Assembly: GCA_902613995.1 (NCBI GenBank)
Contig: CACMJG010000003.1
Span: 134,054-198,053, forward strand
Direction: 5' to 3'
DNA length: 64,000 bases
Source of the DNA: an uncultured Alphaproteobacteria bacterium
GTDB lineage: Bacteria; Pseudomonadota; Alphaproteobacteria; Methylaequorales; Methylaequoraceae
Position numbers and translations under genes: made by a program. This document shows positions 1 through 64,000 of the stretch, piece after piece. Position 1 is the stretch's first letter, and each line of letters starts with the position of its first letter. The notes below the pieces were generated by a model, which was given only the letters and a program-made list of their open reading frames with translations, searched no databases and was not told the origin of the DNA.

Positions 1-1257
1 AGTCATCCAATGTTTAGGTTTATTAAATGTAAGAAATTGAGCAGCCCACATTTGATGCTGACCAACCTCAGTTGTTATAAATGGATCTAAATGCCTAGTA
101 AGAAAATCTAGTCTTTGTAATGCATATTGAGGTTTAATGACTGATCTAGAATTCTTATAACTTAAGCAATTCTTTGCTCTCCATTTATTAATTTGAATCC
201 ACCACGCAGATATTTTTTCTTTACTAAAAGATATTTTTTTATTTTCAATGTATTTGAGTGTCATTTCTAATATTTTTGATAAATCTCCCTGAATCAAAAG
301 GTCAACGTTTACACTTTTATTAAATGAAGATGCATCTATATCTAGGTGGACTTTCTTTGAATTAGGAGAAAAACCAGAAACTTTTCCCGTTATTCTATCA
401 TCAAATCTAGCCCCAATACAAATCATCAAGTCTGATTTATTCATAGATAAATTAGCCTCGTACGTGCCATGCATACCCAACATCCCTATAAACTGATCGT
501 CTGAAGTTGGAGTTGCTCCAAGACCCATAAGTGTTTGCGTGCATGGAAAACCAGTTATTTTAAGTAATTTCTTAAGGTATAAAGAGGCTCTTGACCCAGA
601 GTTAATTACACCTCCCCCAACGTAAAAAATAGGTTTCTTTGATTTATCTAAAAGATTTACAAACTCAACAATTGTATCGCGTGATGGTTTTGTGTTGGGT
701 TTATAAAATGTAAAACTTTTTGTATGCTTTTTTCCTCCATATTTTGTTTCAAATGTTTGTATATCCTTTGGTATATCAACTAAAACGGGACCAGGTCTAC
801 CGTTCTTGGCAATATGAAATGCAGAATGAATAGACTCAGCTAATTTTGATATTTCTTTTACCAAGTAATTATGTTTTGTACACGGTCTGGTTATGCCTAC
901 AATATCAGCCTCTTGAAAAGCATCATTGCCTATCATGTGTGTTGGAACTTGACCAGAAATACATACTACTGGAACCGAATCCATCATAGCATCTGTTAAA
1001 CCTGTAACCGTATTGGTAGCCCCTGGACCTGACGTTACTAATACAACACCTACTTTACCAGTTGATCTTGCATAGCCCTCAGCAGCATGAACGGCTGCTT
1101 GTTCGTGTCTTACAAGAATATGCCTTATTTTATTCTGTTTAAACAACTCGTCATAAATTGGAAGTACAGCACCTCCTGGATAACCGAAAATTACTTTAAC
1201 ATTTTCTTGAATTAATGCTTCAATAACAATTCTTGCGCCTGATAATTTTTTCATCAT
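1..1257 (-). CDS. ilvB: acetolactate synthase large subunit; N-terminal ~419 codons, with the 3' end beyond the window start
   Basis: Absent from the ORF track because it runs off the edge. My minus-strand translation from ATG 1257 reads MMKKLSGARIVIEALIQENVKVIFGYPGGAVLPIYDEL...RHEQAAVHAAEGYARSTGKVGVVLVTSGPGATNTVTGL. This is a typical ThDP-enzyme N-terminal domain of IlvB/IlvI. Confidence 0.85.
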   Translation of the reverse strand, partial: MMKKLSGARIVIEALIQENVKVIFGYPGGAVLPIYDELFKQNKIRHILVRHEQAAVHAAEGYARSTGKVGVVLVTSGPGATNTVTGLTDAMMDSVPVVCISGQVPTHMIGNDAFQEADIVGITRPCTKHNYLVKEISKLAESIHSAFHIAKNGRPGPVLVDIPKDIQTFETKYGGKKHTKSFTFYKPNTKPSRDTIVEFVNLLDKSKKPIFYVGGGVINSGSRASLYLKKLLKITGFPCTQTLMGLGATPTSDDQFIGMLGMHGTYEANLSMNKSDLMICIGARFDDRITGKVSGFSPNSKKVHLDIDASSFNKSVNVDLLIQGDLSKILEMTLKYIENKKISFSKEKISAWWIQINKWRAKNCLSYKNSRSVIKPQYALQRLDFLTRHLDPFITTEVGQHQMWAAQFLTFNKPKHWMT

Positions 1258-1299
1258 AATATAAATTAAACCAAAAACATTCTTTAAACACCAAAAAAT

Positions 1300-2196
1300 T
1301 TAAATATTTTTTAATAAGTATTTTTTTGCATCAGAAAAATTCATTTCAATAGCCTCTTTAGGTCTATTTCTAAACCAGGTAATTTGTCTTTTGGCATACC
1401 TTCTCGTTTCTTGTCTGAACAAATCTAGAGATTCTTTAAATGTTTTAATTCCCATTAAATATTCCTCAATAACTTTAAAACCAATAGATTTGTGCAGAGG
1501 ATGATCGATTTTTTTTTTTTTTTTTAGAAAACTTGAAACCTCATCCACAGCATTAGACTTCATTATTTTTAAACACCTATCATCTATACTTTTATAAAGT
1601 TTACCTCTATCAACAGAAATTGTAAGATAAATGATTTTTTTAAATACTTTTTTTGAAACTTTGCCATGCCAATATGTTAAATTTTTTCCAGTCGCTATTT
1701 TAACAGTTATTGCTCTTAATAATCTTTGTGTATCATTTCTTGAAATCTTTTTAGAATATATTTCATCAACTTGCTCAAGTTTTCTAAAAAAAAATGAGTT
1801 TCCATGTTTTTTATGCAATTTCTTGATTTTTGTTTCAACTCTTTCGGGTATCTCTGGAATTGCTGAAATTTTGCCATTCAAGCTTTCAAGGTATAATCCA
1901 GTACCTCCAACAAAAATAGGAGTTTTTTCTTTTACTTCGGACAATATTTTCAAAACGTTTGTAAACCATAAACCTACGTTACATTTTTCCGGATATTCTA
2001 TAAATTTAAATAAATTACAAGAGTATTTTCTTATTTCTTCATTGGACGGAGCATTTGTAAGTGAAGCCAAATCGTTATAGACTTGCATACTGTCTGCATT
2101 AATGATTATGCTTGGTATTTTTTTTTGAATTTCATATGCAAGCCTTGTTTTTTGGGCTGCTGTTGGTCCACCAATCAAAATTGCTAATGGATACAA
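1300..2196 (-). CDS. miaA: tRNA dimethylallyltransferase
   Basis: 298 aa. N-terminal P-loop-like LIGGPTAAQKT, then IINADSMQVY and FVGGTGLY blocks as in MiaA. Apparent TTG start. Confidence 0.8.
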   Translation of the reverse strand: MYPLAILIGGPTAAQKTRLAYEIQKKIPSIIINADSMQVYNDLASLTNAPSNEEIRKYSCNLFKFIEYPEKCNVGLWFTNVLKILSEVKEKTPIFVGGTGLYLESLNGKISAIPEIPERVETKIKKLHKKHGNSFFFRKLEQVDEIYSKKISRNDTQRLLRAITVKIATGKNLTYWHGKVSKKVFKKIIYLTISVDRGKLYKSIDDRCLKIMKSNAVDEVSSFLKKKKKIDHPLHKSIGFKVIEEYLMGIKTFKESLDLFRQETRRYAKRQITWFRNRPKEAIEMNFSDAKKYLLKNI

Positions 2197-2201
2197 TTCT
2201 T

Positions 2202-3659
2202 TTACTTTAATTTGAGAATGAGAAATCTTGAAAATTCACCTTCAAATACTTGTAAAAGTAATGAATCGGCATCTTTTTTAATAAAATCATCAAATATTTT
2301 CTTAGCTTGAGAAGGTTCTTGAATTTCTTTTTGAGCAATTTGGGAAATAACATTGCCAACATTTAGTCCGGCTTTAGCGGCAAATGAATCTCTTTTGACT
2401 GCGGTAATAACGACACCTTTAACAGATTCTGAAATATTATATTTAGATCTAGTATTTTTGTTAAGGCCAAGAAGTCTCAATCCAATATCATCTATCTCGA
2501 TTTCGTCGCTAACAATTTCCTTATTATCCGAGGGTTTCTCATTAGCTGCTGCGTTAAATTTTTCTAGGTCTCCAAGCTTAACTGTAAACGATCTTTTCTT
2601 TTTATCTCTCCAAACATTTACCTTAGCTTTACTTTCAACAGCAGATTCGGCAACAGTTCTTTGAAGCGATTTGACATCTTTGATTTTTTTTCCATTGAAT
2701 TCTAAAATTACATCTCCAGACTTTAGGCCACCTTTTTCAGCTGGTTCACCAGGGTTTACCATTGAGATTAACACCCCGTCTTCATTTTTAAGTCCAAGAC
2801 TTTTTGCTATTTCAGGAGTTAGTTCTTGTATTCTTACACCAAGCCACCCCCTTTGGGTTTTTCCAAACTTTCTAAGTTGTTCAATGATTGGTTTTGCAAG
2901 GTTTGCAGGGATTGAGAAACCAATGCCAACACTTCCACCAGTGGGCGAAAAAATAGCTGTGTTTATTCCCAAAACTTCACCCTCTAAATTAAAGAGTGGA
3001 CCTCCCGAGTTACCTCTATTTATGGAAGCGTCTGTTTGTATAAAACTATCGTAGGGACCAGCATTAATATCTCTGTTAAAAGCTGAAATTATCCCGGATG
3101 TAACAGTGCCGCCAAGACCAAAAGGATTTCCAATTGCAAAAACCGAATGTCCAACCCTCGCTTTGTCTGAATTAGCAAACTTTAGGTAAGGTAAGGAGCC
3201 TTTTGGTTCTACCTTAAGAAGTGCAATATCGGTAAGCTTATCAGTTCCAACTAATGTAGCTTCTAACTCTGTATCATCCTGAAACTTAACTTTTATTTGA
3301 TTTGATTGTTCAATAACGTGGTTATTTGTAACAATATATCCAGTAGGGTCAATTACAAAGCCTGAACCTAAAGCTTGAGGACGTTCACTTTCTTGTTGAT
3401 TGGGCTGTTGGGGTTGAGGACCGAAAGGAAAACCAGGCGGGAAGTTTTTAAAAAAATCTCTAAATTGAGGAGGTATACCTTCTAGAGGATTTTGGTTGCT
3501 ATTCGTTTCTTGAGGTTTTTGAACCGTAAAAACATTTACCACACTTGGGGATTTGCTTTCAACTAAGTCAGCAAAATTATCAGATAGCGGATGGCTTTCC
3601 ACGTTAAAAAAGCAGGAAAGAAAATAAAGGATAGTGAAAGTCGAGAAAATTTTAACCAT
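2202..3659 (-). CDS. degP: periplasmic serine endoprotease, DegP/HtrA family (trypsin domain plus two PDZ domains)
   Basis: 485 aa with a signal peptide. Contains TNNHV, DIALLK and the catalytic GNSGGPL motif. The C-terminal part has PDZ-like repeats. Confidence 0.9.
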   Translation of the reverse strand: MVKIFSTFTILYFLSCFFNVESHPLSDNFADLVESKSPSVVNVFTVQKPQETNSNQNPLEGIPPQFRDFFKNFPPGFPFGPQPQQPNQQESERPQALGSGFVIDPTGYIVTNNHVIEQSNQIKVKFQDDTELEATLVGTDKLTDIALLKVEPKGSLPYLKFANSDKARVGHSVFAIGNPFGLGGTVTSGIISAFNRDINAGPYDSFIQTDASINRGNSGGPLFNLEGEVLGINTAIFSPTGGSVGIGFSIPANLAKPIIEQLRKFGKTQRGWLGVRIQELTPEIAKSLGLKNEDGVLISMVNPGEPAEKGGLKSGDVILEFNGKKIKDVKSLQRTVAESAVESKAKVNVWRDKKKRSFTVKLGDLEKFNAAANEKPSDNKEIVSDEIEIDDIGLRLLGLNKNTRSKYNISESVKGVVITAVKRDSFAAKAGLNVGNVISQIAQKEIQEPSQAKKIFDDFIKKDADSLLLQVFEGEFSRFLILKLK

Positions 3660-3667
3660 TTAATTAT

Positions 3668-4537
3668 CTATCTTGCTTTACCTTTGGAGCTGTTGAAAAA
3701 TTCAAGGAATTCACTGTCTGGCGATAATATCATTGTGGTCCCGTCCTCACCTAATACATTTCCATAAGCTTGCATTGATCTATAAAAGGAATAGAAGTCT
3801 GAATCTTGTTCAAACGCATCTGCATATATGTCGATAGCTTTAGATTCGCCTTCACCCCTCAGAATTTCGGATTTTCTGGTTGCTTCTGCAAGAATTACGG
3901 TTTTTTCTTTGTCAGCTTCTGCCCTAATTTTCTGAGCAACTTCAGATCCTTTCGCTCTAAACTCTTTTGCTTCTCTTACCCTTTCACTGATCATTCTTTC
4001 GTAGATTGCTTGACTGTTCGCTTCTGGTAAATCTGCCCTTCTAATTCTAACATCGACGATCTCAATCCCAAAACGAGATGCTTCATTATTGACTTCAACT
4101 TTAATATTTTCCATTATATTCCCTCGTTCTTTGGATAAAAGTTCGTCTAGTGTTACACGACCTACGACCCTTCTAAGTGATGAAATAACATTCGAGTTCA
4201 GTCTATTTCTTACACTGCTCTCATTTCCGACTGTTTTGTAAAATTCTAATGGATCAGTTATTTTAAATCTAGTAAATGAGTCAATTAGCATTCTTTTTTT
4301 ATCAACTGCTATAACCTCTTCAACAGGCAAGTCATATTCTAGTATTCTTCTGTCATACTTTATTACATTTTGAATAAGAGGAAGTTTAAAGTGAAGTCCT
4401 GAAGATTGAACAACTCTCTTTGGTTCACCGAATTGAAGAACCAGACCTTGCTCTTTTTCATTCATTGTAAATAGAGCGTTTAGTCCAACGAAAGCTAATG
4501 CTATTAAAATTATATATAAAAAACTAGTTTTGCTCAT
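3668..4537 (-). CDS. hflC: protease modulator HflC (SPFH/band 7 family)
   Basis: 289 aa with an N-terminal TM segment and an SPFH domain. It overlaps the hflK stop, as in the conserved hflKC pair. Confidence 0.9.
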   Translation of the reverse strand: MSKTSFLYIILIALAFVGLNALFTMNEKEQGLVLQFGEPKRVVQSSGLHFKLPLIQNVIKYDRRILEYDLPVEEVIAVDKKRMLIDSFTRFKITDPLEFYKTVGNESSVRNRLNSNVISSLRRVVGRVTLDELLSKERGNIMENIKVEVNNEASRFGIEIVDVRIRRADLPEANSQAIYERMISERVREAKEFRAKGSEVAQKIRAEADKEKTVILAEATRKSEILRGEGESKAIDIYADAFEQDSDFYSFYRSMQAYGNVLGEDGTTMILSPDSEFLEFFNSSKGKAR

Positions 4538-5636
4538 TGTTTGAATTGGAATTATTATTTATTTTTTTTTTTAGTTCAGGGAGAGGTAAGTATGGCACAA
4601 CACCGCTTCCAGCGTTATTATCCACAATAACTTTATCTATTCTCCCTAGTGTTTTTTCAAGAGTTTCTAAATAAATTCTTTCCCTAGTAACATCCTTTGA
4701 GGTTTTATAAGAGTTGTAAACTGAGAGAAATCTTTGCGCTTCACCTTCTGCTTTTGCCACAACTTCTTTTTTATATGCTTCAGCTTCTTGAATTGTTCTT
4801 TCTGCTTCACCTCTTGCTTTTGGAATTATGTCGTTTCTGTAAGCTTCAGCCTCATTTCTTAATCTTTGTTCATCAGTTTTTGCTCTTTGAACATCCCTGA
4901 ACGATTCGATTACTAACTCGGGAGGATCAGCTTTTTGAAGTTGAACCTGAGTAACTAAAACTCCTGATTGATAATAATCTAAAACCGCTTGTACACTATT
5001 TTTTACATCCTCTTCAACAATAGACTTACCTTCAGATAAAATGGGATCAATTGGTGTTTGCCCTATTTTCTCTCTCATAACACTTTCGCCAATGCTTTTT
5101 ATGGTAATCTCTGGGTTTCTAACGTTAAATAAGAAATCTTTTGCATTATTAATAATCCAGAAGATGGTAAAATTTAAGTCTACTATGTTTTCATCACCAG
5201 TTAGCATTAAAGCTTCTTCCGGGGTCTGTCTCGTTTGAGGAGTTTGAGAAAATTGAGATTGCGATGTTCTAAATCCCACTTCTATTCTGTTAACTTTCGT
5301 AACCTTGGGTTTGAATACTGACTCTATAGGAAATGGGAGATGATAATGCAAACCAGGCTCTGTCGTTCTGACATATTCACCAAACCTAGTTACAACTCCC
5401 TGTTCATCTGTACCGACTCTGTAAAAACCACTTAAGGTCCAAATAAAAAGAAGTATAACAAGAACAAGACCTAAACTAGTTGGATTATTCTTAGGAAACA
5501 TATTTTTAAGTTTGTCCTGAAAAGATTTTAGGTAATCATCGCCATAGCTATCTCCACTTCCGTTTGAGCTACTTTTTTTATTTTCTCTGGGTTTTTTCCC
5601 CCAAGGACTGTTGTTATCGTTTGATGACCAAGACAT
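4524..5636 (-). CDS. hflK: protease modulator HflK (SPFH/band 7 family)
   Basis: 370 aa. Starts with the SPWG motif typical of HflK, followed by a TM segment, an SPFH domain and a coiled-coil tail. Confidence 0.9.
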   Translation of the reverse strand: MSWSSNDNNSPWGKKPRENKKSSSNGSGDSYGDDYLKSFQDKLKNMFPKNNPTSLGLVLVILLFIWTLSGFYRVGTDEQGVVTRFGEYVRTTEPGLHYHLPFPIESVFKPKVTKVNRIEVGFRTSQSQFSQTPQTRQTPEEALMLTGDENIVDLNFTIFWIINNAKDFLFNVRNPEITIKSIGESVMREKIGQTPIDPILSEGKSIVEEDVKNSVQAVLDYYQSGVLVTQVQLQKADPPELVIESFRDVQRAKTDEQRLRNEAEAYRNDIIPKARGEAERTIQEAEAYKKEVVAKAEGEAQRFLSVYNSYKTSKDVTRERIYLETLEKTLGRIDKVIVDNNAGSGVVPYLPLPELKKKINNNSNSNNEQN

Positions 5637-5734
5637 TTTTTTTTTTATTGTTAACTTTTATATAAGAAATGTTTTTAGCATGCAAAGAATAATTTTCTAA
5701 TTTAAATTTTTATTTTTTAATTTAAAATTGTGAC

Positions 5735-6511
5735 ATGATAAAAAATTTTGTGGTTGTTGGTTCAGGCAAAGGTGGGGTTGGTAAATCTACTGTTGCTGTA
5801 AATCTAGCAATTGCGCTTGCAAATTTTGAAAAGCTAAAAGTTGGTCTCCTTGATGCAGATATATATGGTCCATCTATTCATAAAATGCTTGGAATTACTG
5901 ACAAACCTACTGCCTCTAAAACTAAGAAAATGCTCCCCTATGAAAAATTTTTGATTAAAGCAATGTCAATTGGCAACATGGTTCCAGAGGATTCAGCTAT
6001 TGTTTGGAGAGGTGCAATGGCTTCAAGTGCGATTAAACAACTTTTAAATGATGTTGAGTGGGGAGAATTAGATTTTTTAATTATAGACCTTCCTCCAGGT
6101 ACTGGTGATATTCAATTGTCACTTTGCCAAACTTTAAAAATTAGTGGTGCTGTAATTGTATCTACACCCCAAGAAATTTCACTCCTAGATGTTAGAAAAG
6201 CAATCAATATGTTTAAAAAAGTGAATGTGCCTATTCTGGGTACTATACAAAATATGAGTTTTATAGAACTTGATAAGAAGAAAAGTTATCTTTTTGGAAA
6301 AGATGGAGTTATACAAGAATCAAAAAAACAAAGACTTAATTTCTTAGCTGAAATACCAATACTTCACGAAATTCCGGAATCCGGTGATGCTGGTGTTCCC
6401 TTAACATCTAAGAAAAATTCTAGCGTAAATGAAATTTTTAAAAAAATTGCCGACAAATTGGTAAAGTCAATAGCTGACAATACTAACTCAGAAATTAAGA
6501 TTAACAATTAA
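5735..6511 (+). CDS. apbC: Fe-S cluster carrier ATPase, Mrp/ApbC/NBP35 family
   Basis: 258 aa. Deviant Walker [12 protein letters not shown], then DADIYGPS and [10 protein letters not shown]. Confidence 0.85.
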
Positions 6512-7427
6512 ATATTTTATTTATAGTCTCTAATTCTCTTTTCGAAATATTTTTTGGAATACTTTTTCTTTTCTTGATCAATGACTTTATGTATTCGATC
6601 CCATGCGAGGACATCGTAAGAGAATTCAATCTGTTGCTAACAAATGCCTCATAAGTAAGAGGAACCCACTTTTTTAAAATTTCCATCATAACTTCTGCAT
6701 ATACTCTAATCTCGTACTGGGCATGTGGATCGAATCTTAGAGATAAAAAATGCATAAAATTATGAAGATCAATCTTCCAGTACCATTGAGTATAGGAATT
6801 GAGAGGAAGTGTCATTCGCGATAACTCTCTTGCTAATCCTTTTTTTGAATCATCAATCATTCTTCCAGATTCATCCTCATTTAAAAGTTTACTGTAATTC
6901 TCAAATCCTATTCTAGAGTTATCTCTTATAATTTTTGAATAACTTTTAATTTCGGCACTGCTTAAGTCACCAGATCTTCCTTGATTATTTGATTTTGATT
7001 GAGGTTTAAGATTCTCGTTTTTAGGAATGTAGAATTCTTTATCTAAAATAGAATATCTTGCAGAATACTCATTTACGTTCGCAGTTCTATGTCTTATCCA
7101 CTGTCTTGCAACAAAAATTGGAAGTTTAACGTGAAATTTTATTTCATTCATTTCAAAAGGTGTTGAATGTCTATGACTTATTAAATAATTAATTAAATTT
7201 TTATCTTGATTTAATTTCTTTGTTCCTTTTCCATAAGACACTCTAGCTGCTTGAACGATTGAAGTATCGTTACCCATATAATCTATAACTCTTACAAAAC
7301 CATGGTCTAAAATTTTAAAAGATTTATAAAGAATCTTCTCTAATGCTTTAACTGTAACTCTTTTAGTGGAAAAATCATTATTTCTCAATTTTTCTATTTC
7401 AGTTTTTATTTGATTCTTTTTCTTCAT
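6501..7427 (-). CDS. thyX: flavin-dependent thymidylate synthase
   Basis: 308 aa. ThyX signature [14 protein letters not shown] (RHR...S.RY). Confidence 0.9.
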
Positions 7428-7517
7428 AGAACTTTAATTTTTCATAATAACTTATTCTTACACTAAAACAATTTATAGGTTTAATTTTTTTTATCATTCC
7501 TTATTATAAAAGTGCTG

Positions 7518-7810
7518 AATTTCAGCTATGGCAATAAACGTTTGATTTTGAGCCGATGCGGACCCGGGGGCGGTACCCGGCACCTCCACCATAAAAATAT
7601 TAAAGGGGGGTGAAATAGGATCGACGTGCGTGTGAATAGTCAAAAACTTTGCCCGGAATGGTACCAACGTTATCGGACTAAAATTATAAATGCCAATGAT
7701 AATGAAATGGCACTCGCTGCTTAATTAATTTAAGTAAGCGCGGTTATGGACACCGGGCAACAGAAGTCTCATCGGCAAGGGCGGGCAATTGTTCGCCCTT
7801 GTTTGTTTTA
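7518..7810 (+). ncRNA. ssrA: circularly permuted (two-piece) tmRNA gene
   Basis: The acceptor piece ends ...GGCACCTCCACCA at 7591. The coding piece starts GGGGGTGAAATAGGATCGACG at about 7606. The two ends form a 7-bp acceptor stem with a G3-U wobble. The tag ORF GCC AAT GAT AAT GAA ATG GCA CTC GCT GCT TAA (7692-7724) encodes ANDNEMALAA. GCCGATG (7552-7558) can pair with CATCGGC (about 7770-7776). The 5' boundary is approximate. Confidence 0.85.
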
Positions 7811-7838
7811 AGGAGACTCACAAAGGGTTTCAGAGGTT
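7750..7838 (+). repeat. direct repeat copy 1: the 3' end of ssrA plus about 28 nt downstream (attL-like)
   Basis: The 50-nt core CAGAAGTCTCATCGGCAAGGGCGGGCAATTGTTCGCCCTTGTTTGTTTTA (7761-7810) is identical to 8635-8684. The flanks are similar but diverged. Confidence 0.85.
7776..7809 (+). terminator. Rho-independent terminator of ssrA
   Basis: AAGGGCG ... CGCCCTT hairpin followed by GTTTGTTTT. Confidence 0.7.
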
Positions 7839-7986
7839 TGACTCAACAGAAAATAAAACAGAATAAAACGAGTTAAGTACAATACACTTTTGTTTGTTCT
7901 TATTTTCTTAAAGATTTATTTTAATTTTAAAACATTGGTTCAAGCATTAAAAATTAGGTTGTTTGCTTGAACCAATATAATTTATT

Positions 7987-8148
7987 TTATTCTTTTTTTT
8001 CTTCAGTTGTCTCTTCTTCTTTTTCTTCAGAAGTCTCTTCAGTTTTTTCTTCTACAACTTCTTTTTTTTCTCCGTGTCCGTCCGCTCTTGTGGATTCAGA
8101 AGAAATTAAAAATGCCAAAGATAAAAATAAAAAGTAGAAATTTTTCAT
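7987..8148 (-). CDS. small secreted acidic protein, 53 aa (hypothetical)
   Basis: Below the ORF-track length cutoff. A GGAG sits 7 nt upstream of the ATG. Translation: MKNFYFLFLSLAFLISSESTRADGHGEKKEVVEEKTEETSEEKEEETTEEKKE. This is a signal-peptide-like N-terminus with a Glu/Lys/Thr tail. A 13-bp perfect-stem hairpin (7934-7976) lies just downstream. Confidence 0.5.
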   Translation of the reverse strand: MKNFYFLFLSLAFLISSESTRADGHGEKKEVVEEKTEETSEEKEEETTEEKKE

Positions 8149-8623
8149 GTATATCTCCAAAAAAAGGTTAAAACATAATACTAATAAATCTAAAGTATTT
8201 ATTGAAATTTATATTCTTTATGTGTGTTATAATTCCAACTAATAATGGTCATAGTTAATAATGAGAACAGACATTTTTTCGTTTGTAATTTAAAAATTAT
8301 GAAGTTAAGAGTGTTAGGCGCCTAAACCTGTCGCAAAAGGAAGGAATAATTTTAGACGCCCATTAATATATAGTAATTAATATATCTCTGTATAAATTTT
8401 TTATGTTTATACCTATTATTACCTCTGATTATAGATTTATCTTAACTAACTCTAATGACCTTTATTGAAAAATTATTTGTAATCATTGTAATTTAGTCTG
8501 CAGTGATTTTTTCATTAAAAATAGAAATTATAAAATTAGTCCGTGCAGAAAAAACACTCATTTGCAATACACTTTGCAATACACTTTTTGAGAAAGTCCC
8601 ACATATAATGGGTCTTAGACTAA

Positions 8624-8712
8624 ACACCGAGTCACAGAAGTCTCATCGGCAAGGGCGGGCAATTGTTCGCCCTTGTTTGTTTTAGGCACACTCACAAAGG
8701 GTTTTAGATGTT
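8624..8712 (+). repeat. direct repeat copy 2: an orphan copy of the ssrA 3' end (attR-like)
   Basis: See copy 1. The upstream part, ACACCGAGTCA versus ACACCGGGCAA, loses the complementarity to GCCCGG that copy 1 has inside the tmRNA. Confidence 0.85.
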
Positions 8713-8721
8713 ATGTTCTTC

Positions 8722-9066
8722 TTAAATACCAAACCAAGAAAAAATAAAATTCCCAGTTACCATTAATGTATAAAAAAATACAATACAATAAAGTAAACCG
8801 AAGAAAATGATATAAATCCCTCCAAGTAAAACTCGAACTAGAGAGGACAGTGAACTTCCAAGAAATTCAAGATCTAAACGCATTAGAAATGGATTTACTT
8901 TGGATTTAGTTTTTTTATTCAACCAATAAACTGGATAAGTACATATCCATAAAATTGGTATATACATAAATATATATAGTGCTGTGATTCCTAATAAATG
9001 CATATAATTAAATAAATTGATTGTAACAAAAAAGTAGTCCGTACAGAAGTCATGCAAAAAAAACAA
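8722..9066 (-). CDS. hypothetical small membrane protein
   Basis: 114 aa with several hydrophobic segments and a TTG start in the track. I recognise no family. Confidence 0.45.
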   Translation of the reverse strand: MFFLHDFCTDYFFVTINLFNYMHLLGITALYIFMYIPILWICTYPVYWLNKKTKSKVNPFLMRLDLEFLGSSLSSLVRVLLGGIYIIFFGLLYCIVFFYTLMVTGNFIFSWFGI

Positions 9067-9167
9067 TTATTAGTAAAGCCAAATTTGTACTCTTTAAGAA
9101 ATTTATTTTTAATTGATACTTATAAAATTTTTAGTAAACTGAATGTGAAAAAAATGAGGAGGTTCTC

Positions 9168-9317
9168 ATGACTAATGGGACTAATATTGAAGATACTTGT
9201 TGTAAGTACACCTGCTGTGCGGATGGCTGTTGTAGTATTGGTTGCAATACAGGAGATTGCAGCGAAACCTGTTGTAAAGACGGTTGCTGTGTCGATTCAG
9301 AAAACTGCTGTTCATAG
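9168..9317 (+). CDS. cysteine-rich small protein, 49 aa; metallothionein-like candidate
   Basis: Below the ORF-track cutoff. A GAGGAGGT Shine-Dalgarno sequence lies 6-7 nt before the ATG. Translation: MTNGTNIEDTCCKYTCCADGCCSIGCNTGDCSETCCKDGCCVDSENCCS. It has 14 Cys, mostly as CC doublets. It lies 160 nt upstream of zur on the same strand. Confidence 0.6.
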   Translation: MTNGTNIEDTCCKYTCCADGCCSIGCNTGDCSETCCKDGCCVDSENCCS

Positions 9318-9476
9318 AGATTAACTTATATAAAATTCATCATTGCAAACAATAATTTTTCATAATTTTGTGTAACAGATTAGTTTATATGCTTTTTTTA
9401 AATTAGTAAATTATTCAAAATGTGGTATTCTTTTTAAGAAGAAGAACTATATAAATAACTTGAAAGATTCAATTTT

Positions 9477-9908
9477 ATGAAAAATAAAATCTTACAAAAA
9501 GCACTCAAATTCTGTGACGAGAACAACTACCGTTTAACCGAACCAAGACAAAGAGTATTAGAAATTATATCTTCCACCAAAAAACCAATAAAAGCTTACG
9601 AGATTTTAAAAAAACTCTCTGAGGTATTTGATAACAACCCTAAACCTCCAACTATTTACAGAGCAATAGATTTCTGGCACTCACATAATTTTATTCATAG
9701 GGTGGAAAGTCAAAACGCTTACTTTCCATGTGTTGAAAATCATTTGCATAAAGGTTCACAATTTATGATTTGTGACGAATGTGGGAAAGTCATTGAAGCA
9801 CACTTCTGTGATTTACCAGAAAACATCAAACAAAGTACGAAGAAAAATGCCTTCATTCCAAAAGCATGGAACTTAGAGATTAAAGGCTTATGTGGTAATT
9901 GCTTGTAG
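9477..9908 (+). CDS. zur: zinc uptake regulator, Fur family
   Basis: 143 aa. Block-by-block resemblance to E. coli Zur: RLTEPRQRVLEII, KPPTIYRAIDFW, FIHRVESQNAYFPC, FMICDECGKVIE and KGLCGNC (two CxxC pairs). Confidence 0.85.
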   Translation: MKNKILQKALKFCDENNYRLTEPRQRVLEIISSTKKPIKAYEILKKLSEVFDNNPKPPTIYRAIDFWHSHNFIHRVESQNAYFPCVENHLHKGSQFMICDECGKVIEAHFCDLPENIKQSTKKNAFIPKAWNLEIKGLCGNCL

Positions 9909-9923
9909 AGGTTACATAAGATT

Positions 9924-10547
9924 TTAATTTGCTGCCAAGTTAGCTTTTTTCAAACGAAAAAAAATGTTGTAAAGATCATCTTTGGGAACAAGCTCAAGCA
10001 TTCCAGTTATATTTATAGGATCGTATGAATAAACAATAGGATCATCAGCATGTACTTCTATAATCAAATTGGATGATGCATGAGGGTAATATGGACAATG
10101 GACTGGAAATGGTATTAATAAGAAGGTTTTTTGTTTTTCGTTCTGATCTAAAGGGAACATATAACCTTGAACCAGTATTTTCTTATTTGCTAATTGTTTA
10201 ATTTCGTCTGTGAACTCTGGCCTCACCCCAGTCCATTCAAATCCTTCGCTATCCTCAAAAGTGTACTCGTCCATTCCTGTGTCTGCAAATACCTTCCAAG
10301 GCGTTCCTCCCTCTGGTAAACTTACAAAATCATCTATACTAGAAAACATCTCGTACATAAAATTTGGATCTTCTTTTTCTAAGTCTTCTGTTGAAAATAC
10401 CTCTGTAATCATTTTGTTTTTTCCAGATAAGATTTTTGCGAGATGAGCATAACCGTAAACTCTATCAAAATGAATTATGCTAAAAAATAAAGTTAAGACA
10501 AATGTAAGTTTTTTTAATTCTAAGTTGTTAAATTTTAATTGCTTCAT
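9924..10547 (-). CDS. secreted DUF3299-like protein, last gene of the ABC operon
   Basis: 207 aa with a signal anchor. C-terminal pattern VQGYMFPLD...FLLIPFPVHCPYYPH...NLIIEV, as in DUF3299 proteins found alongside MacB-type metal-regulated ABC systems. Confidence 0.6.
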   Translation of the reverse strand: MKQLKFNNLELKKLTFVLTLFFSIIHFDRVYGYAHLAKILSGKNKMITEVFSTEDLEKEDPNFMYEMFSSIDDFVSLPEGGTPWKVFADTGMDEYTFEDSEGFEWTGVRPEFTDEIKQLANKKILVQGYMFPLDQNEKQKTFLLIPFPVHCPYYPHASSNLIIEVHADDPIVYSYDPINITGMLELVPKDDLYNIFFRLKKANLAAN

Positions 10548-10553
10548 AAAAAT

Positions 10554-11960
10554 TCATATATTTCTTGAAAGTTGATTTGCAACACTAATTTGTGATGCCT
10601 TTATCGCAGGAAATAGTGCGGCAGCAATACCTGCAATAAAAACAATCACTACTATGAAAATTAAATTATTTGTTAAATTAAAGCTCTCCTGAATTATGTT
10701 TAAAGGAGCGATAACATTATTAATAATTTCAAATATTGTAATCCCAAACAAAAGCCCCAAAATCAAACCCAGTATTATGATTGTAATACCTTCAAAGATA
10801 ATAATCTTAAATACCCTTTTTTTAGTATATCCAAGTGCCCTGAGAGTAGCCAAGTCTCCCATTCTATTTTCAAGATTAGCTGCCAAACCAGCAAATATGC
10901 TCAAAGCTGCCATAAGAATTAAAATAATTGATAGAATTGCAAAACTTTTTGAACCCATTCCTAACATTGAAGTAAGTCGGGTAATCTCAACTGCTGGATT
11001 AGCAGCTTGAAATGAGGTTTCCTTATTCACAAATCTCGGAAGATTTATATTTGCAATTGGTGATTTTGTAGTTACTAAAAAAGCAGTTATCTCTGGAGGG
11101 TTGTTTGAATGTTCATGGGCATGTTCTTGAGTATGATCATCGTGATCGTCATCTTTTAAATTTACATTGTTATTTTTCTTATCACCAAAATGTTTGTGCT
11201 GATCAATTTCTTCAGAATGTTTGCTGTGACTTTCACCATTTTGATGATGTTCGTGATTATGATTGTTTTGAGTATGTTTGTGATGACTTTTATCATCTTC
11301 ATCTTTATCGGAGTGTTTAATGGGCTTTAGATGACTGTCATTTTTATTTAAAGTGTCTAATCCATGAATACTTAACACTGAGTCAACCGAAGTAATTATC
11401 AGTCTATCTATTACTGATCCAGTTTGTTTGATTTTGCCAACAACTTTATATTTTCTATCTCCATGAAAATCACCACCTTCCAAGAGTCCATGTGCACCTT
11501 CAAATTCCTGATTTAAATTAAGATTTACAGATGAACCCACTACAACTTCAAAATCGTTTTTCCAGACGCTACCTCCTTCTAGTTTTGCGTTATAATGTTC
11601 AAGATAATTTAAAGAAGTACCAACTATTCTATGGCCTTTCCAGTTGTCACCCAAAGCAAGCGGAATAGCATACTCTATTTGAGGATGATTAATAATTTTT
11701 TTTGCTTCATTAAAAGGAATGTTACCTGGAGGTATGTCAACATGATAAATAGTAGATAAAATTAATTGAAGAGGACTTCCTTTGGCTCCGATGACTAAAT
11801 CAATTCCACTTCCATCTTTTGAAAGTCTTTTGCTGAAAGTATGTTCAAATTGATTTATCAACAATGCAATTGCAACTCCAAATGCAGTCAAAAAAATAGA
11901 TAGAGAGCAATTTAGCCACCTTGACTTCAATGAATAATAAATAAAAATTATATCATTCAT
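10554..11960 (-). CDS. ABC transporter permease, FtsX/MacB type, with a His-rich periplasmic insertion
   Basis: 468 aa. N-terminal TM segment, a large extracytoplasmic domain and a C-terminal FtsX-type 3-TM bundle. Residues ~209-285 (nt 11106-11336) contain 18 His (KSHHKHTQNNHNHEHHQ...HAHEH). Confidence 0.85.
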   Translation of the reverse strand: MNDIIFIYYSLKSRWLNCSLSIFLTAFGVAIALLINQFEHTFSKRLSKDGSGIDLVIGAKGSPLQLILSTIYHVDIPPGNIPFNEAKKIINHPQIEYAIPLALGDNWKGHRIVGTSLNYLEHYNAKLEGGSVWKNDFEVVVGSSVNLNLNQEFEGAHGLLEGGDFHGDRKYKVVGKIKQTGSVIDRLIITSVDSVLSIHGLDTLNKNDSHLKPIKHSDKDEDDKSHHKHTQNNHNHEHHQNGESHSKHSEEIDQHKHFGDKKNNNVNLKDDDHDDHTQEHAHEHSNNPPEITAFLVTTKSPIANINLPRFVNKETSFQAANPAVEITRLTSMLGMGSKSFAILSIILILMAALSIFAGLAANLENRMGDLATLRALGYTKKRVFKIIIFEGITIIILGLILGLLFGITIFEIINNVIAPLNIIQESFNLTNNLIFIVVIVFIAGIAAALFPAIKASQISVANQLSRNI

Positions 11961-12580
11961 TAATCTAGCTCCAAAAAATTTGAAAATTTTTTCTTTATTC
12001 TAGAATCATGTGAAGAAACAATTAGTGTTGTATTATTCTTTTCTGCCTGAGCAAATAAAAGTTTCATAACTTTCTCCGAATTATTGTCATCAAGAGCAGA
12101 AGTTGGTTCATCAGCAAAAATTACTTTTGGTTTACTTACTATTGCACGTGCAATTGCAACTCTTTGAGCTTCGCCGACACTTAGTTCTCTAATTTTACTT
12201 TTTCTTTTATCTAAAAGCCCAAGCTCTTCAATCAATGAATTCATATTACTAGAGTTAGAAGAAACATTGGCTAATTGAATATTCTGTTCAACATTCAAAT
12301 AATTTATAAGATACAATCTTTGGAATACAAAACCAAAGTTTTTTGCGCGAAGTGTGTCAAGCTGATTTTCTGAAAGTTCAAACAGATCTTCATTTTCGAA
12401 TATAATCTTTCCGAACTGTGATTGTAATAAGCCGGACATCAGGTTGATTAATGTTGTTTTACCACAACCTGATGGACCGTGTACTAGAAGTTTCTGACCT
12501 CTGTCAATTGTAAAATTTTGGTTATCAAATACAATTTGATCATCGTATTTAAATTTCAAATTTTCTATTTTAAAATGCAT
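11960..12580 (-). CDS. ABC transporter ATP-binding protein
   Basis: 206 aa. Walker A GPSGCGKTT, signature LSVGEAQR, Walker B IFADEPTSALD. Confidence 0.9.
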   Translation of the reverse strand: MHFKIENLKFKYDDQIVFDNQNFTIDRGQKLLVHGPSGCGKTTLINLMSGLLQSQFGKIIFENEDLFELSENQLDTLRAKNFGFVFQRLYLINYLNVEQNIQLANVSSNSSNMNSLIEELGLLDKRKSKIRELSVGEAQRVAIARAIVSKPKVIFADEPTSALDDNNSEKVMKLLFAQAEKNNTTLIVSSHDSRIKKKFSNFLELD

Positions 12581-12727
12581 TGTTCATTTATTTTATAAAT
12601 GATTATCCTTTATACAACAAAAGAGGTAATTAATTTTGCAAATTTTTTTTATTTTAAATAAAAAATTGAATAAATATTTTTTTTTCACTTTTATTTACTA
12701 TTTTACTAAATCAATTCTATTTGCAAA

Positions 12728-12877
12728 TCATTTTATTGAATTCTTTTTGAAGATTTTAGAAATTAGAGAGATTGATTGTTTATATCTTTCTGAAGAAATA
12801 TATTTTTCACGTTCAATATCGTCCATTTCGTCTCTTAAGAATCTTCCAAATTCTTGATGTATACTTTCTTTAACCAT
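12728..12877 (-). CDS. possible 49-aa hypothetical protein
   Basis: My translation: MVKESIHQEFGRFLRDEMDDIEREKYISSERYKQSISLISKIFKKNSIK. It has the same orientation as its neighbours and a weak RBS. The competing plus-strand ORF 12636-12857 looks like low-complexity noise. Confidence 0.3.
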   Translation of the reverse strand: MVKESIHQEFGRFLRDEMDDIEREKYISSERYKQSISLISKIFKKNSIK

Positions 12878-12897
12878 TTTCTATCTTAAAGTTTTAT

Positions 12898-13422
12898 TTA
12901 TTTTTTTCCTTTAGCGGTCAATGAATCCATGTAAGCTAAAAGAACACCGCTGAGAACAAAAGTAAAATGTACTGCTATAAATAAGATAACCTGACTTTGA
13001 GTGTACTTCTCTAATCCAAAAAAAATTTTTAAAAGGTGAATCCCAGAGATAGCAACTATTGATGAAACTAGTTTCAATTTAAGACCTCCAAAATCAACAG
13101 TTCCCATCCATTCGGGTTTATCTTCATGATTATTGATATTTATCTTTGAAACAAAATTTTCATAACCAGAAAAAATTACAATTATCAAAAGATTTCCTGC
13201 AAAAGATAAATCAATAAGTGTTAATATGAAAAGGATGACTTCAGTTTCGTTAGTTGTAAAATTCATTGTGAAATGAATAATTTCTTTGATGAACACAATC
13301 AGAAGGAAAAATAAAGAAAGAATTAATCCAAAATAAAAAGGTGCAAGAAGCCACCTTGAAGCGAACATAAATCTTTCCATAAATTTTTCAAAATTTTTTA
13401 ACATATTAAACCTCAGCAACAC
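12898..13422 (-). CDS. UPF0114 (YqhA-like) membrane protein
   Basis: 174 aa. ASRWLLAPFYFGLILSL motif and 4 TM segments, typical of the YqhA family. Confidence 0.65.
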   Translation of the reverse strand: MLLRFNMLKNFEKFMERFMFASRWLLAPFYFGLILSLFFLLIVFIKEIIHFTMNFTTNETEVILFILTLIDLSFAGNLLIIVIFSGYENFVSKININNHEDKPEWMGTVDFGGLKLKLVSSIVAISGIHLLKIFFGLEKYTQSQVILFIAVHFTFVLSGVLLAYMDSLTAKGKK

Positions 13423-13512
13423 AACTATTATTGAATTTCAATTATAAAGTAAAGATTTCTAATTAATATAATTTTATCTGTCTGCTCAACAAATAATTAT
13501 TAAATTGAATTC

Positions 13513-13962
13513 TTATTTCTTTTCAAAACATTGTCCTCTAATTTCAGATGAAAAGAAAACTTTACCATTATGGTCATGATAAAATTTAATAAAACTTAAA
13601 TAACCTCCGAATTTTTCGAAAGTAATTTTAAAGCTTGATTCCAACTTTTCTTTATTATCTTCGAAAAATTCATAAAGGTTGAAAAATATTACTTTTTCAG
13701 TTTCTTCAAATTTTTTTTCTATTTTTCCTACAGTCTCTTTGTTTTGATTTTGCCATTTTTTATAAGAAATATCACTTACCCAAAGATTAACTCTATCAAT
13801 AAAAATGAAAATATCTTTTTCTGTATAATTTTTATTTTTTGCAGGCTTATTATTTTCTAATTCTTCCGTAATAGTGCATTTCATTTCTAGTTTATCATTT
13901 CCTAACACATCAAAAAAAATAATGCCAAGTACCATTGAAATTATTATCGAATTATAGTTCAT
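13513..13962 (-). CDS. hypothetical protein with an N-terminal membrane anchor
   Basis: 149 aa. No recognisable motif. Confidence 0.45.
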   Translation of the reverse strand: MNYNSIIISMVLGIIFFDVLGNDKLEMKCTITEELENNKPAKNKNYTEKDIFIFIDRVNLWVSDISYKKWQNQNKETVGKIEKKFEETEKVIFFNLYEFFEDNKEKLESSFKITFEKFGGYLSFIKFYHDHNGKVFFSSEIRGQCFEKK

Positions 13963-14158
13963 TGATAGATAAAAGTTTTTTAAGTTTAAGTCATATTAAT
14001 AGATTTTTTGGTGTCTAGGAAGTAAGAACACAAGTTAATATTTAAATCTTAATGGATTGTAACAATGAGCCTAATGGAAATAATAGTGGTAGCAGGGATG
14101 TGGTTGCTCGTATTTATACTTTACAAAAAGTGGAAATAAAACATCAAAAATTTAATAA

Positions 14159-14677
14159 TCATTCAAAATATTTCTCGTAAATAAATTTTCCATTTTTGTA
14201 CACATCCTCCTTTTCTTTCCTACCATCTTTATCGTAATATATCCAATTTGTGGAAGGTTTGTCGTTTTTGTAAACAACTTCGGATTTCAGCGCACCATTT
14301 TTATGGAACATTTGAAATGGACCATCTATTTTTTTTCCATTTTTATATTCAAGCTTCCAATAAAGGGATCCATCATCATAATACTCAAACCAAAAACCAA
14401 CTTGCTTTCCCTCATCAAAACTCCCAGTCATCGATATTTTTCCATTTCTATGAAAACTTTTAAATTCCCCATGCTGTTTTCCATCTTTGAAATGATCGAT
14501 TACAGATATTTCGCCGGTTGGAAAAAAATTTTTAAGAACTCCAGTAAAAGGTAGGTTATCAGACTTTTTATAATACGTGTTGCCTTTCCTGATTAATTTA
14601 CTCCAAGAATCAAGTTCCTCTGCACCTAGGCTAATCGAGAGAAATAAAAAGAGTATTAAAAATAAATTAAACTTCAT
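14159..14677 (-). CDS. secreted MORN/YwqK-type repeat protein
   Basis: 172 aa with a signal peptide. Repeated G-x-x-x-G/Y-x-x-GK-x-x-G units (FKDGKQHGEFKSFHRNGK, YKNGKKIDGPF). Confidence 0.6.
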   Translation of the reverse strand: MKFNLFLILFLFLSISLGAEELDSWSKLIRKGNTYYKKSDNLPFTGVLKNFFPTGEISVIDHFKDGKQHGEFKSFHRNGKISMTGSFDEGKQVGFWFEYYDDGSLYWKLEYKNGKKIDGPFQMFHKNGALKSEVVYKNDKPSTNWIYYDKDGRKEKEDVYKNGKFIYEKYFE

Positions 14678-14730
14678 TTAAAATTTTATTTATGTTTAGT
14701 TTAAAAAAACATTTTTATAAGTGTTAATTG

Positions 14731-14755
14731 AAAAAAGGGGAGTTTCCTCCCCTTT
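14731..14755 (-). terminator. Rho-independent terminator (minus strand)
   Basis: The minus strand reads GGGGAG-GAAA-CTCCCC followed by TTTTTT. Confidence 0.7.
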
Positions 14756-14788
14756 CGTACTAAAGCTTATTACAACTTACTATAACTA

Positions 14789-14863
14789 CTACCTTTTAAT
14801 CAAAGGTTGCTCTGACAAAAAGTGTAATAATTTAAGCTGAATAAAATCTATAATACTAGACAT
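14789..14863 (-). CDS. candidate 24-aa micro-protein
   Basis: TAAGGAGGTGATC (13 nt, perfectly complementary to the canonical 16S 3' tail) ends 2 nt before the ATG. Translation: MSSIIDFIQLKLLHFLSEQPLIKR. The terminator lies 35 nt downstream. Confidence 0.35.
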   Translation of the reverse strand: MSSIIDFIQLKLLHFLSEQPLIKR

Positions 14864-14953
14864 CAGATCACCTCCTTATCATTGGTTAATGTGTATAAGA
14901 TATTCATGGTTTAATTGAAAAACAAGCATGAATAAAATTATTTTAAAAAAATT

Positions 14954-15232
14954 CTATTTTCCTTGAGAGCACCATGATTTTACATTTTCCATATAGTCTG
15001 AAAAATATTCTGAAATAACTTGAAGTTCAAATTCTCTCAAAATTTCGGTATTTTTTTCTTTTTTTAACAAAAATTCAAAACTTAAATTAACAAGTTTTTC
15101 TTTTGTTATTTTTTTTTGGGTAAGTTTTTGAAAAATTTCATCTTTTAACGTAACATGATGACAAGTTTCAATATTATCTTTTATATAGACTTTGAACAGA
15201 TCGTTGTTTATCTGATCTATCTGGAATTTCAT
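14954..15232 (-). CDS. hypothetical protein
   Basis: 92 aa. Its start overlaps the upstream stop (ATGA), suggesting translational coupling. Confidence 0.5.
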   Translation of the reverse strand: MKFQIDQINNDLFKVYIKDNIETCHHVTLKDEIFQKLTQKKITKEKLVNLSFEFLLKKEKNTEILREFELQVISEYFSDYMENVKSWCSQGK

Positions 15233-15633
15233 ATATCTTTCTTACCTAAAGGATTATCATTATCAGTCCAATCCTTTAAAGATCTTTCATATAAATTGAA
15301 ATCATTTCCTGGGTGACTGGTATAAGTGACATATTGATTATTTAATTTTATACCAAGTATCTCTTTAACGCCTTCCATATATTTAATAGCAAGTTCTCTT
15401 TTTTGTCTATTAGTCCGTCCATTTCTCAAATCAAGGTTCATGAAACAAACAAAATCACCTAATTCAGCTCTCCCTAAAGTCAAAGAAAATTTTGGGAACT
15501 CTCTTAAACTTACTGCGATGTGATTAACCCCGGTCCTCATTGTCTCTGAAAACACACTTTTTACGTATTCAACAAAAACTTTTCTTTGTTCATTGTTGAG
15601 TTTCTTATTTACATCAAATTGTAGATGTGGCAT
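15229..15633 (-). CDS. hypothetical protein, possibly tautomerase-superfamily
   Basis: 134 aa. It begins MPHLQF, so Pro would be residue 1 after Met removal. Size and beta-alpha-beta-like layout fit long tautomerase members. The assignment is weak. Confidence 0.4.
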   Translation of the reverse strand: MPHLQFDVNKKLNNEQRKVFVEYVKSVFSETMRTGVNHIAVSLREFPKFSLTLGRAELGDFVCFMNLDLRNGRTNRQKRELAIKYMEGVKEILGIKLNNQYVTYTSHPGNDFNLYERSLKDWTDNDNPLGKKDI

Positions 15634-15679
15634 CTGACCATGTTAATCTTTTTTTCTTAAATTCTCAAATAATATGCAA

Positions 15680-16489
15680 TTATTTGATTAAAGTGGAAAA
15701 GAAAAGTTGTTTGTTTTTAACTTTAAAATTATTGATAATTTTTTTTGTACTATTAGAAATTAACCAATCAACAAATATTTTTGTTAATTTTGATTTTGTA
15801 TTAGGACATTTGCTTGGATTGATAGGAATTACTCCGTAATGATTTAAAAGTAGAGGTTCATTTGATACCAAAATTTCATGTTCTCTTTTATTATTAAAAC
15901 TTATCCAAGTAGCTCGATCTGAAATTATATAAGCATTTTTATTTACAGCAATATTAAGAGCGCCCCCCATTCCTTGTCCGACTGACAAATACCATTTATC
16001 ATTTTTCACGTCCGGCATTCTTCCTGATGCATTCCATATTGAAAGTTCTTTTTTATAGGTCCCACTATCGTCTCCCCTTGAAATAAACAAAGATTTTGAG
16101 TTAACTATTTTTTTTAAGGCTATTTTAATAGAGTTATCTATTTTTGTTTTTGCAGGGTCATTTTTAGGGCCAATAAGAACATAATCGTTAAACATAAACT
16201 CACTTCTAAATAAACCAAATCCCTCATTTACAAATTTTTCTTCTGATTGTTTATCATGAACTATTAAGACATCAGCATCGCACTTTTTTGCATTTTTTAA
16301 TGCTTGGCCCGTACCAACAGCAACAACTCTTATGTCAAAGCCGTATTTTTCTGTAAATTTTGGTAGAAGATAGTCGTAAAAACCAGAGTCTCTGGTGGAT
16401 GTCGTAGATTGCAAAAGTATAAACTCTTTTGAATTTATAGAGTTAAAGTTGAAGAAAATTATAATTAAAAAGAGTTTTACAAATTTCAT
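15680..16489 (-). CDS. periplasmic oxyanion-binding protein, TupA-like (tungstate/molybdate type); orphan
   Basis: 269 aa with a signal peptide. LLQSTTSTRDSGFYDYLLPKF...VVAVGTGQALKNAKKCDADVLIVHD matches the TTTS..SGL / AVGTGQAL / GDADVL blocks of TupA. There is no permease or ATPase nearby. Confidence 0.7.
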   Translation of the reverse strand: MKFVKLFLIIIFFNFNSINSKEFILLQSTTSTRDSGFYDYLLPKFTEKYGFDIRVVAVGTGQALKNAKKCDADVLIVHDKQSEEKFVNEGFGLFRSEFMFNDYVLIGPKNDPAKTKIDNSIKIALKKIVNSKSLFISRGDDSGTYKKELSIWNASGRMPDVKNDKWYLSVGQGMGGALNIAVNKNAYIISDRATWISFNNKREHEILVSNEPLLLNHYGVIPINPSKCPNTKSKLTKIFVDWLISNSTKKIINNFKVKNKQLFFSTLIK

Positions 16490-16575
16490 TTGCTCATAAG
16501 ATATTTATATTATCTTGATAATCAATTGATTTTTAATCAGTTTGACTAAGAATTAATTAAAAGTTTATTTAATTT

Positions 16576-16902
16576 TTAATGAAGCTTATCTGAATAATTT
16601 TCGTCGTAGTTAGAGAAATCCTTTTTACAATTCGGACAAAGTTGTTTAGCTAATGATTGTGCTTCCACAAAAGCTCGATCAGACTCTCTAAGTAGTCTTG
16701 TTAGCAAATATTTTCCTAAATTAGTTTTAAGTGTTTTGAGTTTTGAAGATCCCCAAAGTTTTTTAATTAATTCATCGTACCTTGAATGAATTAACTTTCT
16801 TTTTCCAATAACATCATAAATTATTTCTAAAATTATTTCCTGAAAATTATCCTCAGTTATTGTTTGATTAGTAGAAATTGAAATATTAAGGTTTTTTTTC
16901 AT
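16576..16902 (-). CDS. hypothetical protein
   Basis: 108 aa. A single CPNC pair near the C-terminus. No family recognised. Confidence 0.45.
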   Translation of the reverse strand: MKKNLNISISTNQTITEDNFQEIILEIIYDVIGKRKLIHSRYDELIKKLWGSSKLKTLKTNLGKYLLTRLLRESDRAFVEAQSLAKQLCPNCKKDFSNYDENYSDKLH

Positions 16903-17007
16903 TTCTTTAGTTTTTTAAAGAGTAATTCTTGTATATGAGATGGAAGAAATCAAGAGTATGATTAATTATATGTGGAGAATTTTGATTCCTTCCATCCATA
17001 TTCTTGG

Positions 17008-19302
17008 TCAAAACTTTGCTGCAGCTTTGAAGTATGCAGTAAGTGGTGCACCTCTTCGAGCTCCATTCGGATGTCTTGAAGCAATGTACTCTAAGTCAGT
17101 TGCATTGTTTACTCCGGCTGTAAACCTGTAATTTTTCATAAAGTCATAACCTGCATAGAAATTTAATAGGAATGCATCATCAATTTTTCCGTTTCTTGCG
17201 TCTGGCATACCATTAAATATTTCGGATTCACTTTCGTCTGCAGTACCAAATGACTCGGAGTGATAAGTCATATTAACTCCAAAATCAAGGTCATTATACT
17301 CATAATCAGCACCGAATGATAGACGATGGTCTGGAACGTATGGCACATTAGAGCCATCTCTACCGCCAGCAAAAGCTGATTCAGAATCCTCTGAATTAGC
17401 TGCACCATCTAAATTAGCGTTTGTAAATGTGTAATTAGCAAAGAATGAAATATCTCCTCCAAAAGGTTTAAAGTTCTCTGGAGCGTATGTTGAAGAGAGT
17501 TCAAATCCTTTTGAAACAACGTTACCTGCATTATCAGGAGCTGAGTCAGCATTGCTATTATCAATAACGATTAAATCTTTAAAGTCTGTATGAAAACCTG
17601 TCCAAGATATGAAGAATGTTGGTGAAGAATATCTTATACCGATCTCTTTAGCGATACTTGTTTCTTTTTCTACAGGACTACCATCATCTCTTGCAGAACC
17701 TGGTCCAGGCAAATTAAATCCTTTATAAACTCCGCCAAACCACTGCCAATTATCGTCATGATTATAAACTAATCCGCCACCAGGCGCAAAAGCATACATA
17801 GTTTCAGACATATTATTCGTTGTTCCAGCAATAGCAGCTTTATTTCTATAATGGTAGTCAACATATTCAAACCTACCACCAAATGAAACAACAAAATTAT
17901 TAATGGTTGCTGATTCTTCGATATAACCGATATGACCTCTAGCCTTTTCATGTCTATCATCTTTGAAAGTCACACCACCACCAGTTGCAGTTAAACCTCC
18001 TCCAATCGCTTGAGTGAATGAATGACGTTGTTGGTCTCTGTTAATATAATCATAATGGTATCCATACCCAACTTTTAGATTATGTTTGATATTTGTACCG
18101 AAATAATCTGTGTTAAAGTTAAAGTCTGTTTCATTATTAAGAACGTAAGAACCATATTGCCTATCATTGTTTACATATCTAATCGTACCTGCTGCTAGTC
18201 CCTTTACAATATTTAATGAAGCAGCACTTCCAGCTTTTGACATAATCTGTGTAAGAGAATGACCATTAGCATCTGCTAGCTTGAACCAGTCTCTTGTATA
18301 ACGATTATAACCTAGAGTTAAGTTATTTGTAATGTTTGAAGTTAATTCAGCTCTAAGTTTAGCATAATAGGTTTGCTGTTCAGTGTTCATTTCGTCAAGT
18401 TGAAATGCAACGTAGGTTTGGTCAGGATTAACACCAAAGTCTGCTGTGGTTAACCCAGCATACCCTTCATTATAATTCATATCGTTATATGATGCTTTTA
18501 CTTCTAAGGTAATATTCCTAGTTGTTGGGAGTTGCCATAACAACTTAGCCATAGGAGCAATGTGATTGATTCCACCAAGCTCATCACTATCATAACCTTT
18601 TCTGTGTTGTGAACTTGTTGGAGGGTTAATATTGAATTCCTTTCCATTACCATCACTATTACGATAATACATTTCACCCAATAAAGCTAAAGCGCCATAA
18701 CGTCCTGAGATACCATAGTTAAAGTAATCATGAGTAATAACGTCATTACCTGAACCATAGGATACACTACCATAATACCTTTCACCAAAATCAATGGGTG
18801 TTGTTACAAAGTTCATTGCACCACCTGTGGAATGTGGACCATATCTATACTGACTGGTGCCTTTTAGAATCTCTACAGCATGCATTTTACCTGTAATAGG
18901 AAAGTAATAAGCGTCTGGTGCAGAATAAGGAGCTGGCATGATATTAATTTCATCCTCCATAATATTTACCTGAGCAGATCTCAAAGTATTAACACCTCTC
19001 ATACTAATATTAGGAAATATCCCCAAGCCATCTTCTTCTCTTGAGTAAACACCAGTTGTGTTTCTTAAAATTTCATTAATGTTGTTAAAGTTGTACTTTC
19101 TAATTTCCTTTGGCCCAATATAATCACCAGATCCAGGTAGTTCGAATACCTGCTCTGGTGATTCAAAGATATTTACATCAGGTGCAACATAAGTGGTGTC
19201 CTGTGCAAAAGAATTACTGGCAATAGCAACACCAGTTATGAATGTTAACCTTGACATCCAATGGGTATATTGAGGTACCACCCTTGATTTTTTAACTATC
19301 AT
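17008..19302 (-). CDS. TonB-dependent outer-membrane receptor
   Basis: 764 aa. Signal peptide, a plug region (NINEILRNTTGVY...GVNTLR), a long beta-barrel and a C-terminal aromatic residue (...AAAKF). Confidence 0.9.
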   Translation of the reverse strand: MIVKKSRVVPQYTHWMSRLTFITGVAIASNSFAQDTTYVAPDVNIFESPEQVFELPGSGDYIGPKEIRKYNFNNINEILRNTTGVYSREEDGLGIFPNISMRGVNTLRSAQVNIMEDEINIMPAPYSAPDAYYFPITGKMHAVEILKGTSQYRYGPHSTGGAMNFVTTPIDFGERYYGSVSYGSGNDVITHDYFNYGISGRYGALALLGEMYYRNSDGNGKEFNINPPTSSQHRKGYDSDELGGINHIAPMAKLLWQLPTTRNITLEVKASYNDMNYNEGYAGLTTADFGVNPDQTYVAFQLDEMNTEQQTYYAKLRAELTSNITNNLTLGYNRYTRDWFKLADANGHSLTQIMSKAGSAASLNIVKGLAAGTIRYVNNDRQYGSYVLNNETDFNFNTDYFGTNIKHNLKVGYGYHYDYINRDQQRHSFTQAIGGGLTATGGGVTFKDDRHEKARGHIGYIEESATINNFVVSFGGRFEYVDYHYRNKAAIAGTTNNMSETMYAFAPGGGLVYNHDDNWQWFGGVYKGFNLPGPGSARDDGSPVEKETSIAKEIGIRYSSPTFFISWTGFHTDFKDLIVIDNSNADSAPDNAGNVVSKGFELSSTYAPENFKPFGGDISFFANYTFTNANLDGAANSEDSESAFAGGRDGSNVPYVPDHRLSFGADYEYNDLDFGVNMTYHSESFGTADESESEIFNGMPDARNGKIDDAFLLNFYAGYDFMKNYRFTAGVNNATDLEYIASRHPNGARRGAPLTAYFKAAAKF

Positions 19303-19351
19303 TCTACCTCCACGATAGGGATTTATATACTAATTTATGTTCTAGTGAATA

Positions 19352-19461
19352 TAATAATCATTATCAAAAGAAGGATATAATAATGATAATTATTATCATC
19401 AATTAATATTAATAATGATTATTAATATCTATGTCAATACTTTTTTTGATAATAATTATCA
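19352..19461. promoter_or_regulatory. cluster of four Fur-box-like palindromes in the divergent promoter region
   Basis: Compared with the 7-1-7 consensus TGATAATNATTATCA: 19384-19398 TGATAATTATTATCA is a perfect match; 19447-19461 TGATAATAATTATCA is a perfect match; 19352-19366 TAATAATCATTATCA has 1 mismatch; 19410-19424 TAATAATGATTATTA has 2 mismatches. Confidence 0.65.
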
Positions 19462-19540
19462 TTATCTTACTTCAAGGTAAAAAATTAATTAGAATTTTAT
19501 TTTTTTAATAAAAACCCTATCATGCTAGTTTACATATACT

Positions 19541-20473
19541 ATGCTAAAAATTGTTTTCATATTAATTCTTGTCTTCAATTTTAATAAAAGTTATAGCTTT
19601 GAACTGGAAGAAGTAGCCAAAGGCGTTTTTGTTCATTTTGGAATCCACGAAGATGCAAACAGATCTAATAAAGGTGATATAGCAAATATTGGATTTATTC
19701 TTGGAAAAAAATCAATAATGGTTATAGACACTGGTGGAACAAAAGTAATAGGTAAAAAATTACTAGAAAAAATTAAAACAATTTCAGACCTCCCTATTTC
19801 GCACATTGTTATAACTCATTCTCACCCAGATCATTTTTTTGGAACAGAGGCCTTTTTATCTGAAAAAGCAAGTATAGTTGGACACGAAAAGCTCAATAGA
19901 TCACTTTTAAGTAATTTTAATTTTTATAAAGAACTGCAATCAAATAATATTGAAAATGATGTGCTTAAAAATGCAAAATTAATCAAAGCGAATATAAAAA
20001 TAAAAACTGAAAGTATTCTTAAAGTAGATCTTGGAGAAAGAATTGTAGAAATTAAAGCTTGGAAAAGTGGTCATACAGACAACGACCTGTCAGTTTACGA
20101 CCTCAAGACGAAAACTTTCTGGTCAGAAAATATTTTTGTTGAGAGAATACCGGCGATACGAGCAAGCATTCTTGGTTGGAAAAGAAATTTAGATGAAATC
20201 CAAAAAATGGATATTGATCTGATTGTTCCAGGTCATGGAAGTGTAGTTAAAAAAGATGTCGCATTGAAACCGATCTTAGAATATTTTACTAGATTAATTT
20301 TACAGGTTAGAAAGTTTCATAAAAATAATGTTTCACTTCAAGAATCAATAAACTCAGTTCTCCAAAGAGAAATTTTAGACACAAAGAAAGTTAATCCTGA
20401 AGGATGGGCTTTATTTACAGAATACCATTATTCTAATATTACAAAGGTTTATACAGAACTAGAGTGGGAATAA
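19541..20473 (+). CDS. secreted metallo-beta-lactamase-fold hydrolase
   Basis: 310 aa with a signal peptide. THSHPDHF (HxHxDH) motif and a later GH pair (VPGHG). Confidence 0.8.
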   Translation: MLKIVFILILVFNFNKSYSFELEEVAKGVFVHFGIHEDANRSNKGDIANIGFILGKKSIMVIDTGGTKVIGKKLLEKIKTISDLPISHIVITHSHPDHFFGTEAFLSEKASIVGHEKLNRSLLSNFNFYKELQSNNIENDVLKNAKLIKANIKIKTESILKVDLGERIVEIKAWKSGHTDNDLSVYDLKTKTFWSENIFVERIPAIRASILGWKRNLDEIQKMDIDLIVPGHGSVVKKDVALKPILEYFTRLILQVRKFHKNNVSLQESINSVLQREILDTKKVNPEGWALFTEYHYSNITKVYTELEWE

Positions 20474-20732
20474 CTTAACATTATTAGACTATTGTCGTAA
20501 TGGTAATAGTATGTATTCAGAATTTTTTAAAATAATAATGTTATCAAACTCAATTTTTATTGTTTTGATAAGTTTGTATCTTTTATTCTCGAAAAGAAAT
20601 GAACCAAATGATTATCCTGAAAATTTCAGTAAAACTTATGTGATCAAACCTAGAAAAAAAATAAGTAACTCATAAAAAAATTAAATTAGAAAAATGATTT
20701 GCTATTTTTCATTCAACATCTAAATTATAGTA

Positions 20733-20906
20733 ATGACGTTGAATAAAGACCAAGAAAAAATTGAAATTTTGGAAGCAAAAATTGATAAACTTCAAAAATC
20801 AGTAACAAGACTTGAAAAAAAACTTTCTAGCCACATCGAATTTATTGACAGAGTTTATGAGCCTTTAAGAAGCCCAATCTCTAAAATAAAAAATTTTTTT
20901 GGATAA
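20733..20906 (+). CDS. possible 57-aa coiled-coil protein
   Basis: My translation: MTLNKDQEKIEILEAKIDKLQKSVTRLEKKLSSHIEFIDRVYEPLRSPISKIKNFFG. It ends 9 nt before the next ORF. Confidence 0.3.
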   Translation: MTLNKDQEKIEILEAKIDKLQKSVTRLEKKLSSHIEFIDRVYEPLRSPISKIKNFFG

Positions 20907-20915
20907 AATAACTTC

Positions 20916-21254
20916 ATGTTCTTCTTCATTATTAAGGTTTTGTTATCTAGCTTAATAATATCCATAGCAAGTTGGTTGTCACTAAAAAAACCTGCGTTAG
21001 CTGGCTTTTTAATTGCTCTGCCTCTAATGAGCATTATAGCGATTTTTTTTTCTTACAATGAGCATAGAAATTTAGAGAAAACCATTATGTTTTCTAAAAG
21101 CATCCTTGTCGGGATTCCAATTTCTCTAACCTTTTTCTTACCTTTTTTTTTTTCTAAAAGCCTTGGATTAGGTTTTTATTCTACTTACTTACTGGGAATT
21201 ATATTTCTAATAATAGGATTTTTTATGCATAAATTCATAACAAGTTTGTTCTAA
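20916..21254 (+). CDS. small 4-TM membrane protein (hypothetical)
   Basis: 112 aa, four hydrophobic segments. Confidence 0.5.
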   Translation: MFFFIIKVLLSSLIISIASWLSLKKPALAGFLIALPLMSIIAIFFSYNEHRNLEKTIMFSKSILVGIPISLTFFLPFFFSKSLGLGFYSTYLLGIIFLIIGFFMHKFITSLF

Positions 21255-21400
21255 TTTTTTTTTGATTTTATGTATGAATTTTTAAGGCTTCTATTATATT
21301 TTTTAGTTTTAGTTCTTATAATAATTTTTTTATTTTACGCCATATAATTTTGGTTTATATTTGATAACTATACATTTTTATTTGAAAACATAGTTTTATT

Positions 21401-21850
21401 ATGGATAGATTTTTTATTGATTATGGAAAAAGAATTAATAATGCAATTTTAGATGTTATCAAAGAGATATTAAAAGACTTATCAAAGTCAAAAATATCGT
21501 CCAATCATTGTTTTTATATAACCTTTAGCACTCAGGGCTCAGGTGTACTAATTCCAGATAGTCTGAAAAAAGATTATCCTAAAGAAATGACGATTGTGTT
21601 GCAAAATCAATTTTGGGATTTGAAGATTAATAAAAATAAATTTTCAGTTGTTCTTTTATTTAATAAGAAGAAGGAGTATTTAAGTATTCCTTTCAACACA
21701 ATTGTAAAATTTTATGACCCTTTTGTAAAATTTAGCATACAATTGGAAATAAAGGATGAAAAAAAACAGGTAAAAAAACCAGTACAAAAAAAAGAGAGAA
21801 TAAACAAACAAAAAATTGTGTCTCTAGCCGATTTTAGAAAAAGAAAATGA
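21401..21850 (+). CDS. sspB: ClpXP adaptor SspB, alphaproteobacterial type
   Basis: 149 aa. HCFYITFSTQGSGVLIPDSLKKDYPKEMTIVLQNQFWDLKI...FYDPFVKFSIQLE closely parallels Caulobacter SspB-alpha. The basic C-terminal tail LADFRKRK resembles a ClpX-binding tail. Confidence 0.85.
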   Translation: MDRFFIDYGKRINNAILDVIKEILKDLSKSKISSNHCFYITFSTQGSGVLIPDSLKKDYPKEMTIVLQNQFWDLKINKNKFSVVLLFNKKKEYLSIPFNTIVKFYDPFVKFSIQLEIKDEKKQVKKPVQKKERINKQKIVSLADFRKRK

Positions 21851-23238
21851 CAAAGAATAGAATTGAAACAGACAGTATAGGGCAAATTGAAGTTCCTCAA
21901 GATAAACTCTGGGGAGCACAAACTCAGCGAAGTTTGGAGAACTTTCCCATTGGTCAGGACAAAATGCCAAAAGATTTTATCAAAGCCTTTGCAATACAAA
22001 AAAAAGCTGCAGCTATTAGTAATTTAGCCATTGGAAAGTTGAATGCTGATCTAGGTGAAAAAATTATTGAAGTCTGTGACGAATTGATTCAAGGACAACT
22101 CTACGATAACTTTCCCCTTTCTGTTTGGCAAACTGGTTCAGGTACTCAAACAAATATGAATTTAAATGAGGTAATTGCCAATAAAGCAAATAAATTGCTT
22201 GGAAAGGACTTTGGAACATATGAACCAATACATCCAAATGATCATTGTAATTTAGGGCAATCATCAAATGACTCTTTTCCAACAGCTATGCACATAGCAA
22301 TTGCTATACAGTCTAACGAGTATCTTATTCCAAAAGTACAAAATCTTATTAATGTTTTAGAAAAAAAGAAGAAACAATTCCAAAATGTTATAAAAATTGG
22401 AAGAACACATCTTCAAGATGCAACTCCTCTTACATTTGGTCAAGAACTAAGCGGTTTTTCATCTCAAATTTCTAATGCTTTAAAAAGAATAGTTGTTAGT
22501 CTTGATGAAGTGTATTGTGTAGCTCAAGGTGGAACCGCTGTTGGTACTGGGCTTAACTCATCTAATAAATTTGTGTCGGGGTTTATTGAAGCATTGAAAA
22601 TGATCACTGGTTACCCGTTCAGGACTGCTTTAAATAAATTTGAATCAATCTCCTCTCATGAGCCGTTATTAAATTATTCAGGTGCTGTAAATACATTGGT
22701 TGTGGCTTGTTATAAACTAGCAAATGATTTAAGGCTGTTAGCTTCTGGACCAAGATCTGGAATAGCGGAATTGATTTTGCCCTCAAATGAACCGGGTTCT
22801 TCAATAATGCCAGGAAAAGTTAATCCAACGCAGTGTGAAGCACTTAGTCAAGTTTGTATGCATTTAATGGGAATTCATTTTTCAATAAGTATTGCCTGCA
22901 GCCAGGGGCATTTTCAACTTAATGCAAATAAAACTATGATACTGTTTTCATTAAACAGAATAATAACTTTACTATCAGACTCAATTGACTCCTTCATTAA
23001 AAGATGTTTAGAGGGTTTAGATTTAAATAGAAAAAAAATTCGAGAAAATTTAGAAAACTCTCTTATGCTTGTAACGGCTTTAAATCCAAAGATAGGTTAT
23101 GAAAAATCTTCAAAAATTGCCAAAAAAGCTTTCTCCGAAGGTATTTCATTAAAGCAAGCTGCAATAAAACTCAAATACTTAAAATCGAGTGAGTTTGACG
23201 AAATTGTTGATCCTAGCAAAATGATCAAAACAAATTAA
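21847..23238 (+). CDS. fumC: class II fumarate hydratase
   Basis: 463 aa. GSSIMPGKVNPTQCEA signature. Its start overlaps the sspB stop (ATGA). Confidence 0.95.
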   Translation: MTKNRIETDSIGQIEVPQDKLWGAQTQRSLENFPIGQDKMPKDFIKAFAIQKKAAAISNLAIGKLNADLGEKIIEVCDELIQGQLYDNFPLSVWQTGSGTQTNMNLNEVIANKANKLLGKDFGTYEPIHPNDHCNLGQSSNDSFPTAMHIAIAIQSNEYLIPKVQNLINVLEKKKKQFQNVIKIGRTHLQDATPLTFGQELSGFSSQISNALKRIVVSLDEVYCVAQGGTAVGTGLNSSNKFVSGFIEALKMITGYPFRTALNKFESISSHEPLLNYSGAVNTLVVACYKLANDLRLLASGPRSGIAELILPSNEPGSSIMPGKVNPTQCEALSQVCMHLMGIHFSISIACSQGHFQLNANKTMILFSLNRIITLLSDSIDSFIKRCLEGLDLNRKKIRENLENSLMLVTALNPKIGYEKSSKIAKKAFSEGISLKQAAIKLKYLKSSEFDEIVDPSKMIKTN

Positions 23239-24911
23239 TTGAGGAATAAATCAATTATCTTTTCAGGTCTGAGATCTTTAGAATTTTTATCAATTAAATT
23301 TTTTAACTCTTTTGGATTAATAACAATCTTTTTTTGTTTCTTAAGAATAGTATTAATACCATCAGTTAAAACAGCCGATTTAATATTCTCGAAATCGTAA
23401 CTTACTTTGTATTTTTTTGAGTTTCCATTTACAAGCACCTGAAAACTTGGAAGATTCTTAAATTTTTTTGTTTTTATAAAAATATTATTTTTTAAATCTA
23501 AATTATCATCATAGATGTAATATTTACCATTACTTAAAATCTTGATATTTTTTTGAAAAGCTTCTAATTGGTTTAAAAAAAATATACTTTCTTTTAATTT
23601 AAAAGTAAAGTTTATTGAATCCAGAGGAGTATTTCCTTTCATTTCATTTTTGTTAAACAAATCAAAAAAGTCTTGAAAAGTTTCTATGTTATCAACTTTC
23701 TTGGAAATGTTATTAAGATTGATCCCGACAATCTTTGCATTCGAAGAGATACATTCCCCGTTAACATAAAATTTGTCTAAAAATTGTTTTGTTCTTTTGT
23801 TTGTAACAAGGATTTCTGAATCGCAATCAAATAAGGCATCTTTAAGATAGAACTCTGAATTCCCAACTAATTTGTCATCAACTAAATAATCGAAAATAGA
23901 AATTTTTCCTTTCAACTTTTTATTAACTTTCGAATATTTTGCATTTGCTTTTATTTTTGAATTTAGATAAATGGCTCTTAAATTTTTAAAAGAAATATCA
24001 CGCTCATTTACTAACATTTCTGAATACATGTTCTTAAATATAATTTTTTTTGCTATCATTTTATCAATATTTAATTTCACGTTTATGTCTATCTGAGGTA
24101 ACATCATATTGACTGGAAAAATGTTATTTCTTTGAAAAGGTTTATTTATTAAAGCTAAAAATTTCGAAACATTATCTACATCTAGTTTTTCACTATTTAA
24201 ATTGCCCGTAATGTTTAATTTATTTTTTTCTGATTTAATTTTTCCAAGCCCAAAAATTTCATTTTTGTTTGCGAACAACTTATTTATCGAAAAATCAAAA
24301 TCTTTAAAATTATCTGTTCTTACATCTAGCTTAACCAAAGATTTAAGATTTTTGTAATCCATATTGGCTGTCAATTTGGTAAAGCCAGTAGTTTTTATTC
24401 CTAAATCTATATTTTCAAAAACATGTTTTTTTCCAGCGAACTCAAATTCTACACTTCCATTTTTAACTTTTAAGCTCTGAAAGCTACTTAACAATTTTTT
24501 AAAGTTTAGGTCGCTATCATTTCCTACATTTCCAACTAACACCTTTAAATCACCTGCAATATTTGTATTTTTGAACTGTATTAGTGGATTATTAAGTCTT
24601 ATTTCTTGAATATATGGGTCTAGCTTAATTATCGACCGCCAGGTAGAAATTATATCCACCTCAATAATCTTTACATAAAGTCCTTTAGATTCATCTTTAA
24701 AAACCAAATTATTAAATTGTAACTCTGGAAAAGGGAAAAAATTTAATTTTAAATCTTCACCTAAATCTATATTTAAATTTAATTCATTTTTAATTTTGCT
24801 ATTAATTGCTGTTATTATTTTTTTTTTATCTAAAAAAATTGGTAAAGTTGTTAAAATCAGGATAGTGCAAGCAGTAATAAAGAAGAAAGTTTTTAATAGT
24901 TTTTTTTTCAC
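23235..24911 (-). CDS. AsmA-family-like envelope protein (putative)
   Basis: 558 aa. N-terminal anchor followed by a long beta-rich, repeat-like sequence. The assignment is tentative. Confidence 0.4.
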   Translation of the reverse strand: MKKKLLKTFFFITACTILILTTLPIFLDKKKIITAINSKIKNELNLNIDLGEDLKLNFFPFPELQFNNLVFKDESKGLYVKIIEVDIISTWRSIIKLDPYIQEIRLNNPLIQFKNTNIAGDLKVLVGNVGNDSDLNFKKLLSSFQSLKVKNGSVEFEFAGKKHVFENIDLGIKTTGFTKLTANMDYKNLKSLVKLDVRTDNFKDFDFSINKLFANKNEIFGLGKIKSEKNKLNITGNLNSEKLDVDNVSKFLALINKPFQRNNIFPVNMMLPQIDINVKLNIDKMIAKKIIFKNMYSEMLVNERDISFKNLRAIYLNSKIKANAKYSKVNKKLKGKISIFDYLVDDKLVGNSEFYLKDALFDCDSEILVTNKRTKQFLDKFYVNGECISSNAKIVGINLNNISKKVDNIETFQDFFDLFNKNEMKGNTPLDSINFTFKLKESIFFLNQLEAFQKNIKILSNGKYYIYDDNLDLKNNIFIKTKKFKNLPSFQVLVNGNSKKYKVSYDFENIKSAVLTDGINTILKKQKKIVINPKELKNLIDKNSKDLRPEKIIDLFLN

Positions 24912-25498
24912 TATTTTGACGATTTTAAATATCTCGGTCTATGTGGACCAGAGAGAATGATAAATTGCTCTTCATTTTTTTTGTTCCTAAATGACAAAAA
25001 TGATGGAGATTGATTTTGATTCTTCCACATTTCATAAACTTGAAACGCCTGATTTGCGTGCCTTCTTCCTTTAAACCAATCATCATCTGCTATCACAGCA
25101 GCAGCAGCTCCACCTAAATGTTCCACATCAATAAACGTATCAATAGAAATCGCTTCTTTAATTGATTTGCTCATTTCAAGAACTCTTTCTTTAAATATAT
25201 TAAAGGATTCATCATAATCTTTACCTTTTAAAATTTTATTAGGTTTATCTCCAGAAAAATTTTCTTCGGAAGACCATCCAACTAGCCCTGTCTGCTCGTC
25301 TAGTAGATTTAGCCATCCATCTTTTTTTGAGATTAGAATCATTTTTTTTCCTGCATCAATTGGATAAATAACTGGGGCATCTATGCTCGGGTTCATATAA
25401 AAATTAGAAACAGTTTTAGTTGCATACAAAGTTTCTTTACTCTGAACTATATTGAATGAAAATAAAAATAATGTGATGATACAAGAAAAAATTTTCAT
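24911..25498 (-). CDS. secreted SH3b-domain protein (hypothetical)
   Basis: 195 aa with a signal peptide and an SH3b-like segment (...GKKMILISKKDGWLNLLDEQTGLVGW). Confidence 0.5.
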   Translation of the reverse strand: MKIFSCIITLFLFSFNIVQSKETLYATKTVSNFYMNPSIDAPVIYPIDAGKKMILISKKDGWLNLLDEQTGLVGWSSEENFSGDKPNKILKGKDYDESFNIFKERVLEMSKSIKEAISIDTFIDVEHLGGAAAAVIADDDWFKGRRHANQAFQVYEMWKNQNQSPSFLSFRNKKNEEQFIILSGPHRPRYLKSSK

Positions 25499-25523
25499 AA
25501 AATTTATATATAAATATTTTAAA

Positions 25524-26243
25524 ATGAGTCAACCAAATATATTACATAACTTCAAGTCAAAAAATTTTGATTCTAGAAAATATAAAATTCAATTCATTGT
25601 TCTTCACTACACCGAAACTAAAAACCTTGAGAAAGCTGTTGATCTTCTTACCTCCCAAAACAGAAAAGTGAGTTGTCACTTTGTGGTCGATACCGACGGT
25701 CAAATCTACAATTTAGTTTCAGAGTCGAAGCGAGCATGGCATGCTGGTGAATCTTCGTGGAAAGGTTTACAAGATATGAACAGTAGATCAATTGGAATAG
25801 AAATAGTAAATCCAGGAGAAAAAAAATTAAAAAGTTATCCGAAGACACAGATAAATCAATTAATAAATTTAATACATTACCTTGAGGGAAAATTCAAAAT
25901 CCCATTTTATAACATCCTTGGGCATAGCGATATTGCACCTCACAGAAAAATTGATCCAGGAAAACATTTTCCTTGGAAAGAATTATATAAAAAAAAAATT
26001 GGGTTATGGGTAGAAATAAATCAAATACTAGACAAAAGTTTATCTGAGAAAGAATCTAAAGAATTTCTTCAAAATCTCTACAGAATTGGATATCAATATC
26101 CAAAACAGAATAATTTTAAAACCAATAGTATCATGATCATTGACGCTTTCCACCGTCATTTTGTACCAAAACTTGTTGGGAAAAAACCAACATCCTTATC
26201 ACTCACAAAAAGCAGAGAATTAATAAAAATAAATAAAACTTGA
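25524..26243 (+). CDS. ampD: N-acetylmuramoyl-L-alanine amidase, AmpD/AmiD (amidase_2) family
   Basis: VLHYTE...SCHFVVDTDGQIYNLVSESKRAWHAGES.WKG...NSRSIGIEIVNPG. I place the start at the in-frame ATG (MSQPN), not the TTG at 25452 that overlaps the divergent gene. Confidence 0.85.
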   Translation: MSQPNILHNFKSKNFDSRKYKIQFIVLHYTETKNLEKAVDLLTSQNRKVSCHFVVDTDGQIYNLVSESKRAWHAGESSWKGLQDMNSRSIGIEIVNPGEKKLKSYPKTQINQLINLIHYLEGKFKIPFYNILGHSDIAPHRKIDPGKHFPWKELYKKKIGLWVEINQILDKSLSEKESKEFLQNLYRIGYQYPKQNNFKTNSIMIIDAFHRHFVPKLVGKKPTSLSLTKSRELIKINKT

Positions 26244-26274
26244 ATTTTTTTTTATAAAATATTTAAATTCATAT

Positions 26275-26622
26275 GCTAGATGGTTGTGTGACTGCCTTTA
26301 AAGGAGGAAAGTCCGGACTCAACAGGGCACCAAAGCCGGATAACCTCCGGCGAGGGTAACCTCAGGGAAAGTGCAACAGAAAATATACCGCCTATTTATG
26401 GGTAAGGTTGAAATGGTGGGGTAAGAGCCCACCACATTTTTGGTAACAAAAATGGTAATGTAAACCCCTTTGTGAGCAAGTCCAAAAAACCTGTCTTTAA
26501 GACTAACGTGGCCCTGCGTATAGGTATGGTAGGACGCTAGATATTAATGGTAACATTAATACAAGATTAATAGTCACAGCCTTTATTAAGGTACAGAATC
26601 CGGCTTATAAACCATCTAGCTT
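26275..26622 (+). ncRNA. rnpB: RNase P RNA, bacterial type A
   Basis: GGAGGAAAGTCCGG and ACAGAATCCGGCTTA conserved blocks, plus GGTAAGAGCCCACC. The terminal P1 helix pairs GCTAGATGGT (26275-84) with ACCATCTAGC (26611-20). Confidence 0.9.
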
Positions 26623-26641
26623 TAATAACTTATTTTTTTTA

Positions 26642-26670
26642 TTGAAAAATGGTTGAAAAAACCATAAAAT
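26642..26670 (+). promoter_or_regulatory. candidate sigma-70 promoter of the dcw cluster (Pmra)
   Basis: TTGAAA (26642-47), a 17-nt spacer, then TAAAAT (26665-70). It lies in the 75-nt gap between rnpB and mraZ. Confidence 0.5.
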
Positions 26671-26684
26671 CCCATAATATCCCA
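26660..26684 (-). promoter_or_regulatory. three direct pentamer repeats at 10-bp phasing; candidate MraZ operator
   Basis: The minus strand reads TGGGA-TATTA-TGGGA-TTTTA-TGGTT (26684 to 26660). It overlaps and follows the -10 element. Confidence 0.45.
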
Positions 26685-26697
26685 TATAAGGATTGTT

Positions 26698-27162
26698 ATG
26701 GCTTTATTTTTATCTACTATACTTAATAAAATGGACGCAAAATGCAGGGTATCTGTACCTTCAGCATTCAGAAGTAGTCTTCAAAAACAAACTTTTAAGG
26801 GAGTTATTGCTTTTCCTTCTTACCAAAATAATTCAATTGATGCTTGTGGTATTGATAGGATGGAAAATATTTCTGATAGTTTAGATAATAATAATGAATA
26901 TTCAAAAGAGGAATTTGATTTAATTTCACTATATTTTGGAGAGGCTGAACAACTTCCTTTCGATAAAGAAGGGAGAATTATACTCCCAAAAAATTTAATT
27001 AAACATGCTTCAATAGCTAAAGAAGTTCTTTTTGTAGGTCTAGGACCAACTTTTCAAATGTGGAATCCAGACAATTACTCCAAAAAAAAAATTGAAACAA
27101 TTAAAATTGCAAACAAAAAAAATCTTAGCCCCAGACTTAAACCAATTCCCAAGGGAATTTAA
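26698..27162 (+). CDS. mraZ: transcriptional regulator MraZ
   Basis: 154 aa with two SpoVT/AbrB-like halves (DAKCRVSVPSAFR and DKEGRIILPKNL). First gene of the dcw cluster. Confidence 0.85.
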   Translation: MALFLSTILNKMDAKCRVSVPSAFRSSLQKQTFKGVIAFPSYQNNSIDACGIDRMENISDSLDNNNEYSKEEFDLISLYFGEAEQLPFDKEGRIILPKNLIKHASIAKEVLFVGLGPTFQMWNPDNYSKKKIETIKIANKKNLSPRLKPIPKGI

Positions 27163-27174
27163 AAAGGAGAAAAA

Positions 27175-28680
27175 ATGACTCTTCATCTCAAACTTCCATC
27201 ACAAAACAATAATCTTTCACCTAGAATTCTTGTAATAGGCATTGGGGGCACAGGCGGAAATATAATAAATAGTATGATTAATTCCGGAATTGAAGGAGTT
27301 GATTTTTTAAATGTCAATACTGATAGTCAACAATTAAAACATTCAAAAGTTGAAAAAACACTTCAATTAGGACCATCATGTACTCAGGGACTTGGCGCTG
27401 GTGGTGACCCAGAAATGGGTAAAAAGGCTGCGGAAGAAGTCTTAGAAGAAATTGAACAATATATAGAGAATTCAAATATGGTTTTTTTGACAGCTGGAAT
27501 GGGAGGAGGTACTGGTACTGGCGCTGCCCCTGTAATTGCTAAAATAACGAAAGAGCAAGGAATTTTAACTGTTGGAGTAGTTACAAAACCATTTCAAATG
27601 GAGGGGAAAAAAAAGATCGAAAAGGCTGAGAAGGGCGTAATTGAATTACAAAAATATGTAGATAATTTAATCGTTATTCCGAACCAAAATATATTTGCTC
27701 TTGCAAAACCAGACACTCCTGTAACTGACTCACTTCAGTTGGCCAATAACGTCTTAATTGATGGTGTAAGAAGTATAATTGATTTAATGGTAAAGCCAGG
27801 GATAATGAACCATGATTTCGCAGACGTCAGGACTGTAATGAGTGAGACAGGAAAAGTTCATCTTGGAACTGGGGTAGCAGAAGGTGATGATAGAGTTAAT
27901 GAAGCTACTGATAAAGCAATATCAAATCCATTACTAGAGAATAACTCTATGTCAGGTGCAAAAGGTGTTTTAATTAATATTACTTGCGGAGATGATACTA
28001 GTTTACACGATATTGACCTAGCAATTAACAAAATAAGTGAGGAATCTAATGAAGATGCAAATATAATTTGGGGGCTGCAAAAAGACGATAATTACGATGG
28101 AAAGTTCAAAATTTCAGTAATTTCAACTGGCATTGATTCAGAAAATTATTATAAAGACACGACTCACAAAGAAAATATTACCAAGCTGGATAATATAGCA
28201 AACTCGGAGATACTTTCGAGAGATGATCAAACTTTAAAACAAGAAAAAAGTCAACCCAGTTTTTTAGTAGATCTTCGTGAACCTAACAAACTTCAAAAAA
28301 GAACTGAAGACCTCAGGGAAGAAGAAAAAATAATTAATGAACAACATCCAGAAAAAAATAAACCCAAAAAAAAGACTCTGTTAGAAATTATCTTTGGAAC
28401 AAATTCTAAGGATGCTGACAAAATTTTAACCAAATCAGATCCTGAAAAAGAATCAAGTAAAGAACAGTTTATAAAAGAATTTAAGGAAATAACAGATGAA
28501 AAAGACGCAGGTCTTGTAAAGGAGGATGAAAAAATTGTGATTGAAGACGAAAGTGTCAAATATATACCAGAAGTCAATAATACTTCAGATACACAAAACA
28601 CTGAAAATGAAGTTGATCAAAATGATGTGAATGACGATTTGCTACAAATTCCAGCATTTTTGAGAAGACAAGCTAACTAA
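27175..28680 (+). CDS. ftsZ: cell division GTPase FtsZ
   Basis: 501 aa. IGIGGTGGN and the tubulin signature GMGGGTGTGAAPVIA. A long acidic linker and the conserved C-terminal peptide DDLLQIPAFLRRQAN. AAGGAG RBS. Confidence 0.95.
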   Translation: MTLHLKLPSQNNNLSPRILVIGIGGTGGNIINSMINSGIEGVDFLNVNTDSQQLKHSKVEKTLQLGPSCTQGLGAGGDPEMGKKAAEEVLEEIEQYIENSNMVFLTAGMGGGTGTGAAPVIAKITKEQGILTVGVVTKPFQMEGKKKIEKAEKGVIELQKYVDNLIVIPNQNIFALAKPDTPVTDSLQLANNVLIDGVRSIIDLMVKPGIMNHDFADVRTVMSETGKVHLGTGVAEGDDRVNEATDKAISNPLLENNSMSGAKGVLINITCGDDTSLHDIDLAINKISEESNEDANIIWGLQKDDNYDGKFKISVISTGIDSENYYKDTTHKENITKLDNIANSEILSRDDQTLKQEKSQPSFLVDLREPNKLQKRTEDLREEEKIINEQHPEKNKPKKKTLLEIIFGTNSKDADKILTKSDPEKESSKEQFIKEFKEITDEKDAGLVKEDEKIVIEDESVKYIPEVNNTSDTQNTENEVDQNDVNDDLLQIPAFLRRQAN

Positions 28681-28681
28681 A

Positions 28682-29587
28682 ATGCAGACAGATCAATTTT
28701 CACATTTTCCCGTAATGGTGAATGAAGCTATATCATTTCTAGAACCCAAAAAAGAGAAAATTTATCTAGATTGTACTTTTGGTCAAGGTGGCTACTCCAG
28801 AAAAATTTTAGAGTCTGCAGAATGTAAAGTCTTTGCTATTGATAGAGATTTAAATTCTAATAAATATGCTAAAGTTTTATCACAAAAATTTAATACCAGA
28901 TTTTCTTTCAGTAATACAAAATTTAGTGATCTTCATTTTTTTTTGCACAAAAATAATATTAAAGCCATTGACGGCATGGTTCTGGATCTTGGCGTTTCGA
29001 ACACGCAATTAAATGATCCGCACAGGGGATTTTCATTTAATTGTAATGGACCCTTAGACATGAGAATGGATAACGTCAACACTAAGTTAACTGCAGAAAC
29101 AATAATTAATGAATACGATGAAAAAGAACTGAGTGACATTTTTTTTTACTATGGAGAAGAGAGAAATTCAAGAAAGATAGCAAACTCAATTGTTGAATTT
29201 AGAAAAAAGAAAAAAATAGAATCCACAAAAATGCTTTCTGATATAATTCAAAAGATAAATAAATATAAATTCAAACATCCTGCAACAAGAGTTTTTCAAG
29301 CTTTGAGGATTGTGATTAACGAAGAATTAAATGAACTTGAGGAGGCATTAAAAATTAGTTTAGAAATCTTAACAAAAAATGCCAGAATTGTTGTTGTTGC
29401 TTTTCATTCTCTAGAAGACAAGATTATCAAAAATTTCTTCAAAAAAACCGGCGTCAAAAATTTTAATAATGACAAGAAAGACTTTTTTCGAATTATTACA
29501 AAAAAACCTATTACGCCTTCTCCAGAAGAAATTAAAATTAATCCTAGATCTAAATCAGCAAAGTTAAGAGTGGCAGAAAAAATATGA
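28682..29587 (+). CDS. rsmH: 16S rRNA (cytosine1402-N4)-methyltransferase
   Basis: 301 aa. HFPVM...DCTFGQGGYS...DLGVSN.QL....RGFSF, typical of RsmH/MraW. Confidence 0.9.
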   Translation: MQTDQFSHFPVMVNEAISFLEPKKEKIYLDCTFGQGGYSRKILESAECKVFAIDRDLNSNKYAKVLSQKFNTRFSFSNTKFSDLHFFLHKNNIKAIDGMVLDLGVSNTQLNDPHRGFSFNCNGPLDMRMDNVNTKLTAETIINEYDEKELSDIFFYYGEERNSRKIANSIVEFRKKKKIESTKMLSDIIQKINKYKFKHPATRVFQALRIVINEELNELEEALKISLEILTKNARIVVVAFHSLEDKIIKNFFKKTGVKNFNNDKKDFFRIITKKPITPSPEEIKINPRSKSAKLRVAEKI

Positions 29588-29838
29588 AATTTTTAAATTT
29601 TTTTTTTATTACATTTTTTATAATAATAAATATCTCCGTTAAACTCCTTATAGTTGATCAAGAAGCAAAAATAAAAAATATAAATAAAGAAATATCTGAG
29701 ATTAATTCAAAAATAGAAAAAAAACTGACGGATATTTCCTACTCTACAAGACCTCAAATACTTAAACAAATTAATCAGAACAAATTTAAATTTTTACCAA
29801 TTCTTCAGTCAGACCTTATTAAACCTAAAGCAGATTGA
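29584..29838 (+). CDS. ftsL: cell division protein FtsL (assigned by position)
   Basis: 84 aa, one TM segment plus a short coiled coil, between rsmH and ftsI. Confidence 0.6.
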   Translation: MKFLNFFFITFFIIINISVKLLIVDQEAKIKNINKEISEINSKIEKKLTDISYSTRPQILKQINQNKFKFLPILQSDLIKPKAD

Positions 29839-31508
29839 TGTTTAAAAAGGATGGAATTAATTATGACAATGTGAGACCTAAAGCTAATTTCCTTTCCTCA
29901 AAAAGAATAAATTTTCATGATAAAAAAGATTTAATAAAAAATATGAAGAGAGAGAAAAGCATTCGTTTTTCAAAAAAATTAAACTTATTTTTTTTTCTTT
30001 TGTGTATTTCATTTTCAATTTTCATTTCTTTCAATATTCTAAAAGTTACATACACAAAAGAAACAAATTCCTTAACAGTTCAGGCGAAAATCAAAATAAA
30101 TCGTGGTAAAATTTTAGACAGAAATAATGAGATAATTGCCACTTCTATTGATACCAATGATCTTTATGTTGATACAAAGAAATCGCTAAACAAGGAAAAA
30201 TTAAAAAAAATGCTATCTGAAATTTTTGAAGATAAAGAGTCTGCTTTTTTTGAAAGAATATTTAACAAAGAACAATATTCTTTAATAAAGAAAGATATCT
30301 CCCCCACTGAACTTAATAAATTAAAGTCCGTTGGAGATCCAGCTATAAAACTCCATGAATCAAATAAAAGAGTTTATCCACAACATAATATTTTCTCAAA
30401 TTTGATAGGTCTTAAAACCAACGAGTTAATTAGTAAAATTGAAAAGAATATGAACAAAGAACTTGCTGAAGGAAAAAATTTAAAACTTACCGTTGATTTG
30501 CGTATACAAAACATTGTGAGAGAAGAGCTATACAAAAGTTTGATCGAATATAAGGCCAAGGCAGCTCTTGCAGTAGTAATGAATGTGAAAAGTGGAGAAA
30601 TTTTTTCTATGGTCTCACTGCCTGACTTTAATCCAAATTATCCTAAATCAATACTCCCAAAGACTGAAAATAATCTTAATGCTGAAGCTAGGTATGAAAT
30701 GGGCTCTACATTGAAGATTTTTAATGCTGCTATGGTATATGAGTCTCAATCTGAAATTCAGTTCAATGAATTTGAGATTTCTGATGGATATCAAATTACA
30801 AATGAAAAACATATTTTAGATGATCATATTGATGAAAAAATTTTAAATTTTGATGACGTTTTCGTTAAATCTTCTAATATTGGAAGTGTAAAAATATTAG
30901 AATCATTTGGATCAAACAAACAGAAACAATTTTTTAAAAAAGTTGGACTTACTGAAAACCTTAATATAAAGGGTTTAAATGTTGTTTCAAACAAACTTCC
31001 AATCAATTGGGAATCTCATTCAAAATTCATTAGTTATGGATATGGGTTGTCCCTCTCTCCAATAAGTTTAATAACTGCTTTTTCATCTCTAGTTAATGGT
31101 GGATATAAAATTCAACCTTTATTAGTAAAAAATAGAATTAATCAAAAAAAGGTAAAAGTTTTCTCTTCTCAAACATCTAAAAAAATTAACGAATTAATAC
31201 ATAAAATAGTTATGGATGGAACTGGAAAGAAAGCACAAGTTAAAGGACTTTTAATAGGAGGTAAAACAGGAACTTCAAAAAAAGTAGAGAAAGGAAATTA
31301 TTCAGAAGAAAAGAAAATAACTTCCTTCATTGGTGTTTTTCCAGCCAATTCTCCAGAGTTTCTTACTTTTGTTCTTTTTGATGAACCTCGGAAAAACGTC
31401 GCCAGTAGCAAAGAAACCACTGGAGGTAATACTGCAGCTCCAACGTTCTCGAAAATTGTAAAAAAAATCTCGCCGATAATAACTACGGACAATTATTCAA
31501 GAAATTAG
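29835..31508 (+). CDS. ftsI: peptidoglycan D,D-transpeptidase FtsI (PBP3)
   Basis: 557 aa. Transpeptidase motifs STLK, SSN and KTGT. Confidence 0.9.
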   Translation: MMFKKDGINYDNVRPKANFLSSKRINFHDKKDLIKNMKREKSIRFSKKLNLFFFLLCISFSIFISFNILKVTYTKETNSLTVQAKIKINRGKILDRNNEIIATSIDTNDLYVDTKKSLNKEKLKKMLSEIFEDKESAFFERIFNKEQYSLIKKDISPTELNKLKSVGDPAIKLHESNKRVYPQHNIFSNLIGLKTNELISKIEKNMNKELAEGKNLKLTVDLRIQNIVREELYKSLIEYKAKAALAVVMNVKSGEIFSMVSLPDFNPNYPKSILPKTENNLNAEARYEMGSTLKIFNAAMVYESQSEIQFNEFEISDGYQITNEKHILDDHIDEKILNFDDVFVKSSNIGSVKILESFGSNKQKQFFKKVGLTENLNIKGLNVVSNKLPINWESHSKFISYGYGLSLSPISLITAFSSLVNGGYKIQPLLVKNRINQKKVKVFSSQTSKKINELIHKIVMDGTGKKAQVKGLLIGGKTGTSKKVEKGNYSEEKKITSFIGVFPANSPEFLTFVLFDEPRKNVASSKETTGGNTAAPTFSKIVKKISPIITTDNYSRN

Positions 31509-31509
31509 A

Positions 31510-32991
31510 ATGAATTTAAAAGACATAATAAAAAAATCTTCTGTACAAACTAAAATAATCAATCCTTTGAATTTTTTTGTCAAAGGTATTTCAATTCACT
31601 CAGATCAAGTTAGAAGCAATTTTATATTTGCAGCTATGAAGGGTGGGGCACATCATGGTTTAGATTTCATTAAAGACTTACTTAATTATAAAAATATTGC
31701 TGTTGTATTATCAAAAGTAGACAAGATACCTAAAGATTTTAGAAAAAATAATTCAGTTACGTTTATCCAAGTTGATGATGTTAGATGTTTTATTTCGAAA
31801 GCTTGCTCAATTTTTTTTCGAAATAGTATTAAACAAAAAATTGCGATCACCGGAACTAATGGAAAAACAAGTATTTCTTTTTACGTAAATCAAATCTGGA
31901 AAAAAAAAAATACGGATGGAGCATCTATTGGAACGTTGGGGATACAATACAAAAAGAAAATCAATATGATCTCTAAACTTACAACGCCTGATGTTATAAA
32001 TAATCATAAAATATTAAAAAAATTGAGTGAATTAGGTTGTGAAAAAGTAGTATTTGAAGCATCAAGTATCGGGCTAGACCAAAAAAGACTCTCTCCCATT
32101 AAGTTTGACATAGTGGGATTCACGAATCTTACAAATGATCATTTGGATTATCATAAAACGATGAATAATTATAAATTAGCTAAATCACTTTTATTCACTT
32201 CTCATGTAAAAAAAAAAACAATTGCAGTGATTAATACAGACTCTAAATTTTCAAACTTTTTTTTAAAATTATGCAAAAAAAACAACATTCAAATTTTAGA
32301 TTATGGGAAAAAGGCAAGTTTCTTAAAAATCAAATCAATAAGAAGAGTAAAAAATTATTTTGAAGTAAAAATTTTTTTTTGTAATAAGAACGTCACTCTT
32401 AAAATCAATTGTTGCGCTGAATTTGAAATTTACAACATGCTTTGTTCACTAATTTTGGTTTTTAACAGAAAATTACAAACTAATGACTTACAAATCGTTT
32501 CCGAATTAAAAAATCCGTCAGGTAGATTAGAAAAAATCTTTGATAAAAAAGGTATAAGAGCCTTTGTAGACTATGCTCATTCTCCTGATGCAATTACAAA
32601 AGTCTTATCTTCATTGAAGAAAATAACCTCAGGTAAATTAATTCTGGTATTTGGATGTGGGGGAGATAGAGACAAATCAAAAAGAAATCAAATGACTAGG
32701 GAAGCCTTAAAACATTCAGACATAATTATAATAACTGACGACAATCCAAGATTTGAAGATCCAAAAAAAATAAGAGATGATATGATTCGCAATCTGAAAT
32801 CAGAAGATTTAAAAAAAATTAAAGTTATTGGAAATAGACAAATAGCAATTAAAAAAGCAGTTAATTTTTTATCAGAAAAAGATGTATTGCTAATTGCAGG
32901 AAAAGGGCATGAAAACTATCAGTTAATAAAAAACAAAAAAAAAATTTTTAGTGATAAAATTACGGCAAAAGAGTATTTAAAAAAAAAATGA
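31510..32991 (+). CDS. murE: UDP-MurNAc-L-Ala-D-Glu:meso-DAP ligase
   Basis: 493 aa. ITGTNGKTS P-loop, Mur ligase domains and DNPR near the C-terminus. Confidence 0.9.
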   Translation: MNLKDIIKKSSVQTKIINPLNFFVKGISIHSDQVRSNFIFAAMKGGAHHGLDFIKDLLNYKNIAVVLSKVDKIPKDFRKNNSVTFIQVDDVRCFISKACSIFFRNSIKQKIAITGTNGKTSISFYVNQIWKKKNTDGASIGTLGIQYKKKINMISKLTTPDVINNHKILKKLSELGCEKVVFEASSIGLDQKRLSPIKFDIVGFTNLTNDHLDYHKTMNNYKLAKSLLFTSHVKKKTIAVINTDSKFSNFFLKLCKKNNIQILDYGKKASFLKIKSIRRVKNYFEVKIFFCNKNVTLKINCCAEFEIYNMLCSLILVFNRKLQTNDLQIVSELKNPSGRLEKIFDKKGIRAFVDYAHSPDAITKVLSSLKKITSGKLILVFGCGGDRDKSKRNQMTREALKHSDIIIITDDNPRFEDPKKIRDDMIRNLKSEDLKKIKVIGNRQIAIKKAVNFLSEKDVLLIAGKGHENYQLIKNKKKIFSDKITAKEYLKKK

Positions 32992-34370
32992 ATATTTTAA
33001 CTACCAAAGAAATTAATAAAGCTCTTTTATTGAAAGATACGTTTAGGGATAAAATTGAATTCTCTGGAGTATCAATTGATACGAGAACAATAAAAAAAGG
33101 AAATTTGTTTATTCCTATTAAAGGAAAAAATTATGATGGTCATAATTACATTGGTGAAGCTTTAGAAAAAGGAGCTTATGCTTCATTAGTTGAGTTTAAA
33201 AAAAAACAATTTCTTAAAAACGATAAAAGATTTATATATGTTAAAAGCACAATTGATGCATTGCACAAACTAGCAAAGTTTTCTAGAAATAGAATAAAAG
33301 ATTTGACAACTATATGTGTTACAGGAAGTAGTGGAAAAACGACTTTAAAAGAATGGATATTTAATATTTTTAAAGGATCAATTAATACATATAAAACTAT
33401 TGGTAATTTTAATAACGAAATTGGAATGCCGCTTTCCCTTGCAAATATGCCAAGAGACACAAAAATCTGCGTATTAGAGCTTGGAATGAATTCTCCAGGT
33501 GAAATAAAAAAATTATCAGAAATTTCCAAACCAAATGTTGGTATTATTACAAATATAGGTACAGCCCATGCTGCTAACTTCAAAGATCCAATAAATATTG
33601 CAGAAGAAAAATCTGATATTTTTAGTTTTTTTGATCAGACATCAATAGCAATAATTCCTTTCGAAACAGATTATTATAATCTCATATCAAAAAAAGCGTC
33701 AAAAAAAACAAAGCTAATTTATTCTTTTGGTCAAAATAAGAATTGTGACTTCAGAATCATAACACAAGAAAAATCAGTCTCTAAATTAATGGTTATCGAT
33801 AAAGAGTTTAATTTTAAGAATAATCAATCATCAAGTAACTGGGAACAAAATATTATCATAATTCTTGGTTTAATAAGGATCTTAAATATAAAAATAAAAA
33901 ACATCATACCATTAATAATGAAGCTCAGACCTATTGAAGGTCGTGGCAAGAAGTTTCAGATCACTTATAAAAAAAAATCTTTCACCCTAATCGATGAATC
34001 TTATAATTCAAGTCCTGAATCATTAGCAAAAGCAATAGAAAACCTAAAGAACCTAAAATTCAATCATACCAGAAAAATATGTGTAATCGGAGATATGTTG
34101 GAGTTAGGAAGAATGTCCAAATCTTGTCACCTACAAATTGTTGAAAATCTTCTGAACACAAAACCAGATATAATTTTAACTGTTGGAAAACATTCTTATG
34201 CAATCTTTGAAAAACTTCCTGAAAATTTTTCGAAGTTTCATTTTAAAAATTATAAAAATGTTTTTGATAAATTATTAAGCCTCGTTGAAAATGACGATAT
34301 AATAATGATAAAGGGATCAAATTCAACTAATCTGCATTTGGTCTCAAAAAGATTAATCGAGCTTAAATAA
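32988..34370 (+). CDS. murF: UDP-MurNAc-tripeptide:D-Ala-D-Ala ligase
   Basis: 460 aa. VTGSSGKTT P-loop. Order murE-murF-mraY. Confidence 0.9.
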   Translation: MNILTTKEINKALLLKDTFRDKIEFSGVSIDTRTIKKGNLFIPIKGKNYDGHNYIGEALEKGAYASLVEFKKKQFLKNDKRFIYVKSTIDALHKLAKFSRNRIKDLTTICVTGSSGKTTLKEWIFNIFKGSINTYKTIGNFNNEIGMPLSLANMPRDTKICVLELGMNSPGEIKKLSEISKPNVGIITNIGTAHAANFKDPINIAEEKSDIFSFFDQTSIAIIPFETDYYNLISKKASKKTKLIYSFGQNKNCDFRIITQEKSVSKLMVIDKEFNFKNNQSSSNWEQNIIIILGLIRILNIKIKNIIPLIMKLRPIEGRGKKFQITYKKKSFTLIDESYNSSPESLAKAIENLKNLKFNHTRKICVIGDMLELGRMSKSCHLQIVENLLNTKPDIILTVGKHSYAIFEKLPENFSKFHFKNYKNVFDKLLSLVENDDIIMIKGSNSTNLHLVSKRLIELK

Positions 34371-34372
34371 CA

Positions 34373-35461
34373 ATGCTTTACTATTTCCTAACACCATATA
34401 TTGAAAGTTTTAACTTTCTTAATTTATTTAATTATCTTACATTTCGAGCAGGTGGAGCTCTTTTTACAGCCTTTCTCATATCTCTTCTTCTCGGTCCAAG
34501 ATTTATAAAAAAACTCAAAAGTGTGCAGAAGAAAGGTCAACCCATAAGACTAGACGGTCCAAAAAGTCATCTCGTTAACAAAGCTGGTACTCCAACTATG
34601 GGTGGCATGTTAATTCTCATCTCATTATTCATTTCGATATTATTTTGGTCAGATCTAAGTAGTAACATCGTATGGTTAATTTTTAGTATTACGATTTTAT
34701 TTGGATTGATTGGAGCTCTCGATGACTACAGCAAACTAAAAAATAATAATCCTGATGGATTCAAGGCCTCTTATAGATTGATTGTTGAATTTTTAATATG
34801 TTTTTTATTTGTTTTTCTTTTAAACAAAATTGTAAATCCAGATTTAGCAAACATTGTTTTTATTCCATTTACAAAGGGATTTTTTATTGATCTAGGTAAT
34901 TTTTACTACATTTTTGCAGCAATTGTAATTGTTGGTAGTGCAAATGCAGTTAATTTAACTGACGGTTTGGACGGGTTAGCCATCGGACCAATAATGATAA
35001 CAACTCTATCTTTTGCTTTCATAGCATATTTTACAGGTAATTTAATTTACTCAGAATATCTAAAAATTCCTTATGTAAGTGATACTGGAGAGCTGGTAAT
35101 TATTTGTGCCTCGTTAATAGGTGCAGGTTTAGGATTTCTTTGGTTTAATGCTCCGCCAGCAATGGTTTTTATGGGAGACACTGGCTCCTTGTCAATAGGC
35201 GGTACTATTGGAGCAATTGCTGTTGCAACAAAACATGAGATAATTCTTTCAATAATCGGAGGAATCTTTGTGCTTGAGGCATTGTCAGTTTTTGCTCAAA
35301 TAATCTCATTCAAACTTACAGGTAAAAGGATTTTCAGGATGGCACCAATTCACCATCATTTTGAGCAAAAGGGATGGTCTGAGGCAACGATAGTTATAAG
35401 ATTCTGGATTATTTCAATTATTTTAGCACTTCTTGGTCTCGCTAGTTTGAAGCTTAGATGA
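34373..35461 (+). CDS. mraY: phospho-MurNAc-pentapeptide translocase
   Basis: 362 aa, polytopic. NAVNLTDGLDGLA and HHHFE motifs. Confidence 0.95.
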   Translation: MLYYFLTPYIESFNFLNLFNYLTFRAGGALFTAFLISLLLGPRFIKKLKSVQKKGQPIRLDGPKSHLVNKAGTPTMGGMLILISLFISILFWSDLSSNIVWLIFSITILFGLIGALDDYSKLKNNNPDGFKASYRLIVEFLICFLFVFLLNKIVNPDLANIVFIPFTKGFFIDLGNFYYIFAAIVIVGSANAVNLTDGLDGLAIGPIMITTLSFAFIAYFTGNLIYSEYLKIPYVSDTGELVIICASLIGAGLGFLWFNAPPAMVFMGDTGSLSIGGTIGAIAVATKHEIILSIIGGIFVLEALSVFAQIISFKLTGKRIFRMAPIHHHFEQKGWSEATIVIRFWIISIILALLGLASLKLR

Positions 35462-36834
35462 TTAGACAAATTAATTCAGAAATTTTTATTTTGGGTATGG
35501 GTATTTCAGGCATCTCTTTAGCTAAATATCTGATGAAAAAGAAAATATCAGTAACATGTTGGGATGATAACCGAGAAAAGAGAAAAGTTATTCACTCATT
35601 AAAAATTAAAATCAATAATATAACATCTGAAACACTTAAAAATTGTAACTATTTGGTTTTAAGTCCTGGTATTAATCATCAAAAAAAAAGACCTCATCAG
35701 GCCGTCAAAATAGCAAGAAGCCTAAACATTAAAATCGTAACAGATCTAGAGTTTTTAAAGATTCTAAATATAAAAAATCCACTAATTGGTGTGACTGGAA
35801 CGAATGGAAAGTCTACTACCACCCATTTTATTAGCCAAATTTTATCTTATAAGAATTTTCGAGACTCAAAATGTTGCGGGAATATTGGAACACCATTTAC
35901 TGACTTAAAAATAAATAAAAAAACATTGTTGGTTGTAGAAGCCTCATCTTATCAATTAGCTAAAATAGATAATTTAAATTTTGATTATGCTTTTCTTTTA
36001 AATATATCAAAAGATCATATTGAGTGGCATGGGACATTAAGAAAATATATAGATTCCAAACTAAATATTTTTAAAAATCAAACAAAGAAAAATTTTGCTG
36101 TAATTTGTATTGATGATGTTAATTGCAGAAGAATAGCTTATGATTTTAAAAAAAAATTTAAATCAAAACTTATTCTAATTAGTTGTAAGTATACTGAAAA
36201 TGTTGACATATACTTAAAAATTCAAAACGACAAAATTAAGATATTTAATAATATATCAAAAGAAAATATTGAGATTTCTATAAACAAGTTAAGTTTTGTA
36301 AAAGCTCAACATAATTTTCAGAATCTATTAGCAGCTTATGCATCTAGTTTTCTACTTAACCAAAAGTCAGAAGATTTTTTGAGTTCTAGTAAAAATATTC
36401 ACACATTACAACATAGAATCGAATTCTCGGGTACATTTAAAAATATTGATTTTTACAATGACAGTAAATCAACAAACGTAAATTCAGCAAAAACTGCAAT
36501 TAAATCGTTTAAAAATATCTTTTGGATATTAGGTGGTAGAGAAAAAAAAGGTGGACTAAAGGGTATAGAAAAAAATTTAGGAAATATACTTAAAGCATAT
36601 GTTTATGGTGAATGCAGTGAAAACTTTAGAAAATTTTTAGTTAAAAATTCAATTATTTGCCTGAAGTTCAGAACTTTAAGGGAGTCATTTAATCAAGCAT
36701 TTGAAGATGCAATAAAGAAAAAAATGAATATTAATATTCTACTTTCCCCTGCTTGTTCATCATTCGATCAATTTAAAAATTTTGAAGATAGGGGTAAAGA
36801 GTTCAAACAATTAGTTTTAGAAAAAATAAAATAA
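35458..36834 (+). CDS. murD: UDP-MurNAc-L-Ala:D-Glu ligase
   Basis: 458 aa. VTGTNGKST P-loop, plus position in the cluster. Confidence 0.9.
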   Translation: MIRQINSEIFILGMGISGISLAKYLMKKKISVTCWDDNREKRKVIHSLKIKINNITSETLKNCNYLVLSPGINHQKKRPHQAVKIARSLNIKIVTDLEFLKILNIKNPLIGVTGTNGKSTTTHFISQILSYKNFRDSKCCGNIGTPFTDLKINKKTLLVVEASSYQLAKIDNLNFDYAFLLNISKDHIEWHGTLRKYIDSKLNIFKNQTKKNFAVICIDDVNCRRIAYDFKKKFKSKLILISCKYTENVDIYLKIQNDKIKIFNNISKENIEISINKLSFVKAQHNFQNLLAAYASSFLLNQKSEDFLSSSKNIHTLQHRIEFSGTFKNIDFYNDSKSTNVNSAKTAIKSFKNIFWILGGREKKGGLKGIEKNLGNILKAYVYGECSENFRKFLVKNSIICLKFRTLRESFNQAFEDAIKKKMNINILLSPACSSFDQFKNFEDRGKEFKQLVLEKIK

Positions 36835-37941
36835 GTGATTAATAACATAAACCCTTTAAAAAATTATAATTGGTGGAGTAATATTGATAAATTAATACTC
36901 ATTTCTACTCTTCTACTTTTGCTTTTTGGTGTTATATCAATGTCTAGCATCAATCAGCATTTTGACGGAAAGTTTTATTTTCCACCTGATCTTCTTCTAA
37001 AAAAACATTTAATATTTTGTGTTGTTGGTTTAGCAATAATTTTTGTATTATCCCAATTATCATTAAAACAAGCAATCTACATCTCCTTATTCATTTTTGT
37101 TTTAAGTATTGTTTTATGTGTTGCTGCTATTTTTTTCTTCCCAGAAACAAAAGGTGCAAATAGATGGATTAAATTTTATAACTTTTCATTCCAGCCATCC
37201 GAACTTCTCAAACCATCATTTATTGTTATAAGTGCCGTATTGCTTGGGAGGTATAAAATCAAAAATGATTATTCATTTATCTTAAATATTTTATGTTTAA
37301 TAATTATCTCTTCTCTTTTAATTCTTCAACCTGATTTTGGAATGTTTATTTTGATATTTGCAGTTTGGTTAATACAAATTTTATCTTCAAATATTAATTT
37401 AAAAATAATAATTCCAATTGTTTTAAGTTTTATTTTAGTTTTTTTATTATGTTTTTTTACTCTAGAACATGTAAAATTTAGGATTATGAATTTTTTCTTT
37501 TCTGAAGTTGGAGATAATTATCAAATATCTAAATCTTTAGACTCTTTTGAAAATGGAGGATTGTTTGGTAAAGGGATTGGAGAAGGAACTATCGCCCAGA
37601 ATCTTCCAGATGTGCACTCTGATTTTATCTTTGCTTTGATTGGTGAAGAGTTAGGTGGATTTTTTGCAATTTTAATTATAGGAGTATATATTGCAATTTA
37701 TATACGAATTAATATCATATCTCAAAAATCCAATAATTTCTTCATTGTTAATGCACTAACAGGGTTAGCAAATATTTTTATTTTTCAAGCAATAATAAAT
37801 ATTTCCTCATCACTAAATATAATTCCCACAAAAGGAATGACTTTACCCTTTATTTCTTATGGCGGTTCATCATTTATTTCAAGTTCAATTATAGTTGGAT
37901 TTATACTATTACTAATAAAAGAAGAGAAAAATGGGAAGTAA
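36835..37941 (+). CDS. ftsW: SEDS peptidoglycan polymerase FtsW
   Basis: 368 aa with about 10 TM segments. FQPSELLK and TKGMTLPFISYGGSS motifs. GTG start. Confidence 0.9.
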   Translation: MINNINPLKNYNWWSNIDKLILISTLLLLLFGVISMSSINQHFDGKFYFPPDLLLKKHLIFCVVGLAIIFVLSQLSLKQAIYISLFIFVLSIVLCVAAIFFFPETKGANRWIKFYNFSFQPSELLKPSFIVISAVLLGRYKIKNDYSFILNILCLIIISSLLILQPDFGMFILIFAVWLIQILSSNINLKIIIPIVLSFILVFLLCFFTLEHVKFRIMNFFFSEVGDNYQISKSLDSFENGGLFGKGIGEGTIAQNLPDVHSDFIFALIGEELGGFFAILIIGVYIAIYIRINIISQKSNNFFIVNALTGLANIFIFQAIINISSSLNIIPTKGMTLPFISYGGSSFISSSIIVGFILLLIKEEKNGK

Positions 37942-38965
37942 AGTTTTTCTAATAGCTGGTGGATCAGGAGGTCATCTTTTCCCCGCAATATCTCTTACAG
38001 AAACTGATAAAACTTTTGATTATTATTTTTTGATAGATCATAGAATAGAAAAGATTATTAGAAAGAAGAAACTTAAATATTTCAAAATATTTTCTTCTTC
38101 ATTAAAAATTAATCCACTATTACCAATCATGCTTGCAAAAATTATTTTAGGTTTTTTACAGTCTTTATTTATTTTTATAAAGCACAAACCAAATATCGTA
38201 GTTGGTTTTGGGGGATACACCTCTATACCTTCTATACTTGCAGCAAAAATTTTAAAAATTAAAATACTAATTCATGAACAAAACGCAGTTATGGGAAAAA
38301 CCAATAGATTGTTATCTTATATTACTAAGAATATCGCTATAACTTTTAAAAATACGAAATACGCAAAAAATTGTTCTATTCACACTGGAATACCTGTAAG
38401 ACCAAAAAAAAGTACAAGCAGTAAATCAAATTTAAAAAGAATATTTGTGGTTGGAGGAAGTCAAGGTGCAAAAATATTTTCTAAATTGGTCCCAAGACTT
38501 ATTAAGAATTTTAGCAGCAAAGCAAAAAAAAAGTTAATCGTTGTTCAACAAGTTAGAAAAGAAGACATAGAGTTGACAATAAACTCTTATAAAGAAATGA
38601 AAATAAAATCAATAATTGAGAACTTCTTTGATGATATTTATGATCAATTCAATAAAGCAGATCTAATTATATCAAGATGTGGTTCATCAACTCTTGCAGA
38701 AATAGAGTTACACAATAAATTTTCGGTATTATTTCCTCTCCCATCCTCAACAAACAATCATCAATACTACAATGCACTTGAGTTTAAAAAAAATAACCAA
38801 TGTTTAATTTGTGATGAAAGAAAGCTTAATTTAAAAAAAATGTCTACGGAAATTGAAAAAATTGTTTTTAAAAAAAAATTACATAAAATAGAATTATCAA
38901 GAAAATTAAATCGTAAATTGTCATTATTAAATTTTATTAAAAAAATAATAGTTGAGAATGCTTAA
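37931..38965 (+). CDS. murG: lipid II-forming N-acetylglucosaminyl transferase
   Basis: 344 aa. GGSGGHLFPA N-terminus and GGSQGA block. Confidence 0.85.
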   Translation: MGSKVFLIAGGSGGHLFPAISLTETDKTFDYYFLIDHRIEKIIRKKKLKYFKIFSSSLKINPLLPIMLAKIILGFLQSLFIFIKHKPNIVVGFGGYTSIPSILAAKILKIKILIHEQNAVMGKTNRLLSYITKNIAITFKNTKYAKNCSIHTGIPVRPKKSTSSKSNLKRIFVVGGSQGAKIFSKLVPRLIKNFSSKAKKKLIVVQQVRKEDIELTINSYKEMKIKSIIENFFDDIYDQFNKADLIISRCGSSTLAEIELHNKFSVLFPLPSSTNNHQYYNALEFKKNNQCLICDERKLNLKKMSTEIEKIVFKKKLHKIELSRKLNRKLSLLNFIKKIIVENA

Positions 38966-40355
38966 AAAAAGAAATGTTCACTTTATAGGTATCGGTGGAA
39001 TAGGAATGAGTGCAATTGCTGAGATTCTTCACAGCAAAGGATTTACAGTTACTGGAAGCGACATAGCTGATAATATAATTATTAGAAGATTAAAAAAAAA
39101 AGGTATTAAAGTTTTTTCCAAACATGCTAAACAAAACCTTGGAAACGTTGATATTGTTGTATATTCCTCTGCCGTAAAATTTTCAAATATAGAGATTAAA
39201 TCAGCCATCAAAAAAAAAATTCCATTGTATTCAAGAGCAATGATGCTTGCAGATGTAATGAGACTTAAATCCTCAATTACAGTATCAGGATCTCATGGGA
39301 AAACAACATCAACCTCACTAATTTCATGCATATTAGAAAGAGCTAATTTTGATCCGACAATAATTAATGGGGGTATCATAAATGGCATCGGTGCTAATGC
39401 AAAGTTAGGGAATGGTAAATGGATTGTTGCTGAAGCTGATGAATCAGATGGCTCATTTACAATGTTACCATCTACTATTGGAGTTATTAACAATATTGAT
39501 TTAGAACACCTTGATTATTATAAAAGTTTAGATGATATTAAAGAATCGTTCATAAAATATGCAAATAACATCCCTTTTTACGGATTTTTATCAATTAATA
39601 TTGACGACAAAAACATATTTAACATTTTTGATAAAATCAATCATAAGCAAATTTACACTTATGGTTTCTCAAAGAAAGCAAACTTCAGGGCTGCAAACAT
39701 ACAAATCATAAAAAAAAATAATATTTTTTTTTCTTGCTTTGATATCATTAATAATATTGAAAAAAAAATTTTAAAAGAAGTATTAATACCTCTTATAGGA
39801 TCTCACAATATATCTAATACTTTAGCAGCATATAGTATTTCAAAGGGTTTAAAAATTAATGACTCAATTATTAAAAATGCTTTAAAAAACTTTAAAGGTG
39901 TAAAAAGAAGATTTTCAATTATCTATAATAGCTCCGACACTATGATAATTGATGATTACGCACATCACCCTAAAGAAATTAAGATGACACTAAATGCTTT
40001 AAAAAAAATCACAAAAAATAAATTAATTGCTATTTTTGAACCCCATCGATTTAGTAGAATCAAAGAATTAAAAGAAGATTTTATAAATAGTTTTGAAAAT
40101 GCAGATATAATTTTTGTCCTACCAATTTATTCTGCTGGAGAAAAGTCCATAAAAACAATAAATAACTTTGAATTATCCAAGCTATTAAAAAAAAAATATA
40201 AAGAAAAAATAATTTCCTCAATTGATGGTACAAAATCAAATTTCAATGACATTAAAAAAATAATCTCAAGAAAAGATAATGTTATTTTTTTAGGAGCCGG
40301 TATTAGTACAATTATAGCTGAAAAATTTAAAAATTTTATAGAAAAAAATGAATAA
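38958..40355 (+). CDS. murC: UDP-MurNAc:L-Ala ligase
   Basis: HFIGIGGIGMSAIAEIL and SGSHGKTTSTS. I prefer ATG 38958 over the TTG at 38952 used in the track. Confidence 0.9.
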   Translation: MLKKRNVHFIGIGGIGMSAIAEILHSKGFTVTGSDIADNIIIRRLKKKGIKVFSKHAKQNLGNVDIVVYSSAVKFSNIEIKSAIKKKIPLYSRAMMLADVMRLKSSITVSGSHGKTTSTSLISCILERANFDPTIINGGIINGIGANAKLGNGKWIVAEADESDGSFTMLPSTIGVINNIDLEHLDYYKSLDDIKESFIKYANNIPFYGFLSINIDDKNIFNIFDKINHKQIYTYGFSKKANFRAANIQIIKKNNIFFSCFDIINNIEKKILKEVLIPLIGSHNISNTLAAYSISKGLKINDSIIKNALKNFKGVKRRFSIIYNSSDTMIIDDYAHHPKEIKMTLNALKKITKNKLIAIFEPHRFSRIKELKEDFINSFENADIIFVLPIYSAGEKSIKTINNFELSKLLKKKYKEKIISSIDGTKSNFNDIKKIISRKDNVIFLGAGISTIIAEKFKNFIEKNE

Positions 40356-41247
40356 TAAATCTTTTCTATTAAAATCTTTTAAGTTTAACTATCAACTTGG
40401 TAAAAAAACTTGGTTTGGAACTGGAGGAAATTGCAATCTATTCTTAGAAGTAAATTCAATAAATCAATTAATAAATACAATTAGAATAGCTAAGAAATTT
40501 CTTCCAATTATGGTAATTGGTTCAGGGTCGAATGTGATAATTAGAGATGGAGGTTTTAAGGGAATTGTAATAAAATTGGCAGGAAATTTCAGAAAAATTC
40601 AAATTGATGATAGTAATTCCCTACTATCTGTTGGAGCAGGTACAAAAGACTCAGAGGTTGCAAAATTTTGTGTTGAAAAAAATATTTCAGGTTTGGAGTT
40701 TTTAAGTGGTATTCCTGGAACAATAGGTGGAAATATAAAAATGAATGCAGGATGTTATGGTAATCAAATCAGTGACAATTTAATTGATTGCACGATAATT
40801 GATGAAAAACTAAAAAAAAAAATAGTAAAAAAAAAAGAAATAGACTTTCATTACAGAAAAAGTTCTTTTGATAATGGACAGATCATAATTGAAGCAAGGT
40901 TTAAAGTTCAAAAATGTAATAAATCACAAATTAAAAAAAAAATCTCAACAATATCAAATAAGAGAAAAAAATCTCAACCTGTGTCATCTAGAACAGGAGG
41001 AAGCACATTTATAAATCCTACTTCTTATCCTGCTTGGAAACTCATTGATGAAATAGATTACAGAGGCAAACAACTGGGTGGAGCAAAGGTATCAAATCTT
41101 CATTCAAATTTTCTAATAAATTACAAAAATGCTTCATCTTTAGATTTGGAAATGCTTGGTGAAGAAATCAAAAATAAAGTCTGGGAAAAAAGAAGAATTA
41201 ATTTGAAATGGGAGTTAATACGAATTGGTGAATTTAAAAAAGTCTGA
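40348..41247 (+). CDS. murB: UDP-N-acetylenolpyruvoylglucosamine reductase
   Basis: 299 aa. FAD-binding GSGSN block and GSTFINP. Confidence 0.9.
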   Translation: MNNKSFLLKSFKFNYQLGKKTWFGTGGNCNLFLEVNSINQLINTIRIAKKFLPIMVIGSGSNVIIRDGGFKGIVIKLAGNFRKIQIDDSNSLLSVGAGTKDSEVAKFCVEKNISGLEFLSGIPGTIGGNIKMNAGCYGNQISDNLIDCTIIDEKLKKKIVKKKEIDFHYRKSSFDNGQIIIEARFKVQKCNKSQIKKKISTISNKRKKSQPVSSRTGGSTFINPTSYPAWKLIDEIDYRGKQLGGAKVSNLHSNFLINYKNASSLDLEMLGEEIKNKVWEKRRINLKWELIRIGEFKKV

Positions 41248-42136
41248 AAAAATTTCAGTGTTAAGAGGCGGAATCTCTGAGGAAAAAGAGATTTCTATTT
41301 TATCTGCAAATCAAGTATATAAAACCTTACAAGAAAAATATGACACAACATTAATTGATGTTGATTATGATTGTAATAAACTAATTGATGATTTAACTAG
41401 ATCAAAACCAGATAAAGTTTTTAATTGTTTGCACGGAATATTCGGCGAAGACGGTCAATTACAATCAATTTTAAATTATTTAAAAATTCCTTATACACAT
41501 TCAGGCGTTTTGGCGTCATCAATAGCTATGAACAAAGTTGTATCAAAATACTTTTATAAATCTTTGGGAATCAGATTTCCCCAAAATTATGACATAAATA
41601 GCAAATTTACCAACTCTTCATATCCATTTATAGTTAAACCAATATGTGGTGGTTCTAGTAAAAATTTACTTAAGATTGAAAATCAAAAACAATTAAATGA
41701 TTTCAAAAACAATGATACTGACGAACTTCATAAGTACATGGCCGAAGAGTTTATTGAAGGAAGGGAAATTACGGTAGGAATACTAGAAGATAAGATATGT
41801 GGGATAATGGAAATTATCTTTGACAGTGAAATCTACGACTTTAAAAATAAATATCAGGTGATCGCTAAACATGTGCTTGAACCTAAATTGCCAGAAAATG
41901 TAAAACAAAAATTGAAAGAGATTTCTTTGAAGATTCACAGGGCACTTAATTGTAAATGTATTTCAAGATTAGATTTTAGATATAATACTAAATCAAAAGA
42001 ATTATTTCTTTTAGAGATAAATACACAACCTGGTCTGACTCAAAACTCACTTTTACCTGAAATGGCTCAAAGCAAAGGAACTGATTTCCTCAAACTATGT
42101 GAAATTTTACTAACATATGCAGAATGCGAATTTTGA
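41225..42136 (+). CDS. ddl: D-alanine:D-alanine ligase
   Basis: 303 aa. VLRGGISEEKEIS, FNCLHGIFGEDG and EINTQPG. The exact start (TTG or GTG) is uncertain. Confidence 0.9.
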   Translation: MVNLKKSEKISVLRGGISEEKEISILSANQVYKTLQEKYDTTLIDVDYDCNKLIDDLTRSKPDKVFNCLHGIFGEDGQLQSILNYLKIPYTHSGVLASSIAMNKVVSKYFYKSLGIRFPQNYDINSKFTNSSYPFIVKPICGGSSKNLLKIENQKQLNDFKNNDTDELHKYMAEEFIEGREITVGILEDKICGIMEIIFDSEIYDFKNKYQVIAKHVLEPKLPENVKQKLKEISLKIHRALNCKCISRLDFRYNTKSKELFLLEINTQPGLTQNSLLPEMAQSKGTDFLKLCEILLTYAECEF

Positions 42137-42810
42137 CAATATTGTTATTAGCGTTAGTTACAATACTTGCAGTAACTTTAGTAATAAAAAGCAATGATGT
42201 AAAAAAAATTTTCATGAAAAAAAAAATAAAAATTATTGAATTAATAAATTACGAAAAAATTTCTCAAGATTATTTCTTTAAAAAAATTAGTGTTAAACAA
42301 GGACAAAGCTTTTGGAAATTCAATCCCTTCAAATTAAAAAAAGATTTAGAAAGCTTTAATGAAATAAAAAATTTTACTTTTCAGTTAAACTGGAGTGGGA
42401 AATTACAAATCAAAATTGATGAAACAGAACCGTTTATGATTTGGATAAGAGATGAAAACATTAATTATATAGATTTTGACGGTAATATTTTAAGGTTTGA
42501 TATAGAGGAGGACAAAAATAGTATAATTAAACTATTCGGGAATAATGCTAATTTACAAATCTTAGAATTAAATAATATTTTATTAAAAAAAGAAAAAACT
42601 TTAAGAAACATAAATAGTATTTTTTACCAAAACGATATTGGATGGAAATTAATCTTTGACAACAACAAGTGTGTTTTACTTCCACTAAAAAAACTTGAAA
42701 AAGTTTTAGATATATTTCAAGATATAACAAAGTCAGAGTTGTATAGCCAATTTAATTTTTTTGATTTAAGAGTTTTTAGAAGGGTTTATATGAGTGATAA
42801 AAAATGCTAA
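42124..42810 (+). CDS. ftsQ: cell division protein FtsQ (POTRA plus beta domain)
   Basis: 228 aa with an N-terminal TM segment. Located between ddl and ftsA. Confidence 0.7.
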   Translation: MRILTILLLALVTILAVTLVIKSNDVKKIFMKKKIKIIELINYEKISQDYFFKKISVKQGQSFWKFNPFKLKKDLESFNEIKNFTFQLNWSGKLQIKIDETEPFMIWIRDENINYIDFDGNILRFDIEEDKNSIIKLFGNNANLQILELNNILLKKEKTLRNINSIFYQNDIGWKLIFDNNKCVLLPLKKLEKVLDIFQDITKSELYSQFNFFDLRVFRRVYMSDKKC

Positions 42811-44024
42811 ACATTATTCAAAGTAAAGAAAAATATTGCGTTTTTGACATTGGTACCGACAAACTAGTTTGTCTTTTTTTCAAAATTAAAGATAACAAAC
42901 CTTACATATTAGGAATGGATCATCAAAAAAGTAACGGTTTCTTAAATAACAATGAAATTGATCAACACAAACTTTCCCTGACAATTACAAACGCTGTAAA
43001 AAAAAGCCTTCCCAAAAACTCAAAAATAAGTGATTACAAATGTTTCAGCAACTTAACAGATATAAATTTAATAAGTAAAAAAAATTGCAGTGAGATTTAT
43101 TCTGGAAAAATTGCAATAACAAAAAAAGACATAAGAAAAATTTTTAAAAAATCAATTTTAGAATCAAAATTAAGAGGTAGATACCTTGTACATTCTTATC
43201 CTTTGAACTTCAGAATTAACAACAAAATTATCAATGATCCGTTAGGGCAAGAATGTGACAAATTAGGAATACTTTCATTCAATGTCTACGTTAGCTATAA
43301 TTTATTTGAAATTATAAATAAATGTTTTACCAGTCAAAAAATTAACATAAGAAGTTATTTTGACTCTGGTATAGCTTCCTCAGAAGCAAACCTAACCAAT
43401 TCAGAAAAAACTAAAGGTGTGGCATGTATCGACATTGGTGCGAAAACGTCAAAAATTACTGTCTTTGTTGACGAGAAGATTGTATACACAAAAGTAGTTG
43501 CAATTGGTGGGGAACATGTAACCAACGACATAGCTAAGGGTCTCGAGATTTCAAGAGAATCAGCAGAGCATTCAAAAATAATTTATGGAACTCTAAACCT
43601 TCCTTTTAATGAAAAAATAGAAATTAATTCAGAAAATCTTAATAACAAAATAATAAGTAGAAATTTACTTTATGGGATTATTAAGCCAAGATATGAAGAA
43701 ATATTTGAAATTATAAGAGACCTCATGTTCGATGATATTTATGCAAGAGTAAGTATTAAATCAATTGTAATCACCGGAGGTGCAAGTAAAATTTACGGAT
43801 TAAAAGACATTTCTGAAAGTATATTTAACAGAAGTGTTAGGATAGGCTCAAATAGAAATAAAGAAAGTTTTTTTCATAATAAACCTGAATTTAGTACAAT
43901 ATTAGGTTTAATAAAGTTAGCACATCAAAATAACGAGTTTAATAATTTTAATGAATTAACAAAAAATAATTTTTTTACAGCATTTGATAAACTTGAAAAT
44001 TGGATAGAAGAGAGTTACGCATAA
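42804..44024 (+). CDS. ftsA: cell division protein FtsA (actin-like ATPase)
   Basis: 406 aa. DIGTDK, IDIGAKTS and ITGGASK phosphate-binding blocks. Confidence 0.9.
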   Translation: MLNIIQSKEKYCVFDIGTDKLVCLFFKIKDNKPYILGMDHQKSNGFLNNNEIDQHKLSLTITNAVKKSLPKNSKISDYKCFSNLTDINLISKKNCSEIYSGKIAITKKDIRKIFKKSILESKLRGRYLVHSYPLNFRINNKIINDPLGQECDKLGILSFNVYVSYNLFEIINKCFTSQKINIRSYFDSGIASSEANLTNSEKTKGVACIDIGAKTSKITVFVDEKIVYTKVVAIGGEHVTNDIAKGLEISRESAEHSKIIYGTLNLPFNEKIEINSENLNNKIISRNLLYGIIKPRYEEIFEIIRDLMFDDIYARVSIKSIVITGGASKIYGLKDISESIFNRSVRIGSNRNKESFFHNKPEFSTILGLIKLAHQNNEFNNFNELTKNNFFTAFDKLENWIEESYA

Positions 44025-44090
44025 ATTTTGAAACAAATTGTAACTTTTTGTGATTTGAATATTTGTAAGAATTTCGCTAAAAAAATAATT

Positions 44091-45023
44091 ATGTTACAAG
44101 CAAATAATAAAGTTGAAAGTAAACAACTATTTATAGAATCTACACTTCCAAAGTTTTTGACTGCAATAAGACAAAAAACTCTGCAAAATGAGATAGTTTT
44201 TAAGGGGATTGGTCTTCACACAGGCAATAAAGTATCAATGAATATTTTTCCTGCAAGCGAAAATACTGGAATTGTATTTAGACGAAAGATAGGCAATAAA
44301 ATCATTTTAATTAAAGCAGACTATAGAAACGTACGGTCAACAAAGCTTTGTACTCTTTTATCAGACAGAAATGGAAATTCTGTTTCAACTGTCGAACATA
44401 TTCTATCAGCAATATATGCATTTGAAATTGATAATGTTGTTATAGAATTAACTTCAAACGAAATTCCAGTGTACGACGGATCTGCTCAAGATTTTGTAAA
44501 GAAAATTAAAGAAGTTGGTTTTGAAGAACAGGAATCCTTCAAAAAGTTTATTAAGATAAAAAAACCTGTAGAAGTAAAATTAGGGAATAAATACGCAAGA
44601 GTTTCTCCATTCGACAATACTCTTATTTCAACAGAAATAGATTATGAACACAAATTAATTGGAAAACAAAGCATTTCAGTAATGCTTACACCCCAAATTT
44701 ATGAATCTCAAATTTGTAAGGCCAGAACATTTGGTTTTCTGAAGGATGTAGAGAATCTTAGAAAAAATAAATTGGCTCTTGGAGGAAGTTTAGATAACGC
44801 AATTGTATTAGACGAAGATAAAGTGTTAAATAAAGACGGACTAAGATTTAGCGATGAATTTGTTCGTCACAAACTCCTTGACTTTATTGGTGATATTTCT
44901 CTGTCAGGTTATAGAATGTTAGGTTCTTTTTTTTCATCACATCCTGGACATGAAACAAACATTCAGCTCTTGAAGAGAGTTTTTCAATCTCCCAATAATT
45001 GGGAGCTAGTCTGTTCTAATTAA
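44091..45023 (+). CDS. lpxC: UDP-3-O-acyl-GlcNAc deacetylase
   Basis: RQKTLQNEIVFKGIGLHTG, TVEHILSA and FVRHKLLDFIGD. The track ORF starts at TTG 44028. The true start is uncertain: ATG 44091 or an internal TTG. Confidence 0.9.
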   Translation: MLQANNKVESKQLFIESTLPKFLTAIRQKTLQNEIVFKGIGLHTGNKVSMNIFPASENTGIVFRRKIGNKIILIKADYRNVRSTKLCTLLSDRNGNSVSTVEHILSAIYAFEIDNVVIELTSNEIPVYDGSAQDFVKKIKEVGFEEQESFKKFIKIKKPVEVKLGNKYARVSPFDNTLISTEIDYEHKLIGKQSISVMLTPQIYESQICKARTFGFLKDVENLRKNKLALGGSLDNAIVLDEDKVLNKDGLRFSDEFVRHKLLDFIGDISLSGYRMLGSFFSSHPGHETNIQLLKRVFQSPNNWELVCSN

Positions 45024-45071
45024 ATTAAAATCTTCTTTATAAATAAATTAAATCATTTAAAAATAATTAGC

Positions 45072-45899
45072 ATGAATATAAATATGCTAACCCTCATTTT
45101 GATTTTGTTTTTTTCTTCTTGTTCTTCAGACAAAGAAATTAAAACGTCTATATCTACATTAGATGATGTATCTTTGTATAATTTAGCAATGAAAGATTTA
45201 AAAAAACAAAAATACGAAGAAGCAATTGATAGTTTTACTGAACTTGAAATTCAATACCCCTACTCAACCTGGGCTTCAAGAGGTCAATTGATGATAGGTT
45301 TTGCTCACTATTCAGCAAACGAATATGATGAGGCAATCCTAAGTTTGAGCAAGTTTGTGGAACTTAATCCAAATCATAAATTAATACCCTATGCAATTTA
45401 TCTAAAAGCCTACTCTTATTTTGAAAGAATTCCAGACATAAATCTTGATCAAAAATTCTCAACCAGAGCTTATGAAGAATTTTCAGAATTGATCAATAGG
45501 TATCCAAGATCTAAGTATGCAGTCAAATCCAAAAAACATATAAAAAAACTAAAAAATCATTTGGCAGCAAAAGAAATTAAAGTAGGTAAATATTATCAAT
45601 CTCAAGGTGATTACCTAGCAGCCGTAAAAAGATATAAAGTTGTTTTAAAAGAATATAGACAATCGACGCAAATACCAGAATCCATTTTTAGATTAATTGA
45701 ATCTTATGTTTCCATTGGATTAATTAAGCAATCATACTATCTTTACAAAATATTAGAGTACAATTTTCCAAGATCTCAATGGACTCGTGAAGGATCAAAA
45801 ATTGTAGAACAATATAAACTTAATAAAAATTTAGCAAAATATAAAAAAAAACAACTTGATCTTAAAAAATTAAAATCATCTGACCTAGATCTACTTTAA
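45072..45899 (+). CDS. bamD: outer-membrane assembly lipoprotein BamD (YfiO), TPR-like
   Basis: 275 aa. Lipobox-like FSSC, TPR-type helices and the YP.S.Y...A motif. Confidence 0.8.
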   Translation: MNINMLTLILILFFSSCSSDKEIKTSISTLDDVSLYNLAMKDLKKQKYEEAIDSFTELEIQYPYSTWASRGQLMIGFAHYSANEYDEAILSLSKFVELNPNHKLIPYAIYLKAYSYFERIPDINLDQKFSTRAYEEFSELINRYPRSKYAVKSKKHIKKLKNHLAAKEIKVGKYYQSQGDYLAAVKRYKVVLKEYRQSTQIPESIFRLIESYVSIGLIKQSYYLYKILEYNFPRSQWTREGSKIVEQYKLNKNLAKYKKKQLDLKKLKSSDLDLL

Positions 45900-45901
45900 T
45901 T

Positions 45902-47554
45902 ATGATTAGGCATCTATCAATCAACAATTTAATGTTAATAGATAAGATCGAAATGGATTTCGGCATAGGTTTGTGTGTGTTAACTGGAGAAACTGGTGCA
46001 GGAAAATCCATGATTCTTGAATCATTAGAGCTTCTATCTGGAAGACGAGTTAAAACAAATATACGTTCAGATAATGGACAAAAAACTATAATTACGGCTT
46101 TGGTAGAAATTTCAAAATATACCTTAATTAAAAAGGTATTGGGTGAACTTGATATTAATGTTGAAGATGAAATAATTATTAAAAGAATAATCGACAGTGA
46201 TGGTAAAAGTAAGGCTTTGATAAATGATAACCTTGTTAGTTTAACAACTCTAAAAGCAGTAACCTCAAACCTTTTTGAAATTCATAGTCAGTTCTCGGAA
46301 CAGGGATTACTTGACAATTCAACACATATGTCAACATTAGATGATTTTGGTAATTACCACAGTGAATTAAAAAAACTCTCTGAAACATGGCTTGAATTGC
46401 GAGCTGCAGAAAAAAAATATGATGAAGAACGATCTAGATTTGAAGAAATTAAAAATAAGAGAGAAGAATTTGAAATATATTATGCTGAATTAAAAAATTT
46501 TGAACCAAAAAAAGGAGAATTTGAAAAACTAGAGCAAAAGAGAAAAATCTTACAGAATTCAAGAAAAATAAATGAGAATTTTAATGAGATAATAAGTAAT
46601 TTTATAAGAGAGGATCCTCCAGGGATTGAAAGATTATTTGCAAAAAATTTGCAAAAGCTCAATCAAATCCGAGAACTTTTAGATCAAAAAACAATAGCCG
46701 AGATTGAAAAACTAGATTCTATGTCGTTTGAGGTATCTGAAATTTGTAAAACACTCGAAAACTTTTTAAATCAAGAACTTGATCATAGTTCGCTAGAAAA
46801 GATAGATGATAGGGTGTCTGATTATAAAAAATTATCGCAAAAACATTCAATTGAACCTGATCTTTTAGAATCAAAATTAATTGAAATAAAAAACAGTTTA
46901 CAATTAAGCGAAGAAAGTAATTTAAATATTGAAAAACTGGCCAATAAATTAAAAGATATAGAAAAAAAATATCTAGACCAATCTCAGATAATTTCAAATC
47001 TTAGAAAAAAGAATGCTGAAATAATGGATAGTAGAATTAATGCTGAGTTTCCTGAACTTAAATTAGAGAATGCAAAATTTAAAACTATTATAAGCGATAA
47101 TGAAAATACTGAATATGGAAAAGATAAGGTTATTTTTAATATTAAAACTAATCCTAAATCGAAAATGGGTGAAATTAAAAGTATTTCATCAGGGGGAGAG
47201 CTTTGTAGGATTGCTCTAGCAATTAAAGTAACAGCAGAACAGGAAAGTGTTTCTACAATTGTGTTTGATGAAGTGGATAGTGGAATAGGTGGGGCAGTTT
47301 CAACAGCAGTTGGAGAAAGATTAAAAAAGTTAGGAAAAAATAGGCAAGTTTTGGTTGTAACACATTCTCCTCAAGTTGCCTCGCTAGGTGTTCATCACTT
47401 TCTAGTAAAAAAAAAATTACTAAATAATACTACATCTATAGAAGTTATTAAAATCGATGGGCATGACAAAACCAACGAAATAGCAAGAATGCTTTCAGGA
47501 AAACAAATTACAAATGAAGCAATTGAAGCAGCCAAAAAACTTATTGAAAGTTAA
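45902..47554 (+). CDS. recN: DNA repair protein RecN (SMC-like ATPase)
   Basis: 550 aa. GETGAGKS Walker A, a long coiled coil, SGGE signature and FDEVDSGIGG. Confidence 0.9.
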   Translation: MIRHLSINNLMLIDKIEMDFGIGLCVLTGETGAGKSMILESLELLSGRRVKTNIRSDNGQKTIITALVEISKYTLIKKVLGELDINVEDEIIIKRIIDSDGKSKALINDNLVSLTTLKAVTSNLFEIHSQFSEQGLLDNSTHMSTLDDFGNYHSELKKLSETWLELRAAEKKYDEERSRFEEIKNKREEFEIYYAELKNFEPKKGEFEKLEQKRKILQNSRKINENFNEIISNFIREDPPGIERLFAKNLQKLNQIRELLDQKTIAEIEKLDSMSFEVSEICKTLENFLNQELDHSSLEKIDDRVSDYKKLSQKHSIEPDLLESKLIEIKNSLQLSEESNLNIEKLANKLKDIEKKYLDQSQIISNLRKKNAEIMDSRINAEFPELKLENAKFKTIISDNENTEYGKDKVIFNIKTNPKSKMGEIKSISSGGELCRIALAIKVTAEQESVSTIVFDEVDSGIGGAVSTAVGERLKKLGKNRQVLVVTHSPQVASLGVHHFLVKKKLLNNTTSIEVIKIDGHDKTNEIARMLSGKQITNEAIEAAKKLIES

Positions 47555-47576
47555 TTGCTTGATAATTGTTGACGTT

Positions 47577-49310
47577 TTAAAAATGTTTAGTCTTTTTAAA
47601 CAGCCATGATTTTTCATTTTGCTTAAGATATTTTTTTAGTTTGTTGTATACATCTAAGTGATATCTATTAATCCATTTTTTTTGAACATCGGTTAATAGA
47701 TCTGAATCTATGAGGTTTTTTTCATAAGGATAAAGAGTTAAATTTTTGAATTCTAAAAATCCTCTGTATTTTGAAGGTATAATTAATAAAAGATTTTCTA
47801 TTCTTATTCCATAACAATCACTTTTGTAATATCCGGGTTCATTTGAAAGGACCATTCCTTCTTTCAGCTCGGATTTATTAAAATTTTTGGAAATTGATTG
47901 TGGTCCTTCATGCACTCCTAAAAAACTACCAACTCCGTGTCCAGTTCCATGACTGTAATCCAAACCATTTTGCCACAAACTATATCTAGCCAAACTATCT
48001 ATTTGATGTCCCCTTGTTCCTCTCGGAAATTTAATCATAGCAAGGTTTATGTGTCCTTTTAAAACTCTTGTATAATTTAAAATATACTCTTTTTTAGGTT
48101 TGCTACTTCCAATAAAAATTGTTCTAGTTACGTCAGTAGTAGCTCCTAAATATTGTGCTCCAGAATCACACAAAAACAACTGTCCTGAAATTAATCTTTT
48201 GTTATTTTGAATTGGATTATAGTGAATAACTGATGCATTCTTGCCAAAAGCTGAAATAGTCGGAAAACTTAAGGAAAAATAGTTTTTATTTTGTTTTCTA
48301 AAATCTTCAAGCTTTCTTGAAACATTTACCTCGTTTAGATCAGAAGATAATTTTGACTTTTCTAACCAATAAAAGAACTTTACAAGAGAAACACCATCTA
48401 AAATATGATAATTAATGGAATGTTTTATCTCAACTTCATTTTTTTTGCATCTTATATTAACGCATGGGTCTTCTATTATATCAGGTTTAAGTCCTGCTGA
48501 TTTCATCAGCTCGTAATAAAAATATGATGATGATGAATCGAGAGCAAGGCTTTTATTCTTAGGTAATTTCAAAATCTCAGATTCAAATTCTCCTAAAGAT
48601 AAAGTTTGAACTCCTTTTACTTTTGCTTTACATGGAAACTTATCTAAATCAGTAAATAGTTTAATGGTAGTTTTAGAAACAATTGCTCTGCAGAGAACAA
48701 TTGGGGTATGTTCTAAATCAAACCCCCTTAAATTCAGAAGCCAGCAAATTGATTCTGATGAAGTTAAAATTAAAAAATCGTAGTTAATTTTATAAAATAT
48801 CCTGTCCTTTTTAGATAATGTGTCTTCACCAGATATTTTTTTTTCTAAAAAAAAACAATATTTTTGACTCTTCTGAGCTTTTCTATCCCAAAGCTTATCT
48901 ATAATATTTTTTTTATCATGATAAATCTTTATAGAGTTTAACTCGGCTATCCTTTTTAATTCTTTTACAAATTTAATATTAAAGATTCTGTAGTCTATCA
49001 ACATTGTTTTATGTTTGATGTTTTTTTGCAAAAATGAGAAAAAGTTCTCACTTTGTAAGTCAATAATTTTAAATTTGGAATCTATTTCTTTTTTTGCTTG
49101 TAAAATATATCTTCCATCAGTAAAAAAGAATTTTTTTTTCTTGGATATTAGTGCAATTCCGTTCGAGCCAGAAAAGTTAGTAAGCCATTGTAATCTCTTG
49201 TTTTGATCTGGGGTGTATTCGAGTAAATTTTCATCGTATGTAGAAATGACGTAAAAATCAATTTTCTTCAAAGAAATTTCTTTTATTAATTTTTCTAAAT
49301 TATTTGTCAT
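47577..49310 (-). CDS. pepP: Xaa-Pro aminopeptidase, M24B family
   Basis: 577 aa. HGTGHGVGSFLGVHEGP and SNEPGYY metal-ligand blocks. Confidence 0.8.
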   Translation of the reverse strand: MTNNLEKLIKEISLKKIDFYVISTYDENLLEYTPDQNKRLQWLTNFSGSNGIALISKKKKFFFTDGRYILQAKKEIDSKFKIIDLQSENFFSFLQKNIKHKTMLIDYRIFNIKFVKELKRIAELNSIKIYHDKKNIIDKLWDRKAQKSQKYCFFLEKKISGEDTLSKKDRIFYKINYDFLILTSSESICWLLNLRGFDLEHTPIVLCRAIVSKTTIKLFTDLDKFPCKAKVKGVQTLSLGEFESEILKLPKNKSLALDSSSSYFYYELMKSAGLKPDIIEDPCVNIRCKKNEVEIKHSINYHILDGVSLVKFFYWLEKSKLSSDLNEVNVSRKLEDFRKQNKNYFSLSFPTISAFGKNASVIHYNPIQNNKRLISGQLFLCDSGAQYLGATTDVTRTIFIGSSKPKKEYILNYTRVLKGHINLAMIKFPRGTRGHQIDSLARYSLWQNGLDYSHGTGHGVGSFLGVHEGPQSISKNFNKSELKEGMVLSNEPGYYKSDCYGIRIENLLLIIPSKYRGFLEFKNLTLYPYEKNLIDSDLLTDVQKKWINRYHLDVYNKLKKYLKQNEKSWLFKKTKHF

Positions 49311-50167
49311 TTTAGTTTTCTTTTTTTCTCAAATATAAATCCAACCCATTTGAAACTATAAAATTTTTTTTTTAATTTAAAGTTAAATTTATTGAAAATT
49401 GATATTATTTCCATTTCTTGGTCAACGAGGATACCCGATATAACAATTTCACCATTATTTTTTAATTTATTATAGTATTGTTTTACAAGTTTTCTGTGAG
49501 TTATTAGTAATATATTTGCGACTATCAAATCATATCTTTTATTTCTTAGAAAAAAACCATCTAACCCATTTTGATAAAAAAACCTTACGTTATTCAAATG
49601 ATTAGTGCTAAGATTTTTTAAAAAAGTTTTTTTAATTTTATTATCATTGTCAATAGAATCAATTCTCTGCTTTGTAGTTTTATTTAATACAAATGATAAA
49701 ATACCAGAACCCGTTCCAACATCGCAAATTGAACTGTAATATTTTTTTTTAATTAAATATTCTATACAAATAATTGATAAAAAAGTTGATTCATGACTCC
49801 CTGTTCCGAATGCATTATTTGCCGGAATTATTAATTTGAACTTTCTGTTCGATATTTTCTTTGATAGACCCTGGCTTATGTAAAAGAATTCCGTTTGAGT
49901 GCCTTGATCGTCTTTAATATTTTGATGCAACCAATCTTTTTTTTTTATTGTAGTTAAAGTAAAGTTACCAAAATTTTTTTTTAGTCTTCCTGAAAAAAAG
50001 TTATTGATTTCTGAATTATTTAAAAGAAGTTCTACTTTTAAATAATTACCTTCTGGAAAAATTGATATATTCTTATATTTTGTAAAAATCCAAGCTATTA
50101 AACTTTCATGTTTTTTTGATTTAATTAAAAAGGTAACTTTTTTCAAAATATTATAATTTTGAAACAA
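49307..50167 (-). CDS. prmA: ribosomal protein L11 methyltransferase
   Basis: 286 aa. FGTGSHESTF and DVGTGSGILS SAM-binding motifs. Confidence 0.7.
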   Translation of the reverse strand: MFQNYNILKKVTFLIKSKKHESLIAWIFTKYKNISIFPEGNYLKVELLLNNSEINNFFSGRLKKNFGNFTLTTIKKKDWLHQNIKDDQGTQTEFFYISQGLSKKISNRKFKLIIPANNAFGTGSHESTFLSIICIEYLIKKKYYSSICDVGTGSGILSFVLNKTTKQRIDSIDNDNKIKKTFLKNLSTNHLNNVRFFYQNGLDGFFLRNKRYDLIVANILLITHRKLVKQYYNKLKNNGEIVISGILVDQEMEIISIFNKFNFKLKKKFYSFKWVGFIFEKKRKLK

Positions 50168-52286
50168 AATCTGAAAATACTTTTATTACTTCATCAGAAT
50201 TTTCAAAGCGTATTTGAAGTTTTTTATCCGATATTCCTAAGATTGTTCCAGAACCAAACTCTTTATGTTGGACTTTCTCTCCAACTTCAAAATCTGGATT
50301 TGAAAATTGCTCTAGTTTCATATTTTGTTTTTTAATATTTTCCACAACTTGAAAAACTTTGCAACTTTGTTCAGGAAGTTCTGATAAAAACCTAGAAGGT
50401 ATAGAACGATATACACTATAGTTGTATTGTTTTCTGTAATTTACATATGAAATATTTAATTCTTTTCTTGCCCTTGTTATGCCGACATAAGCTAAGCGTC
50501 TCTCCTCTTCAAGTCCTTTATTTCCATATTCATCAATATTTCTTTGATTAGGAAAGATTCCCTCCTCCCAACCTGGAAGAAAAACAAAATCAAACTCGAG
50601 GCCTTTTGCACTATGTAGTGTCATTAAAGAAACTTTTTCATTAAAATCACTATCATTTAAAGTGTCATTCAAAAGGCTGACTTCTTCAATAAATTCTTCT
50701 AGTGAGTTTCTATTCTTCAAATCTGTTATAAGTTTTTTTAAATTTTCTAGTCTTCCTTCAGATTCTGGTGTTTTTTCTTTTTGAAGCATCTCAGTGTAAC
50801 CGACGTCATCAAGCAGTGATCCGGCTACCTCGAAGTGTTTTGTACTTTTTAAAGCAGATGAATGTCTGTCAATAATAGAAATGAAATTTTGAATATTTTT
50901 TTTTTGTGAGGAATTTGATGTCCCTGATAAAATTAGAAGTTTCAAGGATTCATATAATGAGACATTTTTTTTTTGTACAATATCATAGAGGTTTTTAATT
51001 AAAGCTTTACCTAACCCTCGCTTTGGAGTGTTTAATATTCTTTCCAATGATAAATTGTCTGACTTATTTATTAATATTCTAAAGTAAGCCATTGCGTCTT
51101 TGATTTCTGCTCTTTCATAAAATCTAAGGCCACCAACAACTCTGTATTTTATATTTTCTTTCAAAAATCGATCTTCAATATCTTTAAACTGAAAACTTGC
51201 CCTAGTTAAAATTGCAATGTTAGTAAGGGATATACCTTTTTTTTTGAATTCTTTGATTTTTTGTGCAATGAAAATTGCCTCATAATCATCATCTTCGAAA
51301 TTTCTGATTAAAACCGGATCACCATCTTTATCTGTGGTCCAAAGTTTTTTACCTATCCTTTCTGTATTTTCAGAAATAATTGATGATGCAGTTTTAAGAA
51401 TATTACCTGTAGATCTATAATTCTGTTCCAGTCTTATAATATTTGAATTGTCAAAATCTCTTTCAAAATTTAGAATGTTTTTTAATTCTGCCCCTCTCCA
51501 TCCATAAATAGATTGATCCTCGTCTCCTACACAACACAAGTTTCTATTTAATTCTGTAAGTAATCTCAACATCATGTACTGTGCTGAATTTGTATCTTGA
51601 TACTCGTCTACTAAAGTGTATTTAAACTTTTTTTGATAAAATTCCAGGATTTGTCTATTTTCCTTAAATAATTTTATTGGTAGTAGTATTAGATCTCCAA
51701 AATCAACTGCATTATAATTGGAAAGTCTAGATTGATATGATTTGTAAATTTGTTTAAACTTACCTTTTGTTTCGATTTCGAATTCATGATTGTCAACATC
51801 CTCAGTTTCCAATCCAGCATTTTTAACTTGATCAATCATATATAAAAAATTTTTAGGAACGTAAACTTTTGGATCAAGATTTTCAAGAGAAATCACTTGC
51901 TTTACAAGTCTTAATTGGTCATCTTTGTCTAATATTGTGAAATCATTCTTTAAACCAACCAACTCCGAGTTTCTTCTTAAAAATCTTAGTCCTATAGAAT
52001 GAAATGTTCCAATAAACATCCCCTCAATTGGATGGCTGAGCATCTTTTCGACTCTTGTTTTCATTTCGTGTGCAGCCTTATTAGTAAATGTGACACAAAA
52101 AATTTCAGACATTTTTGCTTTCCTGTTATATATAATATTTGCTAACCTTGACGTTAAAACTTTTGTTTTCCCAGTTCCAGCACCCGAAAGAACAAGTAAT
52201 GGTCCTTCAGTATTTTGAACGGCTTGCTTTTGCTGCTCGTTAAGGCTGGAAAGAAAGTCTGGTTCTGGTAACTTTATTTTTTTCAT
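50151..52286 (-). CDS. uvrD: ATP-dependent DNA helicase, UvrD/Rep/PcrA family
   Basis: 711 aa. SGAGTGKT, VDEYQDTN, NYRS and LMTLHSAKGLEF helicase motifs. Confidence 0.9.
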   Translation of the reverse strand: MKKIKLPEPDFLSSLNEQQKQAVQNTEGPLLVLSGAGTGKTKVLTSRLANIIYNRKAKMSEIFCVTFTNKAAHEMKTRVEKMLSHPIEGMFIGTFHSIGLRFLRRNSELVGLKNDFTILDKDDQLRLVKQVISLENLDPKVYVPKNFLYMIDQVKNAGLETEDVDNHEFEIETKGKFKQIYKSYQSRLSNYNAVDFGDLILLPIKLFKENRQILEFYQKKFKYTLVDEYQDTNSAQYMMLRLLTELNRNLCCVGDEDQSIYGWRGAELKNILNFERDFDNSNIIRLEQNYRSTGNILKTASSIISENTERIGKKLWTTDKDGDPVLIRNFEDDDYEAIFIAQKIKEFKKKGISLTNIAILTRASFQFKDIEDRFLKENIKYRVVGGLRFYERAEIKDAMAYFRILINKSDNLSLERILNTPKRGLGKALIKNLYDIVQKKNVSLYESLKLLILSGTSNSSQKKNIQNFISIIDRHSSALKSTKHFEVAGSLLDDVGYTEMLQKEKTPESEGRLENLKKLITDLKNRNSLEEFIEEVSLLNDTLNDSDFNEKVSLMTLHSAKGLEFDFVFLPGWEEGIFPNQRNIDEYGNKGLEEERRLAYVGITRARKELNISYVNYRKQYNYSVYRSIPSRFLSELPEQSCKVFQVVENIKKQNMKLEQFSNPDFEVGEKVQHKEFGSGTILGISDKKLQIRFENSDEVIKVFSDFVSKL

Positions 52287-52298
52287 AAGGTAAAAAGA

Positions 52299-54941
52299 TT
52301 AATCCTCTGAGTTAGGAGCATATCCTAGATTTGAACCCAACCACTTTTCAGCATCACTTAAACTGATTTTTTTTCTTTTTGCGTAGTCTTCTACTTGGTC
52401 TTTGAAAATTTTACCAACACCAAAATAACTTGCTTGTGGGTTTCCAAAATACAATCCAGAAACTGAACTAGCAGGTGTCATTGCAAAGCTCTCAGTCAAT
52501 TTTACTTTTAAATTACTTGATACGTCTAACAGTTCAAATAAGGTCTTCTTTTCAGTGTGATCAGGACATGCAGGATAACCTGGTGCAGGTCTAATTCCTT
52601 CAAACTTTTCTTGAATTAATTCTTTGTTAGTTAAATCTTCTTTTTGTGCGTAACCCCACAAATTTGTTCTTACATCTTTGTGCAACATTTCTGCAAATGC
52701 TTCAGCAATTCTATCACCAATTGATTTAACTAAAATTGAGTTATAATCATCATTTTTCTTTTCAAATTTTGAAGCTAAAGTTTCAATGCCGTTTCCGGCT
52801 GTGACTAAAAAACCTCCAATAAAGTCATTTTTAGTTCCAACTGGTGCAACGAAATCTGCGAGACAGAAATTAGCTCTTTTTGAATTTTTTCTACTTACCT
52901 GTTGTCGTAAAAAAAATAATTTTGTTTTTACTTTCTCTCTTCTTTCAGAATCAAATAAAAGAATATCATCACCATCTGAATTAGCTGGCCAAAAACCAAA
53001 AACACATTTAGGTTTCGTTATTTTTTCTTTAATTAACATTTCAATCATTTTATTTGCATCACCCCATAGATCTCGAGCTGCTTTTCCAACAATCTTATCA
53101 TCTAGAATATCAGGAAAATTTCCATAAAGTTCCCAAGCTTCAAAAAAAGGTTTCCAGTCTGCAAATTTCATTATTTGTTCGATAGAAACGTCTTCTCGAG
53201 TTTGCACACCAATTTTCTTTGGCTTAACTGGTTCGTAATTATCCCATTGAAAATTAAATTTATTTTTTCTACATTCTTCAATATTGTTATCATTTATCTT
53301 GTCTTTTTTAAAATAACCAGAACGAATAACTGAATATTCCTTTTTTAATGACTCAACAAATGGTCTGCATTTACTTTTAGAAATCATATTTGTTGCTACT
53401 GAAACTGCTTTTGAAGCGTCATTAACGTGACATACGCCAAAATTGTACAAAGGATCTATTTTTATGGCGGTGTGAATTTTACTCGTAGTAGCCCCACCTA
53501 TTAATAAAGGTTTATTAATTTTATTTCTCTCTAATTCACTAGCAACAAAGCACATTTCGTCTAAACTTGGGGTTATGAGACCTGATAATCCAATTAAATC
53601 AACATTCTCCTCTATTGCAGTTTCAACAATCTTACTAGCTGGAACCATAACTCCTAAATCAATAATTTCGAAATTATTACATTGTAATACTACACCAACT
53701 ATATTTTTCCCAATGTCATGAACGTCGCCTTTTACAGTTGCCAAAAGTATTTTACCTTTGCAGCTTTTTTTTGATGTATTATCTTTATCCATGAATGGAA
53801 GTAAGTAAGCTACCGACTGTTTCATTACTCTCGCAGATTTCACAACTTGCGGTAAAAACATTTTTCCGGATCCAAATAAATCACCAACAACATTCATTCC
53901 ATCCATGAGTGGGCCTTCTATGATTTCTAATGGTTTATTATATTGTTGTCTTAATTTTTCAGTGTCCTCTTCTATAAACTCGTTGATGCCATTAACTAGT
54001 GCATATTCTATCTTTTTTTCTAATTTTTTAGTTCTCCATTTTTTGTCAATTTTTTTTCTCTCTACACTACCCGAATATTTTTTTGAGATTTCAATTAAAT
54101 TTTCAGTTGCATCAGGATGTTTATTGAACAACACATCTTCTATACACTTCTTAAGGTCTTTAGGAATTTGTTCGTAGATTGTAATTTGCCCGGCGTTAAC
54201 GATTGCCATATCTAGTCCATATTTTATTGCGTGATAAAGAAAACAAGAGTGCATCGCCTCTCTAACCTGATTATTTCCTCTAAAACTAAAAGAAACATTA
54301 GAAAGTCCACCAGATACCTTGGCTAATGGTAAATTGTTTTTTATAAGTTTCGTTGCTTCAAAGAAATCTAATGCATAATTATTGTGTTCTTCAATTCCAG
54401 TGGCAACAGCAAATATATTGGGATCAAATATAATATCTTGAGGAGGAAAATCTAATTTCTGAGTCAAGATTTGATAAGCTCTTTTTGAAATTTGATATTT
54501 TCTTTCTTTGTTATCGGCTTGACCATCTTCATCAAATGCCATAACAACAACAGCAGCTCCATAAGTTTTGATTTTCTCAGCTTGTTCAATAAAGATATCT
54601 TCGCCTTCCTTTAAACTTATTGAATTGACAATAGGTTTTCCCTGAATACATTTCAAACCGGCTTCTATAACTGACCATTTTGATGAATCTACCATAAATG
54701 GAACCTTTGCTATTTCAGGTTCAACGGAAATTTGATTCAAAAACTTTACCATAGCTTGCTCTGAATCCAATAAACCCTCGTCCATATTTATATCAATGAT
54801 TTGAGCGCCGTTCTCAATTTGTTCTTTTGCAACTTCAATAGCTTGATGAAAATTATTTGATAGAATCAGTTTTTTAAACTTTGCTGAACCAGTAACATTT
54901 GTTCTTTCGCCTATATTAATAAATGTCGGGTTGGAGCTCAT
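52299..54941 (-). CDS. metH: methionine synthase, C-terminal polypeptide (pterin-binding, cobalamin-binding and AdoMet-activation domains)
   Basis: 880 aa. Starts [18 protein letters not shown]...[14 protein letters not shown]12 motif GDVHDIGKN. Activation-domain block [12 protein letters not shown]. Confidence 0.9.
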
Positions 54942-54943
54942 TT

Positions 54944-55993
54944 TTATAAATTAAAAGCTTCTAAACCCGATAGGCGGAGATTGTCAGATTTTTTTTTTAA
55001 TACCCTAGGTTTTTTGTTCATTACGACTTTACTCATTAATTTTATATGTTCAGGAGTTGTTCCACAACAACCACCAATAATATTTATATAGTTACTATCG
55101 CTCCATTCTTTAGCAAATTTTGCAATGGAATCAGGTGTTTCGTCATATCCTCCAAAAGCGTTTGGCAAACCAGCATTAGGATGAATACTTGTATATACCT
55201 CTGAAATCCTATTAAGTTCAATTAGATAAGGTTCTAATTCTTTTGGTCCAAGAGCACAATTCAATCCTACACTTAATGGATTAGAATGGATTATTGAATT
55301 ATAGAAACCTTCAACCGTTTGTCCTGACAGTGTTCTTCCGGATAAATCGGTTATAGTCGCAGAAATCATGATGGGAATTTGAATGTTATTTGATTGTTCA
55401 ACATTTTTTATAGCTGAAAGTGCAGCTTTTGAATTTAGAGTATCAAAAACTGTCTCAACTAAAATTATATCTACCTTTGCTTTAACCAATGCACTAATGC
55501 AATTCTTATAATCATGAAATAAATTATCAAAATTTATATTCCTGAATCCTGGATCATTTACATCTGGAGACATAGAACAAGTTCTGTTTGTAGGTCCTAA
55601 AACACCTGCAACAAATTTATGTTCATTTGGATTATTTTCAAGAAAATCATCAACAGCTTTTCTAGCCAATTTCCCGCCCTGAAAGTTTAATTCATAAGCT
55701 AGATCTTGACATTTGTAATCTTCCTGAGAGATTCCTGTTGAATTAAAAGTATTTGTTTCAATAATGTCTGCTCCAGCATCAAGATACAACTTGTGAATAT
55801 CATAAATCAATTCAGGCTTGGTCAAATTTAATATGTCGTTGTTTCCAAAAAGATTAACATCATGATTTTTTAATCTTTCAGCTCTAAAATCTTTTTCTTT
55901 TAATTCTTCATTCTGAATCATTGTACCTATTGCACCATCAAGAATTAAGATTTTTTTATCTAAAACATTGATAATTTCCTTACTACTTTTCAT
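54944..55993 (-). CDS. metH: methionine synthase, N-terminal polypeptide (homocysteine S-methyltransferase domain)
   Basis: 349 aa. [21 protein letters not shown] and zinc-ligand blocks LNCALGP and [11 protein letters not shown]. Its stop is 2 nt before the ATG of the 880-aa ORF, in a different frame. Confidence 0.9.
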
Positions 55994-56868
55994 TAATTTT
56001 CATCCTTAAGAGTTCTGATACCCAAAATATGACATATAGCAAATGACAGATCAGCTCTATTCAATGTGTAAAAATGAAAATCTTCTACTTTTCCATCAAG
56101 AAGTTTTCTGCATTGTTCATATACAATTGTAGTTGCAACTAGTTTTCTTGTTTGAGGATCAGAATCAAGACCAACAAACATTTCCAATAACGATTTTGGC
56201 ATTTTACAATTCATTTTTTTTGCAAATTCCATTGTTCTTTTACAATTAGTCACAGGTAATATACCAGGAATAATTGGAATTTTTATTCCTCTTTTTATAG
56301 CTCCATCAACAAAATCAAAATAACTATTGACATCAAAAAAGAATTGAGTGATTGCTTTTGAAGCCCCCAAATCAATCTTTTTTTTTAAAACATCATACTC
56401 TTGGTTTATAGATGAAGAATCCGGATGCATCTCAGGGTACGCTGAAACTGTAATTTCAAAATCAAATTTTTTTTTCAGTACTTCTATTAAATCGGTTGCA
56501 TAGGTAAAATCGCTAAATTTATTTTTGGTTTTATTATCTCTTTCGTCTCCTCTTAGAGCAACAATATGTTTAATTCCAAAGTTCCAATAGTCTTCTGCTA
56601 TGCTTTCAATTTCGGATTTTGAAGTCCCTATACATGTCAAATGAGCAGCAGGAGTTAGTGAAGTCTTCTGTTTAATTTCTTTTACTAAGCTATGAGTATT
56701 ATTTCTAATGGAACCTCCTGCACCGTATGTAACAGAAATAAACTTTGGATCTAAGGGCTCCAATCTTTTTATATTAACCCACAAAGACTCTATTGATTCT
56801 TTGTTTTTTGGGGGGAAAAATTCAAAGGATACGTTTATATTTTTTTTTAATATTGAATCAGAAATCAT
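55993..56868 (-). CDS. metF: 5,10-methylenetetrahydrofolate reductase
   Basis: 291 aa. SFEFFPPK, VTYGAGGS and HLTC blocks. Confidence 0.9.
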   Translation of the reverse strand: MISDSILKKNINVSFEFFPPKNKESIESLWVNIKRLEPLDPKFISVTYGAGGSIRNNTHSLVKEIKQKTSLTPAAHLTCIGTSKSEIESIAEDYWNFGIKHIVALRGDERDNKTKNKFSDFTYATDLIEVLKKKFDFEITVSAYPEMHPDSSSINQEYDVLKKKIDLGASKAITQFFFDVNSYFDFVDGAIKRGIKIPIIPGILPVTNCKRTMEFAKKMNCKMPKSLLEMFVGLDSDPQTRKLVATTIVYEQCRKLLDGKVEDFHFYTLNRADLSFAICHILGIRTLKDEN

Positions 56869-56961
56869 TATAATAATGTAAAGATTAAAAAATTTTATTT
56901 TTATGTTTTTTAGTTTATTTTTTTAATATAAAATGATTTAAATTAATAGAAAATAATTAAA

Positions 56962-57915
56962 GTGCAACATATGGTAGAATTTATTTCAAAATATAACAAG
57001 ATTTTGTTGATCTTCGCAATTTCAGCGTTTATTTCTCTTGATGTCAATGATGCAGAGGCTGCAGAGAACGTCAACGACCCATTTGAGAGTGTAAACAGGA
57101 ATATTTTTAAATTTAACAATAACTTGGACGACTATTTTTTTAAACCTGTGGCTAAAGGCTGGAGAAAGATCCCTGACATACCCAGAAAACCACTTACCAA
57201 TTTAGCAACCACAGCCAAAACTCCGATTAGCTTAGCCAATGCTGTACTCCAACTAAATAAACAAAGTATTGGGAATATTATCGGAAGATTCTTAATAAAT
57301 ATGACTTTTGGTCTTGGAGGGTTGTTTGATGTAGCTAGTACTGATGCTTTTGGGAACATAACAGAAGTAGAAGAAGATTTTGGTCAAACATTGGCAGTGT
57401 GGGGGGTTCCTGATGGTCCATATGTAATGCTCCCAATTTTTGGACCTTCAAGCGTCAGAGACGCTTTTGGACTCGGAGTTGATACAATAACCAATCCTCT
57501 TTCTTTTGGATACAGAATGAATGGAATTGGATTAGAAGCACGCTTATCAGGTCCAGTTGTGAGGGGTGTATCAACAAGAGAAAAATACCTTGATTATCTT
57601 GATGAGATGAAAGAGGGTTCTTTGGATTTTTACGCTACAATGAGGAGTCTATATAGACAAAAAAGAAGAAAGGATATTTCAGGAGAGCTTGAGAGCAAAG
57701 ATCTTTCTCTAAGCATGCTTCCAATTGAAACGTATGAAGACGAAGAATTAGAATCTGATGTCGAATTAGAATCTGATGTCAAAAATATTGTTACTACAAT
57801 GAAAGATGATGATGATTCTGAAACAAAATCAGAAATGACCAGATATTATAATGGAGTCCTTCCATCATCAAATTATCCTGCCTTCAATGAATCGAGAGTA
57901 AATTTGATTGAGTAA
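56962..57915 (+). CDS. mlaA: phospholipid-transport lipoprotein MlaA (VacJ family) with an acidic C-terminal extension
   Basis: 317 aa. DPFESVNRNIFKFNNNLDDYFFKPVAKGW and FGPSSVRD. GTG start in the track; an ATG at 56971 is also possible. Confidence 0.85.
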   Translation: MQHMVEFISKYNKILLIFAISAFISLDVNDAEAAENVNDPFESVNRNIFKFNNNLDDYFFKPVAKGWRKIPDIPRKPLTNLATTAKTPISLANAVLQLNKQSIGNIIGRFLINMTFGLGGLFDVASTDAFGNITEVEEDFGQTLAVWGVPDGPYVMLPIFGPSSVRDAFGLGVDTITNPLSFGYRMNGIGLEARLSGPVVRGVSTREKYLDYLDEMKEGSLDFYATMRSLYRQKRRKDISGELESKDLSLSMLPIETYEDEELESDVELESDVKNIVTTMKDDDDSETKSEMTRYYNGVLPSSNYPAFNESRVNLIE

Positions 57916-57918
57916 CTT

Positions 57919-58512
57919 ATGAGTTATTTTAGAAACTTTTTAATTCTCGCTCTTATTTTTATCCCGATCCATTCCTTTTCAGACGAAAAGATAGAACAAA
58001 GCAAATATTTTGTTGAAAATTTAGGAAAACAGGTAGTTGAAAAAGTTTCAAATATTAACTTAACTGAAAGTGAGAGAATCGTTAATTTTAGGAATCTTTA
58101 TTTAGATGCATTTGATAACTATTATATTTCTCGTTTTGTTTTGGGTCGGTATTGGAAAAGATTAGATAGTAAAATGAGAAAACAGTTTGTTGAGAGTTTT
58201 AATGATTATATAGTAACTACTTACGCTCCAAAATTTAAAGGGTGGGAGGGAACCTTTAAGGCCACTGATTCATTATTAGAAAACAATTATTATAATGTAA
58301 AAATGAATGTTTTAAATAAAGATGGTCCTACCCTTAAATTTATGTGGAAGATATATTTAGATAAAAATAAAAATTTTAAAATTCTGGACGTCAACATAGA
58401 TGGCGTGAGTATGTTAGTTACTCAAAGAGCAGAATTCATGTCTGTTATCAAAAACAACCCTAAAGGTGTTATTGGGTTGATAGAAGCAATGGAGAAAAAA
58501 ACTTCAGGATAA
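57919..58512 (+). CDS. mlaC: phospholipid-binding periplasmic protein MlaC (Ttg2D family)
   Basis: 197 aa with a signal peptide. ISRFVLGRYWKRL motif. Directly downstream of mlaA. Confidence 0.8.
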   Translation: MSYFRNFLILALIFIPIHSFSDEKIEQSKYFVENLGKQVVEKVSNINLTESERIVNFRNLYLDAFDNYYISRFVLGRYWKRLDSKMRKQFVESFNDYIVTTYAPKFKGWEGTFKATDSLLENNYYNVKMNVLNKDGPTLKFMWKIYLDKNKNFKILDVNIDGVSMLVTQRAEFMSVIKNNPKGVIGLIEAMEKKTSG

Positions 58513-58557
58513 ATATAATTCGTATATATCTGAATTTAATAACAATATTTATTTATT

Positions 58558-58634
58558 TGGTAGGCCCGGAGGGACTTGAACCCCCGACAACACCGTTATG
58601 AGCGGTGCGTTCTAACCAACTGAACTACGGGCCT
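58558..58634 (-). tRNA. tRNA with CAT anticodon (elongator Met or lysidine-modified Ile2), CCA encoded
   Basis: The minus strand reads AGGCCCG-TA-GTTC-AGTTGGTTA-GAAC-G-CACCG-CTCATAA-CGGTG-TTGTC-GGGGG-TTCAAGT-CCCTC-CGGGCCT-A-CCA. This is a 77-nt clean cloverleaf. Confidence 0.9.
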
Positions 58635-58668
58635 ATAATAAATTACTATTATGATATTACTTGACTTT

Positions 58669-60618
58669 TTAGTTATCAAGAAAACTTCTTAATTTTCTAG
58701 ATCTACTTGGATGTTTAAGCTTTCTCAAACCTTTTGCTTCTATTTGTCTAATTCTTTCCCTAGTAACTGAAAATTGTTGACCAACTTCCTCTAAAGTATG
58801 GTCTGTATTCATACCGATTCCAAATCTCATCCTTAAAACTCTTTCTTCTCTGGGTGTCAGTGTGGAAAGAACACCAGTTGTCGCTTCTCTGAGGTTATTT
58901 TGTATTGCAGCGTCTAATGGCAGTTTGATGTTTTTATCTTCAATAAAATCACCTAGGTGACTGTCATCCTCGTCTCCAACAGGAGTTTCTAGGCTTATCG
59001 GTTCCTTTGCTATTTTCAAAACTTTTCTAACCTTTTCTAACGGCATCCCTAGTCGTGAAGCGAGTTCTTCTGGTTGAGGTTCTACTCCGTTTTCGTTAAG
59101 AATTTGTCTAGATACTCTGACTAGTTTACTTATTGTTTCGATCATGTGAACAGGAATTCTAATAGTTCTAGCTTGGTCAGCAATAGATCGCGTTATTGCT
59201 TGTCTTATCCACCAGGTCGCGTAGGTTGAAAATTTGTAACCTCTTTTATACTCGAACTTATCTACTGCCTTCATTAAGCCAATATTTCCTTCTTGAATTA
59301 AATCAAGAAATTGAAGCCCTCTGTTAGTATATTTTTTTGCTATAGAAATCACTAATCTTAAGTTTGCTTCAATCATTTCCTTTTTTGCCTTACTTGACTG
59401 TATAACTCCCTCATTGGCAAGACTCGAGACTTCTTTTATTTCTTTAATTGTCATCAAGGTAGACAACATTATCTCTTTAAATTTTGAAATGATTTCTTGG
59501 GTTAGTTCTTTTTTTGCGAAAGAAACCCATTTTTTATTATTTTTTTTGGTTAGATTTCTAAGCCAATTTTTATACTGACCATTTTTATTATATTCTTTAT
59601 CAAACTCGTCATTTGGTATCTTGAGCTTCGACGCAATATCATACAATTTTCTCTCTCCAGCTACTATCTGGATATTATACATTCTATGTGTTTCTATAAC
59701 ATCGTCAATTCTGCTTTGGTTTATAAAAATGTTCATAACCTGCTCAGAAACCGATTTTTCTGCAGATTTGATTTTTTTTTCCAATTTGATATCAATTTTT
59801 TTATTTAAAATTCTTAAATTGATATACTCCTCTTTTAATTTCTTATACTTTTTAAATAACTTTGAAAACTTTTCAAGGTTTGAAGTGATGTGTGGCTTGA
59901 GATTTTCTTCCTTTTCCAAAATTGATAAGTCAGATAACTCATTGTTATCATCGGATGACTCAGAATCAAAATCCTCTTGATCTTCCTCATTTGTTTTCTC
60001 TTCCTCATCAACTTGATCATTTTCATCATTATTATTGAAAATTTGCTCGTCTTTAATTGGTATACCTGCATCGAATTCTTCTTGTTCCCCATTTATAGAC
60101 CTAAAAGTAGTATCAAGGTCAATGAAGTCTCTTATCTGACGTTCTCCAACATCATAATCTTCATAATATTTCTGAATTGACATCATAGAGATTATACTTT
60201 TTGAGAAAGCGTCTGCTGTTTTCTTTTTACCCTCTTCTATTCTTTTTGCTATGGCTATTTCTCCAACTCTTGACAAAAGTTCGACATTACCCATTTCTTT
60301 CAAATACATTCTGACAGGATCGTCAGTTCTTCCACTATCATCATCCTTTTCAGTAGCAACTATTCCTGTTTCATTTTCATCATTGGAAGTTTCTTCACTA
60401 TCTTCATCGTATATTTGAATATTGAGGCTTTCGACTTTTGAATAAAATTCTTCTTTGTCGTCGAACTTTTCATTTTCGAGGGCCTTTTCGCATTCAGAGC
60501 GATGTAAGAAACCTTTTTTCTTACCTTTCAAAATTAGTTTTTTAAGACCTTCACTAGACTGATCGATTAATGGCTCTTCTGAATCGTCTTTCTTCGAAGT
60601 AGATAGTTTTTTGTTCAT
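58669..60618 (-). CDS. rpoD: RNA polymerase primary sigma factor
   Basis: 649 aa. Regions 2-4 are conserved ([52 protein letters not shown]). Large acidic non-conserved region. Confidence 0.95.
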
Positions 60619-60662
60619 GCGAAATATTCTTTTACAACTAATACATGAACTGTGGATGAATA

Positions 60663-62423
60663 TTATTCAAGTCTTTTATTTTGTATGTTCTTAATTTCAG
60701 ATGAAATATTATTATATTTGGTTAATAGGTTTTCAGATATTAATTTTTCAGATGATTCGATGATCTGTTTTTCAATAAACTTTCTTTCCTTTAAAAGATT
60801 AGGTAATCTTAGATTATTAAGAATCTGTCTGAAAAATACTTTTTTTTCTTCTTCATTTAAATTAGCAGTATGTGTTTTTTTAAGTTCTTTAATTTCAATT
60901 AATAAATTTGATTTCAAACTTTTATAATTATTCTCCTCTTCATGAATATATTTAGATTCGGCATCATAATCCTTAAGAACTTCTGTTTTTACCACTTCGA
61001 GGATTACATTAGATAGTTTTATTTGGAAAATCTCTTCATGGTAATCTGTAAGGTAGTTTTTGTAATAAATTATCATTACTAAAAATAGTTTTTCGTTTAT
61101 ATTTTCTATAATTTTGTTTGAACTAGATTTTCGAGTCGAAATAGTTTTTCTTTTATAACTATTCCAAATAAAATCTTCTTTTTTAGATTTTAAGAATCTA
61201 AAATATTCCTTTGAAACTTTTACATCGTCTATTTTCTTAACAATGTCATTTATTTTGTTATCAATCAATGCAATAGACTCTGGTGTGTAATTTTTGACCG
61301 AATTGATTATACCCTCCCAAATTATTACTGAAAGGTCCTTAGCTTTATTTTTTAAAGCAAGAAAATCATCTTTTTTTTTATTTCGAAGAAAAGAGTCAGG
61401 ATCTAAATTTTCAGGAATTAAAATAAACCTTAATGACTTTCCAGGAACCAAAAACTTTAGAACTTTTTCTGCTATTTTCTTTGCAGCATTCTGTCCTGCA
61501 ATGTCTCCATCAAAACAAACGTAAGGTATGTTTGAATAATTCCACATTTTTTTTAATTGCATTTCAGATAATGTTGTTCCAAGAGTTGAAACTGCGTTTT
61601 TGATTCCAGAACTATACATTTTTATAACATCCATATAACCTTCAACCAAGAATATTTCTTTCTCTGACCTTATATTTTCTAAATTTTCTTTGAGACCATA
61701 AAGTAATTGACTCTTTTTAAAGACCAAACTTTCCTGAGAGTTTATATATTTAATCTTTGAATTTTGTATGGTTCTCGCACCAAAACCCACAATTTCATTT
61801 GAGAAGTTATGTATAGGAAAAGTAATGCGTTTACTAAATCTCCCGAAGTATTCTCCTTTGTTATTTTTAATTAAAAGATCAGTTTTCTTTATCTTATCAA
61901 AACCAAAACCCTCTAACTCCAAATATTTCAATAAATCATTATGATCTGGTGCAAAACCAATATTAAAGGTTTTTAAAGCGTCATCAATAATTCCCCTTGC
62001 CTTAATGTATTTGTAGGCAATTGAATTCGTTTTAAGTAATTCTTTAAATAAATTATTACTTTTAAAAAGAATATTGGTAAGAAGTGTTGCTTCTGAGTTG
62101 GATTTACTTTTTCTATGATCATAGACATAAGGAATACCGGAATATTGTGAAATATAAATAAGTGATTCTAAAAATTGTAAGTTTTTATATTTACTTATAA
62201 AATTTATTATATTTCCACCAGCTTTACAGCCGAAACAATGAAAAAGAGACTTTTCGTTATTTACATTAAATGAAGGAGTTTTTTCATTGTGAAATGGACA
62301 ATTACCGACAAATGAATTGCCTCTTTCCACTAAACTAACAAACTGACCAATAAAATCAGATAATCTTACTTTATTGTTAACCTCGTTTAAAAATTGATTT
62401 ACTGAATTGTTATTTTTAATCAT
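60663..62423 (-). CDS. dnaG: DNA primase
   Basis: Zinc finger [13 protein letters not shown]...FHCFGC and a TOPRIM block (EGYMDV). I prefer the ATG at 62423 (MIKNNNS), which overlaps the yqeY stop, over 62450. Confidence 0.9.
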
Positions 62424-62880
62424 TGAAGATTGTTTTTGCTTTCTCAGCAACTGTCTGCATGTCTAACTGCCCTGGGTATTTACTTTTTAAGAAGCCTAAA
62501 AGCTTTCCTAAGTCTTTAACAGAGTTAAATCCGTGCTCTTTGATGGTTTCATGTAAAATATTATCGAGTTCATTTGATGTGATTTGATGAGGAAGAAAAG
62601 AGTTTATGATTTCAATTTCTTTTTCTTCTCGTTTTTTTAAATCATCTCTTCCAGCCTCGGAATAAATTTTAACACTCTCTTTCCTTTGTTTAATCATATT
62701 TAAAAGAAGATTTAATATTTCTTCATCAGAGATTGAATCACCCTTCTTTTTAGTTCTATATTGGATGTCATGATCTTTGATAGCTGCTAAAATTAATCTT
62801 ACAGTTGATGTAGCTATTTCATCTCTACTTTTTAAGTTTAAATCAAGAGTGAGCTTTATTTTTTCTCTTAATGATTGCAT
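62416..62880 (-). CDS. yqeY: GatB/YqeY-domain protein
   Basis: MQSLREKIKLTLDLNLKSRDEIATSTVRLILAAIKD is a typical YqeY N-terminus. The track ORF extends to 62937, but the hydrophobic extension is unlikely to be real. Confidence 0.8.
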   Translation of the reverse strand: MQSLREKIKLTLDLNLKSRDEIATSTVRLILAAIKDHDIQYRTKKKGDSISDEEILNLLLNMIKQRKESVKIYSEAGRDDLKKREEKEIEIINSFLPHQITSNELDNILHETIKEHGFNSVKDLGKLLGFLKSKYPGQLDMQTVAEKAKTIFND

Positions 62881-62954
62881 AATTAACAAATAAAAATTCA
62901 ATATTACTATGTAATAGTTGGAATTTAATAATATCAAAGTATATTATTGAACAA

Positions 62955-64000
62955 ATGAAAAATAGTGTCAAAAGAAATGGAAAAAATTGTATTTTGCTTC
63001 TCGATGATGGTTCTCATTTTTTAGGTGTTGGTTCAGGATATTTTGGAGATTTTTTAGGTGAAATTTGCTTTAATACTTCAATTACTGGCTACCAAGAAAT
63101 ATTAACAGATCCATCCTATTTCAATCAAATTATTAACTTCACTTTTCCGCATATTGGGGTGGTGGGTGCTAATTTTGAGGATTATGAAAGTGATAAGATT
63201 TATGCCTCAGGTTGTATAATTAACAATCCAGTATCAGGTGCTTCAAATTTTAGATCTAAAATGGATTTTGAAGAATGGTTAAAACTTAACAAAAAGGTAT
63301 GCGTTTCAAATATTGACACAAGAGCGCTCACAAAAAGAATTAGAAATTTAGGTGCTTGCAAAGCATTAATTCATTTCCCTGAAAATGCTAATTTTGAAAA
63401 TATGACAAATCTTAAAAGTAAATTAATGAAATTTCCTAGTATGAAAAATCTAGATCTAGCATCAGAGACCTCAACAAGTTATATATATAAGTGGTTTAAT
63501 AAAAAAAAATTAAGATCTTTTAAAATACATAAAAAATTTATTGCTGTCATAGACTTCGGTATTAAAAAAAATATTTTGAATATTCTAAGCTCCTCTAAAT
63601 ATGATGTAGTTGTTTTTCCTTACAACTTTTCCTTAGAAGAGGTTATTAAAATGAAACCAGTAGGCTTGTTTCTTTCAAATGGTCCTGGAGATCCTTTAGC
63701 AACCTTCAAAAAGAATAAAGGAAATTTATGTTCTATCAAGAATTTTAAAAAACCTATTTTCGGAATCTGCCTTGGACACCAAATTCTTTCATTAATTTAT
63801 AACGCTAAAACAGAAAAAATGCACCATGGACATCGAGGAGCAAACCATCCAATAAAGAATGTTAAAACCAAAAAGGTTGAAATTACTGTTCAAAACCACG
63901 GTTTTGTTGTATCTAAGAAATCTTTCCCCGATGATTTGAGTATTACTCACACATCACTATTTGATAACACAATAGCTGGGATAGAGGTAAAAAATAAACC
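62955..64000 (+). CDS. carA: carbamoyl-phosphate synthase small (glutaminase) subunit; 5' part, continues beyond the window
   Basis: Not in the track because no stop lies inside the window. My translation reads MKNSVKRNGKNCILLLDDGSHFLGVGSGYFGDFLGEICFNTSITGYQEILTDPSYFNQIINFTFPHIG..., and later GICLGHQ (catalytic Cys). Confidence 0.9.
   Translation, partial: MKNSVKRNGKNCILLLDDGSHFLGVGSGYFGDFLGEICFNTSITGYQEILTDPSYFNQIINFTFPHIGVVGANFEDYESDKIYASGCIINNPVSGASNFRSKMDFEEWLKLNKKVCVSNIDTRALTKRIRNLGACKALIHFPENANFENMTNLKSKLMKFPSMKNLDLASETSTSYIYKWFNKKKLRSFKIHKKFIAVIDFGIKKNILNILSSSKYDVVVFPYNFSLEEVIKMKPVGLFLSNGPGDPLATFKKNKGNLCSIKNFKKPIFGICLGHQILSLIYNAKTEKMHHGHRGANHPIKNVKTKKVEITVQNHGFVVSKKSFPDDLSITHTSLFDNTIAGIEVKNK

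Follow-up and report, generated by a model that had tools for sequence, protein, structure and literature searches.

An integrase-less mini-cassette behind a permuted tmRNA gene, probably derived from autonomous tyrosine-integrase elements

The tmRNA gene (ssrA) of an uncultured marine alphaproteobacterium is followed by a 0.87-kb unit that is very probably a miniature, integrase-less derivative of elements of about 9-10 kb inserting at the 3' end of the permuted ssrA coding piece, and that only an integrase supplied in trans could move. The unit lies in the window, the stretch of 64,000 nucleotides that was analysed. Streamlined ocean bacteria of this kind are usually said to have almost no mobile elements, and how they exchange flexible genes is debated. 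The mechanism proposed here is concrete and testable: one fixed tmRNA docking site, a very rare integrase family, and a large pool of tiny cassettes that keep their arms. Many of the pooled cassettes carry restriction-modification or nuclease genes.

The elements encode a tyrosine integrase whose gene stands directly beside an attP of about 300 bp, and the attP core is followed by a spare ssrA 3' end with its terminator. In the proposed mechanism, strand exchange would take place within the hexamer ACAGAA, and integration would leave the order ssrA-core-P' ... P-core, with ssrA then ending in the 3' end and terminator supplied by the element. Repeated integrations would stack units behind ssrA. 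Internal deletions would drop the integrase and the backbone genes and keep both arms, leaving cassettes whose excision or insertion would depend on a matching integrase acting in trans.

Features of the ssrA locus in the window, with proposed att assignments
Feature	Position	Strand	Remarks
ssrA, permuted (two-piece) alpha-type tmRNA gene, tag ANDNEMALAA	7476-7815	+	Rfam, ARAGORN
Repeat copy 1 (attL core)	7750-7838	+	half-site GGGCA, putative overlap, GTCTC, helix strand, terminator and T-run
P' arm, cassette 1	7839-7899	+	one CAATACACT (7880-7888; full attP has three), then TTTGTTTGTTC (7889-7899)
Cargo: 53-aa secreted acidic peptide gene (7987-8148) and about 370 nt of conserved upstream DNA	7900-8535	-	
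P arm, cassette 1	8536-8623	+	GTCCGTGCAGAA 8539-8550, CAATACACT x2 (8565-8573, 8577-8585), TTTTGAGAAA 8586-8595, GGTCTTAGAC 8611-8620
Repeat copy 2 (attR core)	8624-8718	+	element-type half-site, ACAGAA, GTCTC, terminator
Older, decayed second cassette	8719-9094	-	93-aa membrane protein gene 8722-9003 and P-arm stump; distal core lost

The ssrA gene was recognised both by Rfam (alpha_tmRNA, 7476-7774, 206.9 bits) and by ARAGORN (tmRNA*, 7499-7815). The original prediction described an imperfect direct repeat of about 89 nt made of the last helix strand and the terminator of this gene, and this description holds. The two copies, 7750-7838 and 8624-8712, lie on the plus strand and are identical at 81 of 89 positions. 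CATCGGC (7770-7776), within the repeat, is able to pair with GCCGATG (7552-7558) of ssrA, and the intrinsic terminator at 7774-7803 recurs at 8648-8677. An identical core is also present, although its longest run measures 51 nt (7760-7810) and not 50. No further copies occur in the whole 1.36-Mb genome (E 4e-41 and 3e-30 for these two). Copy 1 consists of the ssrA-type left half-site GGGCA (7755-7759), the putative overlap ACAGAA (7760-7765) and GTCTC (7766-7770), and copy 2 of the half-site GAGTC (8629-8633; consensus GAGAC), ACAGAA (8634-8639) and GTCTC (8640-8644). The arrangement is that of a tDNA island, with an intact tmRNA gene followed by a displaced 3' fragment in the same orientation.

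The spacing between the copies, first given as about 815 bp, is 785 bp (7839-8623). The 53-aa peptide gene is the only real gene in this interval, and no integrase gene was found there or anywhere near the copies; the single ORF and the lack of an integrase between the copies had been anticipated. The motif reported once to the right of copy 1 and twice to the left of copy 2 was recovered as CAATACACT on both sides, and its former reading as an arm-type site agrees in sequence and position with the attP that adjoins a tyrosine integrase gene on elements of about 9 kb. Profile searches with nhmmer matched the P' arm at 7835-7932 (E 1.9e-15) and the P arm of the same cassette (E 9e-21). When the window was aligned with the attP adjoining the integrase gene on contig L173, the P arm and left core were identical at 103 of 107 nt, and the right core and P' arm at 115 of 130 aligned nt. 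Relative to that attP, the window cassette is without one GTCGTGCAGAA unit, the sequence at 8539-8550 being the one kept of two, and without two of the three P' motifs. On the left, the locus is flanked by the housekeeping genes degP-hflC-hflK-mrp-thyX; on the right, it is flanked by genes for a Cys-rich peptide, a Fur-family regulator and an ABC system.

Alignment of all copies with their flanks delimits a module of about 300 nt that has the layout of a lambda-like attP, namely P arm, core and P' arm. The P arm comprises two GTCGTGCAGAA units, a spacer, two 9-nt motifs NNANNCA[C/G]T in a 12-nt phase, TTTTGAGAA, a small inverted repeat and GGTCTTAGACC. The core reads CACC-GAGAC-ACAGAA-GTCTC-ATCGG and is followed by the terminator and about 30 nt; 5-bp inverted repeats surround ACAGAA. 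The P' arm contains about 45 conserved nt, three motif copies in an 11-nt phase, and then TTTGTTTGTTC. At the sequence level this is a lambda-type site, with two and three phased motifs, core inverted repeats and a 6-nt spacer. Immediately to the left of ACAGAA, all 24 ssrA-proximal copies read GGGCAAC, whereas 82 of the 94 other copies read GAGACAC, which places the exchange to the right of these bases. The ACAGAA hexamer between the 5-bp inverted repeats is most likely the overlap region in which strands are exchanged.

Autonomous elements of about 9-10 kb carry the integrase gene, and two copies were found integrated at ssrA. In genome G041, the order is ssrA-core-P' with three copies of CAATACACT, about 7.4 kb of element genes, and then int. 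Contig L177, part of a 497-kb contig, has thyX-ssrA followed by a 9.8-kb element and a restriction-modification cassette; its cores are 9816 bp apart, and the stop codon of int lies about 107 nt before the second core. L173 and L174, two further contigs that come from different samples, have P-core-P' directly after int and no ssrA body; in this attP, (G)CAATACACT is present in two copies on the P side and in three on the P' side. After rotation to start at the core, L173 is collinear with the integrated G041 element and with L177. Since L173 has no terminal overlap, its attP-type junction may represent either a free circle or the head-to-tail junction of tandem elements. The attL of G041 has the terminator variant of the L173 attP, which is consistent with a crossover to the left of the terminator. 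Tandem full-size elements spaced 8.0-9.2 kb apart are present on the long-read contigs L175 and L176, and because these copies are only 85-95% alike they are not simple concatemers. An integrase gene inside the island was found only in these full-size relatives (G041, L177 and L173-L176) and not in the window unit.

The integrase was reached by way of a resolvase search that led to G041, where a 371-aa ORF is cut by the contig end. Among 5.8 billion proteins, the relatives of this ORF form 15 clusters at E <= 1e-10, with full-length members of 396-408 aa. Precomputed PF00589 hits exist for four clusters of the family; for integrase P0001 itself, Pfam scores were below threshold, and a sequence-profile search of the PDB gave no match. 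Residues R226, K260/K263, R341-H342 and Y373 are invariant. The AlphaFold model is of moderate quality (pLDDT 64, pTM 0.41), and four strands and a helix are predicted for the N-terminal part (pLDDT 71-86). All Foldseek matches in the PDB at E <= 0.03 were to tyrosine recombinases, and the hits as a whole comprised only tyrosine recombinases and the related type IB topoisomerases. The top matches were Cre, Tn1549 Int, XerA and lambda Int, the longest alignment being with full-length lambda Int (391 columns). Taken together, sequence and predicted structure describe a rare, divergent tyrosine integrase of the heterobivalent type with a separate N-terminal domain, which would be the part that binds the arms.

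Every full-size element seen also carries a PF00239 resolvase gene (196-233 aa; present in 3 of the 42 species genomes of the order). It could be argued on this basis that the small serine recombinase carries out integration, as in the ssrA islands of Dehalococcoides. The positions of the genes speak against this, the resolvase gene lying about 2-3 kb from attP whereas int abuts the P arm and overlaps it. It is tyrosine integrases that have phased arm sites and inverted repeats separated by 6 nt, and the usual role of small resolvases is the resolution of multimers. Integration by the resolvase is therefore considered very improbable.

A derivation of the cassettes from the integrase-bearing elements by deletion is suggested by integrase remnants in the arrays. 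The integrase has the C-terminus ...FPDYYGKK*, encoded by codons that reach into the P arm. Of 86 internal cores, 16 have these C-terminal codons, TTCCCAGATTAC, in front of them at the expected distance. Pseudogene stubs of the integrase C-terminus, 24-87 codons long and in part containing stop codons, occur in the arrays of six genomes (G007, G014, G016, G022, G049 and G057). Such codons and stubs are kept in sister cassettes, and the window's own cassette keeps the arms only. Among the 42 genomes, a near-full integrase gene is present in G041 only, and no integrase of the ssrA-element family was found in the window genome (G000, 89% complete).

The search for the module covered 42 species genomes of the order (restriction to the family gave the same 42), and the survey of arrays also took in 18 GTDB stretches and 44 marine metagenome contigs. 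The module is present in 35 of the 42 genomes and has at least two matches in 24, with up to seven copies. All copies lie behind ssrA in direct orientation and share a sharp left edge. In total, 52 complete cassettes of 155-5345 bp were delimited, in arrays of up to six. Their cargo is diverse and mostly singleton, and restriction-modification and nuclease genes predominate. Defence-type cargo includes Dcm with a restriction enzyme, a 1619-aa Type ISP enzyme, EcoRI methylase with GmrSD-HNH, BglII, SRA-HNH, Tsp45I with a methylase, NgoFVII, and PD-(D/E)XK nucleases; other cassettes carry FkbM methyltransferases, DoxX, PhoD or small secreted proteins. No recombinase gene is encoded in the cassettes of any array. 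Searches with the module in a phage database and with core, terminator and arm patterns in IMG/VR gave no match, and the cargo proteins of the larger integrase-less cassettes had no hits in PHROGs. The backbone proteins of the full-size elements were compared with Pfam only.

A further reading takes the locus for an old duplication or scar that is fixed and unrelated to mobility. A near-identical SAG (99.98% over 5.6 kb) has the same locus, and the window genome is without the integrase, as a fixed scar would have it. Exact-protein look-ups of thyX and of the 93-aa membrane protein returned extra matches from the same strain only. On the other side, genomes of the same genus whose ssrA genes are 96-98% identical differ in the number, order and content of their cassettes, and the cargo of the window recurs at 78-98% identity at more than 20 loci, at array ranks 1-4 and with differing neighbours. 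The original prediction had held that the same content in all relatives would speak against mobility; with the window cargo at these ranks and with the differing cassettes of the relatives, the content is not the same everywhere. A fixed scar is thus very unlikely. The exact 53-aa peptide occurs in 519 blocks of a public collection, and the ten contexts inspected have one to five cores each and no integrase.

The variation extends a short distance to the right of the window cassette. The P-arm stump of the second cassette (GTCCGTACAGAAGTCATGCA, 9016-9074) matches the arm profile at E 3.5e-7. In genome G004, the last core abuts the equivalent of window position 9095, and the segment with the 93-aa gene is missing; this identifies the 93-aa gene as an older cassette, fixed by the loss of its distal core. 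The gene is present in some relatives and absent in others. Gene order beyond 9095 (the Zur/ABC block) is conserved in the genus. The earlier suggestion of a hot spot seeding the block to the right can consequently be retained up to about position 9094, that is, for the 93-aa membrane gene, but not for the Zur/ABC block beyond it.

Two further readings of the internal copies can be set aside with little hesitation as next to impossible. The first is that XerC/XerD acts on a dif-like site, as in an IMEX-type element, and the second is that the copies are sRNA genes which borrow the ssrA terminator. Among recombinases, only the Xer proteins are common to these genomes, yet the dif candidate of the genome (C15:4343, CAGTCGCATAATATATATTATGTTAAAT) is unlike the core, and dif mimicry was rejected for this reason. 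The terminator at the end of each copy would suit an sRNA gene, but no meaningful Rfam match was obtained at E <= 1 (best E 0.23), and promoter-like sites did not exceed the shuffle level. RNAalifold gave no consensus structure for the module.

At least 12 variants of the arm motif occur on the common core, among them GCACACACT and TGATACACT beside CAATACACT. The same variant is found at both ends in 15 of 30 cassettes, compared with 2.95 expected, and none of 20,000 shuffles reached 15. Across a core, by contrast, the variants match in only one of ten cases. Matching within cassettes and not across the core is what a split attP predicts. In the other half, the motif at one end is not that at the other, and the two arms of the full-size element on L177 also differ; matching is therefore not obligatory, or the arms have been reshuffled.

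These unmatched arms bear on the question of whether a site-specific step operates today at all. Cassettes could be spread and reshuffled by RecA-dependent homologous recombination only, with modules of about 240 nt serving as homology anchors after DNA uptake. The mismatched motifs, which require crossovers inside arms or cargo, are in line with this, as are the 80-95% similarity of the modules and the lack of the integrase in 41 of the 42 species genomes. What homologous recombination does not account for is the sharp common left edge with its ssrA-type or element-type bases to the left of ACAGAA, the ordered two and three phased sites that have been kept, the integrase gene beside an intact attP, and the existence of integrated full-size copies. 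As the sole process it is improbable. Because half of the cassettes have unmatched arms, it probably contributes to the spread, while the architecture is unexplained by it alone.

The reading as a small integrative cassette mobilised in trans, one of three options originally put forward, fits best: the repeats correspond to attL and attR, and the arms match the attP beside int. A decayed remnant, another of these options, is also correct in so far as the P' arm keeps one of three motifs and the P arm is without one GTCGTGCAGAA unit. With only one of three P' motifs and one of two GTCGTGCAGAA units kept, the window cassette may itself no longer recombine.

The integrase is hypervariable in its first 70 or so residues and nearly invariant from about residue 74 on. 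P0001 and the G041 integrase share their N-terminus, and both accompany CAATACACT; with two cases, this pairing is suggestive only. A tentative extension, somewhat less probable than an even chance would make it, is that the hypervariable N-termini and the 12 or more arm variants form matched "address codes". Many lineages might then share the ssrA end without cross-excision, and the integrase-less cassettes might constitute a population-wide, integron-like pool of defence genes that is activated when a rare autonomous element of the same code enters the cell. The natural variants of the arm site and of the N-terminal domain, all combined with one core, are useful for studying how heterobivalent integrases evolve new specificity.

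In kind, the locus belongs to what is already known: tyrosine-integrase islands that occupy a tmRNA gene, accrete in tandem and include non-autonomous members resembling CIMEs. Islander describes tandem arrays of islands that tyrosine integrases have formed at tRNA and tmRNA genes, and its filter needs an integrase in every island (PMC4383910). The arrays share with these islands the intact target gene followed by direct-orientation 3' fragments, the restored gene end, an attP of about 250-300 bp, and tandem accretion at one site. They differ in their target, which is the 3' end of the permuted ssrA coding piece and is not tRNA-like, and in that most units are 0.15-5 kb in size and have no integrase, so that they would be missed by the Islander filter. 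CIMEs and the ssrA islands of Dehalococcoides that are without an integration module are att-flanked, lie in tandem with autonomous relatives and are derived by deletion, and the integrase of the Dehalococcoides islands is DsiB, a CcrB-like large serine recombinase (PMC3146451; PMC5704250). The units described here are likewise att-flanked, at ssrA and without recombination genes, and the window unit resembles a CIME in having the att arms of an autonomous family and no recombination genes of its own. In contrast to Dehalococcoides, arm sites are present and the enzyme belongs to the tyrosine integrases; the units are also much smaller, and the host is a streamlined marine alphaproteobacterium. 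No CcrB-like large serine recombinase was found on the elements, which have only the 196-233-aa resolvase.

Lambda Int and its attP, as well as L5 and Tn916/Tn1549, share with this system the phased arm repeats on both sides (two and three) and the core inverted repeats around a 6-nt spacer, and the integrase, like lambda Int, has a predicted N-terminal beta-sheet and helix. The differences are that sequence identity is 13-18%, that at least 12 arm-motif variants occur on one core, and that no Xis or IHF partners were identified here. Additive flexible genomic islands, tycheposons and VEIME satellites are marine examples of islands at tRNA or tmRNA genes with partial gene repeats; the consulted parts of these papers report repeats and, as here, streamlined marine hosts with rare autonomous elements and many remnants, and in those parts no arm code, mini-cassette design or integrase of this family is described (10.1101/2020.12.28.424599; PMC10872708; PMC11796062; PMC9618062). 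The array recalls integrons in that small cassettes, most with a single gene, are lined up at one anchored site and belong to an open pool. Unlike an integron, it lacks a resident IntI, attC hairpin sites and a common promoter, its genes lie in both orientations, and its att sites are double-stranded and of the lambda type. Neither intI nor attI nor attC marks the locus, which is flanked by thyX and housekeeping genes and whose junctions are att modules. What sets the system apart is its target, a 3' end of a permuted ssrA that does not resemble a tRNA, the extremely miniaturised, integron-like array, the rare and divergent integrase, and the diversification of arm motifs on a shared core. The literature searched contained no description of the ssrA 3'-end target, the miniaturised array, this integrase family or the diversified arm motifs.

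Other candidates for the recombinase were considered and discarded. None of the order's other integrases, which are located at genes for tRNA-Ser, tRNA-Thr or tRNA-Leu or on small contigs, has an ssrA core or arm sequence in its vicinity. The window genome has an integrase-like ORF beside tRNA-Leu (C1:145804-147069), which has apparently lost Arg-I and HxxR and is unrelated to the ssrA locus. A protein of 390-400 aa from a 5.25-kb cassette was considered as a hidden integrase, but it has no motifs and no Pfam hit. Its neighbours are a PD-(D/E)XK nuclease and a T5orf172-like protein.

The public collection lists the 53-aa acidic secreted peptide encoded within 7987-8535 of the window, in exact form, in 519 of its blocks. 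Its mature part (TRADGHGEKKE...) is rich in Glu and Lys, and about 370 nt upstream of its gene are kept among the cassette copies. To the right of the second repeat copy, segment 8719-9094 is an older cassette that has lost its distal core. It comprises a gene for a 93-aa membrane protein, accompanied by a remnant of the P arm, and is missing from three other genomes of the order (G004, G002, and G010).

A larger cassette of 5.25 kb, found repeatedly in several TARA samples, has the same arm type (GCACGCAGT) at both ends. Its genes include those for a PD-(D/E)XK nuclease, a 390-400-aa protein, a T5orf172-like protein of 288 aa, and two small proteins that appear, as judged by eye, ribbon-helix-helix-like. 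This cassette may represent an undescribed defence system.

Coordinates of cassette features, and of two further features in the genome of the window's host (G000)
Feature	Location	Strand	Remark
5.25-kb cassette	L146/L147 (reverse-complemented) 3506-8865; also L068, L152, L153		nine genes
93-aa membrane protein gene	window 8722-9003	minus
P-arm stump	window 9016-9074
Integrase-like ORF, 421 aa	G000 C1:145804-147069, outside the window		directly adjoins tRNA-Leu(gag)
Candidate chromosome dimer resolution site dif	G000 C15:4343-4370		CAGTCGCATAATATATATTATGTTAAAT

Two reef-metagenome contigs from long reads, L175 (30.8 kb) and L176 (16.5 kb), are made up of full-size elements repeated in tandem, two or three to a contig and 85-95% alike. 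Every one of these elements carries both an integrase and a resolvase. The ssrA body was not found in the examined part of these contigs. The tandems may sit in the chromosome as arrays, or they may be extrachromosomal multimers.

On the right-hand side of ssrA, a TonB-dependent receptor (window 17008-19302) lies in a block that is conserved within the genus; the host genome is streamlined (1.36 Mb). Elsewhere in this genome, the 421-aa integrase-like ORF is located between housekeeping genes, and it is conserved at the same site in G005, G008, G012, and G017, also of this order. On visual inspection, the ORF seems to have lost both Arg-I and its HxxR motif; consequently, it may encode an inactive or domesticated integrase. 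The dif candidate differs from E. coli dif by 5 mismatches.
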